A stretch of 64,000 nucleotides of DNA, taken from positions 10,852 to 74,851 of the IMG/VR virus record IMGVR_UViG_3300021092_000026; one strand, given 5' to 3'. Numbering within the stretch: the first letter of the stretch is position 1; the number at the start of each line of letters is the position of its first letter. This stretch comes from a virus. Below, one piece after another: positions 1 to 64,000 of this stretch. A program made the position numbers and the translations under genes. The notes beneath the pieces were generated by a model. That model did not search any database, had not been told where the DNA came from, and saw only the letters and a program-made list of their open reading frames with translations.

Positions 1-1016
1 TCCCCACCGGCTTTAACATCTTTAATGATTTGGTCTAATCTTTGCTTTATACTTCGGGTTGCTTCATCCGGGTTTACTGTTAATACTGAACTCATCAACG
101 ATAACACTTCCGCACCAACACCTAAAAATATATCTTCAAATGGTCTAATATTATCTTTTGTTATTTTTTGATGGTCGTTTTTATCTACACCCACCGCCCA
201 ATCTAATACCTTTTGAGATTTAATGTTATTTGTACCCAATTTAAAACTTTTATCAAAAAATGCCCACCTTTTTACCAATCCATCCTTTGTTGATTTATCT
301 AATTTTTCAGGTGAATTTTTATCTATGTAATCTCCCCACCAAGCCTGATGATATTCTGCAGGCCCATCACTATCTTTTAAACCAAATTTAGATTGTAAGT
401 TTTTTAACATCCCCAAATACTTTGGTTGTAATTTTTCTAAATTTACATCTTTTGGTAATTGTGTAATTGGTGGCCCTTGTATCTTATACTTTTCTTGTAC
501 ATCCTGATTGATTTGTTTAATCATCCCCGCCAATATCTTTGCATCAGATTGGTCGGCCCCAATCGCCACACCGGATTCATCGTATTCATTTGTATTATGA
601 AATATTAAAAGAGCCTGTCCATAAGGTATTACATTTACCGATGTTGGATAAATAACTTCTAAGTTCATAAACTTTTTACCTTGCGCAAATATCTTATCTC
701 GTTGTGCTTTTGATAACCCCTTCACAGCCGTTTCTAAATCCCTCATAGCAAAGTTGTAAGCATCGGTTAGTCCACCCCTACCTCCGAACTTTGAAGCAAC
801 ATCAGCGATTGACATTGCGTTTTCACCACTGTTAGCAAGGTGTCCCTTGTTCCTTGCAGCGATTAATCCCTTATCATCTCTCCAACTAATAGCGAGTGCC
901 TGTCCATCTGTATTATGAATTAATATACCATTTGCATAATAACATGAAAAATTATCAACTTTTATGTCATATCTGGTCTGAACTTTGTTTATTGGTTTTA
1001 TTGATTTAATTTTCAT
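1..1016 (-). CDS. C-terminal half of fractured gene: split-intein C-part fused to a ligase-like (KxDG) C-extein; runs off the window edge; missing from the ORF track
   Basis: Manual translation from ATG 1016: MKIKSIKPINKVQTRYDIKVDNFSCYYANGILIHN/TDGQALAISWRDDKGLIAARNKG...MNLEVIYPTSVNVIPYG...; the same frame reads sensibly at the window edge; the ATG overlaps the upstream endonuclease stop by 11 nt. Confidence 0.9.
   Translation of the reverse strand, partial: MKIKSIKPINKVQTRYDIKVDNFSCYYANGILIHNTDGQALAISWRDDKGLIAARNKGHLANSGENAMSIADVASKFGGRGGLTDAYNFAMRDLETAVKGLSKAQRDKIFAQGKKFMNLEVIYPTSVNVIPYGQALLIFHNTNEYDESGVAIGADQSDAKILAGMIKQINQDVQEKYKIQGPPITQLPKDVNLEKLQPKYLGMLKNLQSKFGLKDSDGPAEYHQAWWGDYIDKNSPEKLDKSTKDGLVKRWAFFDKSFKLGTNNIKSQKVLDWAVGVDKNDHQKITKDNIRPFEDIFLGVGAEVLSLMSSVLTVNPDEATRSIKQRLDQIIKDVKAGG
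912..1016 (-). other. Split intein C-part (IntC, 35 aa)
   Basis: Block F YDIKV, block G NGILIHN, followed by +1 Thr; net basic. Confidence 0.92.
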
Positions 1017-1740
1017 ATCTAATCCTTATAAATTTACAGCCCAATAACTTTTCTATTTTTTCCTGTCGTATTACATCTCTTTTTCGAAGTGAACCATCTT
1101 TATTAAAATGATGCGATTCATCTATTTCAATTACAGCGTTTTTTTCTTTATCATACCCATCCAAATAATAACCAAGCCCTTCAACATAATACTCACCACC
1201 ATTTTCCGCGTGTTGGAAGTTATATCCATATTGCTTACCATACTCTTCTATAATTGGTATAGCATTTACATTGTAATTTGGAAATAAAGACTTAAATGCT
1301 CCAGAAAATCGTATTTTTTCTTTAACTTTTGGGTGCTGAAAAATGTTATCAACTCCATATTTTTCTTTAACAGTTTTATTTCTTTTGTGAAATATTACTG
1401 TCCCTTTAGATAATGGGTTTATTGCACCATATTTTTTCAAATTAGTTTTTTCAATTCTATCTCTATACCCATCCATATAATGAGATTGTTTTACATTTCT
1501 AACAGGTATATTTAATCGTCTAAGTTGTTTGTTCACTATTGTAGATGAACTCCACCCATTTTCATTAGCAATTTGTAGCGCAGATTTACCATTTATTATA
1601 TATTCAGTATATAACATATCATAATTAAATAACCCATCACGCCATTCTTTAAATTTACCACAATTTCTTATATGACCATTTATACTCAAACTACTTTTAA
1701 TTTGAAGTTTATTACCACAATATTTACAAGCTTCTTCCAT
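1006..1740 (-). mobile_element. Free-standing homing endonuclease, Vsr/DUF559-like, between the split-intein halves
   Basis: C-terminal YYLDGYD..NAVIEIDESHH..RDVIRQEKIEKLLGCKFIRI; N-terminal CxxC and KKYG-type repeats; position matches the known fractured-gene architecture. Confidence 0.8.
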
Positions 1741-1803
1741 AGTATGTATTATTTTATATAAATATGTGATTTGTGAAAAAACCGATGGTTGTTGTGTGTA
1801 TTT

Positions 1804-3378
1804 TTACAATGTTTTCAATTCCATATCTTCGGTCAAATCTTTGGCCTGAACATACCCTATACCCTCTACATACATTCTATGATTTGGCGTTACTTGAATG
1901 GTTTTACCATCTTCCAGTTCTATTTCTAACCACTCATCAGTATCATCATTATTAAAAGATGCCATAATACCCATAAATTCATTATTACCAGTTACTTCAT
2001 TAAATGATAATACCAAATCGGTAAGTTTATTATCCACAAACTCCGATATAGGTATGTTTCCATTATTTTTAGTTTCAATAATACTATCACCCGCTATACA
2101 CTTTTCTGTTGTTAATTTCAAATCACCTTTTAGGGCTTTTGTTATTATATTTTTTAAATCACCAAAAGTTAAACCCAATTCCATATCAAATGGGTGATTC
2201 ATGTGTCCGTATGCGCCACCCTCTAACAAAAACTTAGAAAACTTTCTGCCAATTTTTTCTAATAATCTAAATTGTCTATCGTTAATTCTCTTTACTTTAG
2301 TATTGGTAGACCATTCAACAATTTCGTGTCCTAATCTTGCATAAGCTTCTTGTAACTCTTCATCCTTTACTCCTGTAATATCTACTGTATTATTAAGTGG
2401 TGCATCCGGTGGTGCTGCATCCAATGGTGATGTTGCTGTATCAGCCGTTACAAAATCTTCGGTTTCAGGAATATCTAAAAGGTCATCCATTGTAAATACT
2501 TTTCTAGTACTACTATATTGGTAAAAATCCCCAGTACCTTTTGCGGATTTTTTGACCATTACATCTGCTTTTGGAAAATCTAATTGTACATATCCACCAT
2601 TAACAAACCAATAATCGTTTTTTTGTGCTTGCTTACTTAATCCCAAAACCCTTCGTTTATTAGGAACTACATACATTGCGTCAGGTTCACCTGCATCTCC
2701 CCCATATCCACCACTTAGTGTTGACTCAGTTAATGCTTTTATATTAAATGTCTTAAAGAAAGATTCCATTATGGATTCTACTGCTATCAACTTTTTTGTT
2801 ATTAAGTTGTATATTTTGGGATTAAATTTTGGATAAGCTTTTTTAAATCCTGCTTTTCTTTTTGATTCATCTCCCGCTGATAACCACTTTCTTACATCCG
2901 TTCCACTTATTGAGTTTGCCTGCATTGGTGATGCGTAAACATAACCATTTTCTTCATACCCACTAGCAGGTTTGAATCCGTCTCCACTATGAAACTTTTT
3001 GAAATATTTACCACCCAATCGTTGTACATCCTTTTCTCCTACCACAGTTACAAACGCTGTTGTTTTGGGTGAAAATCCACTTAATACTTCGGTTGGGTTA
3101 TATGGGTTTTTTACTTGAACTACTTTATTTGAAGGGATATCAAACATTGTAGTCATTATTTTTTTCTTCTCCAAAAAGTTAAATGGGTCTTTCGGTCCAC
3201 CACTTTTATTGGATGTTCCAATCCAAACCTTATCTTTACCAAACTTTTGAACTAAATGTGAGTATGTTCCATAGTGTCCTTTATGAAAAGGTTGAAACCT
3301 TCCTGCATATACAACCACTATATCTTTTATTTCTTCGGTTAATATTTCTTTAACCCACTCTTTTATTAAATTTCCCAT
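1804..3378 (-). CDS. N-terminal half of fractured gene: cytidyltransferase-like (HxGH) domain, start of a ligase-like domain, then split-intein N-part
   Basis: AGRFQPFHKGH and ISGTDVR motifs; GGAYGHMNHPFD; ends LTTEK/CIAGDS...TPNH...LKTL-stop. Confidence 0.88.
   Translation of the reverse strand: MGNLIKEWVKEILTEEIKDIVVVYAGRFQPFHKGHYGTYSHLVQKFGKDKVWIGTSNKSGGPKDPFNFLEKKKIMTTMFDIPSNKVVQVKNPYNPTEVLSGFSPKTTAFVTVVGEKDVQRLGGKYFKKFHSGDGFKPASGYEENGYVYASPMQANSISGTDVRKWLSAGDESKRKAGFKKAYPKFNPKIYNLITKKLIAVESIMESFFKTFNIKALTESTLSGGYGGDAGEPDAMYVVPNKRRVLGLSKQAQKNDYWFVNGGYVQLDFPKADVMVKKSAKGTGDFYQYSSTRKVFTMDDLLDIPETEDFVTADTATSPLDAAPPDAPLNNTVDITGVKDEELQEAYARLGHEIVEWSTNTKVKRINDRQFRLLEKIGRKFSKFLLEGGAYGHMNHPFDMELGLTFGDLKNIITKALKGDLKLTTEKCIAGDSIIETKNNGNIPISEFVDNKLTDLVLSFNEVTGNNEFMGIMASFNNDDTDEWLEIELEDGKTIQVTPNHRMYVEGIGYVQAKDLTEDMELKTL
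1807..2100 (-). other. Split intein N-part (IntN, 98 aa)
   Basis: Block A CIAGDSII, block B VTPNHRMY, ends at a stop codon; strongly acidic. Confidence 0.92.
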
Positions 3379-3411
3379 ATAAATAAATATAAAATTTATT
3401 TTAGTTTATTA

Positions 3412-5178
3412 TTATCCAGAATATGATGATGAATAGTATGGTAAAAATATTATATAATCAGTGTCAACACCTTCATTACTGTGCAATTTAATTTTTAAAT
3501 ATCCATCCGGGTCTGCTAAGAGTGATATAGTTCCCGGTGATGAGTTTCTTATCAAAGAAATATTCTCACCCGATAGCCAATCAATTTTTTCGCCTTCACT
3601 CAACAGAGTGTTGCTTGGTTCGGTTGTATTATTCCACTCACCTTGAATATTTAATCCTAATCTATTATCGCCAGTATCTTTAATTACATTTGTAATAGTA
3701 GATAATGAAGAACTTACATTATTAATTTGAGTGGATAATGATGAACTAGCTTCAGTTAATGTTGTGATAGATGAACTTACATTATTAATTTGAGTGGATA
3801 ATGATGAACTAGCTACAGTTAATGTTGTGATAGATGAACTTACATTATTAATTTGAGTGGATAATGATTGACTTAATTCCGTTATATCACCCCCACCACC
3901 AGAGCCACTTGCTTGACTATCATATCCTTTAAAATAATAATTGGTTAATATCGATTCATAATTTGCAAAATCGTTTTGTGAATTTAAATATTCAATTTTT
4001 ATATCATTTGCCACATTTTTATTGGTTGGATTATATAAAAATGTATGAGTTGATTGAGTTACATTAGTTTGAGTATCAGAGTATATGTCTGTTGATGAGC
4101 CTGTAATAATATCATACAATAGTTTTGTTCCTATTAACTGATATTCTGTTAATGTTCCTCCCGTTGCTCTTGATCTGATATACACATTTATTTTATCAAC
4201 ATTACCTAGAATTGGATTCACATCTTTTATTGTTATATGAGCTAATGATTGTGAAAATATGGTAGTAGAACCTGTACTAATTGTTTCCACCACAAAACTC
4301 CCGGTAGAAAATAATGTAAAAGTTTTTAGTAGTGATGCTGTTTTAGTACTTACAGATGCGGTTAGTGGATTAGAAACTCTAACTTTTCTACTGGTAATAA
4401 ATGATTGTAATGATGCGGTATAATTTTGTGGCTTTAACATTCCTGCACTAAGTTCTGCGGATGTAATTTGTGGGGATAATGTGGTATTTTGTAAGTTAAT
4501 TTTTATTTTACCACCAATCGAATTTGGATTTAATTGATAATTTGGTGTTTCTAAAAACACATTTTGCCCACCAAAATCCGATGTATAAATTATATTTTGA
4601 TTTACAGTTTGATTTACTATTTGTGGTTGATTCAAACTTTGGGTTGGTATTTCTCTATAAAATGAAAATGATTCTGATACGGATATTATTGGTACTGAAT
4701 TTTGGTTTGTAAACACTATTGGAGATTCAGATCTACTATCTCTACTTATAGAAATTTTTCTTTTCCACCTAACATTAATAACATCTCTAAATTCTTCAGG
4801 TATTATCTCACCATCTTCGGTTCTTTCTGCTATACCACATATTATCATTTCACCAATACCATTTGGGGTATTGTATATATCATCCCGTTCACCATAAACC
4901 CACACCGAAATATAGCGTGATAAATCACCTGGTTCGTAATCAGGTATTTCATAGTAAACCGAATTAAGATTTACATCTAATATTTCAATATATAATTGAG
5001 AATTGGGTTTTAGTATATCCTCATTTGGTTTTATCCTAACACCATTTTTACCCCTACCAAAAAAAGAAGGAAACTCTTTTATACCAAAGTATGCTTCTGA
5101 TGTTAATGAAGTATCTTCAATATAAACCGGTATTAAATCTAAATTTTCGTTAAACCTTCTTTTAAATTCCAATGACAT
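3412..5178 (-). CDS. Putative virion structural (tail/fibre-like) protein
   Basis: S/T/N-rich 588 aa protein with a 21-aa coiled-coil-like repeat near the C-terminus. Confidence 0.5.
   Translation of the reverse strand: MSLEFKRRFNENLDLIPVYIEDTSLTSEAYFGIKEFPSFFGRGKNGVRIKPNEDILKPNSQLYIEILDVNLNSVYYEIPDYEPGDLSRYISVWVYGERDDIYNTPNGIGEMIICGIAERTEDGEIIPEEFRDVINVRWKRKISISRDSRSESPIVFTNQNSVPIISVSESFSFYREIPTQSLNQPQIVNQTVNQNIIYTSDFGGQNVFLETPNYQLNPNSIGGKIKINLQNTTLSPQITSAELSAGMLKPQNYTASLQSFITSRKVRVSNPLTASVSTKTASLLKTFTLFSTGSFVVETISTGSTTIFSQSLAHITIKDVNPILGNVDKINVYIRSRATGGTLTEYQLIGTKLLYDIITGSSTDIYSDTQTNVTQSTHTFLYNPTNKNVANDIKIEYLNSQNDFANYESILTNYYFKGYDSQASGSGGGGDITELSQSLSTQINNVSSSITTLTVASSSLSTQINNVSSSITTLTEASSSLSTQINNVSSSLSTITNVIKDTGDNRLGLNIQGEWNNTTEPSNTLLSEGEKIDWLSGENISLIRNSSPGTISLLADPDGYLKIKLHSNEGVDTDYIIFLPYYSSSYSG
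3710..3868. repeat. 63-bp tandem repeat, about 2.5 copies (SSSLSTQINNVSSSITTLTxA)
   Basis: GAACTTACATTATTAATTTGAGTGG starts at 3710, 3773 and 3836. Confidence 0.95.
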
Positions 5179-5193
5179 TTATTTCCCCTATAA

Positions 5194-8100
5194 TTATAAG
5201 TATTTTATTGAAGAAAAAGAATTTATTTTATTTATATCAATTATTTGGTCTACCATATCCCTCGTTTTATCTATATGGGATATTGTAATAATAAAATCAA
5301 ATTGAGTTTTTAAATAATCAAATAATAAATACAAAGAATTAAAATTATCAGTATCCAACGAACCAAACCCCTCATCAATAGCAATAAAATTGGGACGTGG
5401 TAAGTTAGATACACTTATCAATGCGGTCCTGATTGCTATTGAACTCACAAACTTTTCCATACCACTTGTCAACTCTAATGGCCAGTATCTATCATCACCA
5501 TAACAAATATATGAATTTATGTTTTTACCATCCGTATTTAATATGATTTGAAAATCCACTATAGGTTGAAGAATGTTGTTGATTTCAATTTCTAACTTTG
5601 GTAATATTTCTGATATTAATCCATATGGAATACCATCTCGCTTAACTGCTGATAAGTAATATTCATATCCATTGTATTTTAATTCCATTTGATTTAACTT
5701 TTCAATGGACTCATTTACAGATTCAATTGTATTTTTTTGAACACGTAACTCACCCAACAAATCTATTAAATCGGTTGTAACCCTATTTAATTCAGATTGA
5801 GTTTCTACTCTTTTATTTTTCAAAATACTAATTTCATCGTTAAGTTTAATATTGAATTCAACCGATTTTTCTTGCTTTTTGGCTTTTTCAATATCGGATG
5901 ATATTTTTTCATATTGGACTTCGTATTGAGTATAATCAGATTTAGCATCATTTAATTCCGATAAAAGATTATAATATTTACGGTTTGTTTCTTGCTCCTT
6001 TTCTTTGACCTGATTCACCTTTTCTAAATCTGCTTTTACATCACACGCCCTCTGCCTTACAACCTTTTCAGATAATTCCGTTTCTAATTCAGTTATCTTT
6101 TTAGTAAGAGATAGTATTTTGTTTTCTAACTCCAAACTCTGTTTTGCAAATGGAGTGTTTTTGTTTTTAACACAGTGTTCACAATTATCATCGTATGTAA
6201 AAGAACCAATACCCTCCAAGTGTTTTTTAGTATGAGATAAATCAATCTGATACTTTGATATGGTTTGCTTTACCAATGTTATATCCCTATCTAATACACG
6301 CCACTCATTATCTTTTAGTTTTAATTCATCCAAATTGTATTCTTTGTAGAACTCACCAATTCTTTCAAGCTTTTCTTCTAATGGTTTTACCTGATATTGT
6401 AACTCCCTTATATTGGATGATATTACTCCTGTTGAATTTCTACAATCTTTTAATTGGGTATTTAATACTTCCAAATTTAAAGTTTTATCCACAACAATTA
6501 ACTTTGCAGATTTATCTTCAATTTGCTGGTTTATAACCCCAAGCCCATTTTCAAGATTTACTTTTTCAGTTTCTAAATTTGAAATAGAACCTGTTATGGA
6601 TTGGACTACCATTTCAGCTTTTGCTAACTTTGTTGGAAAATCTTGTCCCTTATAATCTTTTAATAAGGTTGATAATTCTTTTATTTCTTCACTTGCTACT
6701 GAATACAATTGTTCAAAAACATCCATATCCAAAAATTGAGCAAGTAATTCTTTTCTTTCTTTTTGCGATTTATCAATAAACCCACTATTGTTAAATTGAG
6801 TTGATAATGCCGTCAATATAAAATCATCGTATGTTCCTACATACTGTCTAATGACTGAATTTGTATCCCGCCTTTCATCCCCATTCAAACTTTCAATATC
6901 CCCCAAATCATTGAATGTGTAAAATTGAGTATCAACCTTTACAGTTCCTTTTTTTGTAGATTTATTTGCAGTTCTTTCAATTACATAATCCCTACCATTT
7001 AATTCAAAAATAAATTTACAATAAAAATTCTTTTTAGAATAATTCATCACATCAACTGCTTTTGATGTTCGGGAACACTTATCAAAAATACAAAATGATA
7101 AAGCATCCCATAAAGAAGATTTACCACTTGCGTTAGGCGCAAATACACCATACGCCCCCTTCATATTCTGAAAGTTTATATGGTTATTCTCACCATAAGA
7201 AAACATATTGGAAAACTCAAAACTTTTTGGTATCCAAACGGAACTTCTAATTGCATATGGATTTACAATCTTTGAGTTTATATCGGCGTTTATACCCTTA
7301 ACAACTTCTAATAATTCTGAATCAATTCCAAATTTTTGGCTTAAATAATCCTCTAATAGTTTATTTTGAAAACCAACATCTCTTACATTTTGTAGAGTTA
7401 CATGTTCACGCTTCCCAACCTGATTAGTGGATAAAACTTTTTGAATACTCAGCTCTTCTATATCATATTTCTTTTTCAAAGAAGATATAACCTTATTTAG
7501 TTGGGATGTGGTTGTATCTTTAACCCTCAATCGTAATCTTGGTTTTGGGCAAATATAATTGCTTGATACAATTTTACCATCCTCAATATCAATTGTTCCA
7601 TACCCATACTCATTCTCAATATGAACGAATGTAGAGGACTTTGTGGGTAAATCCCATACCAATATCCCATGTTCAGGATAAATTGATTCTGAATGGTTCT
7701 GTGTAATCAGGGAGCCTGGATACTTTATCGTATCTACACCTGATACTGAATTATTGGGGACATGAATATCCCCTAATAAAGTAATATCATATCCTCTAAA
7801 AGAATCTACTGTAACTTTTTTATTATCAATCTTAAATCCATGTTCGGTTTGTATCCCATCAACGGGTCCGTGATAAAGAGCAATCTTAAAATCTCCATTA
7901 ACATCTGAACTATTTGTAAAACCATCTGATGAATCAAACACCGATTTATGTGCAAATGTAATACCACCAAATTCAAAGGTTGTAGTGTTTTTATAATAAA
8001 ATAAGTTTGGATGATTTAACGCATCAACAATTGGTGATAACGCATCTAATCGAGAAGGATTATTTAGGTTTGCATCGTGATTACCGGGGATTAAAATAGT

Positions 8101-8334
8101 AGGCATAATATCCGATAAACTTCTTAAAAAGTTTTGAGTCATATGAACCACTTCAGGTGTCATATCGGTTTTAGCATGAACAATATCCCCAGCCAATACA
8201 ATAGCTGAATCATTAGTAACAACCGATTTTAGGTAATCATATAAACGATTAAAGACTAACGAATATTCTTTGTGTCTCTTTAAGTTTCGTATATGAACAT
8301 CGGCAATATGATAAATCTTATTTAACTTTTTCAT
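5194..8334 (-). CDS. Fused Mre11/SbcD nuclease and Rad50/SbcC ATPase (T4 gp47-gp46-like)
   Basis: Phosphoesterase motifs DVH, GD, GNHD, GDIH; Walker A APNASGKSS; coiled coil with CEHC zinc hook; signature TSGME; Walker B IAIDEGFGSLD; H-loop ISH. Confidence 0.92.
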   Translation of the reverse strand: MKKLNKIYHIADVHIRNLKRHKEYSLVFNRLYDYLKSVVTNDSAIVLAGDIVHAKTDMTPEVVHMTQNFLRSLSDIMPTILIPGNHDANLNNPSRLDALSPIVDALNHPNLFYYKNTTTFEFGGITFAHKSVFDSSDGFTNSSDVNGDFKIALYHGPVDGIQTEHGFKIDNKKVTVDSFRGYDITLLGDIHVPNNSVSGVDTIKYPGSLITQNHSESIYPEHGILVWDLPTKSSTFVHIENEYGYGTIDIEDGKIVSSNYICPKPRLRLRVKDTTTSQLNKVISSLKKKYDIEELSIQKVLSTNQVGKREHVTLQNVRDVGFQNKLLEDYLSQKFGIDSELLEVVKGINADINSKIVNPYAIRSSVWIPKSFEFSNMFSYGENNHINFQNMKGAYGVFAPNASGKSSLWDALSFCIFDKCSRTSKAVDVMNYSKKNFYCKFIFELNGRDYVIERTANKSTKKGTVKVDTQFYTFNDLGDIESLNGDERRDTNSVIRQYVGTYDDFILTALSTQFNNSGFIDKSQKERKELLAQFLDMDVFEQLYSVASEEIKELSTLLKDYKGQDFPTKLAKAEMVVQSITGSISNLETEKVNLENGLGVINQQIEDKSAKLIVVDKTLNLEVLNTQLKDCRNSTGVISSNIRELQYQVKPLEEKLERIGEFYKEYNLDELKLKDNEWRVLDRDITLVKQTISKYQIDLSHTKKHLEGIGSFTYDDNCEHCVKNKNTPFAKQSLELENKILSLTKKITELETELSEKVVRQRACDVKADLEKVNQVKEKEQETNRKYYNLLSELNDAKSDYTQYEVQYEKISSDIEKAKKQEKSVEFNIKLNDEISILKNKRVETQSELNRVTTDLIDLLGELRVQKNTIESVNESIEKLNQMELKYNGYEYYLSAVKRDGIPYGLISEILPKLEIEINNILQPIVDFQIILNTDGKNINSYICYGDDRYWPLELTSGMEKFVSSIAIRTALISVSNLPRPNFIAIDEGFGSLDTDNFNSLYLLFDYLKTQFDFIITISHIDKTRDMVDQIIDINKINSFSSIKYL

Positions 8335-9278
8335 TTTTTCCTAAACATTTTATACTCCACCAAACTTAGTAAATTTAATTCGGGAGTATCGTATATTTTT
8401 GTGTTTATCTTATCATATCCTAATTCAGATGCATCATCCTCCGAATCCAACTGAACTAAGTGAACTTTAATTCCCCAACCCATTAGTTTCTCACATAATT
8501 GAATAGAGTTGTTGATAGCATCGGAATCTAAACAAACATAGATACGGGATACTTTTTTATCCAATATCTTTTTTTCTAATTTTGGTGGAATTGTTTTTCC
8601 AAATATAGGAATGGCGTTTCTACGAATTGCGATTGCATCAAAGACCCCCTCACAAATAACGATTGGTTCATTCCAATTTACATACAAATCAAACCCAATA
8701 ATATCTTTGGATACCTTTGGATTTTTATGCTTTTGTGCTGTATCATAAAAAGCCCTACTAACAAAATAGTTTAACATCCCATCCGAATCGTATGAAGGGA
8801 TGATAATTCTATTACTATATTCACCCTCAACACAATACCCCATTCCATATTTAACAATATCACCCGGTCGGATTCCTCTACCTAAAATGTAATTTAGGGC
8901 ATGTGAATAAATAATGGATTTAGATGATTCCCATAAAGGAATAAACTCTTTAGGTAGTTGAACAAATGTTTGTTGTTGGGTTAGTTGTTCGGTTGGTTGT
9001 TTATATTTTCTAATGTTTCTGAAAATAGAATTATACTCATCCCATATTTGTGGTGATACATTCAGCTTTTTAAACAATGAACGGATTGTTTTTCCCTTTT
9101 CATCCGATATCCAACAATGCCAGGGGTTATCACCATCCGATGTTGTTTTTATGTTTATTTCAAGTTTTGGTTTGTAATGGTCGGTGAATGGTGAATAAAA
9201 AGCATAGTTATCCCCAGTGGTTTTTTTACTTTTACCCAAAACCTTTTCTAATAACTCAATTAATCTTTCTTCTACCAT
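8331..9278 (-). CDS. DNA primase (TOPRIM)
   Basis: RIIIPSY, ICEGVFDAI, CLDSDA and DASE motifs; degenerate N-terminal zinc-binding region. Confidence 0.85.
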   Translation of the reverse strand: MVEERLIELLEKVLGKSKKTTGDNYAFYSPFTDHYKPKLEINIKTTSDGDNPWHCWISDEKGKTIRSLFKKLNVSPQIWDEYNSIFRNIRKYKQPTEQLTQQQTFVQLPKEFIPLWESSKSIIYSHALNYILGRGIRPGDIVKYGMGYCVEGEYSNRIIIPSYDSDGMLNYFVSRAFYDTAQKHKNPKVSKDIIGFDLYVNWNEPIVICEGVFDAIAIRRNAIPIFGKTIPPKLEKKILDKKVSRIYVCLDSDAINNSIQLCEKLMGWGIKVHLVQLDSEDDASELGYDKINTKIYDTPELNLLSLVEYKMFRKK

Positions 9279-9870
9279 CTCTTAAATCGTATGTATAAAT
9301 ATGTTTTGGTAAGTTAGTAATTATCTTTACATTCTCATCACCCTCTTTATATCTCCTATTTATTTCAACTCCATAAGGTCTATCCAACATAGAAAGTGTC
9401 CTAATATGAAATGATTTACCATCCACCTCCAACGATTTTGATGCGGATGTTTCACCCAAATAATTAAAATTGGAAGCACGGTAGATAACCCCCCTATGCC
9501 CCTGATTTTGGTCTGCGTAACTTATTATGTATTCCCAATCCGTATTTTGTTTTAACCACTTAATTGTTTTGGATATAAAATACGATTCAGCATTTTTTGG
9601 TGTATCATCTACCAAACACAATCTTCGTAATTCTAAAACCTTATCGGGACGGGATGGGTGATATGTTTGCCCTGCGGTTGGGCCTGCTGGTCGGGTGTAG
9701 ATACAAACACCAATTATTTCAGGCATACCAAAATTTCCTTCTCTGAGTAGAATAAATGCATGTTTTGTTTGTATATTTACATAATCAGAGTAATGCCACT
9801 TTTTTAAAAAGACACGAATGTTCTGATTAAACGATGTATGTTCAACTGTGTATGTTTTTACTAAACCCAT
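9256..9870 (-). CDS. Mom-like GNAT DNA modification protein
   Basis: ELRRLCL..PKNAESYFIS..IISYADQNQGHRGVIYRASNF; start moved to ATG 9870, downstream of the promoter motif. Confidence 0.8.
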   Translation of the reverse strand: MGLVKTYTVEHTSFNQNIRVFLKKWHYSDYVNIQTKHAFILLREGNFGMPEIIGVCIYTRPAGPTAGQTYHPSRPDKVLELRRLCLVDDTPKNAESYFISKTIKWLKQNTDWEYIISYADQNQGHRGVIYRASNFNYLGETSASKSLEVDGKSFHIRTLSMLDRPYGVEINRRYKEGDENVKIITNLPKHIYTYDLRDGRRKIN

Positions 9871-9898
9871 TCTACACAATATACAACAGAAAAACTAA

Positions 9899-10318
9899 TT
9901 ATCCAAACAAAAATGTTTTGGGTTCTTCATTTATCCATTCTGTGGGGATTTGTTTTGTGGCCCATTTAAATCCGTTTTTATCGGCCCACATCCCATATGT
10001 AGTTTTTGACCTTTTATTTAATTTTGCATTTGGATTTTGAAATACAATCCGTATATCCAAATCAGGCTTTTGAGCTTTTATTAATAAGTGTTTTTTTCTA
10101 TCCTCTAAAGTAAACCTACCCTTTGTTTCTATAAAAATTCCATTGGGCAATCTAAAATCAGGTTTGTATGTATGATTGGTAGCAGGTTTAGTATAGGATA
10201 TTTGGTGTTTTTCATATTCACCATCAATACCTATTTGTTTTAATTCATCCGAAACTTTATCCTCCAAACCCGAGCGATGCCCTTTGGTTTTTTGGATGTG
10301 ACCCCAATTTTTTGGCAT
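9899..10318 (-). CDS. T7 endonuclease I-like Holliday junction resolvase
   Basis: RSGLE, YKPDF.LPNGIFIETKGRF, KHLLIK, DIRIVF, SKTTY..WA. Confidence 0.92.
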   Translation of the reverse strand: MPKNWGHIQKTKGHRSGLEDKVSDELKQIGIDGEYEKHQISYTKPATNHTYKPDFRLPNGIFIETKGRFTLEDRKKHLLIKAQKPDLDIRIVFQNPNAKLNKRSKTTYGMWADKNGFKWATKQIPTEWINEEPKTFLFG

Positions 10319-10320
10319 AA

Positions 10321-11241
10321 CTAATCTATATCAAATTTTACATTTATAAATAAATCCGTAATCGTACTTTTCTTTAATGGTGAACCTAATTTTGCAACAG
10401 CCATCATTTCACCATCATCGTTGTATAATCCAATAGTTGTTATGTATGGCATGAATTCTGAACCTGTTGTAAATGATTTGTAAGCTGAAGCTGATCCGGA
10501 CGTTCCACTCAACGACGCGGTTATAGGTTCTAACACACTTGGATTTGTGCTTTTATTAAATTCATCTTTTGGAATATGACAAATTAAATTAACTTCTTCT
10601 ACCAATTTAGTTGCTCTATAGTTTACAATAAACCCTCTATTAGAACTATAATCCCAATTACCATCTCCTAAAAAAGTGTTTTGATTATTAGAACCGGTGT
10701 TTGTCATAACAATCAAACCCTGTCTATAAAAAACATAACCATATGTTGCTGATGATGATACTATAGTTCCCCACTCATCATCTACTTTTTCATCCGTATA
10801 GTATCTATAGTTTGTTGTTGAGCCTGAATAGTTTGTTATATTAACCGATGTTGGCTTTATTTCAAACCCAAATCTATAAACAGGTATAGATAAAACTGAT
10901 GCGGTATCGTATAATTTTAATCTCCAATCAGTAGTAAATAATCTATCTAAACTAACCCACATTGTTTTTTGATAAACATCACTTAATCCATCGTATGTGG
11001 AACTTTGTGTTAAATCGGTTGGTGTAAATTCAATCCCACCACTAATATGGGGTCTTATTGCTCTTAAAGTAGATATACCAAATGATGTGTAATGATTTGA
11101 ATCCGTTACTTCATATCTTTTATGTGCAACAAATTTTTTTTCTTGTGAAAATACCTCATTTATTTTTTTAAAAGTATAATTAATACCATCAAAATTTCTA
11201 TTATTTAATACAATTTTTTGAACTGTTCTATTATATGGCAT
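10321..11241 (-). CDS. Virion structural protein with tail-collar-like C-terminus
   Basis: C-terminal YITTIGLYNDDGEMMAVAKL; lies in the structural block. Confidence 0.6.
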   Translation of the reverse strand: MPYNRTVQKIVLNNRNFDGINYTFKKINEVFSQEKKFVAHKRYEVTDSNHYTSFGISTLRAIRPHISGGIEFTPTDLTQSSTYDGLSDVYQKTMWVSLDRLFTTDWRLKLYDTASVLSIPVYRFGFEIKPTSVNITNYSGSTTNYRYYTDEKVDDEWGTIVSSSATYGYVFYRQGLIVMTNTGSNNQNTFLGDGNWDYSSNRGFIVNYRATKLVEEVNLICHIPKDEFNKSTNPSVLEPITASLSGTSGSASAYKSFTTGSEFMPYITTIGLYNDDGEMMAVAKLGSPLKKSTITDLFINVKFDID

Positions 11242-11252
11242 TAATTATTATT

Positions 11253-12359
11253 TTAAAAATCTAATTTTACTTTTAAAAGAATTTCGTTACCAAAAGATTT
11301 TAATATTGGTTTTGATAATTTACCAACTGCTAACATTTCACTTCCAGTATTATACAACCCAACGGTTGTAATATATGTTTTTGGATTATTTACAAATGTT
11401 GGTTGTCTAAGTACATTTATACCACCGGAAGAAGATACATACGATGGATTATTACTAAAATTAAACTTAGTATTTTTAGCTCTTAAAAAATAATATGTAG
11501 ATTTGACTTCTTCAACATTTCTCCCTTTAAATGCACCATTGGTAGAATCATTAGCTGCCGAACTACTTATAGCTTCGAACAACTTAAATGCGTTATCACC
11601 ATTTACATTAGAACCAGTATTAGTGTTTAATACTGGAATAATACTTGACGAACCTAATAGTGTTCCTGATAAAACGATTACACCTCTTTCGGGATAAACC
11701 CTTCCATATGTTCGTGTTGCGGCGGCAATTGCTATACCATTCGCTAGTGAACCGGAAACTACATTAAAAAATTCTGAATTTTGGTTTCCTGCCTGAAGTG
11801 TATCTCGAGAATCATCTATTAATCGTAGTTGATTAGAACCACTTCTAAGATTTAATTCAAAATTACCGGCATCCAACAAATCTTTGATTCTACCCCTTTT
11901 AAAGTTAATTACATAAATTATGTTTTCATCTACGGCCACACCCGAAGCACCAAGACCTATAAAACTGAATTTTTGTTGGGTTGAAGGTAAAAGAGTTTGT
12001 ACATATTGGGCATAAATTGCACGAGATGGGGTGTCTTGCGAACCAGCAAAATTCGATGCTGCGTTTATTACTAACGAACCACTACCTAATGCGTGTCCAT
12101 ATGCTACTGAAAATTGGACTTCTCGATGTTCATCACTCGCCGGTTCATCGTAAACATCGTAATAATATTGTCCCGATGAAGCACTTTGTGCAGATGATGT
12201 GAAAAATGTTGATAATGTTGGGGAGTTTTGGGTAAATAATCCACGAGTTACTCTTTGAATTATTGGATCATCGAATATATCATCTGGATCTAAATTTTCA
12301 AATGCTCCAGAGCTAGCAGTTACGTTCTGATTTCCAATTATAATTGTTTGTGTTGCCAT
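11253..12359 (-). CDS. Virion structural protein with a paralogous C-terminus
   Basis: C-terminal YITTVGLYNTGSEMLAVGKL resembles the neighbouring gene. Confidence 0.6.
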   Translation of the reverse strand: MATQTIIIGNQNVTASSGAFENLDPDDIFDDPIIQRVTRGLFTQNSPTLSTFFTSSAQSASSGQYYYDVYDEPASDEHREVQFSVAYGHALGSGSLVINAASNFAGSQDTPSRAIYAQYVQTLLPSTQQKFSFIGLGASGVAVDENIIYVINFKRGRIKDLLDAGNFELNLRSGSNQLRLIDDSRDTLQAGNQNSEFFNVVSGSLANGIAIAAATRTYGRVYPERGVIVLSGTLLGSSSIIPVLNTNTGSNVNGDNAFKLFEAISSSAANDSTNGAFKGRNVEEVKSTYYFLRAKNTKFNFSNNPSYVSSSGGINVLRQPTFVNNPKTYITTVGLYNTGSEMLAVGKLSKPILKSFGNEILLKVKLDF

Positions 12360-12419
12360 TTGTATTTTTCCCTTTTATATTTTTTTAACATTTTATTAAT
12401 TGATATACACCCATAAAAT

Positions 12420-13022
12420 TTATTGTACTGTAACTGTAACAGGTATATCGATTCGTGTACCAAATCTATCCGATTGAACTATTATCGTACCGTTTTGGTC
12501 TAGTTGGGGGGTTAGTGTAAAAATGCTCGTAAATTCAAACTTAAAAGGATAGACCGGGTCTGGGGTAATTTCACCCAAATCACTATCCAAAAGAGTTACA
12601 GTAAAAGTACCTTGTTGAGCGACTTGGCCGGCGATGGTAACGGTTACGGAGTTTCGGTTGGGGCCGACGGGCGTCCCCGGCGCATTTCTGGGTAGGGCGC
12701 TACTTTGTGGTATCGAAATTGATGTTGGAGCAACTGTCATTATAGGTATGTTAGAGGTGCGGGTTGGTAATGTTACTAATTTATATTTCAATGCGTAGTT
12801 TTCATCTGTAATTGCTTCCAATATAGGCATATTTTCTATCATTTCACCATAATATGATGAACCCAATGTATGTGATGGGTTATATAATGTGTAATCAACT
12901 TCATCATCTCCTAATGCAAATTTTGTAATTTCAAATTCGTCTCTAGAAGAAGCTAATCGCTCTCTACCTTTTTTTGTTAAGATAGCATCAACAGTCACCG
13001 ATGTATTATCTAAGTATCCCAT
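12420..13022 (-). CDS. Putative virion structural protein
   Basis: AILTKKGRERLA..ITKFALGDDEVDY resembles tail-collar/fibre N-termini; structural context. Confidence 0.55.
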   Translation of the reverse strand: MGYLDNTSVTVDAILTKKGRERLASSRDEFEITKFALGDDEVDYTLYNPSHTLGSSYYGEMIENMPILEAITDENYALKYKLVTLPTRTSNIPIMTVAPTSISIPQSSALPRNAPGTPVGPNRNSVTVTIAGQVAQQGTFTVTLLDSDLGEITPDPVYPFKFEFTSIFTLTPQLDQNGTIIVQSDRFGTRIDIPVTVTVQ

Positions 13023-13033
13023 ATATTATTTCC

Positions 13034-13107
13034 TTAATTTTGTTTTATATAAATATAGATTTTTATTTTTTTAATTTTGTTTTATATAAATATAGATTTT
13101 ATTTTTT
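13034..13107. repeat. 37-bp tandem duplication, each copy containing the ATATTTAT motif
   Basis: TTAATTTTGTTTTATATAAATATAGATTTT occurs at 13034 and 13071. Confidence 0.9.
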
Positions 13108-16100
13108 TATATTAGCACCCCGAACTGACGAATTTCTTGGAGGAATTCCTAATACATTTGAATCTACTCTAAATATTTCAACACTAGGTAATCCATCTAT
13201 TGATGTAACTCCACTATTACAACCATTAAATTTTAAATTTGCTAAACCTAATGGTAATTCATCGGTTTGAACAGATGGGTATGGTATTAATGATGATGAA
13301 TAATATTTACCTAATGATGCGGATAAAGATGATGAATAGAAGAATTCTCGTTGTTTTCCGTGCGGAGATAATCTTTGATCCATATAAGACCATATAATCT
13401 GCCTTTCCCACCAAGGATTTTGAACATTAAAAAACACCCCACTACTAGCACTTAATATGGGATATTGATATTTTATTAAAGCACCTTTATAGTATGAATC
13501 TTTAACATATATTGGAGCTGAATAATCAAGTTTTGCTCCAATGACTTGAATATTTGGTTTAATATTTACTAAATGGTCAAGCTTTGCTCCAATAGTTTGA
13601 ATATTTGGTGTAATAGTTCCTAAATAATCAAGCTTTGCTCCAATGGCCTGAATATTTGGTTTAATATTCACTAAATGGTCAAGCTTTGCTCCAATGACCT
13701 GAATATTTGGTATAATGATTCCTAAATAATCAATCTTTGAAGCTTCTATTACTTTGGGTGAATCTTCCAAAAGTAGTGGATAATCCAGTCGGGCGAGTGA
13801 CCACTTATCATCTCGTTTGATTTTGTTTCTTTCTAAAATATGCGGTTCTAATAATACACCACCAATATACTCACACCTTGCGGGTATTAATTGTTTTACT
13901 TGTTGGAATATACTATGGTCATATAAAGATAACAAATCCAACAAAAGTCCAATTGCAGTCCCACGCCTTTGAGCCGAACCTGAAGCCGGTGTTAGATTAA
14001 CATACTTTTTAAAATACTCACCTGCTCTCCATTTTAATAAAGGATAATCATCATTAAATCTATCATCCGGATCTCCTACCCAATCATCTATTTCAAAATA
14101 ACCTTCTGAATTGTATATATCATCATTTACTACATCCGTTGATGAGAAATATAATCCAACCAAATTTGAATCTAATTGGGTATAATCATATTGAGAAACT
14201 TCACCAGTTCTTTCAACATCTAAAGAACCACTTAAAACCGAAGATTCTATTCTTACTTTATTATTATTCTCATTTAATACTCCCGCCGATGGAACTTTTA
14301 CAAATTGAGTATCCACCTCACCAACTAAATCAGCCGATGTGTGATTTGGTAATGATGCGGTTAATGGTGCTCCACCTGAAGTGGTTTTAAAAAATTGATT
14401 TGGGTGGGATGATGAAATAGCTGTTGATATAGTATTAAACCCACTATCAGGAAATATTCTATAAACCAAATTTTTGTAAGAGGTTTGGCTATTATCAACA
14501 TCGGTTGTATTATCATCTGAAAAATATGCTTCAGTATTTAAGGCGTGCTCTTGAAATATTTCTTCGGAAAGGGATGATGAGTAATATCTAATCTCTTGAA
14601 TTGATGCAATTGATGAATAATCACCAACACCATCACCAACAATGAATTGGGTTGAGTTACCAAATATACTATTTGGTGTAGAACTTTGAGCCGAAAGTGA
14701 AGCTAGGATATTTCCGAAATCATCTTTAAATACGGCTCTAATTGTGGTTGAACTCCCAGATATAATACCAAACACACCATCTTTTCGTGTTTTATAGTTC
14801 ATATACGATGAACTCATAACTAAACTAGAACCCGTTTTAGCCAATATTCTGGCTCGCCCATCTGAATAATTCCATTCAAAGTCTAAATCAGTTCCACCCC
14901 CCGTTAATCTACCAATTGTAAAATCATTTAGTGGCATTTTACCAATTACTTCAATAGTGTTTGGTATACTAATACTACCATCTATACCTATACTACCAAA
15001 AGGGTTTCTTATTGGTTTAGAATCGGATGTTTCTACTTTGTAAATAAATCTTTCAGCTTCATATTTGTTTGGGGATTCAACAATTGTGGGCCCACCATAT
15101 TCTCTTATTTTTAAAAATAACGATGGAATACCATAGCAAGATAAAAGGGCTTTTATTGAACGAGGCGTTCCTTTTGATTTGTAAATATATGGTAAATTGT
15201 TTAATACTCTACGCCAAACTTCTGACCTAATTTTTTCCTTTGATTTTGTTTCCAACCCACCAATTGTTTGTGATCGGCTTCCTGATGAATTAGTTCCTAA
15301 AGTATATTCCCAAAGATTTGCATTACCCCAACCATTGGATAAATACCACCCCATTGATTTTGCTACATCATATAACAAATCATCTGACATACCATCTTCA
15401 GGATGTTCTTCTCTTTTATTTATATCTTCTAATGATTTTACATAAGTCCACAAAATATCAAAGTGGTGTCCTATCATATTAATGAATAATACATAATCTT
15501 CGTTGAGCGGGTCTTCCCTTAACGCAAATGGTATCATATTGATTAGGGCAGAATCATTTTGTGAATCGTAAAGTGAAGCAGAACTATAAGCACCCGCATA
15601 CCAACTCTCTGCTTGAGAACTTGTGGTTGGATAAAATACTATTGGATATGTTGATATTTTTGGATATGGTGTGGCTGGATTATCGGTTGTTGAATAATGT
15701 GTGTATAGTGAACCTGTTGCTTTGTTATACATCCATTTTTCAAACCCATCAAACCCACCAATTAAAGTATCTCTTCGTGTAATTGCTTGTGATATGTTCG
15801 TTAATGCATGTGATCCTGAAATTTGTTGTAGGGTTACTATTCTACTATTATATCCCTCTATTGTTTGTAATTTACTAAAGAAATTATCAACTCTTTCGGT
15901 TGCAGATGAATAATGAACAAAATTTTTAAAATCGGAATAATCTATGTTTAATTCGATATTACCAAAAGAACCACTAAAATAACTATCTATAATTTGTTGT
16001 GATGTGGATAAATTTGCATCCAATAAATCATTCCATGATTTAAAATCAGTACCATCCGATTTACCATATTTATCTAAATCAATGTTAAAATTTGGTTGTA

Positions 16101-17718
16101 AAAATTGAACCCTTTTAATTTGATTTAATTGATCATATGCAACTATTTTTTCTATATATGATTTTTGTAATCTACCATCAATTGATAAACTTTGCCCAAC
16201 ATCTATACTATCATCTAATGGTAATGTTAATTTAATGTATAAATCCGAAATTCCTTGACGGCCTTGAGGAGTTATAACCCCACTTAATAAAGAACCACCT
16301 TTTTGATTTTTTAATCTAACATTTGCAAAGTTTACTAATTGTCCACTTGAATCTGCAAAAAGTTCTGAGTTGCGTACATCTTCTGGATTTGATGTATTAG
16401 TAACACCAAGTGCTTCATACACACCATTTGGACCATCAGCTGGTCTTGGTAAAATTTGTGAATATCTTACAGTAGTTAAAAGACGACTGATATTGGGGTT
16501 TAGGCTTCCAGAAACATATATAGAACCACTTACATAAAATACAATAGTGGGATTATCGTCATCATCCTTACTTAATTTTGTTCTATTTTTATACTGCTTA
16601 ACTATAAAATTTGGTCGTGATTCATGAGAAATTTCAAAATTTTGATAATAATCGAATGCCGCACCTGGTAATAGTCTTTGTGGAACAGTTATTTCGAGGT
16701 TGTCTGTAAGATTACTGGCGTCTTCAGGTTGAATAAATGCAGGAGGGTTGGTAAATACGGGGCCGTTCGGGCCCCTATTACTTCCCGAAAGTACAAGAAT
16801 ATTATCGTTTCTACCGTTTAATTCAGTTCCAATAATATCATTATTAAAAAGGTAATATGGAGCGCCTGCATAAGTACCTTCCGTTGCTTTTTCCTGAACC
16901 CATTCAGGTTCATTATTTTGATTTAATTCTAATTTAAAAAAAGTAAATCTTCTGGTTGCTGATCCACTCGGGTATTGTTGATTTACACTACCACTTACTA
17001 TCTCTTTAAATAAAATACCTCTGGGTGATAGTGGATAATTAGGTGGTTTAAATAGTGTATGTTGACCATTAAAACTGCCTGTTGGGAATGGAATTGGTGT
17101 AATTCCTTCCCCAACAAAATTTATGTAAGATATATCGGAAATAATATTATTACCAAAATTTAATAAAAATTCGGGTTTACTACTTCCATTTGTAAAATTA
17201 TTTAAAGGTTGAACAGTGTATTTAAATTCTTGAATATCTTTAATTAATTTTAAATTAAAATTGCTTGGATTTTTAATTCGTATTTCAGTTCTATCTGAAG
17301 ATATTTCTGATATTTTTAAATCCGGTTCATTTGGATTTCCCGCAAAATTGTATAATGGGTTATACACCATTGTGTATATTCCACTATCATATCCAAGTTC
17401 TCTTATATCTTTTTCAGGAGAAAATCCAAATATTGGATTTGTAGCACTACTAATCTGACTTCCGGATATTGTTAGGAAGTTTCTAAAATATGATGATTTT
17501 AATAAATTATTATCAGAATCATATATGTGTAATTCCAAAAAACTTTGCCTAGGGCCCGCGATACCTCCAATATTGGAAGGTGTGTCAACAAAGAAATCAA
17601 CACCTGTGAAAGATGATGATATAAATCGGTAATTACCTAAATTTTCAAAAGTCTCCCCATACAATGGAGATGTACTTGAAATAATATCATCGAAATTTAT
17701 AAATCTATCTAATGACAT
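13099..17718 (-). CDS. Large baseplate/tail structural protein (1539 aa)
   Basis: NNLPYIYKSKGTPRSIKALL resembles baseplate wedge / tail protein I-like motifs; next to gp6- and gp25-like genes. Confidence 0.6.
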   Translation of the reverse strand: MSLDRFINFDDIISSTSPLYGETFENLGNYRFISSSFTGVDFFVDTPSNIGGIAGPRQSFLELHIYDSDNNLLKSSYFRNFLTISGSQISSATNPIFGFSPEKDIRELGYDSGIYTMVYNPLYNFAGNPNEPDLKISEISSDRTEIRIKNPSNFNLKLIKDIQEFKYTVQPLNNFTNGSSKPEFLLNFGNNIISDISYINFVGEGITPIPFPTGSFNGQHTLFKPPNYPLSPRGILFKEIVSGSVNQQYPSGSATRRFTFFKLELNQNNEPEWVQEKATEGTYAGAPYYLFNNDIIGTELNGRNDNILVLSGSNRGPNGPVFTNPPAFIQPEDASNLTDNLEITVPQRLLPGAAFDYYQNFEISHESRPNFIVKQYKNRTKLSKDDDDNPTIVFYVSGSIYVSGSLNPNISRLLTTVRYSQILPRPADGPNGVYEALGVTNTSNPEDVRNSELFADSSGQLVNFANVRLKNQKGGSLLSGVITPQGRQGISDLYIKLTLPLDDSIDVGQSLSIDGRLQKSYIEKIVAYDQLNQIKRVQFLQPNFNIDLDKYGKSDGTDFKSWNDLLDANLSTSQQIIDSYFSGSFGNIELNIDYSDFKNFVHYSSATERVDNFFSKLQTIEGYNSRIVTLQQISGSHALTNISQAITRRDTLIGGFDGFEKWMYNKATGSLYTHYSTTDNPATPYPKISTYPIVFYPTTSSQAESWYAGAYSSASLYDSQNDSALINMIPFALREDPLNEDYVLFINMIGHHFDILWTYVKSLEDINKREEHPEDGMSDDLLYDVAKSMGWYLSNGWGNANLWEYTLGTNSSGSRSQTIGGLETKSKEKIRSEVWRRVLNNLPYIYKSKGTPRSIKALLSCYGIPSLFLKIREYGGPTIVESPNKYEAERFIYKVETSDSKPIRNPFGSIGIDGSISIPNTIEVIGKMPLNDFTIGRLTGGGTDLDFEWNYSDGRARILAKTGSSLVMSSSYMNYKTRKDGVFGIISGSSTTIRAVFKDDFGNILASLSAQSSTPNSIFGNSTQFIVGDGVGDYSSIASIQEIRYYSSSLSEEIFQEHALNTEAYFSDDNTTDVDNSQTSYKNLVYRIFPDSGFNTISTAISSSHPNQFFKTTSGGAPLTASLPNHTSADLVGEVDTQFVKVPSAGVLNENNNKVRIESSVLSGSLDVERTGEVSQYDYTQLDSNLVGLYFSSTDVVNDDIYNSEGYFEIDDWVGDPDDRFNDDYPLLKWRAGEYFKKYVNLTPASGSAQRRGTAIGLLLDLLSLYDHSIFQQVKQLIPARCEYIGGVLLEPHILERNKIKRDDKWSLARLDYPLLLEDSPKVIEASKIDYLGIIIPNIQVIGAKLDHLVNIKPNIQAIGAKLDYLGTITPNIQTIGAKLDHLVNIKPNIQVIGAKLDYSAPIYVKDSYYKGALIKYQYPILSASSGVFFNVQNPWWERQIIWSYMDQRLSPHGKQREFFYSSSLSASLGKYYSSSLIPYPSVQTDELPLGLANLKFNGCNSGVTSIDGLPSVEIFRVDSNVLGIPPRNSSVRGANIKK
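13521..13731. repeat. 51-bp tandem repeat, about 4 copies (17 aa, IxPNIQxIGAKLD[HY]L)
   Basis: AAG[CT]TTTGCTCCAAT at 13528, 13579, 13630 and 13681. Confidence 0.92.
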
Positions 17719-17719
17719 A

Positions 17720-17938
17720 TTAATTTATATAGGGAATTACATCAAAACTATAACCGATAATTTCTTGATCATCAATTTCCAATTCAGTTATTTTTGTAGT
17801 TTGATTTGAATAAAACGATTGCGATGTAAATAATTTTACATTGTTATCCAACGTAATTACACCATAACTACTGGTTGAATCGGTAATCTCATAGGATAAT
17901 ATGCTTCCTTTTTTATTTCGTTTTATATCTCTTTCCAT
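17720..17938 (-). CDS. Hypothetical protein in the structural block
   Basis: Tightly packed between neighbouring genes. Confidence 0.6.
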   Translation of the reverse strand: MERDIKRNKKGSILSYEITDSTSSYGVITLDNNVKLFTSQSFYSNQTTKITELEIDDQEIIGYSFDVIPYIN

Positions 17939-19032
17939 TATCTAATTAATTTAAAGTAATACCCATTATCATAATATTTTTCAAGCCCATCAGAATCAAC
18001 TCTGAACACAAATCTATAATATCTTTCAGGCTGTAATGTATTAAACCACATATCAAAATAGTTTCCGTTTGAATCACATTCTATCTTTGTATAAGTAGTA
18101 TTAAATGGTATAATTTCTAAATTAGTTTCAACATCCCTAATTGACCAATATGATGATGTGGGTAAGTATTTTATAGTTGATAGTGCCCCACTGTTACTAA
18201 ATGTTCTTTGTGGGTATCTTTCTCTACCATAAACTCTAATTCTATCTTTTGAATCTTGCTTATATTCAGATTTAAGATTTTTGGTGTATATAACAATATT
18301 TTCTGCGGTTAGTGATGATAAAGAGCCTGTCTGAAATTGGGAATCATCCCACCTAACTTCCAATGTTGGTACATAAATTGTATGAGTTTCTGTTGAAAAA
18401 TATTTTGAGATGCCAAACTTAGCTGAACCGATTTCATCGGTATTAGACCTTTTAATGATAAACCCATTGTTTACTCTATTACCACTAAGAATATCATTTA
18501 CATATTGAGTTACTTCAATGTTTATGTCCGAAACATTTCTACTAAAAGATTGCGAATATGAAATACCATTAATGGATGATGTAAACCAAGTTCCACCACC
18601 TTCATTAACCGCCCAGTATGAGCCCGAATTTATTGGTGATGCTACACTCCAACTTATATTCGTACTTCTATAAACCCAATTTGAATCATTCTCATTATGA
18701 GGTGTATCGGGCAATGAACCCAAACCTTCTACCCAACTTTGAGATATGGGGTAGATATAAAGATTATAATCGGATGGAATTTCTCTTTCATCCGATGAAA
18801 TAAGATTTAAATAATACTTTATACTTCCCGATATTGTTTCGGCCGTAACCAATTGTGAAATTTCGGATAAATCAAATTGAATTAATATTCTACTATTACC
18901 TATTAGAGTAGTATCATCGGTATCAAAGAACTTACCTACCTCTAATACTTCATCTTTTCCAACATTTTGTAATTTTCTTGCTGAATATTCATATATAGTG
19001 GTATCTTTTTGAGGATATATTCTATAAATCAT
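17938..19032 (-). CDS. DNRLRE-like domain virion protein
   Basis: KDTTIYE..SRILIQFDL..WVEG.G..GGTW..P.LEVRWDD pattern. Confidence 0.55.
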   Translation of the reverse strand: MIYRIYPQKDTTIYEYSARKLQNVGKDEVLEVGKFFDTDDTTLIGNSRILIQFDLSEISQLVTAETISGSIKYYLNLISSDEREIPSDYNLYIYPISQSWVEGLGSLPDTPHNENDSNWVYRSTNISWSVASPINSGSYWAVNEGGGTWFTSSINGISYSQSFSRNVSDINIEVTQYVNDILSGNRVNNGFIIKRSNTDEIGSAKFGISKYFSTETHTIYVPTLEVRWDDSQFQTGSLSSLTAENIVIYTKNLKSEYKQDSKDRIRVYGRERYPQRTFSNSGALSTIKYLPTSSYWSIRDVETNLEIIPFNTTYTKIECDSNGNYFDMWFNTLQPERYYRFVFRVDSDGLEKYYDNGYYFKLIR

Positions 19033-19041
19033 TTATTTCTC

Positions 19042-20973
19042 CTAAAATAACGGAACAACTCTACCTCTAATATCTACATCAGGAAATTTAACCTCAAAAA
19101 TAGATGGGTCTTTTGCTGGATATATAACACCATTTCGTGTTGCTCTATTAATATCATATACATGTGGTGAATATATACCATCAAATTTATTAACTATTTG
19201 TAATCCACCCAAATTACCTACGCTTGGTCTAATAACAGTTTGAACTCCATCAACTCTATCTAATAAAACATACAAATCTGATAATAGTATAGGACCGTTT
19301 ATTTGACTATTTTCTTTACTAAAATATAATTTTAATTCATTAATACAATCTAATAAAACTTCGTTTGAATTATAGTTTGGTAAAACAATAATTTCAAAAT
19401 CAATACCAATGTTTATAATATACGCATTTTTAATATTTACCGCATCGGTCAACATCCTATGATATGAAATATAATTTTTAAGGTTTTGTTTGGTGGCTGG
19501 GTTCACATTTGCTATATTACCCTGTCCATCATAACCAAGAACATATAAATTTAATGCAAGTGGATTTGGAACTTGAAGAGAACCAACCGATGAACCACCG
19601 CTTCCGGCCGGGCTAATAGCTCTTATTTGATAATCAGGAGCTACATATGCTTTTGCTACTGCACCAAATTGTGGTGGCATAGCATATGCTCTTACAACAT
19701 AATCTTCAGCAGTAACGGCTCTACTTTGTGCAGCGAAAAATGCCATCGCATTATTTCTAATTTCATCCATATCATCATTTGATTTACCACCAGATGCGGG
19801 TTCTTCGTTTGTAACCGCAACCGAATTTCTGATTGTATTAAATTGTTGTGTGTTTGCTGGTGTAATTTCATTTTCAATTTCAATGTTTACAATTGTGGTT
19901 AAATCTTTGGATACAACATTATCAATTACACCCTGCCCAACTCTAGCGGTTACAGTTAAGGTTGTATTTGATGGTGCAGCACCATATGTTTTTGTATATA
20001 AAAAATTTGATGGGTCTAAATTTTGCGTTATGTTTCCAGTTGCTTTATATAAATTAGAACCAACATTTCCGGGATTTGGTAATAACTCTTCATCTGCATT
20101 TGATGATACTCCCGGCCCAAATTGTACTACTATAGAACCATTTTCTTCCACTCTAGTTATATATCTTTTAGGTACTTTTTTAAGCTTTAATAAATATGGA
20201 GTTTCCGACCCATATTGATTTAAACTAAGTGTATAATCGGTTGTATTTGGAACTTGCTCAAATACAGTTTCTTGAGCTAAATAATCTACTTTTGTCCAAA
20301 TATCACCATCATCATCAACAATTTTAATAACATCAATAATACCATCATCAATAATTTTAATTTTATCATATGGTTTTGGCGAACCAAATGTAAATGTGGC
20401 TATTTTATCTTCACCACTAACTACAGGAACACTTTTTTTAAATAAATAAAAAACAGGCTCATCGGTAATTTCGTTTATTTGATAAACCGATATTTCAGTT
20501 GGGTCAAAAGATGATGAATATGCAAAATCAATTTTTCTAGTTGTAGAAAACACCACATTTGGATTTTGAGTTGATGATACCTGCATCCCCTCTTTAATTT
20601 TTAAGGCATAATCTAAATCAGGTCTAACATTATTACCATTCCCAATGGCAGGAACTAACTGATAAACAATTAAATTTGTTGTAGCGGGTGAATAAAATTT
20701 TGGTTTATATCCCATCGATTGGGCTAACTGAAATAAGTTTCCATTTTCTTTTACTTGAGTAATAATTGATTCTCTTAATTGAACATCCGTATAATATGAT
20801 AGAACATCACCAACATACGATGCCATTTCCATAAACATCATTCCAGGAGATGATTCGTTAAAATCATTATAAGTGTTTGGATAATACTGTTTAGCAAAAT
20901 CTACTAAATTTTTTCTAAACGCGGAAAAATCCCTACCAATTAAACTAACTTCTTTTTGTGAATCATTTAACAT
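19042..20973 (-). CDS. Baseplate wedge protein (T4 gp6 / baseplate J-like)
   Basis: RDF..FRKNL..DFNESSPGMMFMEM..DVLSYY; AQSRAVTAEDY. Confidence 0.85.
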   Translation of the reverse strand: MLNDSQKEVSLIGRDFSAFRKNLVDFAKQYYPNTYNDFNESSPGMMFMEMASYVGDVLSYYTDVQLRESIITQVKENGNLFQLAQSMGYKPKFYSPATTNLIVYQLVPAIGNGNNVRPDLDYALKIKEGMQVSSTQNPNVVFSTTRKIDFAYSSSFDPTEISVYQINEITDEPVFYLFKKSVPVVSGEDKIATFTFGSPKPYDKIKIIDDGIIDVIKIVDDDGDIWTKVDYLAQETVFEQVPNTTDYTLSLNQYGSETPYLLKLKKVPKRYITRVEENGSIVVQFGPGVSSNADEELLPNPGNVGSNLYKATGNITQNLDPSNFLYTKTYGAAPSNTTLTVTARVGQGVIDNVVSKDLTTIVNIEIENEITPANTQQFNTIRNSVAVTNEEPASGGKSNDDMDEIRNNAMAFFAAQSRAVTAEDYVVRAYAMPPQFGAVAKAYVAPDYQIRAISPAGSGGSSVGSLQVPNPLALNLYVLGYDGQGNIANVNPATKQNLKNYISYHRMLTDAVNIKNAYIINIGIDFEIIVLPNYNSNEVLLDCINELKLYFSKENSQINGPILLSDLYVLLDRVDGVQTVIRPSVGNLGGLQIVNKFDGIYSPHVYDINRATRNGVIYPAKDPSIFEVKFPDVDIRGRVVPLF

Positions 20974-20982
20974 TTATTACTC

Positions 20983-21417
20983 CTAAGCTATGGATAATCC
21001 ACCCTGATTATCAACTTCTAAAACTATGGTTTGATTGGCACCCTGTGATGTAACTCTAAATTTTATTTTTATACTAACTTTATTAGAATCGGGCTCACTA
21101 TTAACATCAGCACTATCCAATAAAATATATGGAAGCCAAAAATTAATATCGTTTGTCAAAGAGTCCTCTAATGATGAATCTAAATCAGATTGGATATTTT
21201 CAAACAATAATGAATAAATATCCACACCAAAAAGTGGTTGGAATGGCCTTTCACCTTTTGTGGTTAAGAGTAGATTTTTTAAATTGGATATGGCTTGTTG
21301 TTCAGTTGTGTAACTTAATTTGAACATTGGGTTACCACCCAATGGTAACATCACACCAACAGCTTTATTTGGTTTTAAATCAATTGGATTAATTCTATAT
21401 TGTAATCGTCGTGCCAC
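20983..21417 (-). CDS. Baseplate gp25-like protein
   Basis: NLKNLLLTTKGERPFQPLFG..INFWLPYI. Confidence 0.85.
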   Translation of the reverse strand: MARRLQYRINPIDLKPNKAVGVMLPLGGNPMFKLSYTTEQQAISNLKNLLLTTKGERPFQPLFGVDIYSLLFENIQSDLDSSLEDSLTNDINFWLPYILLDSADVNSEPDSNKVSIKIKFRVTSQGANQTIVLEVDNQGGLSIA

Positions 21418-21420
21418 TCA

Positions 21421-21918
21421 TTACCTTTTCTTTTTATTATTCATTGCCTGCATTAAAGCTGAATAATCTTTTGTAAGTGCATCCACTACTGCAGCACCTG
21501 CTTCAGTTTGGGCTAATGTATTCATTGATACCGCTCTACCTTCCGAATCTTGCACAACCGATTCTTCCATAGAACCCATTTTTTTCATAGAACCAAATGA
21601 TTGTGCCATATCAGATGTAAATGACCTTCCACCACCTATATCCCTCCACTCACCACTTTGGAATGTTTCATTCAATATTGATGATATTGGTGAGTTGTTA
21701 TTAAATAACTTTTTTTGTGTTTGTGGTTTTTTTGTTTCAAACAAATGGTCTACATCTAATGGGTCTTTTTCCACCAATGGGGTGGTTTGTCTTATTGGTT
21801 GTTGTTTCAATTCTTTTATAATAGATTGTTTTAAAATCTTTTTTTCTTCAGCGAATCTTTTCTTAACCTCGCTTTCAACCAATATTTTAATAGCTTGAAT
21901 TAGTTTTTTTGTATCCAT
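21421..21918 (-). CDS. Hypothetical protein
   Basis: Intact ORF with the ATATTTAT motif immediately upstream. Confidence 0.7.
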   Translation of the reverse strand: MDTKKLIQAIKILVESEVKKRFAEEKKILKQSIIKELKQQPIRQTTPLVEKDPLDVDHLFETKKPQTQKKLFNNNSPISSILNETFQSGEWRDIGGGRSFTSDMAQSFGSMKKMGSMEESVVQDSEGRAVSMNTLAQTEAGAAVVDALTKDYSALMQAMNNKKKR

Positions 21919-21945
21919 AGTAATAAATATAATGTTTTATAATAA

Positions 21946-22890
21946 TTAACCAATACCTTTTTTAAGCTTCAATAGTATATTAGCAAGTTGTGGGTGTGGT
22001 AAGGTTGTTCCTCCTGTTGCCGTTGGAAATCCACCCCTTGCTAATGTTTCTATAGCAGATATAATTAAATTAATTGTAGTTGTATATTTCAATGTAGATA
22101 TAGCTACATCCTTTTTAGATGATAGTATAATATTATCAGATTTACTATTAAATATTAACCTATCAGAATTAATAATAACTTGTGGGTTTTTATATTCAGA
22201 TGTATTTTTTACTACAGATTTACTCGCTAATTTAGTTGCTACCTTTTGTTTTGTAGTCATCCATATAGATGAATCATCTTTGTTTATATTCTCAACAACA
22301 AATTTATCGTACCCCTTTTTATTAGTATCGTTTTGAGTATTTCTTATAATTGTAATTGGTGCACCAGAAACAGACGAATTCCATGATGGTGATCTTTGAG
22401 CCTCACTGTTTTTTGGCGTATAACCAAATCTTATTGATTGTCCAAACCTACCTTCAAATATGGTATCACCAATATAAGGTTGTAATTGCGATAAATTATT
22501 TACTTCTGAAAATCCTTTACCAAAATCTTTTGTATCATCATTAACACCGGATGTGTTTGATATTGGTTCTTCGTATGAGCTGATGTCAAATAATACTACC
22601 CCATTTTTAATCACTTTTGGTAAGGGATTGTTATTTAACGACCTTTGTAAAAAGGTGGGTGATATATAGTAAAATGAAAAACCACCCGCAAAAGGGTTAG
22701 ATCTAGAACTTAAAGCACTAATTAAATAAACCTGTTCACCTATAGTGGGTATTGATTTAATATAAGGGTTTAGTGGATAAGCAAATTCAGATGAAGTTGT
22801 ACTATCATCACGTTTAACTAAAACGCTTATTTTATAAATATCATCTGGATTACCATCCTTTAAAAATACTTCAACTACTTCGCCAAGCAT
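21946..22890 (-). CDS. Putative baseplate hub/spike (gp5/gpV-like) protein
   Basis: N-terminal OB-like AYPL..P.IGEQV; C-terminal beta repeats VIINSDRLIFNSK; baseplate context. Confidence 0.5.
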   Translation of the reverse strand: MLGEVVEVFLKDGNPDDIYKISVLVKRDDSTTSSEFAYPLNPYIKSIPTIGEQVYLISALSSRSNPFAGGFSFYYISPTFLQRSLNNNPLPKVIKNGVVLFDISSYEEPISNTSGVNDDTKDFGKGFSEVNNLSQLQPYIGDTIFEGRFGQSIRFGYTPKNSEAQRSPSWNSSVSGAPITIIRNTQNDTNKKGYDKFVVENINKDDSSIWMTTKQKVATKLASKSVVKNTSEYKNPQVIINSDRLIFNSKSDNIILSSKKDVAISTLKYTTTINLIISAIETLARGGFPTATGGTTLPHPQLANILLKLKKGIG

Positions 22891-23249
22891 TATTCATCCT
22901 CATCTTTTTTTAGGGATTCTAATTTTTCATCTACATCCCTACTAGCTTCTAACAACTGTTTCTTTTCTTCTTCTGATAGTAGTAACCCATCATCAGAACC
23001 ACCCTTATCCAATAGTTTTTGTGCAATCGCAGCCAACCTTACTAATTGGTCATCATTCTTTACTGATACCTCTAAGTATTCCTTAATCAACGGAACTACT
23101 ACTGATGCATCATTTAGATTTTTAACCAATGGTTCTAATTGAGCAATCAGTAATTTTATCTGTCTATCTTTTTTACGGGAGTTATCATATACATCTTTTA
23201 ATAACGATGAAAATGTCGTCCCTTTAAATATATCATCATCCTTCTTCAT
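22890..23249 (-). CDS. Hypothetical helical protein
   Basis: Intact ORF overlapping its neighbours. Confidence 0.7.
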   Translation of the reverse strand: MKKDDDIFKGTTFSSLLKDVYDNSRKKDRQIKLLIAQLEPLVKNLNDASVVVPLIKEYLEVSVKNDDQLVRLAAIAQKLLDKGGSDDGLLLSEEEKKQLLEASRDVDEKLESLKKDEDE

Positions 23250-23967
23250 AATACCTTTCTATATTGTGGTTTAATTTTAGAATACCATTTTTGGTATATT
23301 CAGAATTTAATTCCACAAATATTATTTTCATTTTTCCTATAACCCTTGTAATATACTGCGTATTTACTCCTGTCCTATCTCTAATAAGTATATAAAGTGC
23401 CTTTTTATTATAAGAATATAAATCTTTCCTGGTACGGAATAGTTCGTTTACTGAATCCGCTATTCTCCTATCCCTTTCTTTTACAAAAAGTTTATTTAGA
23501 TTTAAATCTATATAATCCACAAAGTAATCCATAAAATCAGATTTTTCTTCTATTGCTTCATATTCTGCAACTTCATTGGGAACATTTCTACCAATATCTA
23601 CAGCATCTAAATTTTCTTGAGCTTTCATCTTCGCATAGTTTGCGTTATTTTCATTGAATAAAAAGTTTCTTGCAATTACAGTGAAATAAGAAAATGCTTT
23701 TCCTTTATCTCCCTTAAATTTATGCATCTTTTCATTTAGAAACGCAACCACAGAGGCTTTTACATCCTCATATGAATCATCAAAGTAGTAGGTTTTGTAA
23801 GTATGTATTACATTCTCCGCAAGCTTATCAAACGGATATTCTATAAATCTATTGTAGATACGATTTTTTTTATCAACATCATCCAAATTATTATATGCGT
23901 TTATAGCTATTTCAGTTATATTCGTAAAATACCTATTGCTCTTCGGTGATTTCGCTTTTCTTCCCAT
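23236..23967 (-). CDS. Putative phage RNA polymerase sigma factor (gp55-like)
   Basis: Region-2-like KMHKFKGDKGKAFSYFTVIARNFL. Confidence 0.6.
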   Translation of the reverse strand: MGRKAKSPKSNRYFTNITEIAINAYNNLDDVDKKNRIYNRFIEYPFDKLAENVIHTYKTYYFDDSYEDVKASVVAFLNEKMHKFKGDKGKAFSYFTVIARNFLFNENNANYAKMKAQENLDAVDIGRNVPNEVAEYEAIEEKSDFMDYFVDYIDLNLNKLFVKERDRRIADSVNELFRTRKDLYSYNKKALYILIRDRTGVNTQYITRVIGKMKIIFVELNSEYTKNGILKLNHNIERYYEEG

Positions 23968-24247
23968 AATACCCGTCCAATTCTTCTATAATACTATACA
24001 TTTCTCTAAATACATAACCAGTCTCATCATCGGCTTCAAACGAACCAATTCTATCTATTGATTTCATTTTATCCATTGCATTTTGAATCCTTTCTTGCAT
24101 TGAATCCAAAATTGTATCGGCCTGAGTATATTCTTTTTCTAACTCATCCAAACTATCTTCAACTGCTTCTAATTTTCGTAGTAGATTCCATACAAAGAAA
24201 CCTAAAACCACATCCGTTAAAAACAATATCACCAAAAGCGTTACCAT
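23933..24247 (-). CDS. Membrane-anchored coiled-coil protein
   Basis: N-terminal hydrophobic helix followed by an acidic coiled coil. Confidence 0.6.
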   Translation of the reverse strand: MVTLLVILFLTDVVLGFFVWNLLRKLEAVEDSLDELEKEYTQADTILDSMQERIQNAMDKMKSIDRIGSFEADDETGYVFREMYSIIEELDGYYGKKSEITEEQ

Positions 24248-24248
24248 A

Positions 24249-25055
24249 TTAATCCTCCATTATATCTTTAAACGCATCAAACACCATATCAACCTTTGGT
24301 TTATCATCTTCAGATTTTTGAGATACTATCTTTTCAAATTTAGATAACCCATTCGGTTTTCCGTTTGTATTAAGAGTTCCTCTCGTACCTTTTAACTTTT
24401 TACCTTCAACCACCCAACGATTATACTCATACTTTGAAGCCATAAAATCGGCTTGATGTAAAATATGTGGTAAAAATGTTTTTAGTTGATTTTCAGGCTG
24501 AAAACTTTTATAATAACTTTCGGTGGATGTATCATATAAACCATCCGTTAATCGGATAGCAAGATACTCTTCTTCTGAACATTTAACACCAAAGTGATTT
24601 AGTAGAAAGAATGTACGGTCGTGAATCTCCATCCAATGTAGGTTTGGGTTTGATTTATAAATCTTACCCTGATTCTTTACATGCCATTCCGAATCATTCT
24701 TTTTATACCAATCATCTTCAACTGAACCTACCTTACCTAAATCGTGATGAAGGGCTGCAAATACAACCGATTCTCTTGTAATATCATTGGTAATCATATC
24801 TAACTCTTTCCAAAGTTCAAATACCTTTAATGCATTACGAGTTACCCTCATTATATGGTCAATATATCCGCCGGGAAAAGCATTATGAAAATGTTCAAAC
24901 GATGAAGCGGGTGTATAAATAATCCTCTCTTCAAAGTGGTCATACATTTTATTTAGGGCATCCAATCGTTCACCACTAAATTCCTGATTAATAAATTTTC
25001 TGAACTTTTTGTAATTCTCCAGTAGTTCTTCTGGTGAGAAAAAATCAAAATACAT
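24249..25055 (-). CDS. HD-domain phosphohydrolase
   Basis: HNAFPGGYIDH, ALHHDLGK, LHQAD. Confidence 0.85.
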   Translation of the reverse strand: MYFDFFSPEELLENYKKFRKFINQEFSGERLDALNKMYDHFEERIIYTPASSFEHFHNAFPGGYIDHIMRVTRNALKVFELWKELDMITNDITRESVVFAALHHDLGKVGSVEDDWYKKNDSEWHVKNQGKIYKSNPNLHWMEIHDRTFFLLNHFGVKCSEEEYLAIRLTDGLYDTSTESYYKSFQPENQLKTFLPHILHQADFMASKYEYNRWVVEGKKLKGTRGTLNTNGKPNGLSKFEKIVSQKSEDDKPKVDMVFDAFKDIMED

Positions 25056-25057
25056 AA

Positions 25058-25681
25058 TTAAATAATTTTATCAATAATTCCTAACTCCAATGCTTCTTCT
25101 GCGGATAAGAATAAATCACTTTGCTGATTTGATTGCCACCAATCTTTTGACTTCTTTGTAAATTCAGCCATCATACTATTACACTCTTCTTCTAACCTAT
25201 CAGCGAATTTGGCATTTGATTTTACATCACTTAATTTACCTGCTGCAAAAGTAGATAATTGGTGAACCATAATCTTTGAATGCTTTGATGCTGCTCTAAC
25301 CCCAGTACCTGCTGCGAGTAAAAGAGCCGCTGCTGACATTGCAATACCCCTACAAATAATATTGAATTTCATATCTTTGTTTCCTCTGATATAATCAATA
25401 ATACCAAGCGTTTCTACAACATCACCTCCGCCTGAATTTAGTAGGATATTAATTGTAGTTGTTTCGGAGTTTACTTTCTTTAACAATCTTACCTTAGCAA
25501 TAAATTCGGGTAGTAATCCCATTTGAATTTCATCGCAAATTACGATAACATTATCGGTTAAATCAATACCATAATCAAACTCCCTAAAAAAGTGTTTGTG
25601 TGGGTCGCTATCATCCCCACTATCATTTTTATAATCAAATTTTACATTTGGGGAGCTGGTGGTATAAAGTTCATCTATCAT
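25058..25681 (-). CDS. clpP: ClpP-like protease subunit
   Basis: NSGGGDV, catalytic Ser in AMSAA, MVHQ, DLFLSAEEALELGIID. Confidence 0.85.
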   Translation of the reverse strand: MIDELYTTSSPNVKFDYKNDSGDDSDPHKHFFREFDYGIDLTDNVIVICDEIQMGLLPEFIAKVRLLKKVNSETTTINILLNSGGGDVVETLGIIDYIRGNKDMKFNIICRGIAMSAAALLLAAGTGVRAASKHSKIMVHQLSTFAAGKLSDVKSNAKFADRLEEECNSMMAEFTKKSKDWWQSNQQSDLFLSAEEALELGIIDKII

Positions 25682-25752
25682 AAATTATTCGTTTAAATTT
25701 TACACAATATACAACAAAAAGTGTATATTACCAAATTATTTTTAGTTTTTTA

Positions 25753-26751
25753 TTATCTGTATCTATCTGCGCCGGTTTTTCGATAAGTATGCGTTGGTGT
25801 TTGGGGTGATACTTCATTATATAAATTTACGGCTTCTTCGGTAGTTGGTTCAAATACTACATCAGGTTTTTCTTCTTTAGTTTCCACAACCGGTTCTTTA
25901 ATTTCTTCTTTGGGATTGATAACCACTTCTTTTTTGATAGGTATTTCTTCAATAGGTTTAATTTCCTCTACCTTTATTTCTTTAATAAGTTTATTTAAGG
26001 CTATGACCATAGAGATTGCTAATGGGTCAAATACCAATACAATTAATAATGTAAACCAATTTACAATTCTATCCATACCCCATCCCGTCAACTTATCTAA
26101 ATATCTAAGTGGACCTATTTCTGAAGCAACTACATTATTTGATTCCTTATCCAATATTTGTAAATCTAATGAAGTCAATGAATCATTCAACGATTCTATT
26201 TTTAGGGTTAAGTTATCTCTTTGCTGAACTGCTAATTTTAATTCACTACTCAAAGCCCTTCTTTGTGATATAGCCCCTCGTTCGGTTTGAGAGTTATTAT
26301 TTGCTAATCCACCCCTCAAAGATGATATGGATGTTTCTAATAATTTTTTCTCACTATTCAAATCAGCCAACTGTTCCTTAAATCTATTTCGTTTCACATC
26401 CACAACACCAACCTCTTTATTAAGGATAGTAAATTTATCGCTTGTGGTTTGATATGCGGAAGTCAAAAAACCATATATACCCAATGATGTTATCATCATT
26501 AAAATTACAACAGCTGAAACCATATACCATTTTAACCAACCAATTACCTTCCAATAATTGTGGAGGTATGAAGCAAGAATTATTTTTGCAAATTCTAATG
26601 CCCCCGCCATTATAATTACTTCGGTTCTTGCTCCAGCAAAAAGTGAACTAAGTCCGAATATAGAATAGTATGCTGCTGAACCAGCAAGTATAACTGTAGA
26701 TAATATCATTAAGATTATGAAACCATTTTTTCTCGTAAAAAAATTTTTCAT
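25753..26751 (-). CDS. Multi-pass membrane protein with coiled coil
   Basis: Three N-terminal TM helices, coiled coil, EIGPLRY, fourth TM (LVFDPLAI). Confidence 0.7.
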   Translation of the reverse strand: MKNFFTRKNGFIILMILSTVILAGSAAYYSIFGLSSLFAGARTEVIIMAGALEFAKIILASYLHNYWKVIGWLKWYMVSAVVILMMITSLGIYGFLTSAYQTTSDKFTILNKEVGVVDVKRNRFKEQLADLNSEKKLLETSISSLRGGLANNNSQTERGAISQRRALSSELKLAVQQRDNLTLKIESLNDSLTSLDLQILDKESNNVVASEIGPLRYLDKLTGWGMDRIVNWFTLLIVLVFDPLAISMVIALNKLIKEIKVEEIKPIEEIPIKKEVVINPKEEIKEPVVETKEEKPDVVFEPTTEEAVNLYNEVSPQTPTHTYRKTGADRYR

Positions 26752-26895
26752 ATGTTATTCCATTTTTTTAACTTTATTAACTTTCCCAGTTGTATTTATT
26801 ATCAAATCTTTTGATATCAATATTGACTGTAAACAACAAGAGAAACTTGAAATATTAAATAAATATCCAAAAAATAGATAATAACCTTAAACGGG

Positions 26896-27789
26896 TTAAT
26901 TATGTCCATACTGATTTAAGTAATTAAGAACCGCTAATTCTTTCATTTTAGCTTCTACTTCAATATCCAAATCGTAACCATAGGTTTCAATTTTGTTTGA
27001 AATGTAATCCGAATGCGCTTGGGGGATTTTACCTATAGCTGATTCTGAATAATGAACCACAGGTTTAATACCATCCGGCCAAGTACTCATTGCTAACTCT
27101 AAAGCCTCCTGCTCCGATAAACCACCGGTGCAAAACTTGTGGTGGTGATAATCAAATACAATTGGAATACCAGTCCTTTGGTGGATATACATCAGGTCCT
27201 TTACCGAATACATACTAGCCTTATCATCGTTCTCCACTGTGAGCCTACTACGAACCGCATCAGGCAACCTTTCAAAGTTCCGACAGAACCTATCCATCGC
27301 TGATTCTTTATCCCCATAGACACCATTACAATGGATATTAATGACATTATAGGGTGTCCTACTCAACCCCATCAGGTCAAAGACCTCCCCATGCAGCGAT
27401 AAATCCGTTATGGTGTTCATTACCACCCTTTCATTGGGTGAAACAAGCACATTAAAGGGGCCAGGGTGAGATGTAATTCGTTGTCCATAGTTGGATACCA
27501 ACACCCCAGCACCCTTCAGGAGATTGGATATAGGAGCAAAATGCGGCATATCTGATAGTGGGTATTCGGATGACCAAGGGAATAGATTGGAGGTGATTCT
27601 GAAGAGTTTTATACCCATCTTTTCGTTCCATTTGATGATTTCTATCAGGTCACGGGTGTTCTGCAACCCAAGTTCCGAAGCCCTACCAATACCCTCTTTT
27701 AAAAAGGTTTTCCTAATCATACCCCTATTGGTGGTAATCTTTTTCTTGCCCAAAGTCATATTGATGCAAGCGTATCCTAAGTTTGACAT
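26896..27789 (-). CDS. uvsE: UV damage endonuclease
   Basis: LGYACIN, TSHPGPF, LTVENDD, FDYHHH, HYSES, AHSDY, EAKMKE; true start MSNLG at 27789. Confidence 0.93.
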   Translation of the reverse strand: MSNLGYACINMTLGKKKITTNRGMIRKTFLKEGIGRASELGLQNTRDLIEIIKWNEKMGIKLFRITSNLFPWSSEYPLSDMPHFAPISNLLKGAGVLVSNYGQRITSHPGPFNVLVSPNERVVMNTITDLSLHGEVFDLMGLSRTPYNVINIHCNGVYGDKESAMDRFCRNFERLPDAVRSRLTVENDDKASMYSVKDLMYIHQRTGIPIVFDYHHHKFCTGGLSEQEALELAMSTWPDGIKPVVHYSESAIGKIPQAHSDYISNKIETYGYDLDIEVEAKMKELAVLNYLNQYGHN

Positions 27790-27820
27790 AGTTTTTGATT
27801 TAGATACTACAAATATAATG

Positions 27821-27846
27821 AAAAAAGGGGATTTTTCCAAATCCCC
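27821..27846 (-). terminator. Rho-independent terminator after hsp20, overlapping the uvsE -33 element
   Basis: Minus strand GGGGATTT-GGAA-AAATCCCC-TTTTTT. Confidence 0.75.
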
Positions 27847-27869
27847 CATATTAAATTTTGATTAATTTT

Positions 27870-28414
27870 TTAAAAGATTATAACCCAAGGGCGCGGGTTT
27901 TATTACTTAATTTTTAGTGCTTTTGGTTTTGATTCTTCAGCAAATGGAATACTGATTTTAAGTAAACCATCCTTCATACTTGCTTCTGCTGAATTCAAAT
28001 CATATTTACGAGCAATCTTATATCCCAAATTAAAGGAACGCTTTGAAATTCCTTTGTGAATATAATTTACTACAGCTTCTTTGGCTTCATCTTTTTTAGA
28101 ATAAGAAACCCTTAATAAATCGCCTTCAATATTGATATCAATATCTTCTTTACATAACCCCGTTCCGGCGATTTCAAAACATAAACCTTCTTTGGTTTCG
28201 TAGATATCTACGGGGTGGCCGATTTTTACATCCATCGCTGGTGCGAAAAATGAATCGTTTGTGAAAAAATTTTTCACCAAAATATCAAATGGTGAAAGTG
28301 GTAATTCTTTAATGTGTGTCATAATAGTCCTTAAATCTATTTTAATTGTTAAACATAATTTTAATTTTGACCCCTTTCGGTAGTCGGTTGCGCCCTTAGG
28401 TTACACTCTTTTAA
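27870..28414 (-). promoter_or_regulatory. 25-bp inverted repeat flanking hsp20 (27870-27894 and 28390-28414)
   Basis: On the mRNA the arms pair with two G-U wobbles and one mismatch. Confidence 0.75.
27903..28322 (-). CDS. Small heat shock protein Hsp20
   Basis: PVDIYE, YIHKGISKRSF, ASMKDGLLKISIP. Confidence 0.93.
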   Translation of the reverse strand: MTHIKELPLSPFDILVKNFFTNDSFFAPAMDVKIGHPVDIYETKEGLCFEIAGTGLCKEDIDINIEGDLLRVSYSKKDEAKEAVVNYIHKGISKRSFNLGYKIARKYDLNSAEASMKDGLLKISIPFAEESKPKALKIK

Positions 28415-28438
28415 TATATATCAAAAATCATACCAAAG

Positions 28439-28660
28439 TTATTTGTATCTTGAATTGTGTAATTGAAACAAATAATCTTTTGCCTGAGTTTGAGTTCGGG
28501 TGGATGTTAAATAAATTTCTATACCATTTAATGGTTTAATTAAATAACATCTAAATTCATCTTTCATAACTGAATTTATATTGAAAAAAGATTTTGAATC
28601 CTTTTTATATCTTATCTGACCAAATATACCATTACCAAAATCAAACTCATCAACTATCAT
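28439..28660 (-). CDS. Hypothetical protein
   Basis: Intact ORF on the coding strand. Confidence 0.55.
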   Translation of the reverse strand: MIVDEFDFGNGIFGQIRYKKDSKSFFNINSVMKDEFRCYLIKPLNGIEIYLTSTRTQTQAKDYLFQLHNSRYK

Positions 28661-28663
28661 AAA

Positions 28664-29050
28664 TTAGTTTAGTGATGTTGGTGGTCCTTGTCCTATTACT
28701 AAAAATCTATGGGTATCACCATTTGGTGTTCTTACCATATCATGCCTTTTAAGTATAAATCCATCACAAAATAATTTAACTAATACAGGTGTTATATCTT
28801 CACCACTCATAGATTGAATTTTTATGAACCTTTTATTTTTATCATCGTTATCATAATTAGAAAATAACGATTCCAACATATCAGCTTCTAAAGCATCTTC
28901 CTCTGAAGATTCTAATATATCATCTTCTTCATCACCAAGCTTATCAAAAAAGCCTGAATACATATCGGAAAAATAGATAAGTTTATCTCTTGGTGAAAGA
29001 GATTTATAGAAATCATACTCCTGTTCATTCCAAAAAACTTCCATATTCAT
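28664..29050 (-). CDS. Hypothetical acidic protein
   Basis: Intact ORF. Confidence 0.65.
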   Translation of the reverse strand: MNMEVFWNEQEYDFYKSLSPRDKLIYFSDMYSGFFDKLGDEEDDILESSEEDALEADMLESLFSNYDNDDKNKRFIKIQSMSGEDITPVLVKLFCDGFILKRHDMVRTPNGDTHRFLVIGQGPPTSLN

Positions 29051-29062
29051 ACTAATAAATAG

Positions 29063-29548
29063 TTAATCTTTTTTATATTGTTCGTTCAACCAAACTAAAA
29101 TTTCTTTGGATACTGCGTAATCACTTTCGGTAATATACTCATCAATTATCCATACAACCTCTTCCAATACCTCATTTTTATTGTAGTATGTTTTATTCAA
29201 AATAAGTTGCAACCTTTCTCGCATCTTATTCCTATAATTTTCATCTATCTCTACTTCGGTTGGAAAGAAAACTGTTTTAAGATTATTCTTTACTAAAGTA
29301 TAATATGGTTCTTTTTTCTTTTTTATTATATCAACACAATTGGCAATATACTTATCAAAGGTTTCTTTGTTTAAAAGAATTGATTCTTTATCCGTTGGGT
29401 TTTCTATTTGTACCATTGGTCCTTTAGTTGATGGACTAATAGCAATTGAGTGTGATGTGTGTGGGTCCGGTTTAAATCCATATCCACCAAACAAAGCCTC
29501 TTTTAATTTTTCAAATTCAGTAGTGCTTTGAGTTGGTTTTGGACCCAT
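29063..29548 (-). CDS. Hypothetical protein
   Basis: Intact ORF. Confidence 0.65.
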   Translation of the reverse strand: MGPKPTQSTTEFEKLKEALFGGYGFKPDPHTSHSIAISPSTKGPMVQIENPTDKESILLNKETFDKYIANCVDIIKKKKEPYYTLVKNNLKTVFFPTEVEIDENYRNKMRERLQLILNKTYYNKNEVLEEVVWIIDEYITESDYAVSKEILVWLNEQYKKD

Positions 29549-29557
29549 ATTGAATAA

Positions 29558-29863
29558 TTAGTTGAATATATTTAACCTATATTTTTTTTCTACTGTTAGT
29601 AAAGCATCATTAAGAGTATTAATAATTTTTTCTGCTTCCGCCTTTGTAATTACCATTTCGTTATTACCTATTTTCAAACTACCGATTTCGGTAAATGGTT
29701 TTATAGGATAATCTGATGGTTTTAGTTCCGGGTTAATTTGTAAATCAATATCAGTATAGTTTTTTCCAGCGTATTTCTGAAATTTGGCTTCCTGCTTTTG
29801 AGTTACTGCGAAAGAATTATTTACATAGCTCTTAATCGGTGCGTTTTTATATTTACTACTCAT
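29558..29863 (-). CDS. Hypothetical protein
   Basis: Intact ORF with ATATTTAT upstream. Confidence 0.65.
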   Translation of the reverse strand: MSSKYKNAPIKSYVNNSFAVTQKQEAKFQKYAGKNYTDIDLQINPELKPSDYPIKPFTEIGSLKIGNNEMVITKAEAEKIINTLNDALLTVEKKYRLNIFN

Positions 29864-29913
29864 AACTTTTTTGTTTAATTGTTATACAATAATAAATATA
29901 GAAAACGATTTAA

Positions 29914-30261
29914 TTATTCCACATTTTTTGATTTTTTATTTTTCCTAAAATTGCGGGATGATACTCTATTGAATTTTCTTTCATCAAAATCCATTATACT
30001 TTTATCGGGATGTGTACGATTTATATTCTGAATCGTTTTCATAGATTCATTAGCCCAATACCAAGCATCCATTACCGTTGGTTGGGAGGGTAGGTAAACC
30101 TCATCACCGATATACCCACCATGACCATCGGATACTTTATATCTACCATCGGACGTCATAGTGGTTTTAGCATCAGGAAACTTTTTGAGTACACGCCGTT
30201 TAATCCTATCAAATTGTGGATTGACCGATACTACCTTCGGCTGCTTCGTTTTCTTTTTCAT
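29914..30261 (-). CDS. Hypothetical basic protein
   Basis: Intact ORF. Confidence 0.65.
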   Translation of the reverse strand: MKKKTKQPKVVSVNPQFDRIKRRVLKKFPDAKTTMTSDGRYKVSDGHGGYIGDEVYLPSQPTVMDAWYWANESMKTIQNINRTHPDKSIMDFDERKFNRVSSRNFRKNKKSKNVE

Positions 30262-30463
30262 TGAATAATTGGGTTAATCGTTTATTGATTAAAAAGCCAT
30301 TAGCTATTTCTTTATTAAGTGAACAATTTTCTATCAATCTACCATCCTCCAATTTTACATCGTAGGCATTGCTGTTTCGTATCTTTGTTTTTGAAACAAT
30401 CTTACCAACCATAAAATTGGAATATACACTAACTACTACTCTATCGCCTATACTATAAACCAT
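30209..30463 (-). CDS. Small SH3/KOW-like hypothetical protein
   Basis: IGDRVVV..GKI..YDVKLEDG. Confidence 0.5.
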   Translation of the reverse strand: MVYSIGDRVVVSVYSNFMVGKIVSKTKIRNSNAYDVKLEDGRLIENCSLNKEIANGFLINKRLTQLFNEKENEAAEGSIGQSTI

Positions 30464-30465
30464 AA

Positions 30466-30669
30466 TTAATTTCCAATCACATTTAGAATTTTTGTTTGTG
30501 TGACTGAACTAACCTCAAACTCCAATGGTGAGTTTTGTAGGAATGCGGTAATATGGGCTTCTGCGTCTGTAACCGATACAGCCTTTACCAAATATTGTTC
30601 GGTATTCTTTTTAATTTTACCATTACCATTATCGGTTTCTACTTTAACTTTTACTAAATAGTACATCAT
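30466..30669 (-). CDS. DUF4494-like protein (Bacteroidota-associated)
   Basis: KKNTEQYLVKAVSVTDAEA..FEVSSV..TKI. Confidence 0.6.
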   Translation of the reverse strand: MMYYLVKVKVETDNGNGKIKKNTEQYLVKAVSVTDAEAHITAFLQNSPLEFEVSSVTQTKILNVIGN

Positions 30670-30676
30670 AATTTTT

Positions 30677-30943
30677 TTACTTTAATTTACTTTTAACGAT
30701 TTCACAAGTTTTATGAAAATTTTCTTTACCCCATTTACCTAATTGTTCGTGATGAGAATGGGATATTACCTCACCACTAACAGCAGCACTTCCATACGCA
30801 AACCTCTTCAGTTTATAACCTGATAGTGGAGTTGAAAACCTTTTAAGGTATTCTGCCTTACTATCTAAATATTCAAAGAACTTATCTTTGGGTAAAGATT
30901 CCAATTCTTCGTTACTTAACGGTTTGTTCGGGTCATACATCAT
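30677..30943 (-). CDS. Hypothetical protein
   Basis: Intact ORF. Confidence 0.6.
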   Translation of the reverse strand: MMYDPNKPLSNEELESLPKDKFFEYLDSKAEYLKRFSTPLSGYKLKRFAYGSAAVSGEVISHSHHEQLGKWGKENFHKTCEIVKSKLK

Positions 30944-30971
30944 ATCAAATATACAAAAGAAATTTTAAATA

Positions 30972-31259
30972 TCAAAATATTGGTGATACATTTTTTTGAG
31001 AATAACTATCATTCTCACAAATTTCAAATCTATAACTACCATTACCATTATCCCACATTGTAATTGCGAATGTATCTCCAGTTCCAATTGCTTGACAGAA
31101 TCCTTTGAAAGCAGGCTTTTCTTTATAATTCACTCCACTTTCATACCTTTTGCGAGCTTTAAGTCTACCCCACGCTCTAACAGGCCCTACAAATGTAGAT
31201 TGATTATATCTAGTATGATGATTTTTTTTATACTTTTTTAATTCATCTGAAGTTTTCAT
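30972..31259 (-). CDS. Hypothetical protein
   Basis: Intact ORF. Confidence 0.6.
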   Translation of the reverse strand: MKTSDELKKYKKNHHTRYNQSTFVGPVRAWGRLKARKRYESGVNYKEKPAFKGFCQAIGTGDTFAITMWDNGNGSYRFEICENDSYSQKNVSPIF

Positions 31260-31264
31260 CTTTA

Positions 31265-31684
31265 TTATTTATCAATTGATTTTTGATAGTAATAATTATA
31301 TAGTTCATCTAAATCCATTGGAGATTCATTCATCATTTCATCCCACACATCAACACCAAACTTTTTTTGTAGTTCAGTCCGAAGTGAATTTAATATGCGA
31401 ATCTCATCTAACTCACCTTCAAATTCAAGCTTTAAAGCACGAACTCTATCCATCCTACTCTCATCCCTAGCAAACTCACACCTATCTGAATTAGAATTAC
31501 CACCATACTTTTTATAGGCAAGTTCATATGCACGATTTGCTTTTTTTCTAGCCTCTAAAGCCTGTTGAAAGAATTCCGATATATCAAAATCACCATTCAC
31601 AATCTTATCATAAAGATGTGCGTTAGAAGAAAGGGGCTCTTTACGAGCCCCCTTTCTCCACCATTTGAACTTATTATACCCCAT
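31265..31684 (-). CDS. Hypothetical protein
   Basis: Intact ORF. Confidence 0.65.
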   Translation of the reverse strand: MGYNKFKWWRKGARKEPLSSNAHLYDKIVNGDFDISEFFQQALEARKKANRAYELAYKKYGGNSNSDRCEFARDESRMDRVRALKLEFEGELDEIRILNSLRTELQKKFGVDVWDEMMNESPMDLDELYNYYYQKSIDK

Positions 31685-31689
31685 ATAAA

Positions 31690-32979
31690 TTAAAACGGAT
31701 TATTAACAGCAGTAGTATCTTCAGTATTGAAGAGGTTTTCTTCACCAGTTTTTACAAACTTTTGAACGAACTGCTTCATAAACACACGCTCCGATTGAGC
31801 CCCACCACTATTATCAAAGAAGGGATAGATAGCAATCTCAGCTGCTTCAGTCAAACTAAATCCATCGTAGAGTAGCGAACCAATTTCCACAGCAGTACGA
31901 GTAGAGAGGGAGTTGGTCAGTTTGGGTGATTCACCACGAACCTCATCACGGGTCATCGTTGTAATTTCAGCCACATTAACCAACAGTTCCGAAGATACCG
32001 AAGGATACATCATACCAAGCAAAGTAGATTCTTCATCCTTAGTCAGAGAATCCATCTCAATAATCGTAAATCGGTCTAAGATAGCCCTATCAAGCATTCG
32101 GGTGGCGGTATATTCATTACCAATATTAGCAGAGGCAATAAAGGAAACACCATCAGCCACATTGATAGTAGGAGCATCAGCGGCTTCATCCAAACGAAGG
32201 TAGCGTTGACCTGGATCGAGAACAGTCATCAGAATGTTCCACGCTTCGGGGTGAGCCCTCGTAATCTCGTCCAACACAACCACAGTGTTTGGCGTTTGGA
32301 TTGCCTTCACAAAAGGTGATTGATTAAACACCGTACCTTTGGTGGTGTCATATTGGGTATTACCAATCAGCGTAGTTCGGGGGTCTTGAGTAGCACCCAA
32401 GTTGATGATAAAGGTAGAGTACCCATCAATTGAACACGCAGCGGCTTTAGCAGCCATCGTTTTACCACAACCAGCAGCACCGGTCATCATAATGTTTTTA
32501 CCACGGAGAATGTTACGAATTAAATATTTCCATTTCAGTTCCGGCATAAACAACATCTTTGGCTTCAACCCCGCAGCTTCGGTGTGGATGAAGTTCAAAA
32601 CATTTTCAGGCATAACCACCGGAGCGGTGATTTGAGCCGGAGTTGATACCATAGTCACGGTAGGTTTATGAACCGAATCCACAGCGTATTGCTCCAACCC
32701 ACCGTTTGGTTTATTGAAGTTCATAACGGGAGTGGTGTCGGTTGCTTTAGAAGCAGGAACACGGCCAAAACAAAGCTCACCAGAAGTGAACGAACCCTTA
32801 ACCCTAATTTTGAATCGGAACTTATCAGGTCGCTTAGAAGCCTGAAGAGCCCTGCGGTAGAGGGAAGTCCCCTTCTCGTTAAGAGCTGGGATGTTGAACA
32901 TTGCTCCATTTGAATCTTGGAACATTAGTACACCGTTACTTTGAACGATAGTACCGAAAACAAATCTTTGGTTTTTCAT
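31690..32979 (-). CDS. MoxR/CobS-like AAA+ ATPase
   Basis: Walker A GAAGCGKT, Walker B VVLDEITR, ASAN sensor, LDRAILDRF, STR. Confidence 0.9.
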   Translation of the reverse strand: MKNQRFVFGTIVQSNGVLMFQDSNGAMFNIPALNEKGTSLYRRALQASKRPDKFRFKIRVKGSFTSGELCFGRVPASKATDTTPVMNFNKPNGGLEQYAVDSVHKPTVTMVSTPAQITAPVVMPENVLNFIHTEAAGLKPKMLFMPELKWKYLIRNILRGKNIMMTGAAGCGKTMAAKAAACSIDGYSTFIINLGATQDPRTTLIGNTQYDTTKGTVFNQSPFVKAIQTPNTVVVLDEITRAHPEAWNILMTVLDPGQRYLRLDEAADAPTINVADGVSFIASANIGNEYTATRMLDRAILDRFTIIEMDSLTKDEESTLLGMMYPSVSSELLVNVAEITTMTRDEVRGESPKLTNSLSTRTAVEIGSLLYDGFSLTEAAEIAIYPFFDNSGGAQSERVFMKQFVQKFVKTGEENLFNTEDTTAVNNPF

Positions 32980-32991
32980 ATATAGGGGTTT

Positions 32992-33112
32992 AACTTACAA
33001 TATAAAGATACTACAGAAGGAGCAATTATCCAAGCTTTCAATATTAAATTATCATTAAATTTATCCACAACTTATCCACATTTGAGGGAAAAGTGTCCAT
33101 TTTATTGGACAC
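32992..33112 (-). promoter_or_regulatory. Composite promoter: -7/-33 elements, 11-bp TTTAAY repeats, two DnaA boxes, GTGTCCA-N6-TGGACAC palindrome
   Basis: TTG-N20-TATCTTTA; TTATCCACA at 33061 and 33072; palindrome 33093-33112. Confidence 0.75.
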
Positions 33113-35252
33113 CTACCTCAAATTTACCATTCAATGTCTTAGCCAAGTCCATTACCTCATTCACATTAATGAACCTAGCATCCTTACCATACATCCGAGT
33201 AAAGTCATCAGCGTAGGATGTACCACGCATTCTATCAAAGCTATATTCACTAATAAAGTAAGATAAAACACTAACACCACCCATCCTTAATTTATTAACC
33301 TGGTCGGCGGTGTGTCTGATAGCAATATTGCCCTCATAACTCATGTCCTTATTTTCAAAGGTAGGCATACCATCCGAAAAGTTAATTAGGTATTTTTCGG
33401 AACTATCTTTGGTTTTCAAAATCTCACCCATAATCGCCTCATAACACAAACCTTCAGGTGTTGTACCGTGTGGCATTAAATGTTTGAACATGCTCTTAAT
33501 CTTTGAGAAATTATCAACCTTACTATCGTAAGCGATTACAATCAGCGGAACTGAAGCACCATTATCATAAGTGCTTCGGTAACTAATAACCACATTGATA
33601 TTTGATATCATTGAAGCGGCCTTAGCGATAGCAACCACAGCGGTTTGTGTATTACGCCATTTTCTTCCACCCATTGAACCACTAGCATCAACTGAAATAT
33701 GAAGAGTGATTGGTTTTACGGAATTGGTTTGAATCTTTTCAAAGATATTGAAATTACCAAACCCAACCTCGTGTAACATTCGGGATGATATCTTACCCGA
33801 TTTAAGACGGGGCGTAACCAAACTACGATTCTCATCACGCGTTTTAAGCTTTTTACCTAACAACACACCCAATGTAATACCTTTATCAATATATTTTTGA
33901 TTCTCATCAAGGTGACCGGTATAATTAGTAGTAATAGCGAATGCACGGGATTCAATCAACGAATTAGTAAGTTTCCTAACTAAATAACAGTTTGTTCTTT
34001 GAATACCACCACCCCAACGGCGTTCCGCGGATACGGTTTTCAAATCTACATCAGATTCCTCCAAAGCGTTTACTACAGAAGATTCACCCTTACTCATTTT
34101 CTTTTTAGAAATATTACCACTCAAAAAATCTTTCTGCTTTTTGATAGCGTTATTAAGTTTGTTTTTAAGAGAGGGTGAAAGCGTGTTCCCAGAACCACCA
34201 GAACTATTGTTAGAAGAATTCCCATCAGAAGAATCCCCATCAGAAGAATCATCATCAGAAGAATCATCATCAGAAGAATCCCCATTACCATTAGATTCCA
34301 TAGAACCACCACCCGTTTGAGGTGAATCAAAATCACCTGTCATTGGTGAGTTACCATTAGAATCGCCTGAAGATGAATCATTACTATCGCCGGATGAAGA
34401 TTGATTATCCTCTTCAGTAGGTTCGGTATAAACTGCATCAAAAATAGTTAAGAAAATTTCTGAAGCCAGATTCAAACTATCAGTAGTGGTTTTTAATCGT
34501 TCAATGTTTTTCAAATCCAACAAAGTCCAAATAGTGGGTAAAGATTTAAGAGCACCCAACCTACGATGTTTGTTTGTAATGTTACAAAGTCGGAACATAT
34601 AAGATTCCCAATCTTCGGTAGTGTATTCATCAGATACCAAAGCCTTATCAATAACACTATCATTAAAGTATTTATCATACATAGAGTGATAGTACCCACG
34701 ATAACCAGGGGCTGTGTTATAAATGTAATTATCAATACGCCTATCCTCAACAATATTGAGAATATCTTTTAGGTATTGAGACATATACTTTTTCAATGTA
34801 CGAACAGCCAATATATCAGATTCAGATACCTCCGGCATTTTGGAAATACGATTAGCAATAACGGGTGGTAACGCTGTGGAGTTTGGTTGAAAATACTTTT
34901 GAAGAATAGTAAAATCGGTAAGTTTAATGTGCGAACCCTCGTGGAGAGCCAACCCTACCGCCGGGTCAAATTCAGCATCATCCATCTTTGAAGAAATTAC
35001 CACACTATTACCATCAGTATAGGATTGATTACCCGTAGAAAATTTGACCGGAATAGGTTTGTTTGTTACAATTCTCACAAAGTTAGAAATGGCCCGTTTA
35101 TAAGAGGCCAACTTAATAAGGTCATTAGTTTTGACCTGATAAGCATCACCACTACCATCAGCACGATAAGTGCCACGATAAGTGGTCGGGGTGAACATAG
35201 ATTTATCCAACCAATAGTCGGAATAATAGGACTTACTTTTATATTTTTTCAT
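33102..35252 (-). CDS. VWA-domain protein with N-terminal HExxH domain (CobT-like MoxR partner)
   Basis: LALHEGSH, NIVEDRRID, S/D-rich linker, MIDAS DASGSM, GTTPEG, FSDG. Confidence 0.88.
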   Translation of the reverse strand: MKKYKSKSYYSDYWLDKSMFTPTTYRGTYRADGSGDAYQVKTNDLIKLASYKRAISNFVRIVTNKPIPVKFSTGNQSYTDGNSVVISSKMDDAEFDPAVGLALHEGSHIKLTDFTILQKYFQPNSTALPPVIANRISKMPEVSESDILAVRTLKKYMSQYLKDILNIVEDRRIDNYIYNTAPGYRGYYHSMYDKYFNDSVIDKALVSDEYTTEDWESYMFRLCNITNKHRRLGALKSLPTIWTLLDLKNIERLKTTTDSLNLASEIFLTIFDAVYTEPTEEDNQSSSGDSNDSSSGDSNGNSPMTGDFDSPQTGGGSMESNGNGDSSDDDSSDDDSSDGDSSDGNSSNNSSGGSGNTLSPSLKNKLNNAIKKQKDFLSGNISKKKMSKGESSVVNALEESDVDLKTVSAERRWGGGIQRTNCYLVRKLTNSLIESRAFAITTNYTGHLDENQKYIDKGITLGVLLGKKLKTRDENRSLVTPRLKSGKISSRMLHEVGFGNFNIFEKIQTNSVKPITLHISVDASGSMGGRKWRNTQTAVVAIAKAASMISNINVVISYRSTYDNGASVPLIVIAYDSKVDNFSKIKSMFKHLMPHGTTPEGLCYEAIMGEILKTKDSSEKYLINFSDGMPTFENKDMSYEGNIAIRHTADQVNKLRMGGVSVLSYFISEYSFDRMRGTSYADDFTRMYGKDARFINVNEVMDLAKTLNGKFEVGVQ
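34213..34283. repeat. 15-bp tandem repeat encoding a DSSD[DG] linker
   Basis: AGAAGAATC..CATC units. Confidence 0.8.
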
Positions 35253-35264
35253 ATAGGAGGAATT

Positions 35265-35334
35265 AACTTACAATGTAAAGATAATACAGAAATAGGGAAT
35301 ATCCAAGCTTTCAATATTAAATTTAGGTTAAATC
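35265..35334 (-). promoter_or_regulatory. Promoter module copy upstream of the VWA gene
   Basis: AACTTACAATGTAAAGATAATAC..ATCCAAGCTTTCAATATTAAATTTAGGTTAAA. Confidence 0.7.
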
Positions 35335-35484
35335 TTTTAACCAAGATTTGTTCTTTCTTGAATAGGATTTGGATGAGGGGACCACCTTTTCTGTCATTTT
35401 CTTACCGATATGGTGTGCAGCCTCTCCTGAACTCCAATTGCCGTTAAAATCAAGCAATTTCCTGTCTCGTTTGGGTTTACTCAT
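35323..35484 (-). CDS. Small basic protein (53 aa), missing from the ORF track
   Basis: MSKPKRDRKLLDFNGNWSSGEAAHHIGKKMTEKVVPSSKSYSRKNKSWLKDLT; has its own promoter module. Confidence 0.65.
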   Translation of the reverse strand: MSKPKRDRKLLDFNGNWSSGEAAHHIGKKMTEKVVPSSKSYSRKNKSWLKDLT

Positions 35485-35502
35485 ATCAATAATTATTTAA
35501 TA

Positions 35503-35604
35503 CCTAAAGATAAGTATAAAAGAGCAAATTTCCAAGCCTTTTAGATTAAATTTTCATTAAAGTTATCCACATTCGTGTGGAAAAGTGTCCAATTTATTGG
35601 ACAG
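35503..35604 (-). promoter_or_regulatory. Promoter module copy with an inverted DnaA-box pair and the palindrome
   Basis: TTATCCACA 35563, TGTGGAAAA 35576, GTGTCCA-N6-TGGACAG 35585-35604. Confidence 0.7.
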
Positions 35605-35610
35605 TTGGTT

Positions 35611-36045
35611 TTATCCCCCAAATGGGGTATCCTTGAGGTCAGCCCCAAACCCATACTTTTTCTTAACCCGCTCTGAAATAGGAATCGGATTTCCATCCTC
35701 ATCAATTCTCACAAAGGTAATATAGGTAGATACAACAGTAGTCTGACCTCCAGTATATACATTATGCGCTCTTGCTTCAATGTATAGTTTAACGGATGTA
35801 TTACCAATACGATTTACACTACCATATACCTTTAATAACTGCCCTTCTTTTGCCGGCTTCTTAAATAAACATTCATCTATCTTAATAGTAACCACACGGG
35901 GTGTATCACACACCTGCATTGCGTACGCAGCCGCAGAAGCATCAATCCATGCCAATGCTTTTCCACCAAAAAGGTTTCCGTGAAATCCTAAATCGGATTT
36001 CTTGACGGGATGTGTATTAATCAACTCCATCCGTAATTTCTTCAA
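35611..36045 (-). CDS. Acyl-CoA thioesterase (YciA-like hotdog fold)
   Basis: HGNLFGGKALAWID, VVT..D..FKKP, GNTS, TFVRIDEDGNP; the start may be the internal MELIN. Confidence 0.88.
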   Translation of the reverse strand: MKKLRMELINTHPVKKSDLGFHGNLFGGKALAWIDASAAAYAMQVCDTPRVVTIKIDECLFKKPAKEGQLLKVYGSVNRIGNTSVKLYIEARAHNVYTGGQTTVVSTYITFVRIDEDGNPIPISERVKKKYGFGADLKDTPFGG

Positions 36046-36220
36046 ATGGTATAGATACTATTTCTCTACAAAAAAATAACAAACCATCTTTTTTAAAAGT
36101 ATGGCTACATTCCCAATATTGTTTTATAAAATCTACATTTAGATTTGGTTCTTCTTTCATTGTACGATAGACCTGAAACATCCCATCGTTTACATAAATA
36201 ACCTGTCCTAAATAACTCAT
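36017..36220 (-). CDS. Hypothetical protein
   Basis: Intact ORF. Confidence 0.6.
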   Translation of the reverse strand: MSYLGQVIYVNDGMFQVYRTMKEEPNLNVDFIKQYWECSHTFKKDGLLFFCREIVSIPFEEITDGVD

Positions 36221-36234
36221 AGTTTATTTTATTG

Positions 36235-36305
36235 AGCGGGTAGATGGAATCGAACCACCGTCATAGGCTTGGAAAGCGAATGTAATACCATTATACGATA
36301 CCCGC
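36235..36305 (-). tRNA. tRNA-Gly(TCC) with an imperfect anticodon stem
   Basis: GCGGGTATCGTATAATGG..TTTCCAA..GGTTCGATTCC..TACCCGCT. Confidence 0.85.
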
Positions 36306-36340
36306 AAGTACCCCCACTAAGGGGATGTGTTGAGAAACTA

Positions 36341-36511
36341 CTATTGTGCGGTAGTAGTGCTATCTGCAGCAGGATAAAACTCCTGAGTAGAATCTACAAC
36401 TGCAGAATCAACTGGTTCAGCAACCGATTCTTCAGTTTGCTCAGCGTTGTTGGTGCAGGCCGTAAGTGATGCAACCATAGCAGCCATTACCATAAAAAAG
36501 ATGTTTTTCAT
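36341..36511 (-). CDS. Small lipoprotein (56 aa), missing from the ORF track
   Basis: MKNIFFMVMAAMVASLTAC lipobox with an acidic tail; -7/-33 promoter upstream. Confidence 0.75.
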   Translation of the reverse strand: MKNIFFMVMAAMVASLTACTNNAEQTEESVAEPVDSAVVDSTQEFYPAADSTTTAQ

Positions 36512-36587
36512 AATTAAATTGTTTTAAATTTTACACAATATACAAAAGAAATTTCATATTTCCAAATTTTTTCATAAATAAATACAA

Positions 36588-36971
36588 TTATTTTTTTGAT
36601 AAAATATCATTAAGCATGTTTATTTCCGTTTTAAACATTTCTTCTTCCATTTTACCACGTTCTTTCTCAATTGCCTTTTGAACCAACTCAATCAATTCAT
36701 TTGATAGAAATGAACTAATAGTAAACTCAAATGTATAATAGTGATTGGAAACTTTAACCATATTATTTTGCAGTATTAATGTATATTGTTTATCATCAGT
36801 TTGAACATAGTATCTACCCGATGGTGTCATCAAATAATGGGTTTTTGGATTAGACATTAATCGTATTAAAACCCTCTTTGTTAAAACCTCTCTTTCAGTA
36901 TATGGTTCGTGTTTAACTAAACCTCGCCTAAACCACACCTGCAATTTTTTAAATTTGTATTTTATATTCAT
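36588..36971 (-). CDS. Hypothetical protein
   Basis: Intact ORF. Confidence 0.65.
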   Translation of the reverse strand: MNIKYKFKKLQVWFRRGLVKHEPYTEREVLTKRVLIRLMSNPKTHYLMTPSGRYYVQTDDKQYTLILQNNMVKVSNHYYTFEFTISSFLSNELIELVQKAIEKERGKMEEEMFKTEINMLNDILSKK

Positions 36972-36987
36972 TACTTTTTTATTTTAG

Positions 36988-37061
36988 TACGCCCGAAGGG
37001 ATTCGAACCCCTGGCCAACAGATTAGAAATCTGTTGCTCTATCCAACTGAGCTACGGGCGC
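36988..37061 (-). tRNA. tRNA-Arg(TCT)
   Basis: GCGCCCGTAGCTCAGTTGGATAGAGC-ACAGA-TTTCTAA-TCTGT..GGTTCGAATCC. Confidence 0.95.
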
Positions 37062-37075
37062 ATATTTATTTTTTG

Positions 37076-37160
37076 TACCTCGGACCGGAATCGAACCGGT
37101 ACAGCCTCATCGGCTACAGGATTTTAAGTCCTGCGCGGCTACCTATTTCGCCACCGAGGC
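37076..37160 (-). tRNA. tRNA-Leu(TAA)
   Basis: CAGGA-CTTAAAA-TCCTG, long variable arm, GGTTCGATTCC. Confidence 0.95.
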
Positions 37161-37170
37161 ATTATTATTA

Positions 37171-37353
37171 TTATTTATTAACTACTTTTTTTCTTACCAC
37201 TTCGGTTACATTAAATAATTCATTAAATTGGGATACTTTCATTTTTTTAGTTTCACAAAATAACTCAATAGCATCTTCTAAAGAACTTGCTTTTGTTTTA
37301 CTAATTGCTTCCATTTTATTATCCGATTTGAAATAAAAATAGTATTCTTTCAT
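37171..37353 (-). CDS. Hypothetical protein
   Basis: Intact ORF with a promoter motif upstream. Confidence 0.6.
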   Translation of the reverse strand: MKEYYFYFKSDNKMEAISKTKASSLEDAIELFCETKKMKVSQFNELFNVTEVVRKKVVNK

Positions 37354-37395
37354 AATCTACTCCGATTTAATTTTATACAATATACAAATAATTAT

Positions 37396-37854
37396 TTAAT
37401 TATCCAAATCTTTTGTGTAATAAAAAACACCAATCCCCGCTTCCTCAAACATTTTGATACTTCGTTCCGCACTTTCTTCCCACTTTAACTGATTAGAACC
37501 ACCACCCAACATCCATATCTCCTTAATCCCAGCGTTTATAATCCCCCTTGCACAATCTGCGCAAGGTATTCCACAAGTCATATACATCCTCGCTCCATTC
37601 GTAGATACACCAATTCGGGCTGCATTATAGATAGCATTTCTTTCAGCGTGTTCAAACCAATAATACTTTTCAGGTCTATTCTGCCTTTCTTTGACACCAT
37701 CATCAATCCCTCGTGGGAATGAGTTATACCCAGTAGATATAATCTCATTATTATCCCCAACCAACACTACACCGATTTGTGTACTTTTATCTTTGGATTT
37801 TAATTTTACTACTTCAGCAATTTTTAAAAAGTATTCAGTCCAGTTCATTATCAA
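37396..37854 (-). CDS. dCMP deaminase
   Basis: STGYN, HAERNAI, PCADC. Confidence 0.92.
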   Translation of the reverse strand: MIMNWTEYFLKIAEVVKLKSKDKSTQIGVVLVGDNNEIISTGYNSFPRGIDDGVKERQNRPEKYYWFEHAERNAIYNAARIGVSTNGARMYMTCGIPCADCARGIINAGIKEIWMLGGGSNQLKWEESAERSIKMFEEAGIGVFYYTKDLDN

Positions 37855-38126
37855 AACTTAAAAGATAGTTTATATTCCTTATCACCTTCAGTTTTAAAGT
37901 GAACATCCTGACCTTTCCAATTTACGATTTCAGTTATCTTATCAGAACAAAAAGAATAAAATGAACCCATACCATCTGAATATTCAAAATTAAGAACGAG
38001 TATATTACCTACATGCGGCCCACCATCTTGCCAATTTTTTATACCACCTCGCAAATCTCTTTGGGCCCATTTGGCCGATTCTGCCTCCCAAATCCGGCCA
38101 CTATTTACATCTTCTAATTTATACAT
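37851..38126 (-). CDS. Hypothetical protein
   Basis: Intact ORF overlapping its neighbours. Confidence 0.6.
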   Translation of the reverse strand: MYKLEDVNSGRIWEAESAKWAQRDLRGGIKNWQDGGPHVGNILVLNFEYSDGMGSFYSFCSDKITEIVNWKGQDVHFKTEGDKEYKLSFKF

Positions 38127-38553
38127 AATTATTAGCTATATCAATTCCCATCATTCGTTTAATATGTCTACCTCCCTCAAAATCGGTTTCTAAAAATGTG
38201 GTTAGGATATCAACCGCATCATCAATACAAAGAAACCTTGCAGATAAACAAATAACATTTGCATTATTGTGAGCCCTTGCTAATCGTGCAGTATCAACAT
38301 CCCAACAAAGTGCGGCACGGATTCCCGGCCATTTATTCGCTGCCATACACATCCCATTACCACTACCACATATAAGAATACCAAATTGTGATTTAAAGTT
38401 TGAACATAACCTATGTGCGTAATCTGGGTAATCAACGGACTCGGGAGTATTCGTTCCCAAGTCCGTTAATTCTACGCCATTCTTACTCATAAACTCAATT
38501 AGGTGGTTTTTTAATTCCCACCCAGCGTGGTCTGATGCAATTAGTATTGACAT
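38119..38553 (-). CDS. rpiB: Ribose-5-phosphate isomerase B
   Basis: ASDHAG, DYPD, ICGSGNG, ARAHNNAN, FEGGRH. Confidence 0.95.
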   Translation of the reverse strand: MSILIASDHAGWELKNHLIEFMSKNGVELTDLGTNTPESVDYPDYAHRLCSNFKSQFGILICGSGNGMCMAANKWPGIRAALCWDVDTARLARAHNNANVICLSARFLCIDDAVDILTTFLETDFEGGRHIKRMMGIDIANNYV

Positions 38554-38565
38554 TTTTATTTTATC

Positions 38566-40134
38566 CTAATTTTTAATAATACGGGTTGTATAATTTCCTG
38601 ATAGTGTTCTAACATTAACAAAAAGAATACCCCTTATAGTATCTTCAATATTAACTATTGAACGATTTTCATTGTATGTAATATCCGATTGAACATTAGA
38701 ACCCATAATATTAAATACTGAAATATTTGTAATAGGTTCGTTAGATTCCACCGTGAATTGGTTATTCATAGGGTTTGGATAAACACTCATTCGTTTTGAG
38801 ATATCCATATAACGAATAGATGTTCTAATTGTATCCGGGTTAAAATTAGACCAACCAATTGTCCAATCAGATGTACCAAACGCACCACGATGAGTAACGG
38901 GTGTAAAGAAATTGTTTGATAGTCGGGGATTTGAAAAAGAAGCACCTGTTAATAAAATACTATTTTGTTGAGGAAGCAATTGTGGGTTTGTTAGATTATT
39001 ATATCCTGAAGATAACCCAATTTGCGATGTACTATCAAATACTTCATTTTCTCTTAAACTATCACTAAAATAATTCACCATCCCAGCCCAAGAGTTTGCT
39101 CCGGCCGTTTGTTCAAATTTATTAGTCATATTAGCAAATACTACCCTTTCAATTTGAAGGATATCGTTGGTGGCATTTGATTGAGCAGCCGAACCATCAA
39201 TATGTACTCCCGTTGGATATCCCATAAATAATGAATTATAAACGGATGTTCTCGTGTTTCTACGAAGGTGTAATGCCCTACGATAAAGCGAATTTGGTGT
39301 TCCATTTTCTTTTGGACCGATAATAGTTACATTTGAAAATAGTGGTGCGGTAATAGGAGTATTCCCACTACCCGTTCCATCGTTATCAGATTCAAACCCG
39401 TTTGATTGGGATTGGTCGGCAATGGCTGCATCGCGTATTGATAAAGCAAACTGTACTTTACCTGTATAACCAAAATCGGTATCAAAATCATCATCCCATC
39501 CACGATGGGCAATTAGATATTTACCATTAACTGTTCCACCAAACCACTCAAAGGCATCATCGCCTGAATAACTGACTTGTACATATTCAATAATAGTTTT
39601 ACTACCAACACCACCCAAAGTTAATCCGTTAATTTCATTATTTGGTTGATAAGCAATGCCGGGAAATTCAATACGAACATACCTAAATACACCCGAACTA
39701 TCTTCATCATCAGTTCCACCATAGGTCGCATCTTGCCCTAAAAGACCACCTTCAATAATACCAACCCCACCAGGAATATTAGTGGTAGCGTTTCCTAAAA
39801 TAACAACACCACCCCAATCTCCATAACCTCGCTGACCGGTGGGTTCATTTGAGGTAAAAACAATTGGTTGGGTTTGAGTTCCATTTGCGTTAATACGGCC
39901 GTTTTTAGTAACAATTAAAGTTCCCTTTGATGCTTTATCGCCTCTGATAATTGTACCAGGTTCAATAGTTAAGGTTGCCCCATTTTTTACAAACCGATTT
40001 CCCGTTAGTAAATAAATTGTACCACTATTCCAAGTGGTGTTTGTTGTAATATCCGATTGGATAGTATCAACTGTAGTTTGCGCTTGTGCGAAACTAATCA
40101 TGCTCAAAAGAGCGAGAATAAAACTTTTTTTCAT
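38566..40134 (-). CDS. Secreted beta-helix protein with a T9SS type A C-terminal sorting domain
   Basis: Signal peptide ending AQA/Q; YVRIEF..EINGLTLGGVG..DDAFEWFGG; C-terminal VYPNP..ISVFNIMG..GILFV..RIIKN. Confidence 0.8.
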   Translation of the reverse strand: MKKSFILALLSMISFAQAQTTVDTIQSDITTNTTWNSGTIYLLTGNRFVKNGATLTIEPGTIIRGDKASKGTLIVTKNGRINANGTQTQPIVFTSNEPTGQRGYGDWGGVVILGNATTNIPGGVGIIEGGLLGQDATYGGTDDEDSSGVFRYVRIEFPGIAYQPNNEINGLTLGGVGSKTIIEYVQVSYSGDDAFEWFGGTVNGKYLIAHRGWDDDFDTDFGYTGKVQFALSIRDAAIADQSQSNGFESDNDGTGSGNTPITAPLFSNVTIIGPKENGTPNSLYRRALHLRRNTRTSVYNSLFMGYPTGVHIDGSAAQSNATNDILQIERVVFANMTNKFEQTAGANSWAGMVNYFSDSLRENEVFDSTSQIGLSSGYNNLTNPQLLPQQNSILLTGASFSNPRLSNNFFTPVTHRGAFGTSDWTIGWSNFNPDTIRTSIRYMDISKRMSVYPNPMNNQFTVESNEPITNISVFNIMGSNVQSDITYNENRSIVNIEDTIRGILFVNVRTLSGNYTTRIIKN

Positions 40135-40177
40135 AGATTGTTTTTTTAAATTGTTTATATAAATAAATATTGATTTT

Positions 40178-40516
40178 TTATTTCCAAAATATTTGTATCA
40201 ATATAATAACTCCTGATAAAATTAAACACACCATTGTTTTTGTATTTAAATTCTCTCCAAAAAGTAATTGTGAAAGTATAGCAAAAACCACTACCCCAAT
40301 ACCAAACCCAATAAGACGGGATGGCCAAAGTAACCCACCATAATAGTTGATAATTTGCCTAACCGATTCCATATACATCATTGATATTGGAATACCCATT
40401 AATACAATAACCCAATAGTTATCTTTGAACCATTGGTATTTTATCTGACCTTGTAGTTGATAAAAAGTAAGTACCTGTGCCAATAGCATCAGAAACATTC
40501 CGATTAAAAGTGCCAT
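40178..40516 (-). CDS. Small four-TM membrane protein
   Basis: Four hydrophobic helices. Confidence 0.7.
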   Translation of the reverse strand: MALLIGMFLMLLAQVLTFYQLQGQIKYQWFKDNYWVIVLMGIPISMMYMESVRQIINYYGGLLWPSRLIGFGIGVVVFAILSQLLFGENLNTKTMVCLILSGVIILIQIFWK

Positions 40517-40556
40517 TTTTTATTTTTTAAATTTATGAATAAACCTTTCTACCATA

Positions 40557-41006
40557 TTATGAACAATGATAATCTGCTGCTTTGGTAGCAATTTGAGAAT
40601 GGGGTTTTATATTTACTCTGTATCCTAAAGAACTCGCCCACCCTCTAGTAGCAGATACTAAACGATTGGAGGGCCAATATTCATCTTCATTATAATCCAT
40701 ATCCAACTCTACATTTACATTTATTTGTTGAGTAAACCATTCAGCGGTTTCTATTGTACGAGAACATTCTTCAAATAAACGCTTGAACAGGTCTTTTATG
40801 ATAGGTACTTTTTCTTTACTATAAATATAATGAACCCCTCTAATACCAAACCTATACGCAATAGCAGTTACATATACTGTTTGTATTCCCACATTTTGAG
40901 AATCAGTACCAATATATATTTTGGTTGATGGATACTTTTTTAGTACACCCAATGTATGCTCTATAGGGTCAACATAACCATTATCTACTGAACGAAATTT
41001 TTTCAA
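40557..41006 (-). CDS. RNase H-like YkuK (DUF458) family protein
   Basis: IYIGTDSQ, RLFEE, DMDYN, IKP..ATKAAD. Confidence 0.75.
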   Translation of the reverse strand: MKKFRSVDNGYVDPIEHTLGVLKKYPSTKIYIGTDSQNVGIQTVYVTAIAYRFGIRGVHYIYSKEKVPIIKDLFKRLFEECSRTIETAEWFTQQINVNVELDMDYNEDEYWPSNRLVSATRGWASSLGYRVNIKPHSQIATKAADYHCS

Positions 41007-41068
41007 TTTTTAAAGATATTTTTATCTTCTAATATAATAATTAGTTTTTTCATAGGTTTATTTTTTTG

Positions 41069-41142
41069 TACTCCGTACGGGACTCGAACCCGTAAGCTTT
41101 CCCGTGAAAGGGGAATGTCCTAACCAATTAGACGAACGGAGC
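41069..41142 (-). tRNA. tRNA-Glu(TTC)
   Basis: TTCCC-CTTTCAC-GGGAA, GGTTCGAGTCC. Confidence 0.95.
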
Positions 41143-41152
41143 GCATTTATTG

Positions 41153-41226
41153 TGTTCCTGGTAGGGTTCGAACCTACGACCACCTGATTATGAGTCAGAC
41201 GCTCTAACCTGCTGAGCTACGGGAAC
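41153..41226 (-). tRNA. tRNA with CAT anticodon, probably Ile2 (lysidine) rather than Met
   Basis: TCTGA-CTCATAA-TCAGG; G1-C72 pair, C4-G69 and C5-G68; no GGG/CCC initiator stem. Confidence 0.85.
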
Positions 41227-41368
41227 GATTTTTTTAGATTAATGATGTTAAAATATTACCAACAATAGCAAAGGCCCAAGCTATAATTACTAAAGTTGAT
41301 AACGCTACTACAAAGTAGTGAAATACATCATCCGGTGTGGTTTTTAGTTTCATACCTATTACTTTTTA

Positions 41369-41584
41369 TTAGCGATATAGTGTAACAATACTACCAAACT
41401 CTTCATCAAAGATTTTGATTAAGTTTTCATAATCACCACTCATCATCCTATTGGTAATTTCTTTTGAATCCTTACCAAGTTGTTTGGCCAACTTTGATGC
41501 AGTTCCAATAAGAAAGAATGCGTTACCTTGAGGGCCAGTCAAATCAATTTCTAAATTGCGGTTGGTTGGTTTTTTCTTTATCAT
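41369..41584 (-). CDS. Hypothetical phage protein
   Basis: IDLTGPQGNAF..MMSGDYENLI. Confidence 0.7.
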   Translation of the reverse strand: MIKKKPTNRNLEIDLTGPQGNAFFLIGTASKLAKQLGKDSKEITNRMMSGDYENLIKIFDEEFGSIVTLYR

Positions 41585-41589
41585 AATTT

Positions 41590-41916
41590 TTATTTTAAAT
41601 AATTTGGTCCATACGGGGTATAATTACAACCTTCAGTAACATTTCCACGACTAATTGCGGCGGGTTGACGGTGGGTTGCTGCTTTTAACAAATCACCTCT
41701 AAGATAAGGTCTACCTTTTAATACACCATTATTACGGGCGATAAATCCCCACACAGAATTGTTTACTACAATTTTGTGAAATTTACTTCCGGTGTTTAAC
41801 TTTATATCAACTATCGCCCTACCGAATTGAGCATTGTAATACTCATTCAGTTGGGATGTTAATACATTCATAAAATCCTCAATAGTGGTGCAGGGGGGGC
41901 AATTCAATTGTTTCAT
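41590..41916 (-). CDS. Hypothetical phage protein
   Basis: SVWGFI..GDLLKAA..PA..RGNV. Confidence 0.7.
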   Translation of the reverse strand: MKQLNCPPCTTIEDFMNVLTSQLNEYYNAQFGRAIVDIKLNTGSKFHKIVVNNSVWGFIARNNGVLKGRPYLRGDLLKAATHRQPAAISRGNVTEGCNYTPYGPNYLK

Positions 41917-42115
41917 ATAAAATTTAGGTTAAATCTTTAATTTATAAAATCGGATGCGTTGACAATAAAATCTTCTTCTTCGCCTGTATGAAAATTCTTA
42001 ACAACTACAATGAATGAGTTTTCATTGAATTTACCGTGAACCATACCTTCACGAATAACTCCATTATCATTGAATTTACGAATTTCTGAAATCTTTATTT
42101 TGTTCATAATCTTAA

Positions 42116-42673
42116 TTAAGCTGTGATACCACTCATATATGGTAATAACTCAACCTTAGCTTTTTCAGCTATTTTAGTATCTACATACTTTACAGTATCA
42201 CTAAAGGTTCTCCCACTACGAACTTCATTCACAACCCACTCTACAGTACCAAAGCGGGGTTGGTTTTCAGTAAATGCGTATTTAACACCCGCCTCCAACT
42301 CCAATCCATTATCGGAAATAGTACCACTATTTTCATAGCTTTCATACATATCAATCATTCCATTGAATTTACCATACTCCCACATATCCACAAAATCAGA
42401 AATCGTTTTGAAAGATTGAGAGTCAATTGGAGCGCCTAATTTGGTGCATACATACACACGGAGGGAGTTACCACCTGAAAAGGAATCCGATGCCACACGG
42501 CACAACACATTTGGAAAATTTCGCTTAACAAACTGCTTCACCAAAAGACCGGCGGTAGGGGGATTCACATACACATACTTACTACCCTTAGTAGGGCCGT
42601 AGTTTTTAGTACGGATTGCTTTCAACGGGAGTTCGTAAGAAGAACCGTGGATACTAACTGAAAATTTTGTCAT
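42116..42673 (-). CDS. Hypothetical protein, possibly an LPD29-like polyvalent-protein domain
   Basis: FP..FSGGNSLRV..FNGMIDMYE. Confidence 0.5.
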   Translation of the reverse strand: MTKFSVSIHGSSYELPLKAIRTKNYGPTKGSKYVYVNPPTAGLLVKQFVKRNFPNVLCRVASDSFSGGNSLRVYVCTKLGAPIDSQSFKTISDFVDMWEYGKFNGMIDMYESYENSGTISDNGLELEAGVKYAFTENQPRFGTVEWVVNEVRSGRTFSDTVKYVDTKIAEKAKVELLPYMSGITA

Positions 42674-42816
42674 AATATAGGGGTTTAATTTTTTAGGATG
42701 CTAATTCGGTATCAAACCTTTGAACAGGCTCTTTAAGCAGGTTTACCCTACAAGGTTCATCAACGATGAAAAGGTAAACAATCAATAAACTCATTAGGTT
42801 CGTTTTCATATCTCTC

Positions 42817-42940
42817 ATTAACTTACAAAGTAAAGATACTACAGAAAACCTATATTTCCAAGCTTTCAATATTAAATTATCATTAAATTTATCCACATTT
42901 TGCTCTAAATCCACGAAATAGTGTCCAATTTAGTGGACAC
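42817..42940 (-). promoter_or_regulatory. Promoter module copy with DnaA box and palindrome
   Basis: TTG-N20-TATCTTTA; TTATCCACA 42889; GTGTCCA-N6-TGGACAC 42921-42940. Confidence 0.75.
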
Positions 42941-42956
42941 TTTTTTATATGGGTGG

Positions 42957-43205
42957 TTAATTCCACCTTTTTTCATGCCGTTCCTTTAATTCATTTACCT
43001 CTAATTTAACCTCTAACCAATATTCATATCCTCTATCTGCCCCCATATCACCCAATACCTCATTACAGGTTATTAATGCGCATTGGATTGCTTCACTCCA
43101 CCTGCTACTACAACAATTAATTCCTGTGTTTAGGCTACCATTGTTGGGGAATGAGTAATAAAATTTATCCACCAACCATTTTGCTTTTTCTTTTGCAGTC
43201 ATCAT
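42957..43205 (-). CDS. Hypothetical protein
   Basis: MTAKEKA..YWLEVK. Confidence 0.65.
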   Translation of the reverse strand: MMTAKEKAKWLVDKFYYSFPNNGSLNTGINCCSSRWSEAIQCALITCNEVLGDMGADRGYEYWLEVKLEVNELKERHEKRWN

Positions 43206-43339
43206 AACATTTACAATTTTTTATCATTATGCTTTTTATACAAATGCGTTGTAATGATGAATATCGCAAAAACAACCATCATTATAAATGATAGTATCGT
43301 AAAATCTATTTTAATCATAACTTTATTTTTTTATTAATT

Positions 43340-43645
43340 TTATGATATCATCCAATTAATATCCTGTTTGTATGTAATAATTTCATGCCCATTATAATCA
43401 TTAATTGTAAATTCGGTATCAACAGGTATTAAACATACTGATAAACCGGATATACCTCCGAGATGTATGCCTGGATAAGTTTTTTCTACATATGATATGG
43501 TGGCATCGTGATTACCTGATTCAACCAACTCAATTAATTTTGGGTCAAAAACTGCGTTGGGTGGTGCTCCATAGGTATAAAACCCTGAACCATGCCCTTC
43601 AGATATTAAGACCTTGGTCATGCCATCAACAACTACTTTTTCCAT
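43340..43645 (-). CDS. Hypothetical protein
   Basis: Intact ORF. Confidence 0.65.
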   Translation of the reverse strand: MEKVVVDGMTKVLISEGHGSGFYTYGAPPNAVFDPKLIELVESGNHDATISYVEKTYPGIHLGGISGLSVCLIPVDTEFTINDYNGHEIITYKQDINWMIS

Positions 43646-43835
43646 AATGTATATTATTTAATTTAAACTAAAATAATTATCACCATCCGTAACACCATTA
43701 TAATATTCTAAAAGAATAAGTTCTGCTGTTTCCTCATCAACCCATTGGTGGTATTGTGTAAATTCACCAACCCAAAATTTACCATATTGATAAGGTAAAT
43801 CCCATACTGATAATTTTGTGTTTTTCATATCTTAA

Positions 43836-44234
43836 TTAAAGTTTAATTTCAAAACGATTACGCATTTGTTCAATCTTTTCTTCGGGTACTCCATGCTCAT
43901 TGACACCATTATGGCGATTTTCAACAATGATAGAAAATACTTGATATTCATATTTAGCAGCCAATTTATAGTATGCTTCCATCTCCCACTCTTGAGTGAA
44001 AGTGTTGGAAACCACAATCCGATTTACATTGATTTGTGGGTCATTACATCTCATCCATATTTGTGTTTGTGATTGGCAGTAATTATGTGCTAATTTAAGT
44101 TTAGAAGCATCAAAATTATATTTACCATCCACCATAAAGTATTGGTCGGCTTCAATATTAATACCACCAAGCGCTTTAGCAAATGTTGATTTACCCGAAC
44201 CTGGCAGGCCACGAACTAAAAATAACTTTTTCAT
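43836..44234 (-). CDS. P-loop kinase (AAA_33 / polynucleotide kinase-like)
   Basis: RGLPGSGKST, EADQYF, VSNTF, NEHGVP. Confidence 0.85.
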   Translation of the reverse strand: MKKLFLVRGLPGSGKSTFAKALGGINIEADQYFMVDGKYNFDASKLKLAHNYCQSQTQIWMRCNDPQINVNRIVVSNTFTQEWEMEAYYKLAAKYEYQVFSIIVENRHNGVNEHGVPEEKIEQMRNRFEIKL

Positions 44235-44430
44235 TTTGTTAAACCTCTTTTTTTAAAGTAAACCAAAGTATTAGATATATCCAAAATGCGTATGGGAATA
44301 TAAATAAAAATCCTATTCTCCAAAGGATTGGTGGTATTCCACTCCATTTACCAAGTCCATCACATACCCCACCAATATAACCATTACCTAAAAATAACTT
44401 ATCCATAAAATATAGTTATAGTTTTCATAT

Positions 44431-44464
44431 ACAAATATACAAATTAAATTTTAAATATCCAAAT
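44431..44464 (-). promoter_or_regulatory. Canonical Bacteroidota sigma-A promoter
   Basis: Minus strand TTTG..N20..TATATTTG, matching TAnnTTTG. Confidence 0.7.
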
Positions 44465-45507
44465 TAAAGTTTAGAAAATTTAGGACGGATTATTTTCCAT
44501 ATCAATCCCGAATAATCTTTATCATCATACATCTTAAATAAGATTGCCGGGTACTTATGCTTTTTAGCAAGTTCAGCGAACCTGGCACGAATTTCAAATT
44601 CATCGGATTTACTAAGAATCTTAAATATCCAAATATATTCATCCTCTATTTTATTGTATTTATCCACCAACTTATTTGAGTATTGGCGAATCTTATCATA
44701 AAATTCATCGGGAACATCGGTTAGGGTTGATAGAATATCACCACCATTAGAAAGAGCATCCCATACTGCGGTAGTAGAAAGGTGGGTCATTATTCGGTGA
44801 AGTCTTAAATATTCTTCACCTTTTATTTTAACCCTATCACCGTTTGAGAAACGAACTACGAATCCTTCCTGATTGTTTTTTACCATACCTTTTAATAGAT
44901 TGTAGTTAGATATAGTATCGTATTTCTTTACTAAATCCCAACCTTTAAAAGTAGCTGGTTCACCCCAATAAATTTCAAAAGTAGATGAATCATCTCGCAA
45001 AATTTCTTCACCGGTATCGGTTTTGATAGCAGCAAGTAAAACAAGTCGGCTCACTCCACCATAATCAACAACTATCTTATTTTCGGGATAGATTATCTCA
45101 AACAGGTAGGTGTAACCATCTAATAGAATTTCAGAAAAATTATACCTATCACCCCAATCAGCCATCCATATAGCTTGTTCGGATGTGAATGAACCACGAG
45201 TAGCATAAACAGCCCGACCTTCCCACAAAAAAACGATTCCCAAAGAACCATCCATTTTTTCAAAAACTTGGAACTTTTCAGTTGGTGTATGTTTTTTCTC
45301 TTCAATATTAAAAAACTTTTGGAATGGACGAGCAACTATTTGACCACTACCATCAGTAACAAGACCTCTACACTGTAAAGTAATCTCATCCCACAAACTT
45401 TCATATTGAACCTTTTCGGTATAGTTCCATATAGTAAGTGGTAAGGTTGGGTGAATCTGCGAATATAACAATCCCCTCTCCTTATAATCATTTAATATAT
45501 CTAACAT
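44464..45507 (-). CDS. RNA ligase, T4 Rnl1 family
   Basis: CRGLV, RPFQKFFN, motif I EKMDGS, TRGSF, FEIIYP, EGFVV, RVKIK. Confidence 0.92.
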   Translation of the reverse strand: MLDILNDYKERGLLYSQIHPTLPLTIWNYTEKVQYESLWDEITLQCRGLVTDGSGQIVARPFQKFFNIEEKKHTPTEKFQVFEKMDGSLGIVFLWEGRAVYATRGSFTSEQAIWMADWGDRYNFSEILLDGYTYLFEIIYPENKIVVDYGGVSRLVLLAAIKTDTGEEILRDDSSTFEIYWGEPATFKGWDLVKKYDTISNYNLLKGMVKNNQEGFVVRFSNGDRVKIKGEEYLRLHRIMTHLSTTAVWDALSNGGDILSTLTDVPDEFYDKIRQYSNKLVDKYNKIEDEYIWIFKILSKSDEFEIRARFAELAKKHKYPAILFKMYDDKDYSGLIWKIIRPKFSKL

Positions 45508-45523
45508 ACTAAATTTTATCTTA

Positions 45524-45778
45524 TTAATTATAGAATAATCCTTCAGATAACTTATTGCTTAATGTATGGTCCATATAATCCCACGGGTGCATTCCTGCTA
45601 TTTCCCTTAGTTTACTATCTCTAGCTAACCACATAACACTATCATATTGTAATTCCCCAATATAATTGGAGGATTTCATTTGTTCCAAAATTGCGGAAAC
45701 CGATAAGGGATACTTATTAGCCTCTCCTTCAATTACTGCTTTAGCTTCCGGCTTCAATCGTTCAAATAGATTTTTCAT
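45524..45778 (-). CDS. Hypothetical protein
   Basis: Intact ORF behind the promoter module at 45794-45858. Confidence 0.65.
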   Translation of the reverse strand: MKNLFERLKPEAKAVIEGEANKYPLSVSAILEQMKSSNYIGELQYDSVMWLARDSKLREIAGMHPWDYMDHTLSNKLSEGLFYN

Positions 45779-45855
45779 AACTTTTATTTTTTAATTTACA
45801 AAGTAAAGATACTACAAAAGGAGCAATTATCCAAACTTTCAATATTAAATTATCG

Positions 45856-46068
45856 TTAAGTTTTAGATGAGGCCTCATTTACCCACTCTCCACTTGAATC
45901 CTCCCAGTAGATTCGATTACCTTCAGAATCGTATTCATACTTTACCCAAAACCTATCCGAATTTTCGGAGTAGATTAGGTTATTATTCGTGTCCCGTATT
46001 TCCAACCGACCGATGGTCTCAAAGTCCCAGTTAAGAAACTGTCCAATTGTTTGTGTCGTATTTCTCAT
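45856..46068 (-). CDS. YD-like repeat family paralog (short or truncated)
   Basis: TIGQFLNWDF..EYDSEGNRIYWEDS. Confidence 0.65.
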   Translation of the reverse strand: MRNTTQTIGQFLNWDFETIGRLEIRDTNNNLIYSENSDRFWVKYEYDSEGNRIYWEDSSGEWVNEASSKT

Positions 46069-46099
46069 TTTTTAATTTACAATGTAAAGATACTAAATT

Positions 46100-46747
46100 T
46101 TATAAACGTTTATAGATGTAATTACCACTACCAACATGCATTACTTCGGTATATCCCAAATCTTTTAAAGCATCTCTACCAGTATATGGTTTTTTTAATT
46201 CTTTATGTAATACTTCAATGAATATTATTGGTGAATTATTAGTAAGTGTTTCTTTTGCACCTTCAATAGTATTAACTTCATGTCCCTCCACATCCATTTT
46301 GATAAAATCAATATTGGTAAGTTCATAACTATCCAACGTTCTTAAATTTATTTCAGTCTGTCTTTGTTTGTGTTTGGTTTCTTTTGTTGTTAGTTTTTTC
46401 CACTCAAGCGTAGATGAGCCTGAATTAAAATCCAACTCCCGTATCACTCCCGTTCCTTCTTTGTTTGAAAGACCTACCTCATTCAAAACCACATTAGAGT
46501 ATTGTTTTAAATTTTCTTTATGACATTCAATATGTTTTGAAATAGGTTCGAATGCATATACCTTTTCAAATATTGATGCCATTCTTCTTGTCCAAATACC
46601 AACATGGGCGCCAATATCTAATGCAGTTCTACATTTACTCAAATGCATTACTACTTCTTTCCAATGTTTAATCTCATAATTCAAACACCAATTTTGCCAC
46701 ATTTCCTCATCAGGAATCCATAGCTTTTTATCTTTTGCTAATTTCAT
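46100..46747 (-). CDS. FkbM-family methyltransferase
   Basis: LDIGAHVG, AFEP, FIKMDVEGHE. Confidence 0.9.
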   Translation of the reverse strand: MKLAKDKKLWIPDEEMWQNWCLNYEIKHWKEVVMHLSKCRTALDIGAHVGIWTRRMASIFEKVYAFEPISKHIECHKENLKQYSNVVLNEVGLSNKEGTGVIRELDFNSGSSTLEWKKLTTKETKHKQRQTEINLRTLDSYELTNIDFIKMDVEGHEVNTIEGAKETLTNNSPIIFIEVLHKELKKPYTGRDALKDLGYTEVMHVGSGNYIYKRL

Positions 46748-46759
46748 AATTAATTATCG

Positions 46760-46960
46760 TTAAGTTTTTGGTGATTGATTCGCTTTGAGGAACAACAGCA
46801 AAATCACCAATAACTTTAAGTTAGATGGCTGATGACCCCCTATGTAATTCATTACGGTTGTCCCCACCACCCACCAAAATAAAAATAAGTAGATGTTATC
46901 ACCTACAAAAAAGATAAAATCTATGATTTTTTCTTTTATATATTCTAAAAAGTTTTTCAT
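46760..46960 (-). CDS. Small membrane protein
   Basis: Hydrophobic segments. Confidence 0.5.
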   Translation of the reverse strand: MKNFLEYIKEKIIDFIFFVGDNIYLFLFWWVVGTTVMNYIGGHQPSNLKLLVILLLFLKANQSPKT

Positions 46961-46986
46961 TTGTGTAATTTATTTTTTGTATATTG

Positions 46987-47193
46987 CTATTTTATTCTAA
47001 TTGTAGAATAAATTCGACCATCTATTGTTACCCGTATGTGATAAGTACCGATTGAATCAATACAAATATAATTTCCACTATTTACAGTATAAACAATAGG
47101 GTATGTAGTTTGGAGCATTGGTACATCGTGGTATGGGCCGGAACAGCTTGTAAGTAGAACACCTAAAACGAGTACTGATAGTAATTTTTTCAT
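46987..47193 (-). CDS. Small lipoprotein
   Basis: MKKLLSVLVLGVLLTSC lipobox. Confidence 0.75.
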   Translation of the reverse strand: MKKLLSVLVLGVLLTSCSGPYHDVPMLQTTYPIVYTVNSGNYICIDSIGTYHIRVTIDGRIYSTIRIK

Positions 47194-47202
47194 TTGTGTA
47201 AT

Positions 47203-47823
47203 TTATTTTTTTGATTTGGTATGCGATTCTTTAATAACAATTTTGGTTATGGATTTGATATTCTCTAAAATATCATCAAATCTCTTTTCAATATATTCAT
47301 CAAAATGAGATTCATCATCAAAATCTCTGCCCCCATCAAATTGAACATCAAATTTTTGTTCTTTCAGTAATTTTTTTAACAGGAATATTACTCGTGATTT
47401 GCCTGAATTTTCAATACCAGAGACATCAATGGTTATTTCATTTTTTGGTCGGTTGTCTTTGATTACACCATTTGAATCCTCAAAGTAGATACTATTGCCG
47501 TTAGAATCATACTCCCGAGTTGACCAATACCCATACGAATCTTTATGGTAGATTTGATTTCCGTTTGAATCAAATTCCCACTCTGCCCACTGTCCATACG
47601 AATCCTCCCAGTAGATTAGATTATTTTTGGAATCATACTCCCGTTTTGTCCAATCTCCATTGAAAGTTTCAAGATAGATTTCATTTCCATTGGAATCATA
47701 TTCCCATTTATACCAATCCCCATTCCGATTTTCAAAGTAAATTGGGTTATCATTTTTGTCCCGAATTTCCAAGTTATCATTCCTATCGAAATCCCAATTG
47801 ATTTGCTGTCCTATTGTTTTCAT
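47203..47823 (-). CDS. YD-like repeat protein fused to a P-loop-like C-terminal domain
   Basis: 21-aa EYDSNGNxIYxExxxGxWxxx repeats; C-terminal GIENSGKS. Confidence 0.75.
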   Translation of the reverse strand: MKTIGQQINWDFDRNDNLEIRDKNDNPIYFENRNGDWYKWEYDSNGNEIYLETFNGDWTKREYDSKNNLIYWEDSYGQWAEWEFDSNGNQIYHKDSYGYWSTREYDSNGNSIYFEDSNGVIKDNRPKNEITIDVSGIENSGKSRVIFLLKKLLKEQKFDVQFDGGRDFDDESHFDEYIEKRFDDILENIKSITKIVIKESHTKSKK

Positions 47824-48545
47824 TGTTTCACAAGTTTATACTTTACGCCTTCAATTTCTATTACTTTGTCCTCGCAGGGTTTTGGTCGGTTGTCTTTGAT
47901 TACACCATTTGAATCCTCAAAGTAGATTTCATTGCCTTTAGAATCCCATTCTCGCTTTGTCCAAAACCCATTTGAATTTTCATAGTAGATTTCTTTACCC
48001 TTAGAATCGTATTCCCACCTTTCCCAATCTCCAACTGAATTCTCAGAGTAGATTAGATTATTTTCGGAATCATACTCCCGCTTTTTCCAATATTCATTTG
48101 AAGTTTCAAAATATATTTCATTGCCGTTAGAATCATATTCCCATTTATACCAATCTCCATCCGGATTCTCATAATAGATTGGATTATTATTTTTGTTTCG
48201 GATTTCCAAGAAACCATAGATTTCAAAATCCCAATTGATTTGCTGTCCTATTGTTTTCATAATGTTTTTATTTATATTAACCATACACTTTATACCATCT
48301 TCGGATTCAAACACCCATTGGTCCGTATAATCTATTTTAATTTCCTTTACAAATCTAAATCTACGAAACCCACACGTTCCAAAATTTTTGATATAAAATT
48401 GTTTTTTACCATTTGGAAACGGAAACTTATAATATGAACCAACTTCATGAAGATTCCAAGCATCACCATAGAATGTATTGGAATTAATATCCCATTTAAA
48501 GCTATGAATATCGTAGGTTATGTTTTTCACAACTACAATATACAA
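47820..48545 (-). CDS. YD-like repeat protein with an unrelated N-terminal extension; family start at 48260
   Basis: Internal MKTIGQQINWDF; cap DNRPKPCEDKVIEIEGVKYKL; the 5' end overlaps a promoter module, so the start is uncertain. Confidence 0.7.
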   Translation of the reverse strand: MYIVVVKNITYDIHSFKWDINSNTFYGDAWNLHEVGSYYKFPFPNGKKQFYIKNFGTCGFRRFRFVKEIKIDYTDQWVFESEDGIKCMVNINKNIMKTIGQQINWDFEIYGFLEIRNKNNNPIYYENPDGDWYKWEYDSNGNEIYFETSNEYWKKREYDSENNLIYSENSVGDWERWEYDSKGKEIYYENSNGFWTKREWDSKGNEIYFEDSNGVIKDNRPKPCEDKVIEIEGVKYKLVKQ

Positions 48546-48605
48546 CAGAAAACCTATATTTCCAAAATTTTCCGATTAAAATTTATCGTTAAATTTGGGT
48601 TAAAG

Positions 48606-49103
48606 TTATTCACAAACAAGATGATTTTTTACCCTTTTTTTAACCACACTACCTATCAGTATTTGGCCACGGCCCAACACCTGGTCTAACTCAATCGTTG
48701 TTGCATAATAGGAATTGGAGCCTGAAGATGTCCAATCACCCTTCTTTAAATTCACAAAGAAAACGAACCATTTCATATCCTCTCCACTATCATCATACGA
48801 AACTAATAAATAATCCGATTCCCTTTTGGAATATTCTCCTCCCCTCCATACCCCAACCGTCTTTGCTGTTTTAATTTCCAACGGAACATCCCCCACCCAT
48901 AAATCAGGTTCACCATCCGTAAAAGGAGAACGAATAGTTGGAACGATATCCGAAAATGTTGCCTCTAAAATATTTGATATGATTTCAGACCGGAGTTTCG
49001 TAGATAAATGATTATAATGAACTACGGACTTGAATACCTTTAATCGATTGTTCGCTTCGGTAAGTACGGAGGGTAGATGAACCTTAATGTAATCTATTAG
49101 CAT
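48606..49103 (-). CDS. PD-(D/E)XK nuclease-like protein
   Basis: EPDLWVGDVPLEIKT. Confidence 0.6.
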   Translation of the reverse strand: MLIDYIKVHLPSVLTEANNRLKVFKSVVHYNHLSTKLRSEIISNILEATFSDIVPTIRSPFTDGEPDLWVGDVPLEIKTAKTVGVWRGGEYSKRESDYLLVSYDDSGEDMKWFVFFVNLKKGDWTSSGSNSYYATTIELDQVLGRGQILIGSVVKKRVKNHLVCE

Positions 49104-49307
49104 ATCGTTTTGTTTTGTATATTATAAAAGAGCTGAAAAGAAAAGAGCTAAAAAGAGCTGTATTGTATATTATACAAGCTTTTAGGGGAGTATTTCCACA
49201 GCCAAAAAAATGACCTCTATATGAAAACCGGTCCCCCGTCCATAACACAATAAATTTTTTTTTGGGTTTACATTGAAATGCTACCCCCCCTCCGTTATAA
49301 CACATTG

Positions 49308-49520
49308 TTATTTTTTACGAGCTCTTTCCCGTACATCCGGCTTTATCAGCTCAGCGATTGATACGATGTGGCCACCATATTTTTGTTGGTGTCTTTTCTT
49401 AAAGTAGTTAATCTTACTAAGCGCTGCCGCTTGTTCGATTGGTGTACCTGCTTTAAGTAACTTATCTGTCCAATATTGGATTTTAGGGATATACCCTTCA
49501 CTATATTTGGTTTTTTTCAT
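49308..49520 (-). CDS. Hypothetical protein
   Basis: Intact ORF. Confidence 0.6.
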   Translation of the reverse strand: MKKTKYSEGYIPKIQYWTDKLLKAGTPIEQAAALSKINYFKKRHQQKYGGHIVSIAELIKPDVRERARKK

Positions 49521-49529
49521 TTGGGATTT

Positions 49530-49739
49530 TTAATTGGTGAACCTATATTGTGTAAATGCTCTCTTTGCTTTACTTATATCATCATCAGTACCTCTACCAC
49601 TATATAGTATAAGATAGCTGTCAGAATATAAATTTGCTCTATTTAAAAGTCTATTCACATCCCGCGTTCCATATGCTACATATGCAGCATTGGTGATGTT
49701 ATTAGGGTTGGTGTATAGTATGAATTTTTGCTTACTCAT
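49530..49739 (-). CDS. Hypothetical protein
   Basis: Intact ORF. Confidence 0.6.
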   Translation of the reverse strand: MSKQKFILYTNPNNITNAAYVAYGTRDVNRLLNRANLYSDSYLILYSGRGTDDDISKAKRAFTQYRFTN

Positions 49740-49850
49740 AATTTTGTAGGTAATTTTTTCTTTGGTGGGTGGATAGTAGCGAACTTATATCCAAGCAAAA
49801 ACCAAGTAGCGCTGAGTAGTAAAATTAAAATTGCCATAATTTATTTATAT

Positions 49851-50093
49851 TTAAATTCCCTTCCACTTTTTACCCAATAGTGAATTAGCAAACCTATTAT
49901 GCTCTTTAATACACCACTCCGTTGAACTCATTGTGGGTTCGGTGATAGATTTAATATTGGGGTTGTGCTCTAACCCTAAGCGCTTGGGTGCAGAGTCTAT
50001 GGGGTTGTATTTAAAATCCATTGGACTTACTATACTATTACCACTATATACTCTTTTTTTCCTATTGAATAGGGATTGGATTAGCTTTTTCAT
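49851..50093 (-). CDS. Hypothetical protein
   Basis: Intact ORF. Confidence 0.6.
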   Translation of the reverse strand: MKKLIQSLFNRKKRVYSGNSIVSPMDFKYNPIDSAPKRLGLEHNPNIKSITEPTMSSTEWCIKEHNRFANSLLGKKWKGI

Positions 50094-50341
50094 ACTTTAG
50101 TTAGTTTATATTTAATTCCATCGATTTCTACTATCTTATTCTCACAGGGTTTGGGGAGGTTGTCTTCCATTTCACCACTTGAATTCTCATAGAAGACTAT
50201 ATTGCCTTGAGAATCTCGTTCATACTTTGCCCACCATCCATCTGAATACTCAAAGTAGATTAATTTACCCCTCTTGTCCCTAATTTGCAAGTCACCGTTG
50301 GTCTTGAAATCCCATTTGATTTGCTCAGCTATTGTTTTCAT
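50090..50341 (-). CDS. YD-like repeat family paralog (minimal)
   Basis: MKTIAEQIKWDF..PKPCENKIVEIDGIKYKL. Confidence 0.75.
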   Translation of the reverse strand: MKTIAEQIKWDFKTNGDLQIRDKRGKLIYFEYSDGWWAKYERDSQGNIVFYENSSGEMEDNLPKPCENKIVEIDGIKYKLTKV

Positions 50342-50775
50342 ACCTTTGTTAGTTTATATTTTACACCTTCGATTTCTACTATCTTGTTCTCACAGTGTTT
50401 AGGTCGGTTATCCCTGATTTTACCTTTTGAATTCTCATAGTAGATTTCATTACCTTCAGAATCGAATTCCTTCTTTTCCCAATGTCCATCTGAATGCTCA
50501 ATATAGATACGATAACCTTTAGAATCATATTCACACTTTGTCCAATGTCCATCTTCATGTTCAGTATAGATATGATTACCGTTAGAATCGTATTCAAGCT
50601 TTGTCCAACGTCCATCAGAATCCTTCCAATAGTTACAATTACCGTTAGAATCGTTCTCATACTTTATCCAATATCCATTTGATTTCTCATAATAGATTTT
50701 GCCATTACTGCCTTTGATTTCCAATTCACCATCGGTTGCGAAATCCCATTTGATTTGCTCTGCTATTGTTTTCAT
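50338..50775 (-). CDS. YD-like repeat family paralog
   Basis: MKTIAEQIKWDF, four ExDS repeats and the same C-terminal cap. Confidence 0.8.
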   Translation of the reverse strand: MKTIAEQIKWDFATDGELEIKGSNGKIYYEKSNGYWIKYENDSNGNCNYWKDSDGRWTKLEYDSNGNHIYTEHEDGHWTKCEYDSKGYRIYIEHSDGHWEKKEFDSEGNEIYYENSKGKIRDNRPKHCENKIVEIEGVKYKLTKV

Positions 50776-50920
50776 GCTTTTTTAATTAGTTGTCCTGACA
50801 TAAGTAAATAGTAATCCTGATAATATCCTAACTTTTGTAAATGTTGCAATTTTTCGGACTTGGTTAAATTTAAAGACATAATTTGCTTTAATAAATAATA
50901 GGGGGGGATGTTTGTGCTTT

Positions 50921-51115
50921 TCATATCTGATTTTTTTTCTCTTCCATTAAACACTCTATTTGCTCTATTGGGGCAGAAAGTATTAATTGACGTAGCATTT
51001 GGTCTTCCATACCCACTCCTCTGATAATTTCTTCCATTGTTTCACCATCCACATCCTGCAGCATTTCAATGGCTGCATTTACATTGTACGCGTGAGATTG
51101 ATAATCTTTTATCAT
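50921..51115 (-). CDS. Hypothetical protein
   Basis: Intact ORF. Confidence 0.55.
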   Translation of the reverse strand: MIKDYQSHAYNVNAAIEMLQDVDGETMEEIIRGVGMEDQMLRQLILSAPIEQIECLMEEKKNQI

Positions 51116-51126
51116 AATTGTATATT

Positions 51127-51375
51127 TTACACGATTCGGTTTACTACGAACCCCGGTACATCCGAAGCATTGTAGTAGTTCTTAATAGCAACCTCTGCTA
51201 TAGTATTATCTATTAACCATCCATCAACGATATCGAATATCATCGAATCATCTATATCACCAGCATCTCTAACTCCATTTTTGAGTTGTTTTAGCTCTTT
51301 ATCAAGCCGTGCTTTCGTCCAATTTTTCATAACTCCGACTTTTATTTCGTTACCATTAAAGTTGAAACCACACAT
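51127..51375 (-). CDS. Hypothetical protein; likely start MKNWT
   Basis: Intact ORF. Confidence 0.55.
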   Translation of the reverse strand: MCGFNFNGNEIKVGVMKNWTKARLDKELKQLKNGVRDAGDIDDSMIFDIVDGWLIDNTIAEVAIKNYYNASDVPGFVVNRIV

Positions 51376-51575
51376 TCCATCTCACGAAACATTTTGACCG
51401 GCAGTATAGCCTTCAAATCGTTAGTATCGTAATAATCCACATAAATATTGGTATGGATTGGGAGTTTGATATTTGATTTCTTACCCGTAATTCGTTCTAC
51501 ATAACTTACCACATCTTTGGCCATCATGTAATTTCCTTTTTTTAATAGCATAGCTTTTATTTTATTCACCAACAA
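51342..51575 (-). CDS. Hypothetical protein
   Basis: Intact ORF. Confidence 0.5.
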   Translation of the reverse strand: MLVNKIKAMLLKKGNYMMAKDVVSYVERITGKKSNIKLPIHTNIYVDYYDTNDLKAILPVKMFREMECVVSTLMVTK

Positions 51576-51697
51576 TTAACATCAAAAAGTAGAACAACGT
51601 ACCACCACCGGCGATAAATAGGATACTACCTATTACCTCCTTCGGGTCAGTTTTCCACATATCCACAATTTCATTAAACATCTCTTTCATATCTTTC

Positions 51698-51780
51698 ATT
51701 AACTTACAATGTAAATATAATACACAAAACCCATATATCCAAGCTTTCTATATTAAATTATCGTTAAATTTAATTCACAT
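51698..51780 (-). promoter_or_regulatory. Promoter module copy
   Basis: ATTAACTTACAATGTAAATATAATAC..ATCCAAGCTTTCTATATTAAATTATCGTTAAA. Confidence 0.7.
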
Positions 51781-51965
51781 CCCTCCGAAATGGGGCGTTC
51801 TAAGGGGTTAATATGGTATAATTGCGGAAAGGGGATGTACCAATTAAAGTGCGAACCATCATCATTCCAAAAAGTTAGGTAAAACTTACCATTTTTGGGG
51901 TTAAAATCCGGTTCTTTGGTATGATATTTACCCTTCAATTGGGGATATTCTGAAAAAAGTTCCAT
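51753..51965 (-). CDS. Hypothetical protein
   Basis: Intact ORF. Confidence 0.5.
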   Translation of the reverse strand: MELFSEYPQLKGKYHTKEPDFNPKNGKFYLTFWNDDGSHFNWYIPFPQLYHINPLERPISEGCELNLTII

Positions 51966-52119
51966 TATTCAACCACAATTTTAAAGATATCCTTCTTTTT
52001 TTGGGGTAGAGTACCAACAAGCGCTCTCACACCGGCAAGGGTTGATTTCAACCGATACCTCGAACATTTAAGGGATTTAACCACCTTACCATTCTGCATC
52101 AAATAGACCTCTATCATAA

Positions 52120-52410
52120 TTATTTGGATAAAATTAACATACTCATAGGAATATTGTAACTACGAAACGGGTACGATACATCATTAACCGATGCTTTGGT
52201 TCGGTTGATTTTAGTAACCCGTAGTTTACTACCACGCACCTTTGGGTGGTCACACGTAACCACATCACCAACTTTCAACTGCGAACCAACCAACTTACTC
52301 TCAAGGGCACGGGTGGATTTGATTGTGGCAACTACCATACTATTAAGAGTACGAAGCTCATCAAGACTTAGTTGGGAAAGGAGGGGGGTAATCGAACTTA
52401 ATTTATTCAT
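52120..52410 (-). CDS. Hypothetical SH3/KOW-like protein
   Basis: LKVGDVV..VTKINRTKA; promoter module at 52436-52503. Confidence 0.65.
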   Translation of the reverse strand: MNKLSSITPLLSQLSLDELRTLNSMVVATIKSTRALESKLVGSQLKVGDVVTCDHPKVRGSKLRVTKINRTKASVNDVSYPFRSYNIPMSMLILSK

Positions 52411-52504
52411 TTTTTAGGGGGTTTATTTCCGAATCACTTACAAAGTAAAGATACTACACAAAGGGCATATATCCAAGCTTTCTATATTAAATTATCATTA
52501 AATT

Positions 52505-52729
52505 TTAAATATACCTTATTTCATAGGAATAAAGAGTTCCACACTCATCATCCTCCATTGTATCCTCTACCGCAACTATGGGGTTAGGTAAGAGTTTTTG
52601 AAGTTCAACCACATTAATCCGTTTCCAATACCCAAAACGGAAATATAGGTTACTTTTCCAATCCTCACAGATGTCAAACTCACCGAAATGTTCGTGTATC
52701 CGACCGATAACTGATGATGTCATTTTCAT
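52505..52729 (-). CDS. Hypothetical protein
   Basis: Intact ORF. Confidence 0.6.
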   Translation of the reverse strand: MKMTSSVIGRIHEHFGEFDICEDWKSNLYFRFGYWKRINVVELQKLLPNPIVAVEDTMEDDECGTLYSYEIRYI

Positions 52730-52750
52730 ATTATATATTATTGATTTGAT

Positions 52751-53113
52751 TTAGTAATCATAAGAGCGAGCCTGATCGGCGGCAAATCTAGAGGTGTGGG
52801 TGTAGGCGTAGAGGTATCCTTTCATACCGGATTTAGAATCGGTACTGACGAATACGACTGTTGCTTTTTCAAATCCGGCCTCAATGACGGCAGGTACGCC
52901 CCCGTTGAACTCAAATGTTTGTGTGAAGCCGGTAGAATACTTTTCCGTTTCAGGCTTAATCCCATACATTTCCATAATGCCCTTAGTCTGATTGATTATC
53001 GTATCAGAATAATCGTAGATAGGTACACCATAGTCGGCAGCATCTCGATAGATTTGTTTAGAGCGGTTTTGGATTTCACGAACCAAAGAACCCATTTCTT
53101 TATATACTCCCAT
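52751..53113 (-). CDS. Hypothetical protein (start MGVYKE)
   Basis: Internal ATG immediately after the upstream gene's stop. Confidence 0.6.
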   Translation of the reverse strand: MGVYKEMGSLVREIQNRSKQIYRDAADYGVPIYDYSDTIINQTKGIMEMYGIKPETEKYSTGFTQTFEFNGGVPAVIEAGFEKATVVFVSTDSKSGMKGYLYAYTHTSRFAADQARSYDY

Positions 53114-53117
53114 AAGA

Positions 53118-53276
53118 TTATTTTTTAACCATATCAGCCACCTTCTCCGCTGAAGCATCTACTGCAAGAAGAAGAGCGTGTTCCAAACAAACACCATACT
53201 CAACCCATTTTTCTACATAGGCGATAAAGTATTCTTTTTGGAGACCGGTGATGGAGGGGGGGACTACGATATTCAT
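53118..53276 (-). CDS. Small hypothetical protein (start MNIVVPP)
   Basis: Lies directly behind a promoter module; the longer track ORF translates the promoter itself. Confidence 0.55.
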   Translation of the reverse strand: MNIVVPPSITGLQKEYFIAYVEKWVEYGVCLEHALLLAVDASAEKVADMVKK

Positions 53277-53285
53277 ATTGTTTCT

Positions 53286-53480
53286 CATTAACTTACAAAG
53301 TAAAGATAATACACAAAATCCATATTTCCAAGCCTTTTTCCAAAAAGTTATCCACATTTTTTGTGGAAAAGTGTCTAATTTATTGGACACTTTTTTTATA
53401 TAACCCCCCCCCATAAAGATACAACAGAAAATCCATATTTCCAAGCTTTTTGGATTAAAATTGGATTAAAGTTATCCACA
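53286..53480 (-). promoter_or_regulatory. Two tandem promoter modules with three DnaA boxes and the palindrome
   Basis: TTATCCACA 53348 and 53472, TGTGGAAAA 53362, GTGTCTA-N6-TGGACAC 53371-53390. Confidence 0.75.
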
Positions 53481-53489
53481 CCCCCATTG

Positions 53490-53952
53490 TACTATATAGT
53501 AGTAGTATATAGTAGTAGAAGCCGGAGTGATGTGGTAGCGCTCTATAGTATATACTAATAGTATATAGTAGTAGTAGAAGCGCTGTGTTATATGGTGTAT
53601 ATAGTATATAGTAGTAGTAGTAGTATATAGACACACACACACACACTAAGCGCTGTAGTATATAGTATATAGTAGTAGTATATATAGAGAAAAGCCGGAA
53701 TGAGCCGGAGTGATGTACTAACGCTGTAGTATATAGTAGTAGTATATAGACACACACACACACTAAGCGCTGTAGTATATAGTATATAGTAGTAGCGCTG
53801 AGAAATAAACCAAAAATAATTTACCATTGTTATAACACCCCACAACTATATAATAACATTGCATAGTATATAGTATATAGTAGTAGTAGTATATAGTCAG
53901 ACAGAGACCGGGTGCTTCTCTATATACTATATAGTAGTAGTATATAGTAGTA
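53490..53952. repeat. Low-complexity repeat array: (TAG)n/TATATAG units, (AC)8 and (AC)7 tracts, AAGCGCTG and GCCGGA spacers
   Basis: A ~60-bp block is duplicated at about 53617 and 53736; GCCGGAGTGATGT at 53521 and 53704. Confidence 0.9.
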
Positions 53953-54450
53953 ACAGCAGCGTCACACCTTACATTGTTTGAGTTGTGTTAGACATGATGT
54001 GGGAAATGTTAATCCTATCACACCAAAATAATGTGTTGGGAGCGATGAAGCTGATGTTATGGGAACACCAAGGGGAGTTTTTTTGTTGTTACAATTTTTT
54101 CCCCAATATTTATGGAAGCTCTATTTTCCCAATTTTGATACAGCTTTCTCACTCTGCTTTTTCCTGCCCTTTGCCATGTCATTATTGGGTGTTATACCCT
54201 ATTCCCTCCATCCATTTGGAGTACCCCTATCCTGCCCCGCTCTATTCCCATTTTTGACACCCCTTTTTTCTATGGGTTCTTTTAATGTTTTTACCCTACC
54301 ATATAATATAAAGTGGGGGAAAGTGGGGGATTGTGGGAAATTTGTTCATTTTTCAAGCAAGCTTTCTCTCTCTCTCTTTGTTTGGTTTGGTTTGGTTGTT
54401 GTTGCTTGTGTGGGTTAGTGGGGGATGTGTGTTCTTATATAGTTCTTTTT

Positions 54451-54510
54451 ATATACTACTATTATTATTACTACTACTACTTGTAATACTACTATTACTA
54501 TATACTATTA
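54451..54510. repeat. (CTA/TTA)n and CTATATACTA repeat, in reverse orientation to the 53.5-53.9 kb array
   Basis: ATATACTACTATTATTATTACTACTACTAC..CTATATACTA. Confidence 0.7.
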
Positions 54511-54546
54511 TTTTTTTTGTGTTTATTTCCCACTCACTCACTGCGT

Positions 54547-54999
54547 TCATTCGTTCGGTCTGGCGCATAAAAAAACCCCGTAGGTTCGGGGTTCTCTTTT
54601 TTTCGTAATTACTTTGAATTGTATAATAGTTTTTAGTATTTTGAATAAAGATATATCAATTAACTTATTCTCTAACTTTCTAAATTTATCCAACTTATCC
54701 CTTTTACCAACATAAGCATCACCTTCAGTTTCTAATTTTATTTGATGAGTCAATTCATGAATAATTGCGGTTTCTGGGTCATGTAACCTATTAACATCAA
54801 ATGTTATATACAACCCCTTCATCGTTTTAGTATTGTAAGTGGTCGCTGCTCCAGCACCACCAACCCTGCCAAACTTTATGGGTAGAGGTTTAACACCCTC
54901 AGACTTACATAACGCTGTATAATAAGCCTTTATGTTTTCTTGCCCTATTATATCCTCAACAGCCTCCTTAATCATTTGTCTTAATTGGGATAGTTTCAT
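54547..54999 (-). CDS. Leader-family protein with an HExxH (SprT-like) metallopeptidase motif; 3' end doubtful
   Basis: MKLSQLRQMIKEAV; IIHELTHQ; the ORF runs through the terminator. Confidence 0.65.
   Translation of the reverse strand: MKLSQLRQMIKEAVEDIIGQENIKAYYTALCKSEGVKPLPIKFGRVGGAGAATTYNTKTMKGLYITFDVNRLHDPETAIIHELTHQIKLETEGDAYVGKRDKLDKFRKLENKLIDISLFKILKTIIQFKVITKKREPRTYGVFLCARPNE
54569..54593 (-). terminator. Rho-independent terminator ending the leader-gene array
   Basis: Minus strand AACCCCG-AACCTA-CGGGGTT-TTTTT. Confidence 0.8.
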
Positions 55000-55020
55000 T
55001 GTTGATATTTCGTTATTTTA

Positions 55021-55380
55021 TTATTTTTTAAGTTTTTGTATTTGGTACTGCTTTGACTTTGGCCCTTCTCCCAATGAGAAGATTTTGTAAGAATAACCAT
55101 CATCACCCACAAAGGTAAAATTCATCGTATTATTGGGAAAGAATTCTTTCACTGCATTTAAGTTTGGTTTTACACCAATCCACGATTTAATTCGGTCACC
55201 CCATTTGGTTATGAACTTTTCACGAGTCAACAAAGCATCTCCATCTCCTTTACCATGCGGAAAAGATTTGGAAACATATCCTTCTGCTTTTGGGTTATTC
55301 GAAGGTTTCCATTTAACTCCTTCATTTAAGACCCTTTTGACTTCCTCTCTGATTATCTGTCTTAATTCTGATATTTTCAT
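55021..55380 (-). CDS. Leader-family protein, unknown cargo
   Basis: MKISELRQIIREEVKRVLNE/G. Confidence 0.8.
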   Translation of the reverse strand: MKISELRQIIREEVKRVLNEGVKWKPSNNPKAEGYVSKSFPHGKGDGDALLTREKFITKWGDRIKSWIGVKPNLNAVKEFFPNNTMNFTFVGDDGYSYKIFSLGEGPKSKQYQIQKLKK

Positions 55381-55406
55381 TGTTTGTTTCCCAGTTTAAG
55401 TTGATT

Positions 55407-56360
55407 TTATTTTGCAGATGCGATTGGAGCCGGCCCACCAGCAGCCCCCGTATCAGCTTTTTTAGCTCTGATACCCATTTTCTCTGCAAATGAATTTGAA
55501 CGTTTTACCAAAGGTTCTATAGGCTCATCTATCACTCTAACATTCATTGGTATTTGTTTATTAGCATTTGCCGCATTATGTGCAACAATTGCTGCCCATC
55601 GGTGGTGTCCATCCAACACATATCCATCATTGGAAACATATATAGGTGCGGTAATAGCTTCATATGCCGGGTGATTCGGGTCATCCAACACCTTACTCAT
55701 TCCGGCAACTTTAACCCCAACAAGCTCACTTTGTGTTGCTTTTAAACGATCAGGTGAAACGGGGGTTGGTTCTGATACACTAACATTCTCTTTTTGTAGC
55801 ATTTCTTTGAAAAGTGCTTCAGTATCCACTTCCCCATTTTTATCTTTTGGAAGCTTATCAGCAGGTGAACCTGGTTCGGGCGTTCCTTTGAATTGCGGCA
55901 TATCCTCTCTAGGAATACCTTTATTACCACTACAATAAAGATTTGTTCCTGGTACTGTTACCTTACATAAATTGTAATTAGGTGCTTTCTCCCCCTTTGC
56001 TTTGGCTTCTGCTCCCGCTTTAGCCAATTCATCAATTTTCATTGATATTTTTTGTCTTTCTATTGGGTCTACCGCTGATAGTGGTTTTCTATCAAACTTT
56101 GCATTTGGCATTAAATCTTTTAATTTGGGTACACTTACCCCCGGTTCACTGGATTTAGTATCCGTTTCTTTTGTATTCTTATTTTTTGGACCCATCGATG
56201 CAACTGCTGCTTTATAAGCAGGATGTGATTTATCATACCCCAATGCACTGGTTACTTTAATAGTTCTACCTGTTTTGGGGTTTACTACCGTTTCACCAGC
56301 TTCTTTTATTACCCTGCGAACTTGCTCTCTAATTAGTTGTCTTAATTGGGATAGTTTCAT
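55407..56360 (-). CDS. Leader-family protein: NPxTGR module plus ParB/Srx-like domain
   Basis: MKLSQLRQLIREQVRRVIKE; LKATQSE..IYVSNDGYVLDGHHRWAA. Confidence 0.8.
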   Translation of the reverse strand: MKLSQLRQLIREQVRRVIKEAGETVVNPKTGRTIKVTSALGYDKSHPAYKAAVASMGPKNKNTKETDTKSSEPGVSVPKLKDLMPNAKFDRKPLSAVDPIERQKISMKIDELAKAGAEAKAKGEKAPNYNLCKVTVPGTNLYCSGNKGIPREDMPQFKGTPEPGSPADKLPKDKNGEVDTEALFKEMLQKENVSVSEPTPVSPDRLKATQSELVGVKVAGMSKVLDDPNHPAYEAITAPIYVSNDGYVLDGHHRWAAIVAHNAANANKQIPMNVRVIDEPIEPLVKRSNSFAEKMGIRAKKADTGAAGGPAPIASAK

Positions 56361-56386
56361 CGTTTGTTTCCTTTTAATATTTATGT

Positions 56387-57136
56387 TTATGTAAGAGCAT
56401 CCTTCGCAATTTTATATTCATCATATTTTAAATTATCATATAAGAACTGTATAAAATCTGGTATTTTTAGATTTAATTTTTTATATTGATCAGTAAAATA
56501 TATAGTAAGTTCCGTAATTATAGGTGCAAGTCGTTCTTGTTCAAAATCAATAGATGAATAAAATTTTCCTGGCTCATCATATTTGCGACTATCTGGTTCT
56601 AGATATTTCATATATCCAGTATCATAACCACTTACTAAAGGATTGTTGTTCACAACATTAGTTTTCAATTTACGATAATATACATCTCTTGCCTCCATCG
56701 CGTTATTGGCCATAGGAATCCCAGCATCCTTCGGAGCGTAATACCAAATATCTCTAATTTTATTTTGATATTTTTCAGTGTCAAAATTTTTTATGGAGGT
56801 TATGTTAATTTTTATACCATTTTCACCACCATTTTTTACAATTTCTAGTTTTGCACCTGGCAGTCTTTTCTTAACTTGAATCTGAACATTCTTAATATCA
56901 TTAGTAGCTGCATTAGCAATAACCAAATCATATTTAGATTTTAATGAACGAAGGGCTTCTTTAAATGGTTCTGTTTGTCTTTCATATTGAACCATTAAAC
57001 TTTTTGATAAATCGGCAAGTTTTTTTCCGGTGGCTATAGTTTCTTTTTGTATAATACTCAAATCGGCTGCGGATGATTCATTTAAGACCCTCTTCGTTTC
57101 CTCTCTGATTAATTTTTTTAATTCCGATACTTTCAT
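56387..57136 (-). CDS. Leader-family protein, unknown cargo
   Basis: MKVSELKKLIREETKRVLNE/S. Confidence 0.8.
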   Translation of the reverse strand: MKVSELKKLIREETKRVLNESSAADLSIIQKETIATGKKLADLSKSLMVQYERQTEPFKEALRSLKSKYDLVIANAATNDIKNVQIQVKKRLPGAKLEIVKNGGENGIKINITSIKNFDTEKYQNKIRDIWYYAPKDAGIPMANNAMEARDVYYRKLKTNVVNNNPLVSGYDTGYMKYLEPDSRKYDEPGKFYSSIDFEQERLAPIITELTIYFTDQYKKLNLKIPDFIQFLYDNLKYDEYKIAKDALT

Positions 57137-57171
57137 GGCTTGTTTCCTATTTGGTTTAAACCATTTTATAA

Positions 57172-57819
57172 TTAATTATTGTAATCTTTAGTAAGTTTAG
57201 CAGCATAAGCCATAGCTTCTTGTGGAGTTTTAAATGTTTTGGAAGTTTTATCAAATATTGAATAATCATCAATATCCTCAGCTTGTACAGAAAATTCACC
57301 TTTTTCATCAATACCCATTGTAATTGTTCTATACTCATTGTTTGGTAAATTATATATTATACCACCTGTATCACTATTTATATCCGCTACCGAGTCGCCA
57401 CCAGTGACCTTATCCAATATACGTTTCATATCATTTGCTGCCGATTGTGGAAACTTTCTAACCTCATTACCGTATCTATCTTTACTTACTTCTGGTTTCC
57501 ATGCTTGGGGGTTCACATCAACCGATGGTAATGATTGAGATGATTTGGTATTTGCTCCCTGAGATTTTGGTTGAGATGATGATTTGGTATCTGCTCCCTG
57601 AGATTTTATTGCGGCTTGATATGCTGGGTGATCATGGGAGTAAGATAATGCGCTTGATACTTTAATTACCCTACCAGTCTTAGGATTGGTTATAGTTTGA
57701 TTATCTTCACTCAATATCCATCCTTTATTTATCAACTCTTTTAAACGAATGGGTATTTTTGGTTGTATGAGTTTTTGAACTTCCTCTCTAATAATTTGTC
57801 TTAATTGGGATAGTTTCAT
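57172..57819 (-). CDS. Leader-family protein with NPxTGR module, unknown cargo
   Basis: MKLSQLRQIIREEV..ITNPKTGRVIKVSSALSYSHDHPAYQAA; alternative start at 57831. Confidence 0.8.
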   Translation of the reverse strand: MKLSQLRQIIREEVQKLIQPKIPIRLKELINKGWILSEDNQTITNPKTGRVIKVSSALSYSHDHPAYQAAIKSQGADTKSSSQPKSQGANTKSSQSLPSVDVNPQAWKPEVSKDRYGNEVRKFPQSAANDMKRILDKVTGGDSVADINSDTGGIIYNLPNNEYRTITMGIDEKGEFSVQAEDIDDYSIFDKTSKTFKTPQEAMAYAAKLTKDYNN

Positions 57820-57897
57820 TGTTTGTTTCATTTTTTGTTTCCTTTTTAGTTTTATATAAATATAGTTCTTTAAGTTAATACATCCTCAAATGGATAA

Positions 57898-58197
57898 TTA
57901 TCCAAAAAGCCTCTTTTCCTTACACCACTTTTTCCATTCTGGCGTTTTAAATAATTTTTCTGTTAGTTTATCCCACTCATTGTTAATTTTGTATATAGTG
58001 GGTTTTGACCATAGTTGCTCTATACTTCTGGAATTGTATAACATTTTACGAGCACGATTTTCAATATGGTATAACCTCTCCACATCCTTTATGAACTTAG
58101 GTGAGTAATTAGCCCTATCATCATCGGATATAGTAACTTCGTTTATTACCCGTCTAACCTCTTCTCTGATAATATATCTTAGTTCGGATAGTTTCAT
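57898..58197 (-). CDS. Leader-family protein, unknown cargo
   Basis: MKLSELRYIIREEVRRVINE/V. Confidence 0.8.
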   Translation of the reverse strand: MKLSELRYIIREEVRRVINEVTISDDDRANYSPKFIKDVERLYHIENRARKMLYNSRSIEQLWSKPTIYKINNEWDKLTEKLFKTPEWKKWCKEKRLFG

Positions 58198-58221
58198 TGT
58201 TTGTTTCCATTTTTATTTATA

Positions 58222-59043
58222 TTAATCACGCCCCACACCATTATCAGTTACAAACACCAATCCGTTTTTCGCAAATTCACTACGACTGGTTGGTATTTCT
58301 ATATCATTTCCTTTATTATCTTTTACAGTAGAACCACCCGGATAAGCAGTAATTAAACTGAATAATGGTTTTCCATTTGCATCTTTACCGATTGGAGCTG
58401 CAATAACGGTCATTTTATTTGTTGAATCCCGTGTACCAGCCACAACCTTGACCGATTCATCAGGATTTTTGGGATTTCTCATATTATAATTTTTTGCATT
58501 TTTTACCATATCCGGCTTATATGATACACCCATCCCACCAACGGGTTTTGGTGCTTCAATTTCAAATCTATATGTACCATTGTCTTGAATAATCGGCTCT
58601 TTATCCATTGCCTGTGTAATTAAATTATCCACCTCGTTATCAGATATAGTAAAAGTACTACCAGGTATTGATGTATCTTTATGCCTCCCCGCTATATGGG
58701 TAGCACTATCGGATGAACGATATAATGTATTATTTTTACCAATTACTACATCTTCAGGTTTAACTTTTGTACCTTTTAAAAATTTATTATTATCAATAGT
58801 ATTCTGAACAACATCAACTTCTTTTTTAGTTGGTAATTTATTTGCTTGAGGTGTATTAGTTTTATTTTTTGGACCCATTGATGCAACTGCTGCCTTATAG
58901 GCAGGGTGCGATTTATCATATCCTAGCGCACTAGTTACTTTAATAGTTCTACCTGTTTGGGGGTTTACCACCGTTTCGCCGGCTTCTTTTATTACCCGTC
59001 TAACCTCTTCCCTAATTAGTTGTCTTAATTCATGTAATTTCAT
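58222..59043 (-). CDS. Leader-family protein: NPxTGR module plus putative RNase-toxin-like domain
   Basis: MKLHELRQLIREEVRRVIKE; THIAGRH..STF..LITAYPG. Confidence 0.7.
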   Translation of the reverse strand: MKLHELRQLIREEVRRVIKEAGETVVNPQTGRTIKVTSALGYDKSHPAYKAAVASMGPKNKTNTPQANKLPTKKEVDVVQNTIDNNKFLKGTKVKPEDVVIGKNNTLYRSSDSATHIAGRHKDTSIPGSTFTISDNEVDNLITQAMDKEPIIQDNGTYRFEIEAPKPVGGMGVSYKPDMVKNAKNYNMRNPKNPDESVKVVAGTRDSTNKMTVIAAPIGKDANGKPLFSLITAYPGGSTVKDNKGNDIEIPTSRSEFAKNGLVFVTDNGVGRD

Positions 59044-59068
59044 TGTTGGTATTTCGTTATTTCTTTTA

Positions 59069-59407
59069 CTATGATTTTTTTATTGAGTTAATATATGTTC
59101 TATAAACTCCGGCAGCAGTTACCTTACCAGCAGCTTTTGCACGTTGTTCCATCGCTATAGCTGCTTGTATTTTATGTGCATGAGGTTTACCCGATTTCTT
59201 TATCTTACTAACACTAGCAGTTGCATCTTTTACTGTAGCAAATTTTAATCCATGTATTGTTCCTTCAGGATTTTCATCAGTATATAAATCGGAGTGCTTG
59301 CTAGAATTTCTATGCTGACCGGGTTTTCGTGCAATTCTATTTTCTGCTTCGTTTATTACCCGTCTAACCTCATCCCTAATTAGTTGTCTTAATTCAGATA
59401 GTTTCAT
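59069..59407 (-). CDS. Leader-family basic protein
   Basis: MKLSELRQLIRDEVRRVINE/A..SDLYTDENP; true start 59407. Confidence 0.8.
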   Translation of the reverse strand: MKLSELRQLIRDEVRRVINEAENRIARKPGQHRNSSKHSDLYTDENPEGTIHGLKFATVKDATASVSKIKKSGKPHAHKIQAAIAMEQRAKAAGKVTAAGVYRTYINSIKKS

Positions 59408-59411
59408 ACAA

Positions 59412-60224
59412 TTATACCTTAACAATTTCTATTTTTATTTTTGGTTCATATCCAGCAGGGAATTTGGTTTTTATACCCCCGAAATGATTAACTTTATCTG
59501 AAAAGTATGTAAACTGAAATATTTTATCGGTTAAATTCATCACCACCTGCGATGATGTAAACATCTTTTCAGTATCCCTCTTCATATTCAACATAGGTTT
59601 TGTTGGGAAAAACTCTTTACGCATCGCTGCCGCAATCTCTCTCCAGTCATTAACCCCATCAACTTCCTTTTCTGCTGTTACTTTGCGTATTTTTGATGAT
59701 AGGTATTTTTCACCTTCAGTATAACCCGCATCAGTAAATACATGCCCGTGATTTGTTCTTACTATCGGAGATTCAATATTTCTTAATTTCACTTCGGGTT
59801 TATGCTTTGATGTAGTTTCAATACTTACCATATACTTTGGGGATGAAATAAAGGTATGCCCCTTTAAAGCCAATTTACTCTTACCTCTATATGTAAGAGC
59901 AGACCGGATAGCATCAATTAGTTTAGGTTGTTTTATGATATTTCTAATTTTATTCCCATCAGGACCAGGCTTTCCACCCTTTTTAACAATTTTATGCTCA
60001 CTTTCATCCCGACCAACCAAAAGAGCAGAATTTACAACACCTATACCAAACTCATTCATACCCTCACTCCAATCGGTTATCAAATCATACAAATATACCA
60101 CTTCAACACCATCAAATAAAGTATGGATAATCTCTAATTTAGGTTTATATGCTCTATCCCTATTTTTAGCGAGTATAAACTTATCACCAACTTCTTTAGA
60201 AACAATTATACACTCTTTAATCAT
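59412..60224 (-). CDS. Ntn-hydrolase (C45/NRDE-like) with an MIKE prosegment before the nucleophile Cys
   Basis: MIKE-CIIV..LAKNRDR..SEGMNEFGIGVVNS..VRTNH. Confidence 0.75.
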   Translation of the reverse strand: MIKECIIVSKEVGDKFILAKNRDRAYKPKLEIIHTLFDGVEVVYLYDLITDWSEGMNEFGIGVVNSALLVGRDESEHKIVKKGGKPGPDGNKIRNIIKQPKLIDAIRSALTYRGKSKLALKGHTFISSPKYMVSIETTSKHKPEVKLRNIESPIVRTNHGHVFTDAGYTEGEKYLSSKIRKVTAEKEVDGVNDWREIAAAMRKEFFPTKPMLNMKRDTEKMFTSSQVVMNLTDKIFQFTYFSDKVNHFGGIKTKFPAGYEPKIKIEIVKV

Positions 60225-60241
60225 TGGTTATTTCTACTATT

Positions 60242-61225
60242 TTAGTATCTAGTCATTTTGGCCATAAACTTAGCCCACTTATCAGGCTCAAATTGGTCCT
60301 TCATTTTAACTATTAGATTTGCAGCAGGAACTTTTAATGCGTTTCCAGTCATTAAGGATTTAACAACATATGAACTACCCTCTTTTCTATATATAGGTAA
60401 AACATCCCTAACATAAATCGGTTCTTTTTCCAATGAATCCAAATCTTTTACCATGCCGCTCTTTTTTACTAATGCAGCACCAATAAAGGAACTTGCGTTT
60501 TTAACTGCTGCTTCTATCTTATCTAAGTCAGCATCGTACTTACCTTCGTTTATGGATTCAACTGATTCATCAATTGCGTTTGGGTATTTAGTTTTCTTTG
60601 CTAAATCTAAAAGTTTTTTGATATCAGACGGATTGTTTCTATTGTATTTATCAGCGTTCTTTTTATCTTTGAAAATTGCAGATACTTTTTTACCATTATC
60701 ATCAATCATAATGATAATACCCTTTTTACCAAAGTGTCTTTCATCAGATACCGAAATTCCTTCGTTTACTGATTCTTTAACTTCAAATTGTTTTACGGCC
60801 TTTAAAAACGAATTAAAATCTCGTGCCTTTTTGAGCGCATCTGCAATATGAGGTCTATCCATTAAGTTACCATATTTTTTTTCAAAATTAGGATTGTGAC
60901 CGGATGTATCTTTGGCCATAGTATAAAACTCTTTCCAATTTATATTTGCTTCATTTATAGATTCCGCAACAAGCCGGCCGTCTTTATCTGCCACATAATA
61001 AGCAGTCATATTAGATGAACCACCTCTGTCTTTTTCAATCTTTTCTACTGCTTTTTTAGCATCTTTATATGATGAGTATGAATCTTTGAAAATTCCTCTA
61101 CCTAATCCTCTACCTTTATTATATCCTACATAATATAAAATTTCATTTAGATTATGTTTAGTTACTGATTTTGCAATCTTTATAACCTCTTCTCTGATTA
61201 GTTGTTTTAGTTGTTGTGGTTTCAT
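60242..61225 (-). CDS. Leader-family putative polyprotein
   Basis: MKPQQLKQLIREEV; LNE, ESINE, ESVNE and ESVESINE separate domain-sized segments. Confidence 0.75.
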   Translation of the reverse strand: MKPQQLKQLIREEVIKIAKSVTKHNLNEILYYVGYNKGRGLGRGIFKDSYSSYKDAKKAVEKIEKDRGGSSNMTAYYVADKDGRLVAESINEANINWKEFYTMAKDTSGHNPNFEKKYGNLMDRPHIADALKKARDFNSFLKAVKQFEVKESVNEGISVSDERHFGKKGIIIMIDDNGKKVSAIFKDKKNADKYNRNNPSDIKKLLDLAKKTKYPNAIDESVESINEGKYDADLDKIEAAVKNASSFIGAALVKKSGMVKDLDSLEKEPIYVRDVLPIYRKEGSSYVVKSLMTGNALKVPAANLIVKMKDQFEPDKWAKFMAKMTRY

Positions 61226-61239
61226 TGTTTGTTTCTCCG

Positions 61240-61545
61240 TTATTTTATTACTTCTTTATATTTTAATTTAGAACCCTTTACTAACTTTATAAATTTTTCC
61301 CAATCCTTCCCATTAGGATCATTAAGAGATTTTTCAAAAGTAGCGTAACCAGAAGGTGCGTTTACAGCATAATAACCACCCCTAGACCCCCCAACATCTT
61401 CGGATACTGAAAGTTTATTCTTCATCCTTATTTCGTTTGCTTTATCATAATCTTGTTTGTGTATATAAAGCGCCTTAACAACCCCTTCTTTAAGTACCTT
61501 TCTAACTTCTTCTCTGATTAGTTGTTTTAGTTGTTCTAATTTCAT
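61240..61545 (-). CDS. Leader-family protein, unknown cargo
   Basis: MKLEQLKQLIREEVRKVLKE/G. Confidence 0.8.
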   Translation of the reverse strand: MKLEQLKQLIREEVRKVLKEGVVKALYIHKQDYDKANEIRMKNKLSVSEDVGGSRGGYYAVNAPSGYATFEKSLNDPNGKDWEKFIKLVKGSKLKYKEVIK

Positions 61546-62081
61546 TTTATCTCCGATATATAATTACTTAATTGCTTTATAGTATTACCTACATTTGCGT
61601 TTTTGTGTAATATTCCAATACCCCCTGCGGCCTCCCACTTTGTTATGAAATCTTTTCTATCATCAATCAATATAGATGTGGGTGTAGCCCAATTTTGTTT
61701 TTGATAGTTGATTATTGTAGGTGGGTTTCCTAAGTATTTTTTTATCCATATCACCTTACCCTTTTTAGATTCGGATATATTGTATGAAGGTGCGGATAGT
61801 ATAATTGGGTCAAATCTCTTAATCTTTTTCCATAGTAGTAAACCATTTTTTAATGGTGGTAATCCGGCCCAATACTGATACTCCTTCATACCCTTTTGTT
61901 CAACCATTTTGTTGAAATCATCCCAAAATTGTTTTCTTTCTTCGGGAGTTGTGTATATTTGCCCAGTTGGTTTTCCCATAAACTTTTCATACCCAGTTAC
62001 AAAATCAACCAACACACCATCCATATCGCAATATATTTGGTATTGTTGGGATTCTTTTAATAATTGGGCTAATTTAATCAT
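61542..62081 (-). CDS. HAD-family 5'(3')-deoxyribonucleotidase-like protein with a short leader
   Basis: MIKLAQLLKE; DMDGVLVDF, ILSAP, ILIDDR, WEAAGGIGI. Confidence 0.85.
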   Translation of the reverse strand: MIKLAQLLKESQQYQIYCDMDGVLVDFVTGYEKFMGKPTGQIYTTPEERKQFWDDFNKMVEQKGMKEYQYWAGLPPLKNGLLLWKKIKRFDPIILSAPSYNISESKKGKVIWIKKYLGNPPTIINYQKQNWATPTSILIDDRKDFITKWEAAGGIGILHKNANVGNTIKQLSNYISEIK

Positions 62082-62105
62082 ACATATAAATATGATTTTT
62101 TTATC

Positions 62106-62363
62106 TTATCCTTTATATATATTGTGGTTTTTTTCTATTAGTATATATATTCCGGCTTTGCCAAAAGATATCTGATAACCCCAAAACCGATTATCTAATG
62201 TAATACCATAATCTTTTAAACTGAATATTATTTTTGATTCATCTCTCCCACGGAATACCGCATGAACAGTACTATCAGCGTAATCAATAGATACACCAAC
62301 AACTTCAGATATCATCCATTTTGGGGTGATGTGTAATTCTTCAACAGGTATGTGTATTACCAT
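62106..62363 (-). CDS. Hypothetical protein
   Basis: Intact ORF. Confidence 0.6.
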   Translation of the reverse strand: MVIHIPVEELHITPKWMISEVVGVSIDYADSTVHAVFRGRDESKIIFSLKDYGITLDNRFWGYQISFGKAGIYILIEKNHNIYKG

Positions 62364-62369
62364 TTTTGG

Positions 62370-63005
62370 TTATTTTTCATTATCATAAAACATTCTATCA
62401 GAATCTTCTGTACTCCACTTTTCGTAACCTTCACAATTATAATAATCTTTATTAACCAAGTAATCGGGTTTTTCCGGAAAAGGTTTGGTAACGAAACTAG
62501 GTTCAAACCATTTTATTCGGTTATTAGGTTGTAGTGCAATTTGACCATTCTCCAATAAAATAATGTGGTGAGATTTATGCTCCAATGGATCTTCAGATAA
62601 TGTTAGATCAGTATTAAAATCATTACTACCCCAATTTATTGTAGCGTAATAATTTCCTTTATAAAATTTTCTATCTTTCATATAAACCTCCACCGGTGTA
62701 TCGTACAAATACGATAAGTGTATTAAGGTAAAATTATATGAAAAACAATTCCAAATTTGTAAATAGTGAAATGGTAAATCAGGATTTGGGGATTTAGGTT
62801 CAGTTAAAAGGGCATGACTTGGTAACTTATCTCTGAGAACCCCATTTTCTAAAAGAACCTGAAATAATGCGGCTTGTCCTGGCATACACCTTACAGATAT
62901 AACAACACCAGGTGTAAATTCTCCATGTCCCTTGATGCCTTGATATAAGTATTCATTTCTAAGAAACACCTTTAATGGAAAAAAATTGTGTTCGATATAT
63001 GCCAT
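62370..63005 (-). CDS. Hypothetical phage protein
   Basis: LQIWNCFSY..EHKSHH..NGQIALQPNNR. Confidence 0.75.
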   Translation of the reverse strand: MAYIEHNFFPLKVFLRNEYLYQGIKGHGEFTPGVVISVRCMPGQAALFQVLLENGVLRDKLPSHALLTEPKSPNPDLPFHYLQIWNCFSYNFTLIHLSYLYDTPVEVYMKDRKFYKGNYYATINWGSNDFNTDLTLSEDPLEHKSHHIILLENGQIALQPNNRIKWFEPSFVTKPFPEKPDYLVNKDYYNCEGYEKWSTEDSDRMFYDNEK

Positions 63006-63151
63006 TATATCCTACTTATATTCATTTTTATCTTCCTCATCAAACAAATCCAATCCTTTGTAATCGGAATGATTTTGTTTCATATAATCAATACACCTTA
63101 CCCAAAAAATGGATAAGGGTACTACAATAAGTAGTATAATTAAAATTGCTA

Positions 63152-63421
63152 TCATCGTAATTGTGGGGTAACTAAAAAATGAATAACTTTAAAAAGTGAT
63201 GTTCTTGAATCACACCCCTGTTCAGTCCATATCCACCTGTTTTCGTGTGAATCATCAATGTGAGTTTTACCATCTAACCAATTTATCACTTCTTCCATAT
63301 TCATATTTTTACACACAACCCCCCATTGGTCTATAATATCAAATCCTTTGTTTAAGGTGTATTGATACCTTCTTATTTTGAGGTTTGCTCCCTCATTATT
63401 AATTAGTGTTAATTCGTTCAT
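63152..63421 (-). CDS. Hypothetical protein
   Basis: Intact ORF with ATATTTAT upstream. Confidence 0.6.
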   Translation of the reverse strand: MNELTLINNEGANLKIRRYQYTLNKGFDIIDQWGVVCKNMNMEEVINWLDGKTHIDDSHENRWIWTEQGCDSRTSLFKVIHFLVTPQLR

Positions 63422-63448
63422 AGATTATTTTTTTATTATAAATATCCA

Positions 63449-63673
63449 TCAATTTGATAAAGTGTTGGGTTCATACTTATGTTTAACCGCTTCATAAAAA
63501 TCAGGAGCATACTTTTTTGCTAAATACATATAGTATTTGTTTTTAACATTCTCATCTTCCGTTGTCTCATATTCAATTAAATCTCTAAGACGAGCAGCCA
63601 TTTCGTATCGTTCAGTTTGAACACACCAATCTAAACGTTCTTGCATTATGTCAATGTAATCGTTTTGAGTCAT
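63449..63673 (-). CDS. UvrB/UvrC-motif protein
   Basis: ERYEMAARLRDLI. Confidence 0.6.
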   Translation of the reverse strand: MTQNDYIDIMQERLDWCVQTERYEMAARLRDLIEYETTEDENVKNKYYMYLAKKYAPDFYEAVKHKYEPNTLSN

Positions 63674-63698
63674 AGTTGTTTAATTTGATAAAGGTGCT

Positions 63699-64000
63699 TT
63701 AATTTTTTAATTTACTAAGTGTTTTTAATGTCTTTAACAATGAATCAGGAGTTACTGAGATTGTATCTATTCCCTCTTTCACAAGAAACTCCGCGAAATC
63801 AGGAAAATCAGAAGGGCCCTGCCCACAAACACCAACCTTCGTATTTGTTTTTTTACTAATTTTAATCAGGTGGGATATTGCCCTTTTTACTGCTATGTTT
63901 CTTTCATCATAGATTGAAGATACTAAAGCAGAATCTCTATCTAAACCTAAAATCAGTTGTGTTAAATCGTTAGACCCGATTGAAAAACCATCAATATGTT
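63699..64000 (-). CDS. ppsA: Phosphoenolpyruvate synthase, C-terminal part; the 5' end lies outside the window
   Basis: Manual translation: DGFSIGSNDLTQLILGLDRDS..DERN..VGVCGQGPSDFPDFAEFLVKEGIDTISVTPDS. Confidence 0.9.
   Translation of the reverse strand, partial: HIDGFSIGSNDLTQLILGLDRDSALVSSIYDERNIAVKRAISHLIKISKKTNTKVGVCGQGPSDFPDFAEFLVKEGIDTISVTPDSLLKTLKTLSKLKN

Follow-up and report, generated by a model that had tools for sequence, protein, structure and literature searches.

A naturally split mini-intein and an intervening homing endonuclease gene in a predicted RNA-ligase-like protein of a freshwater phage

The stretch of DNA analyzed here (the window; 64,000 nucleotides, positions 10,852 to 74,851 of the IMG/VR record IMGVR_UViG_3300021092_000026) comes from an uncultured freshwater (lake-water) phage; the source record, a fragment derived from a metagenome, is 41% complete according to CheckV. 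At the left end of the window lies a fractured gene, all parts of which are on the minus strand in the ORF list, with the following features:

1804-3378, minus strand: N-piece ORF, 524 aa, made up of the 426-aa N-extein and the 98-aa IntN
2101..3378, minus strand: N-extein, 426 aa, ending ...LKLTTEK, sharing 90-92% identity with residues 1-426 of the 785-aa alleles
2887..3312, minus strand: cytidylyltransferase-like domain, aa 23-164 (Pfam CTP_transf_like, PF01467)
2101..2220, minus strand: opening part of the ligase-like module, running from GGAYGHMNHPFD through the Lys of the putative EK/TDG motif I
1807..2100, minus strand: IntN, 98 aa, acidic, with Cys1, block B TPNH at 1879-1890 and a stop codon at 1804-1806
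1775..1788, plus strand: conserved element GAAAAAACCGATGG, located upstream of the endonuclease gene
1006..1740, minus strand: free-standing homing endonuclease gene, 244 aa, with CxxC...H...C, a DUF7487 repeat and a putative Vsr-like PD-(D/E)xK domain
start 1016, minus strand (L001:10683-11867 in the contig): C-piece ORF, 394 aa, made up of the 35-aa IntC and the 359-aa C-extein
912..1016, minus strand: IntC, 35 aa, basic, ending ...YANGILIHN, with AGGA 8 nt before the ATG, which itself falls within the 3'-terminal part of the endonuclease gene
1..911, minus strand (L001:10686-11762): C-extein, 359 aa, its first residue being the +1 Thr of TDGQALAISW

The C-piece overruns the left edge of the window, beyond which lie the last 56 aa of the C-extein (G000:C1:10686-10851), and is complete in the full contig. 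The endonuclease ORF between the two pieces is separated from the IntN stop codon by 63 nt and overlaps the start of the C-piece by 11 nt. These observations bear out the gene-level part of the original prediction, which had described an ORF ending in an acidic IntN, a second ORF from 1016 opening with a basic IntC that ends in HN/T, and a free-standing endonuclease between the halves. The split locus was found in one piece in independent lake-water assemblies, including a 2,204-nt contig that spans window positions 822-3025, and the order N-piece, endonuclease, C-piece is repeated in 5 other IMG/VR contigs from different samples (L006, L007, L008, L044 and L048). Contigs from RNA libraries cover the endonuclease gene in part and extend across the two extein/intein junctions, although this is not proof of transcription. 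When reads and contigs were placed on the window, an apparent joint at 2220-2562 was discarded, as it stemmed from unrelated high-depth contigs that overlapped one side by just 20 letters. A search of the 74.9-kb contig turned up neither a further intein nor a paralog of the endonuclease.

The two intein halves are of opposite charge: IntN (CIAGDS...TPNH...ELKTL-stop) has on recounting 20 D/E versus 6 K/R, and IntC, whose terminal HN is followed by TDGQ, has 6 K/R versus 2 D/E. In phmmer searches the best match of IntN was the NrdJ-1 split intein (8ubs; E 2.8e-10, residues 2-95), with DnaE inteins at E of about 1e-3 to 1e-2; in Pfam it matched Intein_splicing (E 2e-4) and Hint (E 1.5e-3), both under the cut-off. 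IntC aligned to positions 122-155 of Intein_splicing, likewise under the cut-off (E 4.6e-3), and showed weak similarity to the C-termini of the DnaX, CDC21 and RecA mini-inteins. The class 1 N-terminal nucleophile, Cys427, directly follows ...TTEK and is conserved in 10/10 N-pieces examined; the block B TxxH motif is TPNH (aa 497-500 of the N-piece), with TPNH or TPSH in relatives; and the HN/TDG junction, here ...ILIHN/TDGQ with Thr at +1, is present in 22/22 C-pieces. The residues C1, TPxH and HN are thus retained across 10 diverse N-pieces and 22 C-pieces. Both halves match inteins, and in homologs without an interruption the exteins meet precisely where the junction is predicted; the resemblance is therefore not due to chance, and judged by its sequence the element is a genuine naturally split class-1 mini-intein, for which trans-splicing is predicted. 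With NrdJ-1 it shares Cys1, the TPxH block, a similar IntN length and the same charge polarity. However, host protein and insertion site differ, and the split intein is no NrdJ-1 allele; at E values up to 10 IntC found no match in 8ubs, which marks the pair as divergent from NrdJ-1.

Comparison with related loci supports the reading of a fractured gene in which splicing would restore a KxDG motif. Intein-less alleles are exactly 785 aa long (426+359), are 90-92% identical and read ...LTREK-TDGQALAISW across the junction; the C-extein is 91% identical to their residues 427-785. In the alignment of these 785-aa alleles EK-TDGQ is contiguous at the junction, as the original prediction had anticipated for homologs lacking the intein. 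Among 79 related loci in IMG/VR, 73 are uninterrupted at REK/TDG and 6 are split; an uninterrupted homolog in Microcystis phage Mel-JY01 reads VTEK-LDG at the junction, and EKTDG[QN] is present in 264/508 proteins collected. At the identical site two proteins (P0013 and P0023) carry a contiguous 137-aa mini-intein that aligns with IntN plus IntC, with a 4-residue loop at the split; the contiguous intein relatives bear PF07591 and PF14890. One further locus (L015) has a split pair without an endonuclease, its halves only 12 nt apart, and at the other split loci the endonuclease is 244 or 304 aa long. Split pieces are found in at least 22 C-piece and at least 10 N-piece protein clusters. Four forms are therefore distinguished: 1) the empty site; 2) the contiguous mini-intein; 3) the split intein without endonuclease; and 4) the split intein with either length variant of the endonuclease. 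As these allele sequences show, the insertion is exact and polymorphic in natural populations.

The endonuclease is predicted to begin with the CxxC...H...C element, followed by a helical DNA-binding region (the DUF7487 repeat), and to end in a PD-(D/E)xK nuclease domain (aa 154-244). It matches the PHROG family 'homing endonuclease' (E 8.9e-7), and Pfam DUF7487 under the cut-off; one of its 353 homologs is annotated as a very-short-patch-repair endonuclease. D194, E205, D207, E208, H211 and D222 are invariant. Its structure model (pLDDT 84.6) gave with Foldseek a modest fold match to I-Bth0305I (3r3p; probability 0.90, TM 0.45 on target), and with VIA matches to Vsr (1cw0, Z 6.3), 3r3p (Z 6.2) and RAP domains (Z 8.7-10.2). 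With I-Bth0305I (PMC3239194) it shares the probable fold of the nuclease domain, the 17-residue spacing of Asp194-His211 that equals that of Asp196-His213, a further invariant Asp after the His, and a modular N-terminal DNA-binding region. In contrast, I-Bth0305I uses NUMOD2 where the present protein has the Cys/His element and DUF7487 repeats, and no significant match was found to PDB sequences, 3r3p included. By fold and motif spacing the nuclease domain is thus probably Vsr-like, which agrees with the original call of a free-standing endonuclease.

The conserved element upstream of this gene, GAAAAAACCGATGG, is an inverted copy, at 13/14 positions, of the intein-less junction GAAAAG/ACCGATGG. 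A match of 13/14 across the junction arose in 0/3000 shuffles and 0/3000 random genomic 63-mers. The inverted copy recurs in 4/5 other endonuclease-bearing split loci (L006, L007, L044 and L048) and is more diverged in L008, whereas the flanks differ; it is a candidate operator for the endonuclease. An RNA hairpin 5' of the endonuclease start, of the type described by Dassa et al., was unsupported, its fold being no better than that of shuffles (z -0.22). The motif CATATTTAT near the endonuclease start was unenriched in the window (6 found versus 3.9 expected), and hence no promoter is named.

The N-extein comprises an HxGH nucleotidyltransferase domain, a middle region without assigned function and the first ~40 residues of the ligase-like module. 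The first of these matches CTP_transf_like in Pfam (E 3.2e-6, 27.8 bits versus a cut-off of 21) and contains GRFQPFHKGH at window positions 3274-3303 (HKGH being aa 32-35) and ISGTDVR at 2890-2910 (aa 157-163), the signature motifs of the cytidylyltransferase-like superfamily. In NCBIfam the N-extein weakly resembles NadM-type NMN adenylyltransferases, the NMNAT equivalog models falling far under their cut-offs. The intein sits between the motif I Lys, its -1 residue, and the +1 Thr. In an alignment (A1) of 50 module sequences, 39-77% identical to the reference, K55, D57, G58, R74, E139, H159, E385, G386 and K397 are invariant and the residues of a GGxxGH...H motif preceding motif I nearly so. 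The C-extein contributes candidate motifs Ia, III, IIIa, IV and V, all invariant or nearly so in A1, and E139, H159, E385-G386 and K397 fall on model strands 134-141, 155-164, 386-391 and 394-398. From this we infer the assignment of these residues to motifs III, IIIa, IV and V in their canonical order.

An AlphaFold2 model of the intact module (pLDDT 92.4) was searched against 48,161 chains, and the best 10 matches were all RNA or DNA ligases (Z 7.2-8.8). A second search gave Z 9.3 for NgrRnl and Z 9.0 for T4 Rnl1, with 50/50 of the matches listed being ligases; a Z of 8-9 is in the middling range by the tool's own scale. Capping enzymes and snurportin also occur in the fold list, below the ligases (Z 5-5.7). 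In sequence space, hhalign placed the EKTDG of the module on TK99EDG of T4 Rnl1, an alignment in which the motifs line up but which falls short of significance (E 0.11), and returned nothing for the module profile against T4 DNA ligase. Motif order, invariance and this non-significant alignment together are the basis on which K55 is predicted to be the catalytic Lys. The claim that the intein lies directly after the putative catalytic Lys of a KxDG motif is in keeping with the invariance of K, D and G in 50 members and with the resemblance of the model to ligases. The C-extein alone found no match in Pfam (E up to 10), NCBIfam or the PDB (phmmer), and the 50-member profile recovered from the PDB only eS6 and TetR matches, which were spurious. 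None of the 50 members reached threshold in the curated families RNA_ligase, RNA_lig_T4_1, DNA_ligase_A_M or DNA_ligase_aden; sub-threshold Pfam matches were to RNA_ligase (3/50, best E 0.042) and DNA_ligase_aden (4/50, best E 0.025). As no curated ligase family was reached, we call the module ligase-like and do not name it a member of an Rnl family.

Compared with the ATP-dependent RNA ligases (T4 Rnl1, NgrRnl, Trl1, REL1 and Rnl2) the module shares: 1) the nucleotidyltransferase fold (Z 8-9.3 over ~185-210 aligned residues); 2) KxDG at a beta hairpin turn; 3) candidate motif Ia Lys, III Glu, IV EG and V Lys; and 4) a phage RNA repair setting (background in PMC7824862). It differs from them in its ~12% identity, without a family-level sequence match, in a ~190-residue helical insertion between motifs IIIa and IV, in the placement of motifs IV and V at its extreme C-terminus, and in a conserved GGAYGHMxHPFD before motif I. 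The module family comprises 1,791 clusters at 50% identity, corresponds to no Pfam family and nearly always sits at the C-terminus of long proteins with several domains; in one of 1930 aa (P0262), CTP_transf, AAA_33 kinase, HD and PolyA_pol/CCA-adding domains precede it. Such polynucleotide-kinase-like, HD and CCA-adding partners suggest a role in RNA repair, perhaps of host-cleaved tRNA, and an ATP-dependent RNA ligase that would serve in phage RNA (tRNA) repair is the most likely identity of the host module. In the ESM Atlas, DUF6267 occurs in 21-24% of the members of the nearest clusters, which is a lead only; its model, PF19782, had no match in the genome even at E 10, and the searched literature held no mention of it.

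The module could instead be another lysine nucleotidyltransferase, similar to capping enzymes, or a non-catalytic structural domain, the intein then residing in a conserved loop. The missing sequence-level match to any ligase family, a helical insertion that has no counterpart in known ligases, the capping enzymes and snurportin in the fold list and the almost constant C-terminal position in multidomain proteins all accord with this. But RNA ligases outrank all other folds, the five candidate motifs are invariant, in canonical order and on the expected strands, and P0262 fuses the module to RNA-end-healing and CCA-adding domains, so that we regard a non-ligase as unlikely.

Still less probable is that the intein halves are a decayed, non-splicing relic, the pieces acting as a non-covalent complex held together by them or ligase function having been lost. 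In phage Aeh1 the fragmented NrdA reportedly forms such a non-covalent complex (PMC3045599), and the block F His, frequent in other inteins, is absent from IntC (...VDNFSCYY...), to which may be added the Pfam intein scores under the curated cut-off. Against decay, the nucleophiles, TPNH and HN are conserved in all copies examined even though the hosts' N-exteins are only 47-79% identical, and the dN/dS of the halves is as low as that of the exteins (IntN 0.12-0.19, IntC 0.09-0.14; endonuclease 0.18-0.27), values that show purifying selection on both halves and on the endonuclease. Moreover, the Lys and the remainder of motif I are on separate chains, and a non-covalent active site would therefore need to accommodate the bulky intein inside the nucleotide pocket. 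To an assembly artefact or a pseudogene from a chimeric metagenome contig, as the incomplete metagenomic source record might suggest, we attach practically no weight in view of the identical order in the five other contigs, the independent 2,204-nt contig and the numerous clusters of split pieces.

We consider it very probable, then, that a phage gene for a 785-aa protein combining an HxGH nucleotidyltransferase with an RNA-ligase-like module has been fractured directly after the motif I Lys by a mobile element, a split class-1 mini-intein with a probably Vsr-like homing endonuclease gene between its halves. The precursors of 524 and 394 aa would pair through the acidic IntN and basic IntC, and Cys1, the TPNH block, the terminal His-Asn and the +1 Thr would effect protein trans-splicing, releasing the intein and rebuilding ...LTTEK-TDGQ.... 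Each precursor alone would be inactive as a ligase, because the nucleotidyl-accepting Lys is on one piece and the remaining fold on the other. During co-infection the endonuclease would cut intein-less alleles at the EK/TDG junction, so that repair copies in the whole cassette, and it may repress its own gene via the conserved inverted junction copy upstream, which is also the one indirect hint of cleavage at this site.

The fractured genes described by Dassa et al. in 2009 (PMC2677866) have as hosts gp41, IMPDH, DnaE, NrdA, NrdJ, a Felix-O1-like DNA ligase, terminase and one unknown protein beside nrdB. The present locus shares with them the order N-extein-IntN, same-strand free-standing endonuclease, IntC-C-extein, the putative Vsr-like endonuclease type (PMC2677866, PMC3239194), the environmental phage source and insertion at a conserved active-site motif; gp41-7 lacks an endonuclease, as does L015, and an acidic IntN with a basic IntC is also seen in NrdJ-1, IMPDH-1 and NrdA-2 (PMC2677866). 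In contrast to those hosts, here an unannotated RNA-ligase-like module is fused to a cytidylyltransferase-like domain and -1/+1 are Lys/Thr; the Felix-O1-like DNA ligase is a different protein. In the literature available for search we found no paper naming the present host protein or insertion site, consistent with the original suggestion that both may be new. The locus is thus a known phage arrangement at a host and site new to the searched literature.

A more far-reaching proposal, which we put forward tentatively and hold to be somewhat doubtful as a whole, is that the module defines a new and widespread clade of phage RNA ligases, without a Pfam family, having a helical domain between motifs IIIa and IV and located at the C-terminal end of modular RNA-repair polyproteins, in which intein alleles preserve every stage of gene breaking and the endonuclease possibly represses itself via the inverted homing-site copy. 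If true, the locus would supply protein engineering with a new Lys(-1)/Thr(+1) split intein, add a new family of ligases and offer a natural system for testing how split inteins originate. The phage fractured-gene split inteins gp41-1, NrdJ-1 and IMPDH-1 are among the fastest protein-ligation tools (PMC7090010), and a divergent split intein with Lys at -1 and Thr at +1 could broaden the usable junctions and the orthogonal pairs. The coexistence of empty, contiguous, split and endonuclease-bearing alleles allows the gene-breaking model for the origin of split inteins to be tested directly, and the locus leads to a large family of phage proteins that are RNA-ligase-like and unannotated.

The start of the window encodes two pieces of a host protein, the N-extein and the C-extein, that carry the acidic (IntN) and basic (IntC) halves of a split intein and flank an endonuclease gene:

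1804-3378, minus strand: N-piece ORF, 524 aa, comprising a 426-aa N-extein and the 98-aa IntN
C-terminal 98 aa of the N-piece, minus strand: IntN, CIAGDS...TPNH...ELKTL-stop, with 20 D/E against 6 K/R
1775-1788, plus strand: inverted junction copy GAAAAAACCGATGG (reverse complement of CCATCGGTTTTTTC), 13/14 match
1006-1740, minus strand: endonuclease ORF, 244 aa, between the N-piece and the C-piece
Start at 1016 and leaving the window, minus strand: C-piece ORF, 394 aa when complete in the contig (L001:10683-11867)
First 35 aa of the C-piece, minus strand: IntC, ending ...YANGILIHN and followed by TDGQALAISW, with 6 K/R against 2 D/E

The coordinates and charge counts of the original prediction for the two intein-bearing ORFs were reproduced when ORFs and residue counts were redone. 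IntN matches the NrdJ-1 split intein (8ubs; E 2.8e-10) and, more weakly, DnaE inteins; both halves match Pfam intein models below the cut-off, and the IntC sequence is similar to the C-terminal ends of several mini-inteins. At the level of sequence, the decisive test of the intein and its junction is the comparison with uninterrupted homologs. A search with the N-piece recovered many 785-aa proteins, 90-92% identical, which read through as ...KGDLELTREK-TDGQALAISWRDD... and whose length is exactly 426+359 residues joined at EK-TDG, placing the intein where it had been predicted to lie. The 639-aa homolog of phage Mel-JY01 is likewise uninterrupted, with the junction VTEK-LDG. The splicing speed and orthogonality expected of the pair are extrapolated from relatives.

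A survey of related sequences showed that this site occurs in four forms: 1) empty, 2) with a contiguous mini-intein, 3) split without an endonuclease and 4) split with an endonuclease. The junction is one-frame REK-TDG in 73 of 79 classified related IMG/VR loci and split in the remaining 6, and among 508 collected proteins EKTDG[QN] is present in 264, the 35-aa IntC at the start of 22 and IntN at the end of 10. The contiguous mini-intein (137 aa) occupies the same EK-TDG site in two stand-alone modules of the 414-aa type (P0013 and P0023); it can be aligned with IntN plus IntC, with a 4-residue loop at the break point of the window copy. A close relative, L015, has a split pair without an endonuclease (L015:5883-5896), with just 12 nt between the IntN stop and the IntC start; gp41-7 in Dassa et al. 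2009 (PMC2677866) is a comparable case. In the endonuclease-bearing split pairs the endonuclease is 244 aa long in L006, L007, L048 and the window, and 304 aa in L008 and L044. Since the same IntN terminates N-pieces of 506-911 aa whose upstream domains differ widely, the element has spread via the conserved C-terminal module of the host protein through varied gene architectures.

The locus is not a product of misassembly, as window positions 822-3025 are unbroken in an independent lake-water contig. Comparison with three split relatives gave dN/dS values of 0.12-0.19 for IntN, 0.09-0.14 for IntC, 0.18-0.27 for the endonuclease and 0.10-0.38 for the exteins; judged by these substitution rates, the element is maintained and not decaying. 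RNA-library contigs overlie parts of the endonuclease gene and both extein/intein junctions, hinting only weakly at transcription.

The 63-nt spacer preceding the endonuclease start contains CCATCGGTTTTTTC, and its reverse complement GAAAAAACCGATGG is identical at 13 of 14 positions to the intein-less junction GAAAAG/ACCGATGG (the slash marks the insertion point). Neither 3,000 dinucleotide shuffles nor 3,000 random genomic 63-mers yielded a single match of 13/14 across the junction. Of the other five split loci with an endonuclease gene, four (L006, L007, L044 and L048) have the same element upstream of that gene, two of them in a spacer that has otherwise diverged; the fifth, L008, has a more diverged copy in this position. 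An RNA hairpin was considered as an explanation of positions 1775-1788 and is not supported. The homing endonuclease I-TevI represses its own gene through an operator, and by analogy the most economical reading of the inverted homing-site copy is a candidate operator for autorepression by the endonuclease.

The 244-aa endonuclease matches PHROG homing-endonuclease families and Pfam DUF7487. We collected 353 relatives, one of which is named by its source as a very-short-patch-repair endonuclease; many are alike only in the last ~90 residues (60-70% identity) and have different DNA-binding modules, NUMOD3 among them, in front. The structural model (pLDDT 84.6) displays a compact C-terminal domain (aa 154-244), which matches I-Bth0305I (3r3p) with a Foldseek probability of 0.90 and a VIA Z of 6.2; Z is 6.3 for Vsr, 6.5 for a DUF559-like protein and 8.7-10.2 for RAP domains, and many PD-(D/E)xK nucleases rank after these. 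The invariant D194 and H211 of this domain have the same 17-residue spacing as D196 and H213 in I-Bth0305I (PMC3239194). This fits a putatively Vsr-like endonuclease, the class found in the fractured genes of Dassa et al. (PMC2677866).

The interrupted module comprises the C-terminal ~400 residues of the host protein, starting GGAYGHMNHPFD, and has no match to any Pfam, NCBIfam or PDB sequence. Across 50 aligned members, K55, D57, G58, A73, R74, E139, H159, E385, G386 and K397 are invariant. In the AlphaFold2 model (pLDDT 92.4) K55 ends one hairpin strand, G58 precedes the next, and the remaining invariant residues sit on strands and follow the canonical order of ligase motifs, with a ~190-residue helical insertion between candidate motifs IIIa and IV. 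A fold search independent of Foldseek, against 48,161 representative chains, returned only ligases among the best 10 matches (Z 7.2-8.8), including NgrRnl, Trl1, REL1, T4 Rnl1, T4 Rnl2 (two entries), a Prochlorococcus-phage-type DNA ligase and archaeal Rnl3. Re-examination of the Foldseek candidates gave Z 9.3 for NgrRnl and 9.0 for T4 Rnl1, with ligases making up 50 of the 50 matches listed. The module profile aligns with T4 Rnl1 below significance (E 0.11); this alignment pairs EKTDG with TK99EDG, ARNKG with KSK119G and NLEV with NFE159F; K99, K119 and E159 are essential residues of Rnl1. We conclude that the module is a lysine nucleotidyltransferase of the ligase type, resembling RNA ligases most closely, whose nucleotide-accepting lysine the intein would follow. 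The prediction of K55 as this catalytic residue is based on its invariance, the order of the motifs, the ranking of folds and the weak alignment. Since sequence comparison did not assign it to a family, the module is placed in no named Rnl family.

A full HMMER scan with P0062, an intact 414-aa stand-alone member, recovered 1,791 clusters at 50% identity (E up to 1e-3), and in nearly all the matches listed the module forms the C-terminal end of proteins of up to 1,930 aa. The largest, P0262, combines in order CTP_transf_like, DUF5661, a polynucleotide-kinase-like AAA_33 kinase, HD, a PolyA_pol head of the PolyA_pol/CCA-adding type with its RNA-binding domain, and the module. It looks like an all-in-one RNA-repair polyprotein, recalling the kinase, phosphoesterase, nucleotide-adding and ligase activities of phage RNA repair (reviewed in PMC7824862). 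At the start of the window's N-extein lies a cytidylyltransferase-like HxGH domain (Pfam 27.8 bits, cut-off 21) bearing the motifs GRFQPFHKGH and ISGTDVR; its nearest NCBIfam models, NadM-type NMN adenylyltransferases, score far below their cut-offs. In ESM Atlas the language-model clusters nearest to the module have Pfam DUF6267 in 21-24% of members; this may be a distant sister family, and its 376-position model has no match in the genome.

Two further motifs recur in these proteins. W-F-x-x-G-G-Y-x-Q-x-D-F-P-K-A-D, at N-extein aa 250-290 (window ~2500-2640, minus strand), reappears in linkers of the otherwise differently organized P0053, P0108, P0176 and P0177. In modules of both the fused and the stand-alone kind, GGAYGHM comes immediately after a short hydrophobic L-L-x-E motif (KFLLE/GG, EVLLKE/GG), at window 2215-2235 (minus strand) and at the N-termini of P0062, P0106 and P0013, and the host protein of the window opens with a similar leader, MGNLIKEW...LTEE (3331-3378, minus strand); both are candidate prohead-protease sites.

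The window covers bases 10852-74851 of a single linear IMG/VR virus record 74,851 bp long (CheckV completeness 41%). The large terminase of the record has counterparts, at 56-58% identity, in Microcystis phage Mel-JY01 and the Flavobacterium 'immuto' phages, which have genomes of 160-190 kb. Since the whole stretch recurs in 14 lake-water metagenome runs of 2018, this is a freshwater phage. Upstream of the N-piece, a 588-aa ORF (3412-5178, minus strand), probably a fibre or structural protein, has three near-identical copies of the ~18-aa segment SSLSTQINNVSSSITTLT. A 1046-aa ORF (5194-8334, minus strand), judged by sequence alone, appears to join a Mre11/SbcD-like phosphoesterase N-terminus (DVH...GNHD) to a Rad50/SbcC-like ATPase that has long coiled coils, and would be gp47 and gp46 fused in one protein.

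The genes are arranged as in the fractured genes of Dassa et al., whose hosts are gp41, IMPDH, DnaE, NrdA, NrdJ, a Felix-O1-like DNA ligase, terminase and one unknown protein next to nrdB (PMC2677866). A literature search found no paper linking inteins to the protein family of the module or to the EK-TDG site, and the inteins that Pinto et al. 2020 name in their main text include none at this site. Three features take the locus beyond a routine example of such fractured genes: the unannotated, widespread ligase-like host family, the full set of allele forms and the copy of the homing site adjoining the endonuclease gene.

What the first reader, a model, noticed from the sequence alone, without database searches (positions are those of the whole stretch)
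54547..62081. Array of about 11 genes sharing a capsid-targeting-like leader on unrelated cargo domains: candidate virion-delivered effector system
Seen: ten genes of this cluster begin MK[LIVP]xxL[RK]x[LIM]I[RK][ED]x[VT], usually continuing [RK]RV[IL][NK]E, and an eleventh starts MIKLAQLLKE. After the leader they diverge completely: HExxH peptidase, ParB/Srx-like DGHHR domain, RNase-toxin-like domain, HAD nucleotidase and several unknown domains. No immunity-like genes are evident between them, and the ATATTTAT motif found before structural genes also occurs at 57856 and 62086. Known: T4 internal proteins carry a short capsid-targeting sequence (MKTYQEFIAE), are cut after [IL]xE by the prohead protease and are injected with the DNA; some counter host defence. 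Inference: this is a modular packaging tag that loads a swappable set of enzymes into the head for delivery at injection.
Basis: partly seen in the sequence, partly recalled or inferred. Interest (0 to 1): 0.9.

Follow-up and report, generated by a model that had tools for sequence, protein, structure and literature searches.

The report
Shared capsid-loading leader on phage proteins
A marine T4-like phage of flavobacteria puts the same 20-residue N-terminal helix, ending in the cut site of its head-maturation protease, on ten neighbouring unrelated genes (and relatives do so on over a thousand protein families), most likely to load swappable cargo into the capsid as T4 does with its internal proteins; neither packaging nor cleavage has been shown.

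Summary
Ten minus-strand genes between 54547 and 61545 start with MK[LIVP]x[EQ]L[RK]x[LIM]I[RK][ED]. An eleventh copy lies on the same contig outside the window. The cargos are unrelated.

The contig is a fragment of a T4-like myophage close to Flavobacterium phage immuto. It carries a gp21-type (Peptidase_S77) prohead protease.

A profile of the leader finds 1145 protein clusters among 1.84 billion representatives, almost all at residue 1. Conservation stops at Glu20. [LIVM]-x-E, the T4 gp21 cut motif, sits at residues 10-12 and 18-20.

- The capsid protein keeps the T4 gp23 cleavage site.
- An Ntn-hydrolase inside the array has a propeptide ending [LIVM]-x-E before its nucleophile Cys in 98 of 98 homologues that have one.
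- Related phages encode leader-bearing proteins between the protease and scaffold genes, one of them homologous to an array cargo.
- The motif found before virion genes also precedes the array.

Two close relatives differ by whole cargo cassettes whose breakpoints fall at the leaders.

Nothing shows packaging or cleavage directly, and the co-fold gave no answer. This scan has noted shorter T4-style leaders on other marine phage DNA. This 20-residue version is a new, much expanded variant of a known kind.

The parts
54547..54999 (-). g1, 150 aa: leader MKLSQLRQMIKEAVEDIIGQ (no E20), cargo with an HELTH (HExxH) motif; pI 9.5
   Evidence: ortholog 86% identical in G001; no family hit
55021..55380 (-). 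g2, 119 aa: leader MKISELRQIIREEVKRVLNE|G, unknown cargo
   Evidence: cargo absent from G001
55407..56360 (-). g3, 317 aa: leader, then the NPxTGR module, then a ParB/Srx-like C-terminal domain (LDGHHR)
   Evidence: phrog_2859 at 2.9e-15; weak ParB-like hit; weak SerK hit; cargo absent from G001
56387..57136 (-). g4, 249 aa: leader MKVSELKKLIREETKRVLNE|S, unknown cargo
   Evidence: 67% identical ortholog in G001
57172..57819 (-). g5, 215 aa counted from the ATG at 57819: leader (no E20), then the NPxTGR module, then an unknown domain
   Evidence: cargo absent from G001
57856..57864 (-). TATATTTAT: putative late-type promoter motif before g5
   Evidence: the same motif lies 6-53 nt before the tube, portal, p276, p496 and baseplate-cluster genes
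57898..58197 (-). g6, 99 aa: leader MKLSELRYIIREEVRRVINE|V, unknown cargo
   Evidence: 80% identical ortholog in G001
58222..59043 (-). g7, 273 aa: leader, then the NPxTGR module, then an orphan C-terminal domain (toxin-like reading unconfirmed)
59069..59407 (-). g8, 112 aa: leader MKLSELRQLIRDEVRRVINE|A, then a KPGQ..KHSDLYTDENP..HAHKIQAA domain
   Evidence: The same domain sits in genes within the virion gene clusters of cyanomyophages: between gp23 and gp3 in P-TIM68, and between terS and terL in S-SM2
59412..60224 (-). g9x, 270 aa: Cys-Ntn hydrolase (choloylglycine hydrolase / penicillin V acylase / C45-like fold), no 20-aa leader, 4-residue propeptide MIKE before the nucleophile Cys5
   Evidence: AF2 pTM 0.79; Foldseek probability 1.00 to CGH/PVA/BSH chains; NCBIfam C45_proenzyme at 5e-5, below cutoff; propeptide statistics
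60242..61225 (-). g10, 327 aa: leader MKPQQLKQLIREEVIKIAKS (no E20), cargo homologous to a head-operon protein of a relative
   Evidence: L247_5017_6612, directly after the protease gene, is 46-64% identical over two stretches
61240..61545 (-). g11, 101 aa: leader MKLEQLKQLIREEVRKVLKE|G, unknown cargo
61542..62081 (-). g12, 179 aa: HAD/NT5C-like nucleotidase with a different 10-residue N-terminus, MIKLAQLLKE|SQ, like head-module protein p496
62086..62093 (-). ATATTTAT, its first base 12 nt before the g12 ATG: putative late-type promoter at the head of the array
54570..54596 (.). GC-rich hairpin with T-runs on both strands: bidirectional intrinsic terminator closing the array (it overlaps the 3' end of g1)

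Best explanation
The 20-residue N-terminal amphipathic helix (consensus MK[LIV]S[EQ][LF][RK]x[LI]IREE[VI]xx[VA][LIV]xE) is a capsid-targeting propeptide of the T4 CTS type. It would dock otherwise unrelated proteins onto the scaffolding core of the assembling prohead. The gp21-family (S77) prohead protease would then cut it off after Glu20, or after Glu12 in the copies that lack Glu20. The mostly basic cargo would stay in the head with the DNA and enter the host at infection. The array at 54.5-62 kb is a late-transcribed battery of such cargo genes. Because all members share 55-92% identical leader DNA, homologous recombination between leaders swaps, inserts or deletes whole cargo cassettes in frame.

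Shown here: the leader and its spread; selection on the protein rather than the DNA; the protease and its conserved capsid cleavage site; the [LIVM]-x-E signatures; leader genes inside head operons; cassette breakpoints at the leaders.

Inferred: binding to the core, cleavage, packaging, ejection, and any anti-host role.
For: 1. The phage is T4-like and has the right protease. Contig C1:189-827 is 94% identical to the G001 protein that scores 5.4e-32 on Peptidase_S77. Portal, TerL, scaffold and a gp23-like capsid gene are present.
2. The T4 gp23 site FLTE|A aligns with QLVTE|A, QIVSE|A and QLISE|A in this lineage. A [LIV]-x-E|small specificity is therefore plausibly retained; the L/I-x-E rule is from PMC9026906.
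3. In the leader, I10-[RK]-[ED]12 occurs in 10 of 10 array copies (Glu12 in 9; g8 has Asp) and [IL]18-x-E20 in 7 of 10. Among the top 141 database hits, [LIVM]-x-E occurs 141/141 times at residues 10-12 and 134/141 times at 18-20. Conservation collapses at residue 21.
4. Selection is on the protein: Ile10 uses ATC/ATT/ATA and Arg11 uses both AGR and CGN codons.
5. A natural reporter lies inside the array. The Ntn hydrolase needs a free N-terminal Cys. Of 120 homologues, 22 start MC. The other 98 carry 55 distinct propeptides of 3-25 residues, all with P1 = Glu and P3 = L/I/V/M.
6. The leader occurs inside head operons. A 335-458-aa family starting MKKSELQEIIREEIMKSLITE|K lies 0.8-1.5 kb downstream of the protease gene in 9 of the 10 loci in which its N-terminus aligns. 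In L247 a leader protein directly after the protease is homologous to array cargo g10. Immuto gp072 (MKKSQIVKAVQEVLEE), a small basic protein, lies between the portal and protease genes.
7. ATATTTAT is strand-biased (25 to 5 and 29 to 6). It lies 6-53 nt before the tube, portal and other virion genes, and also before g12, g5 and the eleventh copy.
8. All 12 array proteins have pI 8-10.2, against 52% with pI above 8 in the background. The scaffold is extremely acidic.
9. Close relatives swap cargo exactly at the leaders. T-even internal-protein sets are likewise diverse, sharing only a conserved CTS (PMC3012670).
Against: There is no virion proteomics and no N-terminal data for any phage of this lineage. 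In related contigs, leader genes lie beside DNA polymerase, ssb, thyA, GroEL and queuosine genes as well as tail and head genes, so location does not single out the head. The most widespread leader family (about 140 aa) sits between the spike and gp25-like baseplate genes, and its ortholog here (21421-21918) has a degenerate leader. Most homologues of the Ntn gene also lie in that baseplate cluster, and C45/PVA enzymes can remove propeptides by themselves. A few leader proteins carry a membrane helix. The wider cargo set is as often acidic as basic. Microcystis phage Mel-JY01, with a 58% identical capsid protein, has no canonical leader. There is no detectable sequence homology to the T4 CTS, only a shared pattern.
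Confidence: 0.58

Rival explanations
1. The helix is a docking or recognition handle for some other common partner, not for the prohead. One candidate is a degradation tag for the phage-encoded ClpP, giving timed removal of accessory proteins. Others are a handle for a chaperone, a host target, or the tail hub and spike (a T6SS-effector-like loading).
For: Leader genes are scattered among replication, metabolism and tail genes. The phage has a ClpP homologue (Pfam E 1.7e-32), and no homologue of it was found in immuto, which has only a few short-form leaders. The 140-aa leader family and the Ntn gene sit in the spike/baseplate cluster in most relatives. Arrays of 2-4 leader genes lie between the tube and hub genes in four contigs.
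Against: It does not explain why conservation ends exactly at a [LIVM]-x-E. It does not explain why the Ntn propeptides always end in that motif. It does not explain why leader proteins sit between the protease and scaffold genes. The ClpP correlation rests on two genomes.
Confidence: 0.2
2. The shared 5' segment exists mainly as a DNA or mRNA module: a patch of homology for cassette shuffling (as PeSL elements are in T4-type phages) and/or an A-rich, unstructured translation start suited to a Shine-Dalgarno-poor host. The peptide itself would have no function.
For: Breakpoints between G000 and G001 fall at the ends of the leaders. Leaders share exact runs of 17-30 nt, and an upstream GGAAACAAACA is conserved. 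Codon 2 is always AAA. The PeSL precedent is PMC2839356.
Against: Amino acids are conserved through synonymous changes, including AGR/CGN switches for Arg11. The peptide is kept across at least 1145 clusters sharing under 50% identity with one another. The amphipathic pattern and the Glu12, Glu13 and Glu20 positions are nearly invariant. Shuffling is better seen as a consequence of the shared leader.
Confidence: 0.07

Closest known systems
Phage T4 internal proteins (IPI, IPII, IPIII, Alt) with the capsid targeting sequence, processed by gp21
   Same: A short N-terminal amphipathic peptide starts MK and ends in L/I-x-E. A gp21-family protease and a gp22-like scaffold are present. The cargos share only the leader. 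Cargo sets differ between close relatives. The array proteins are basic. (PMC9026906, PMC3012670.)
   Different: The leader is 20 residues with two candidate cut sites, not 10, and no sequence homology to MKTYQEFIAE can be shown. There are 10-11 copies per 75 kb and at least 1145 cargo clusters, against 3-4 in T4. The hosts are probably Bacteroidota. Packaging and cleavage are untested here.
Ejection proteins of giant phages (phiKZ, SPN3US) with propeptides removed by a diverged gp21-like protease
   Same: Many different head-internal proteins are cut after Glu in a short motif (PMC9026906).
   Different: As far as read here, those propeptides are long and are not described as one shared portable leader. 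This lineage has a classic S77 protease and one uniform 20-residue tag.
Phage P1 DarB N-terminal capsid-targeting signal
   Same: An N-terminal signal of about 30 residues suffices to load a foreign protein into the capsid for delivery with the DNA (PMC9024508).
   Different: In P1 it has been shown for one protein, and loading depends on other Dar proteins and follows a stepwise order. There is no array of tagged genes.
T4-style 10-residue leaders noted earlier in this scan in other marine T4-like phages (e.g. MIKLKDLLKE, note e1-3862018)
   Same: The logic is the same. g12 (MIKLAQLLKE) and head protein p496 (MKKLLNLLKE) of this lineage carry that kind of short leader.
   Different: The 20-residue MKxSELRxLIREEV..E leader was not in the scan's index. 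Those notes are unverified AI reports.
Encapsulation peptides of bacterial microcompartments (from my own knowledge, not tested)
   Same: An N-terminal amphipathic helix of about 18 residues on unrelated enzymes docks them inside a protein shell.
   Different: There are no shell genes here, BMC peptides are not cleaved, and the resemblance is one of pattern only.
PeSL-mediated modular shuffling in T4-type phages
   Same: Repeated short conserved segments flank accessory genes and mark the breakpoints of insertions and deletions between close relatives (PMC2839356).
   Different: Here the repeat is the first 40-60 nt of the coding sequence, so the exchange is in frame and carries the protein tag along. 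It is not an intergenic promoter plus stem-loop.

Membership tests
T4-type CTS / internal-protein system | The N-terminal peptide ends in the gp21 motif L/I-x-E | tested here: met
   I10-[RK]-[ED]12 in 10 of 10 array copies (Glu12 in 9; g8 has Asp); [IL]18-x-E20 in 7 of 10; 141/141 and 134/141 among database hits
T4-type CTS / internal-protein system | The phage encodes a gp21-family prohead protease and a scaffolding core | tested here: met
   PF03420 at E 5.4e-32 on the G001 protein, 94% identical to contig C1:189-827; an acidic gp22-like scaffold and a gp23-like MCP are in G001
T4-type CTS / internal-protein system | Protease specificity is conserved, judged from the capsid propeptide site | tested here: met
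   T4 FLTE|A aligns with LVTE|A, IVSE|A and LISE|A; this is by alignment only
T4-type CTS / internal-protein system | The leader is sequence-homologous to the T4 CTS (MKTYQEFIAE) | tested here: inconclusive
   Only a shared pattern (MK.., hydrophobic spacing, [FL]-I-x-E); the peptides are too short for a statistical test
T4-type CTS / internal-protein system | The leader is necessary and sufficient for packaging into proheads | not testable with these tools
   The co-fold of leader with scaffold returned no verdict
T4-type CTS / internal-protein system | The proteins are present in virions, are trimmed, and are ejected with the DNA | not testable with these tools
   No proteomics was found for immuto or its relatives
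T4-type CTS / internal-protein system | Cargo genes are diverse and differ between close relatives | tested here: met
   G000 and G001 core proteins are mostly about 90-97% identical, yet the g2, g3, g5 and g7 cargos are replaced or absent
T4-type CTS / internal-protein system | The genes are expressed when proheads assemble (late) | tested here: inconclusive
   The ATATTTAT motif shared with virion genes precedes g12 and g5; there is no expression data
Cys-Ntn hydrolases (CGH/PVA/C45), for g9x | An alpha-beta-beta-alpha Ntn fold with the nucleophile Cys at the mature N-terminus | tested here: met
   AF2 pTM 0.79; Foldseek probability 1.00 to CGH, PVA and BSH; Cys5 is invariant and followed by the first strand and by NRD
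Polyvalent-protein domain LPD3 (PF18798) | A Pfam match above the gathering score | tested here: not met
   15.8-16.3 bits against a cutoff of 27
Polymorphic toxin / CdiA-CT RNase A-like, for g7 | A recognisable toxin domain by sequence or fold | tested here: inconclusive
   No Pfam, PHROG, NCBIfam or PDB hit; the Atlas score of 0.79 is a lead only; the model has pLDDT 37

The most novel reading that the evidence does not exclude
A large lineage of aquatic, probably Bacteroidota-infecting, T4-like phages has turned the T4 capsid-targeting principle into a general plug-in system. One 20-residue leader, which also serves as the in-frame recombination site, would let any of more than a thousand mostly unknown protein families be loaded into the head, trimmed or activated there by the prohead protease (as for the Ntn hydrolase), and injected. 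That would make these leader genes a ready-labelled catalogue of first-minute host-takeover and counter-defence proteins.
Probability: 0.4. Interest if true: 0.8.

Novelty: new variant of a known kind. Interest (0 to 1): 0.62.

Why it matters
If the leader is a packaging tag, a simple sequence profile would label over a thousand dark-matter phage proteins as virion-delivered. That would give a direct list of candidates for counter-defence and host takeover in abundant marine flavobacterial phages. It would also offer a portable tag for loading foreign proteins into such phages. The Ntn-hydrolase propeptides would be a rare sequence-only read-out of a prohead protease's specificity. The leader-to-leader breakpoints show how a protein tag can double as the site for in-frame cassette exchange.

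Tried and rejected
- Co-fold of the leader (44-row alignment) with the G001 scaffold (7 rows): no verdict, ipSAE 0.00. It counts neither for nor against.
- AF2 of g7 without an alignment: pLDDT 37, unusable.
- Relatives of the g7 cargo: none found by word search, in IMG/VR or in the phage records.
- tblastn of the 23-residue leader against the phage records: no match, as the query is too short.
With g6 residues 1-40 it returned only 4 proteins, because the word filter is too strict for a 20-residue motif.
- The LPD3 and polyvalent-protein link: below threshold.
- PDB sequence searches for g3, g7 and g9x: nothing.
- A sigma-70 promoter scan of the array: not above chance.
- TATATTTAT counted on both strands: no more frequent than chance. 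Only its strand bias and its position before genes are informative.
- A basic pI as a general property of the cargo: rejected, because the wider set is bimodal.
- Mel-JY01 as a model isolate: it lacks the canonical leader.

Full report
**What is there.** All genes of the region lie on the minus strand. Ten ORFs start with the same roughly 20 residues. Their start codons are at window 54999, 55380, 56360, 57136, 57819, 58197, 59043, 59407, 61225 and 61545. A degenerate DNA pattern for the first 13 codons hits 7 times against 0.00 expected. A profile of the ten finds exactly these plus one more copy on the same 74.8-kb contig, at C1:9599-9661, about 1.2 kb before the window begins. M1, K2, L6 and I10 are invariant in the ten. 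Seven of them continue to [IL]-x-E at residues 18-20. Beyond residue 20 the proteins are unrelated, except that g3, g5 and g7 share a second module (NPxTGR..HPAY).

Two array genes differ:
- 59412-60224 has no leader.
- 61542-62081 (MIKLAQLLKE) does not match the profile.

Gaps between genes are 14-66 nt, or the genes overlap. A GC-rich hairpin with T-runs on both strands closes the array at about 54570-54596. A non-coding repeat region of about 1.1 kb follows.

**Which phage.** The contig begins inside a T4-like head operon: a protease at C1:189-827, then portal and TerL. Its sister contig G001 (105 kb) has core proteins mostly about 90-97% identical. G001 also carries the gp23-like capsid gene, a very acidic scaffold, sheath and tube. 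The protease is Peptidase_S77, the gp21 family, at E 5.4e-32. The nearest isolates are Flavobacterium phage immuto (160 kb) and Microcystis phage Mel-JY01.

**How widespread the leader is.** The DNA pattern finds more than 116 IMG/VR contigs. A 30-column profile, scored against 1.84 billion representative proteins, finds 1145 clusters at E <= 0.001, almost all matching from residue 1. In 141 top hits, residues 1-20 are strongly conserved and residue 21 onward is not. [LIVM]-x-E occurs 141/141 times at residues 10-12 and 134/141 times at 18-20. These hits were selected by the profile, so the degree of conservation is inflated; the sharp edge at residue 20 is not. Of 128 such proteins, only one has a meaningful Pfam family, DUF5661.

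Conserved residues are encoded by varying codons: ATC/ATT/ATA for Ile10, and AGA, AGG and CGN for Arg11. Selection therefore acts on the peptide.

Wherever the leader-bearing contigs that I inspected have recognisable genes, those genes match the immuto/G001 lineage. Arrays of 2-5 leader genes recur in them. Their positions vary: next to tube and sheath, DNA polymerase and ssb, thyA, GroEL and TerL.

**Tests of the capsid-targeting reading.** In T4 the internal proteins carry a 10-residue CTS. Head proteins are cut by gp21 after L/I-x-E. The T-even internal proteins are diverse and share only the CTS (PMC9026906 and PMC3012670). Against that background:

1. The gp23 cleavage site FLTE|A aligns with LVTE|A, IVSE|A and LISE|A in G001, immuto and Mel-JY01.
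2. The gene without a leader inside the array folds as a Cys-Ntn hydrolase: AF2 pTM 0.79, and Foldseek probability 1.00 to choloylglycine hydrolases and penicillin V acylases. Such enzymes need the nucleophile Cys as their first residue. Among 120 homologues, 22 begin MC. The other 98 carry 55 different propeptides of 3-25 residues. Every one has Glu at P1 and L, I, V or M at P3. This is the gp21 motif read out by an independent constraint. The caveat is that enzymes of this clan can process themselves.
3. Leader-bearing genes occur inside head operons of relatives.
   - A 335-458-aa family (MKKSELQEIIREEIMKSLITE|KFAS and variants) lies 0.8-1.5 kb downstream of the protease gene in 9 of the 10 loci in which its N-terminus aligns.
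   - In L247 the gene directly after the protease starts with a leader and is homologous to array cargo g10.
   - Immuto gp072, a small basic protein between the portal and protease genes, starts MKKSQIVKAVQEVLEE.
4. g12's MIKLAQLLKE|SQ matches the N-terminus of the conserved head-operon protein p496 (MKKLLNLLKE|SQ). A generic regex for 'short amphipathic N-terminus ending [LIVM]xE' picks only the leader genes, g12, p496 and the capsid protein out of 145 and 169 ORFs.
5. ATATTTAT is strand-biased (25 to 5 and 29 to 6). It lies 6-53 nt before the tube, portal, p276, p496 and baseplate-cluster genes. It also lies before g12, g5 and the eleventh copy. It precedes the ligase and primase genes too, so 'late' remains an inference.
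6. All twelve array proteins are basic.
7. The g8 cargo domain sits in genes within the virion gene clusters of cyanomyophages.

**Cassette exchange.** Homology between G000 and G001 runs through each conserved gene, the spacer and the first 40-60 nt (the leader) of the next gene, and then stops. The g7, g5 and g3-g2 cargos are missing or replaced in G001. Leaders share 55-92% nucleotide identity, with exact runs of 17-30 nt. The leader therefore also acts as an in-frame recombination site, comparable to PeSL elements (PMC2839356).

**What speaks against it, or stays open.**
- No virion or N-terminal data exist for this lineage.
- The co-fold gave no verdict.
- The commonest leader family (about 140 aa) and, in most relatives, the Ntn gene lie in the spike/gp25 baseplate cluster.
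- Leader genes are scattered among non-structural genes.
- A few cargos have membrane helices.
- Cargo charge is bimodal overall.
- Mel-JY01 lacks the canonical leader.
- The phage also has a ClpP homologue, which keeps a degradation-tag reading alive.

**Cargo.**
- g12 is an NT5C-like HAD enzyme.
- g3 is probably ParB/Srx-like.
- g1 has only an HExxH motif.
- The toxin-like reading of g7 is unconfirmed.

**Verdict.** The capsid-targeting and propeptide reading is the best explanation (about 0.58), but it rests on comparative evidence only. It is a new, expanded variant of the T4 CTS and internal-protein principle. Earlier notes of this scan describe shorter T4-style leaders in other marine phages, but not this 20-residue leader.

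Noticed in passing
window 59412-60224, with homologues P0157-P0276: This Cys-Ntn hydrolase family has 995 clusters and no Pfam family. Its variable propeptide always ends [LIVM]-x-E before the nucleophile Cys (98 of 98), and 22 of 120 homologues start MC. In 73 of 80 related contigs the gene is directly followed by a homologue of the 119-aa gene at window 22890-23249, with the spike-like gene (window 21946-22890) next in many; there it is not part of a leader array.
   Followed up: yes
window 53400-54540: A non-coding stretch of about 1.1 kb follows the array. It holds CTACTA/TATA-type repeats, GT runs and a TGTGGATAA (DnaA-box-like) site near 53480. It may be an origin or a regulatory region.
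   Followed up: partly
window 25058-25681: A full ClpP homologue (Pfam CLP_protease, E 1.7e-32) is present in addition to the gp21-type prohead protease. No homologue was found in immuto.
   Followed up: partly
L145:11295-11552 (G001, between the protease and scaffold genes): A ribosomal protein S21 gene lies inside the head operon (Pfam E 2.3e-11). Mel-JY01 has one at the same place.
   Followed up: no
window 21421-21918, and L012:7408-7833: A family of about 140 aa with an extended leader (MKLDQLRKIIREEVRAAVKEELQEVMNE|A) lies between the spike-like and gp25-like genes in dozens of contigs, with CTATTTATA directly before its ATG. The ortholog in this window has a degenerate leader (MDTKKLIQAIKILVESEVKK).
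   Followed up: partly
whole contig; for example window 62086, 57856, 21923, 3383: ATATTTAT shows a strong coding-strand bias (25 to 5). Its preferred distances are about 12, 24 and 36 nt before start codons. Copies 12 nt before the ATG would give leaderless or nearly leaderless mRNAs.
   Followed up: partly
P0091, P0028, P0009, P0015 (database proteins): Some proteins carry the leader two to four times, internally as well as at the start (for example ..QLKKLVREEISLALSE..QFKKLMREEISLAISE..). They may be cargo polyproteins or fused cassettes.
   Followed up: no
window 55407-56360, 57172-57819, 58222-59043: A second shared module (GETVVNPxTGRxIKVxSALxY..HPAYxAA) follows the leader in g3, g5 and g7. 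The weak Pfam LPD3 hits on g3 and g7 (E about 0.01) are below cutoff.
   Followed up: partly
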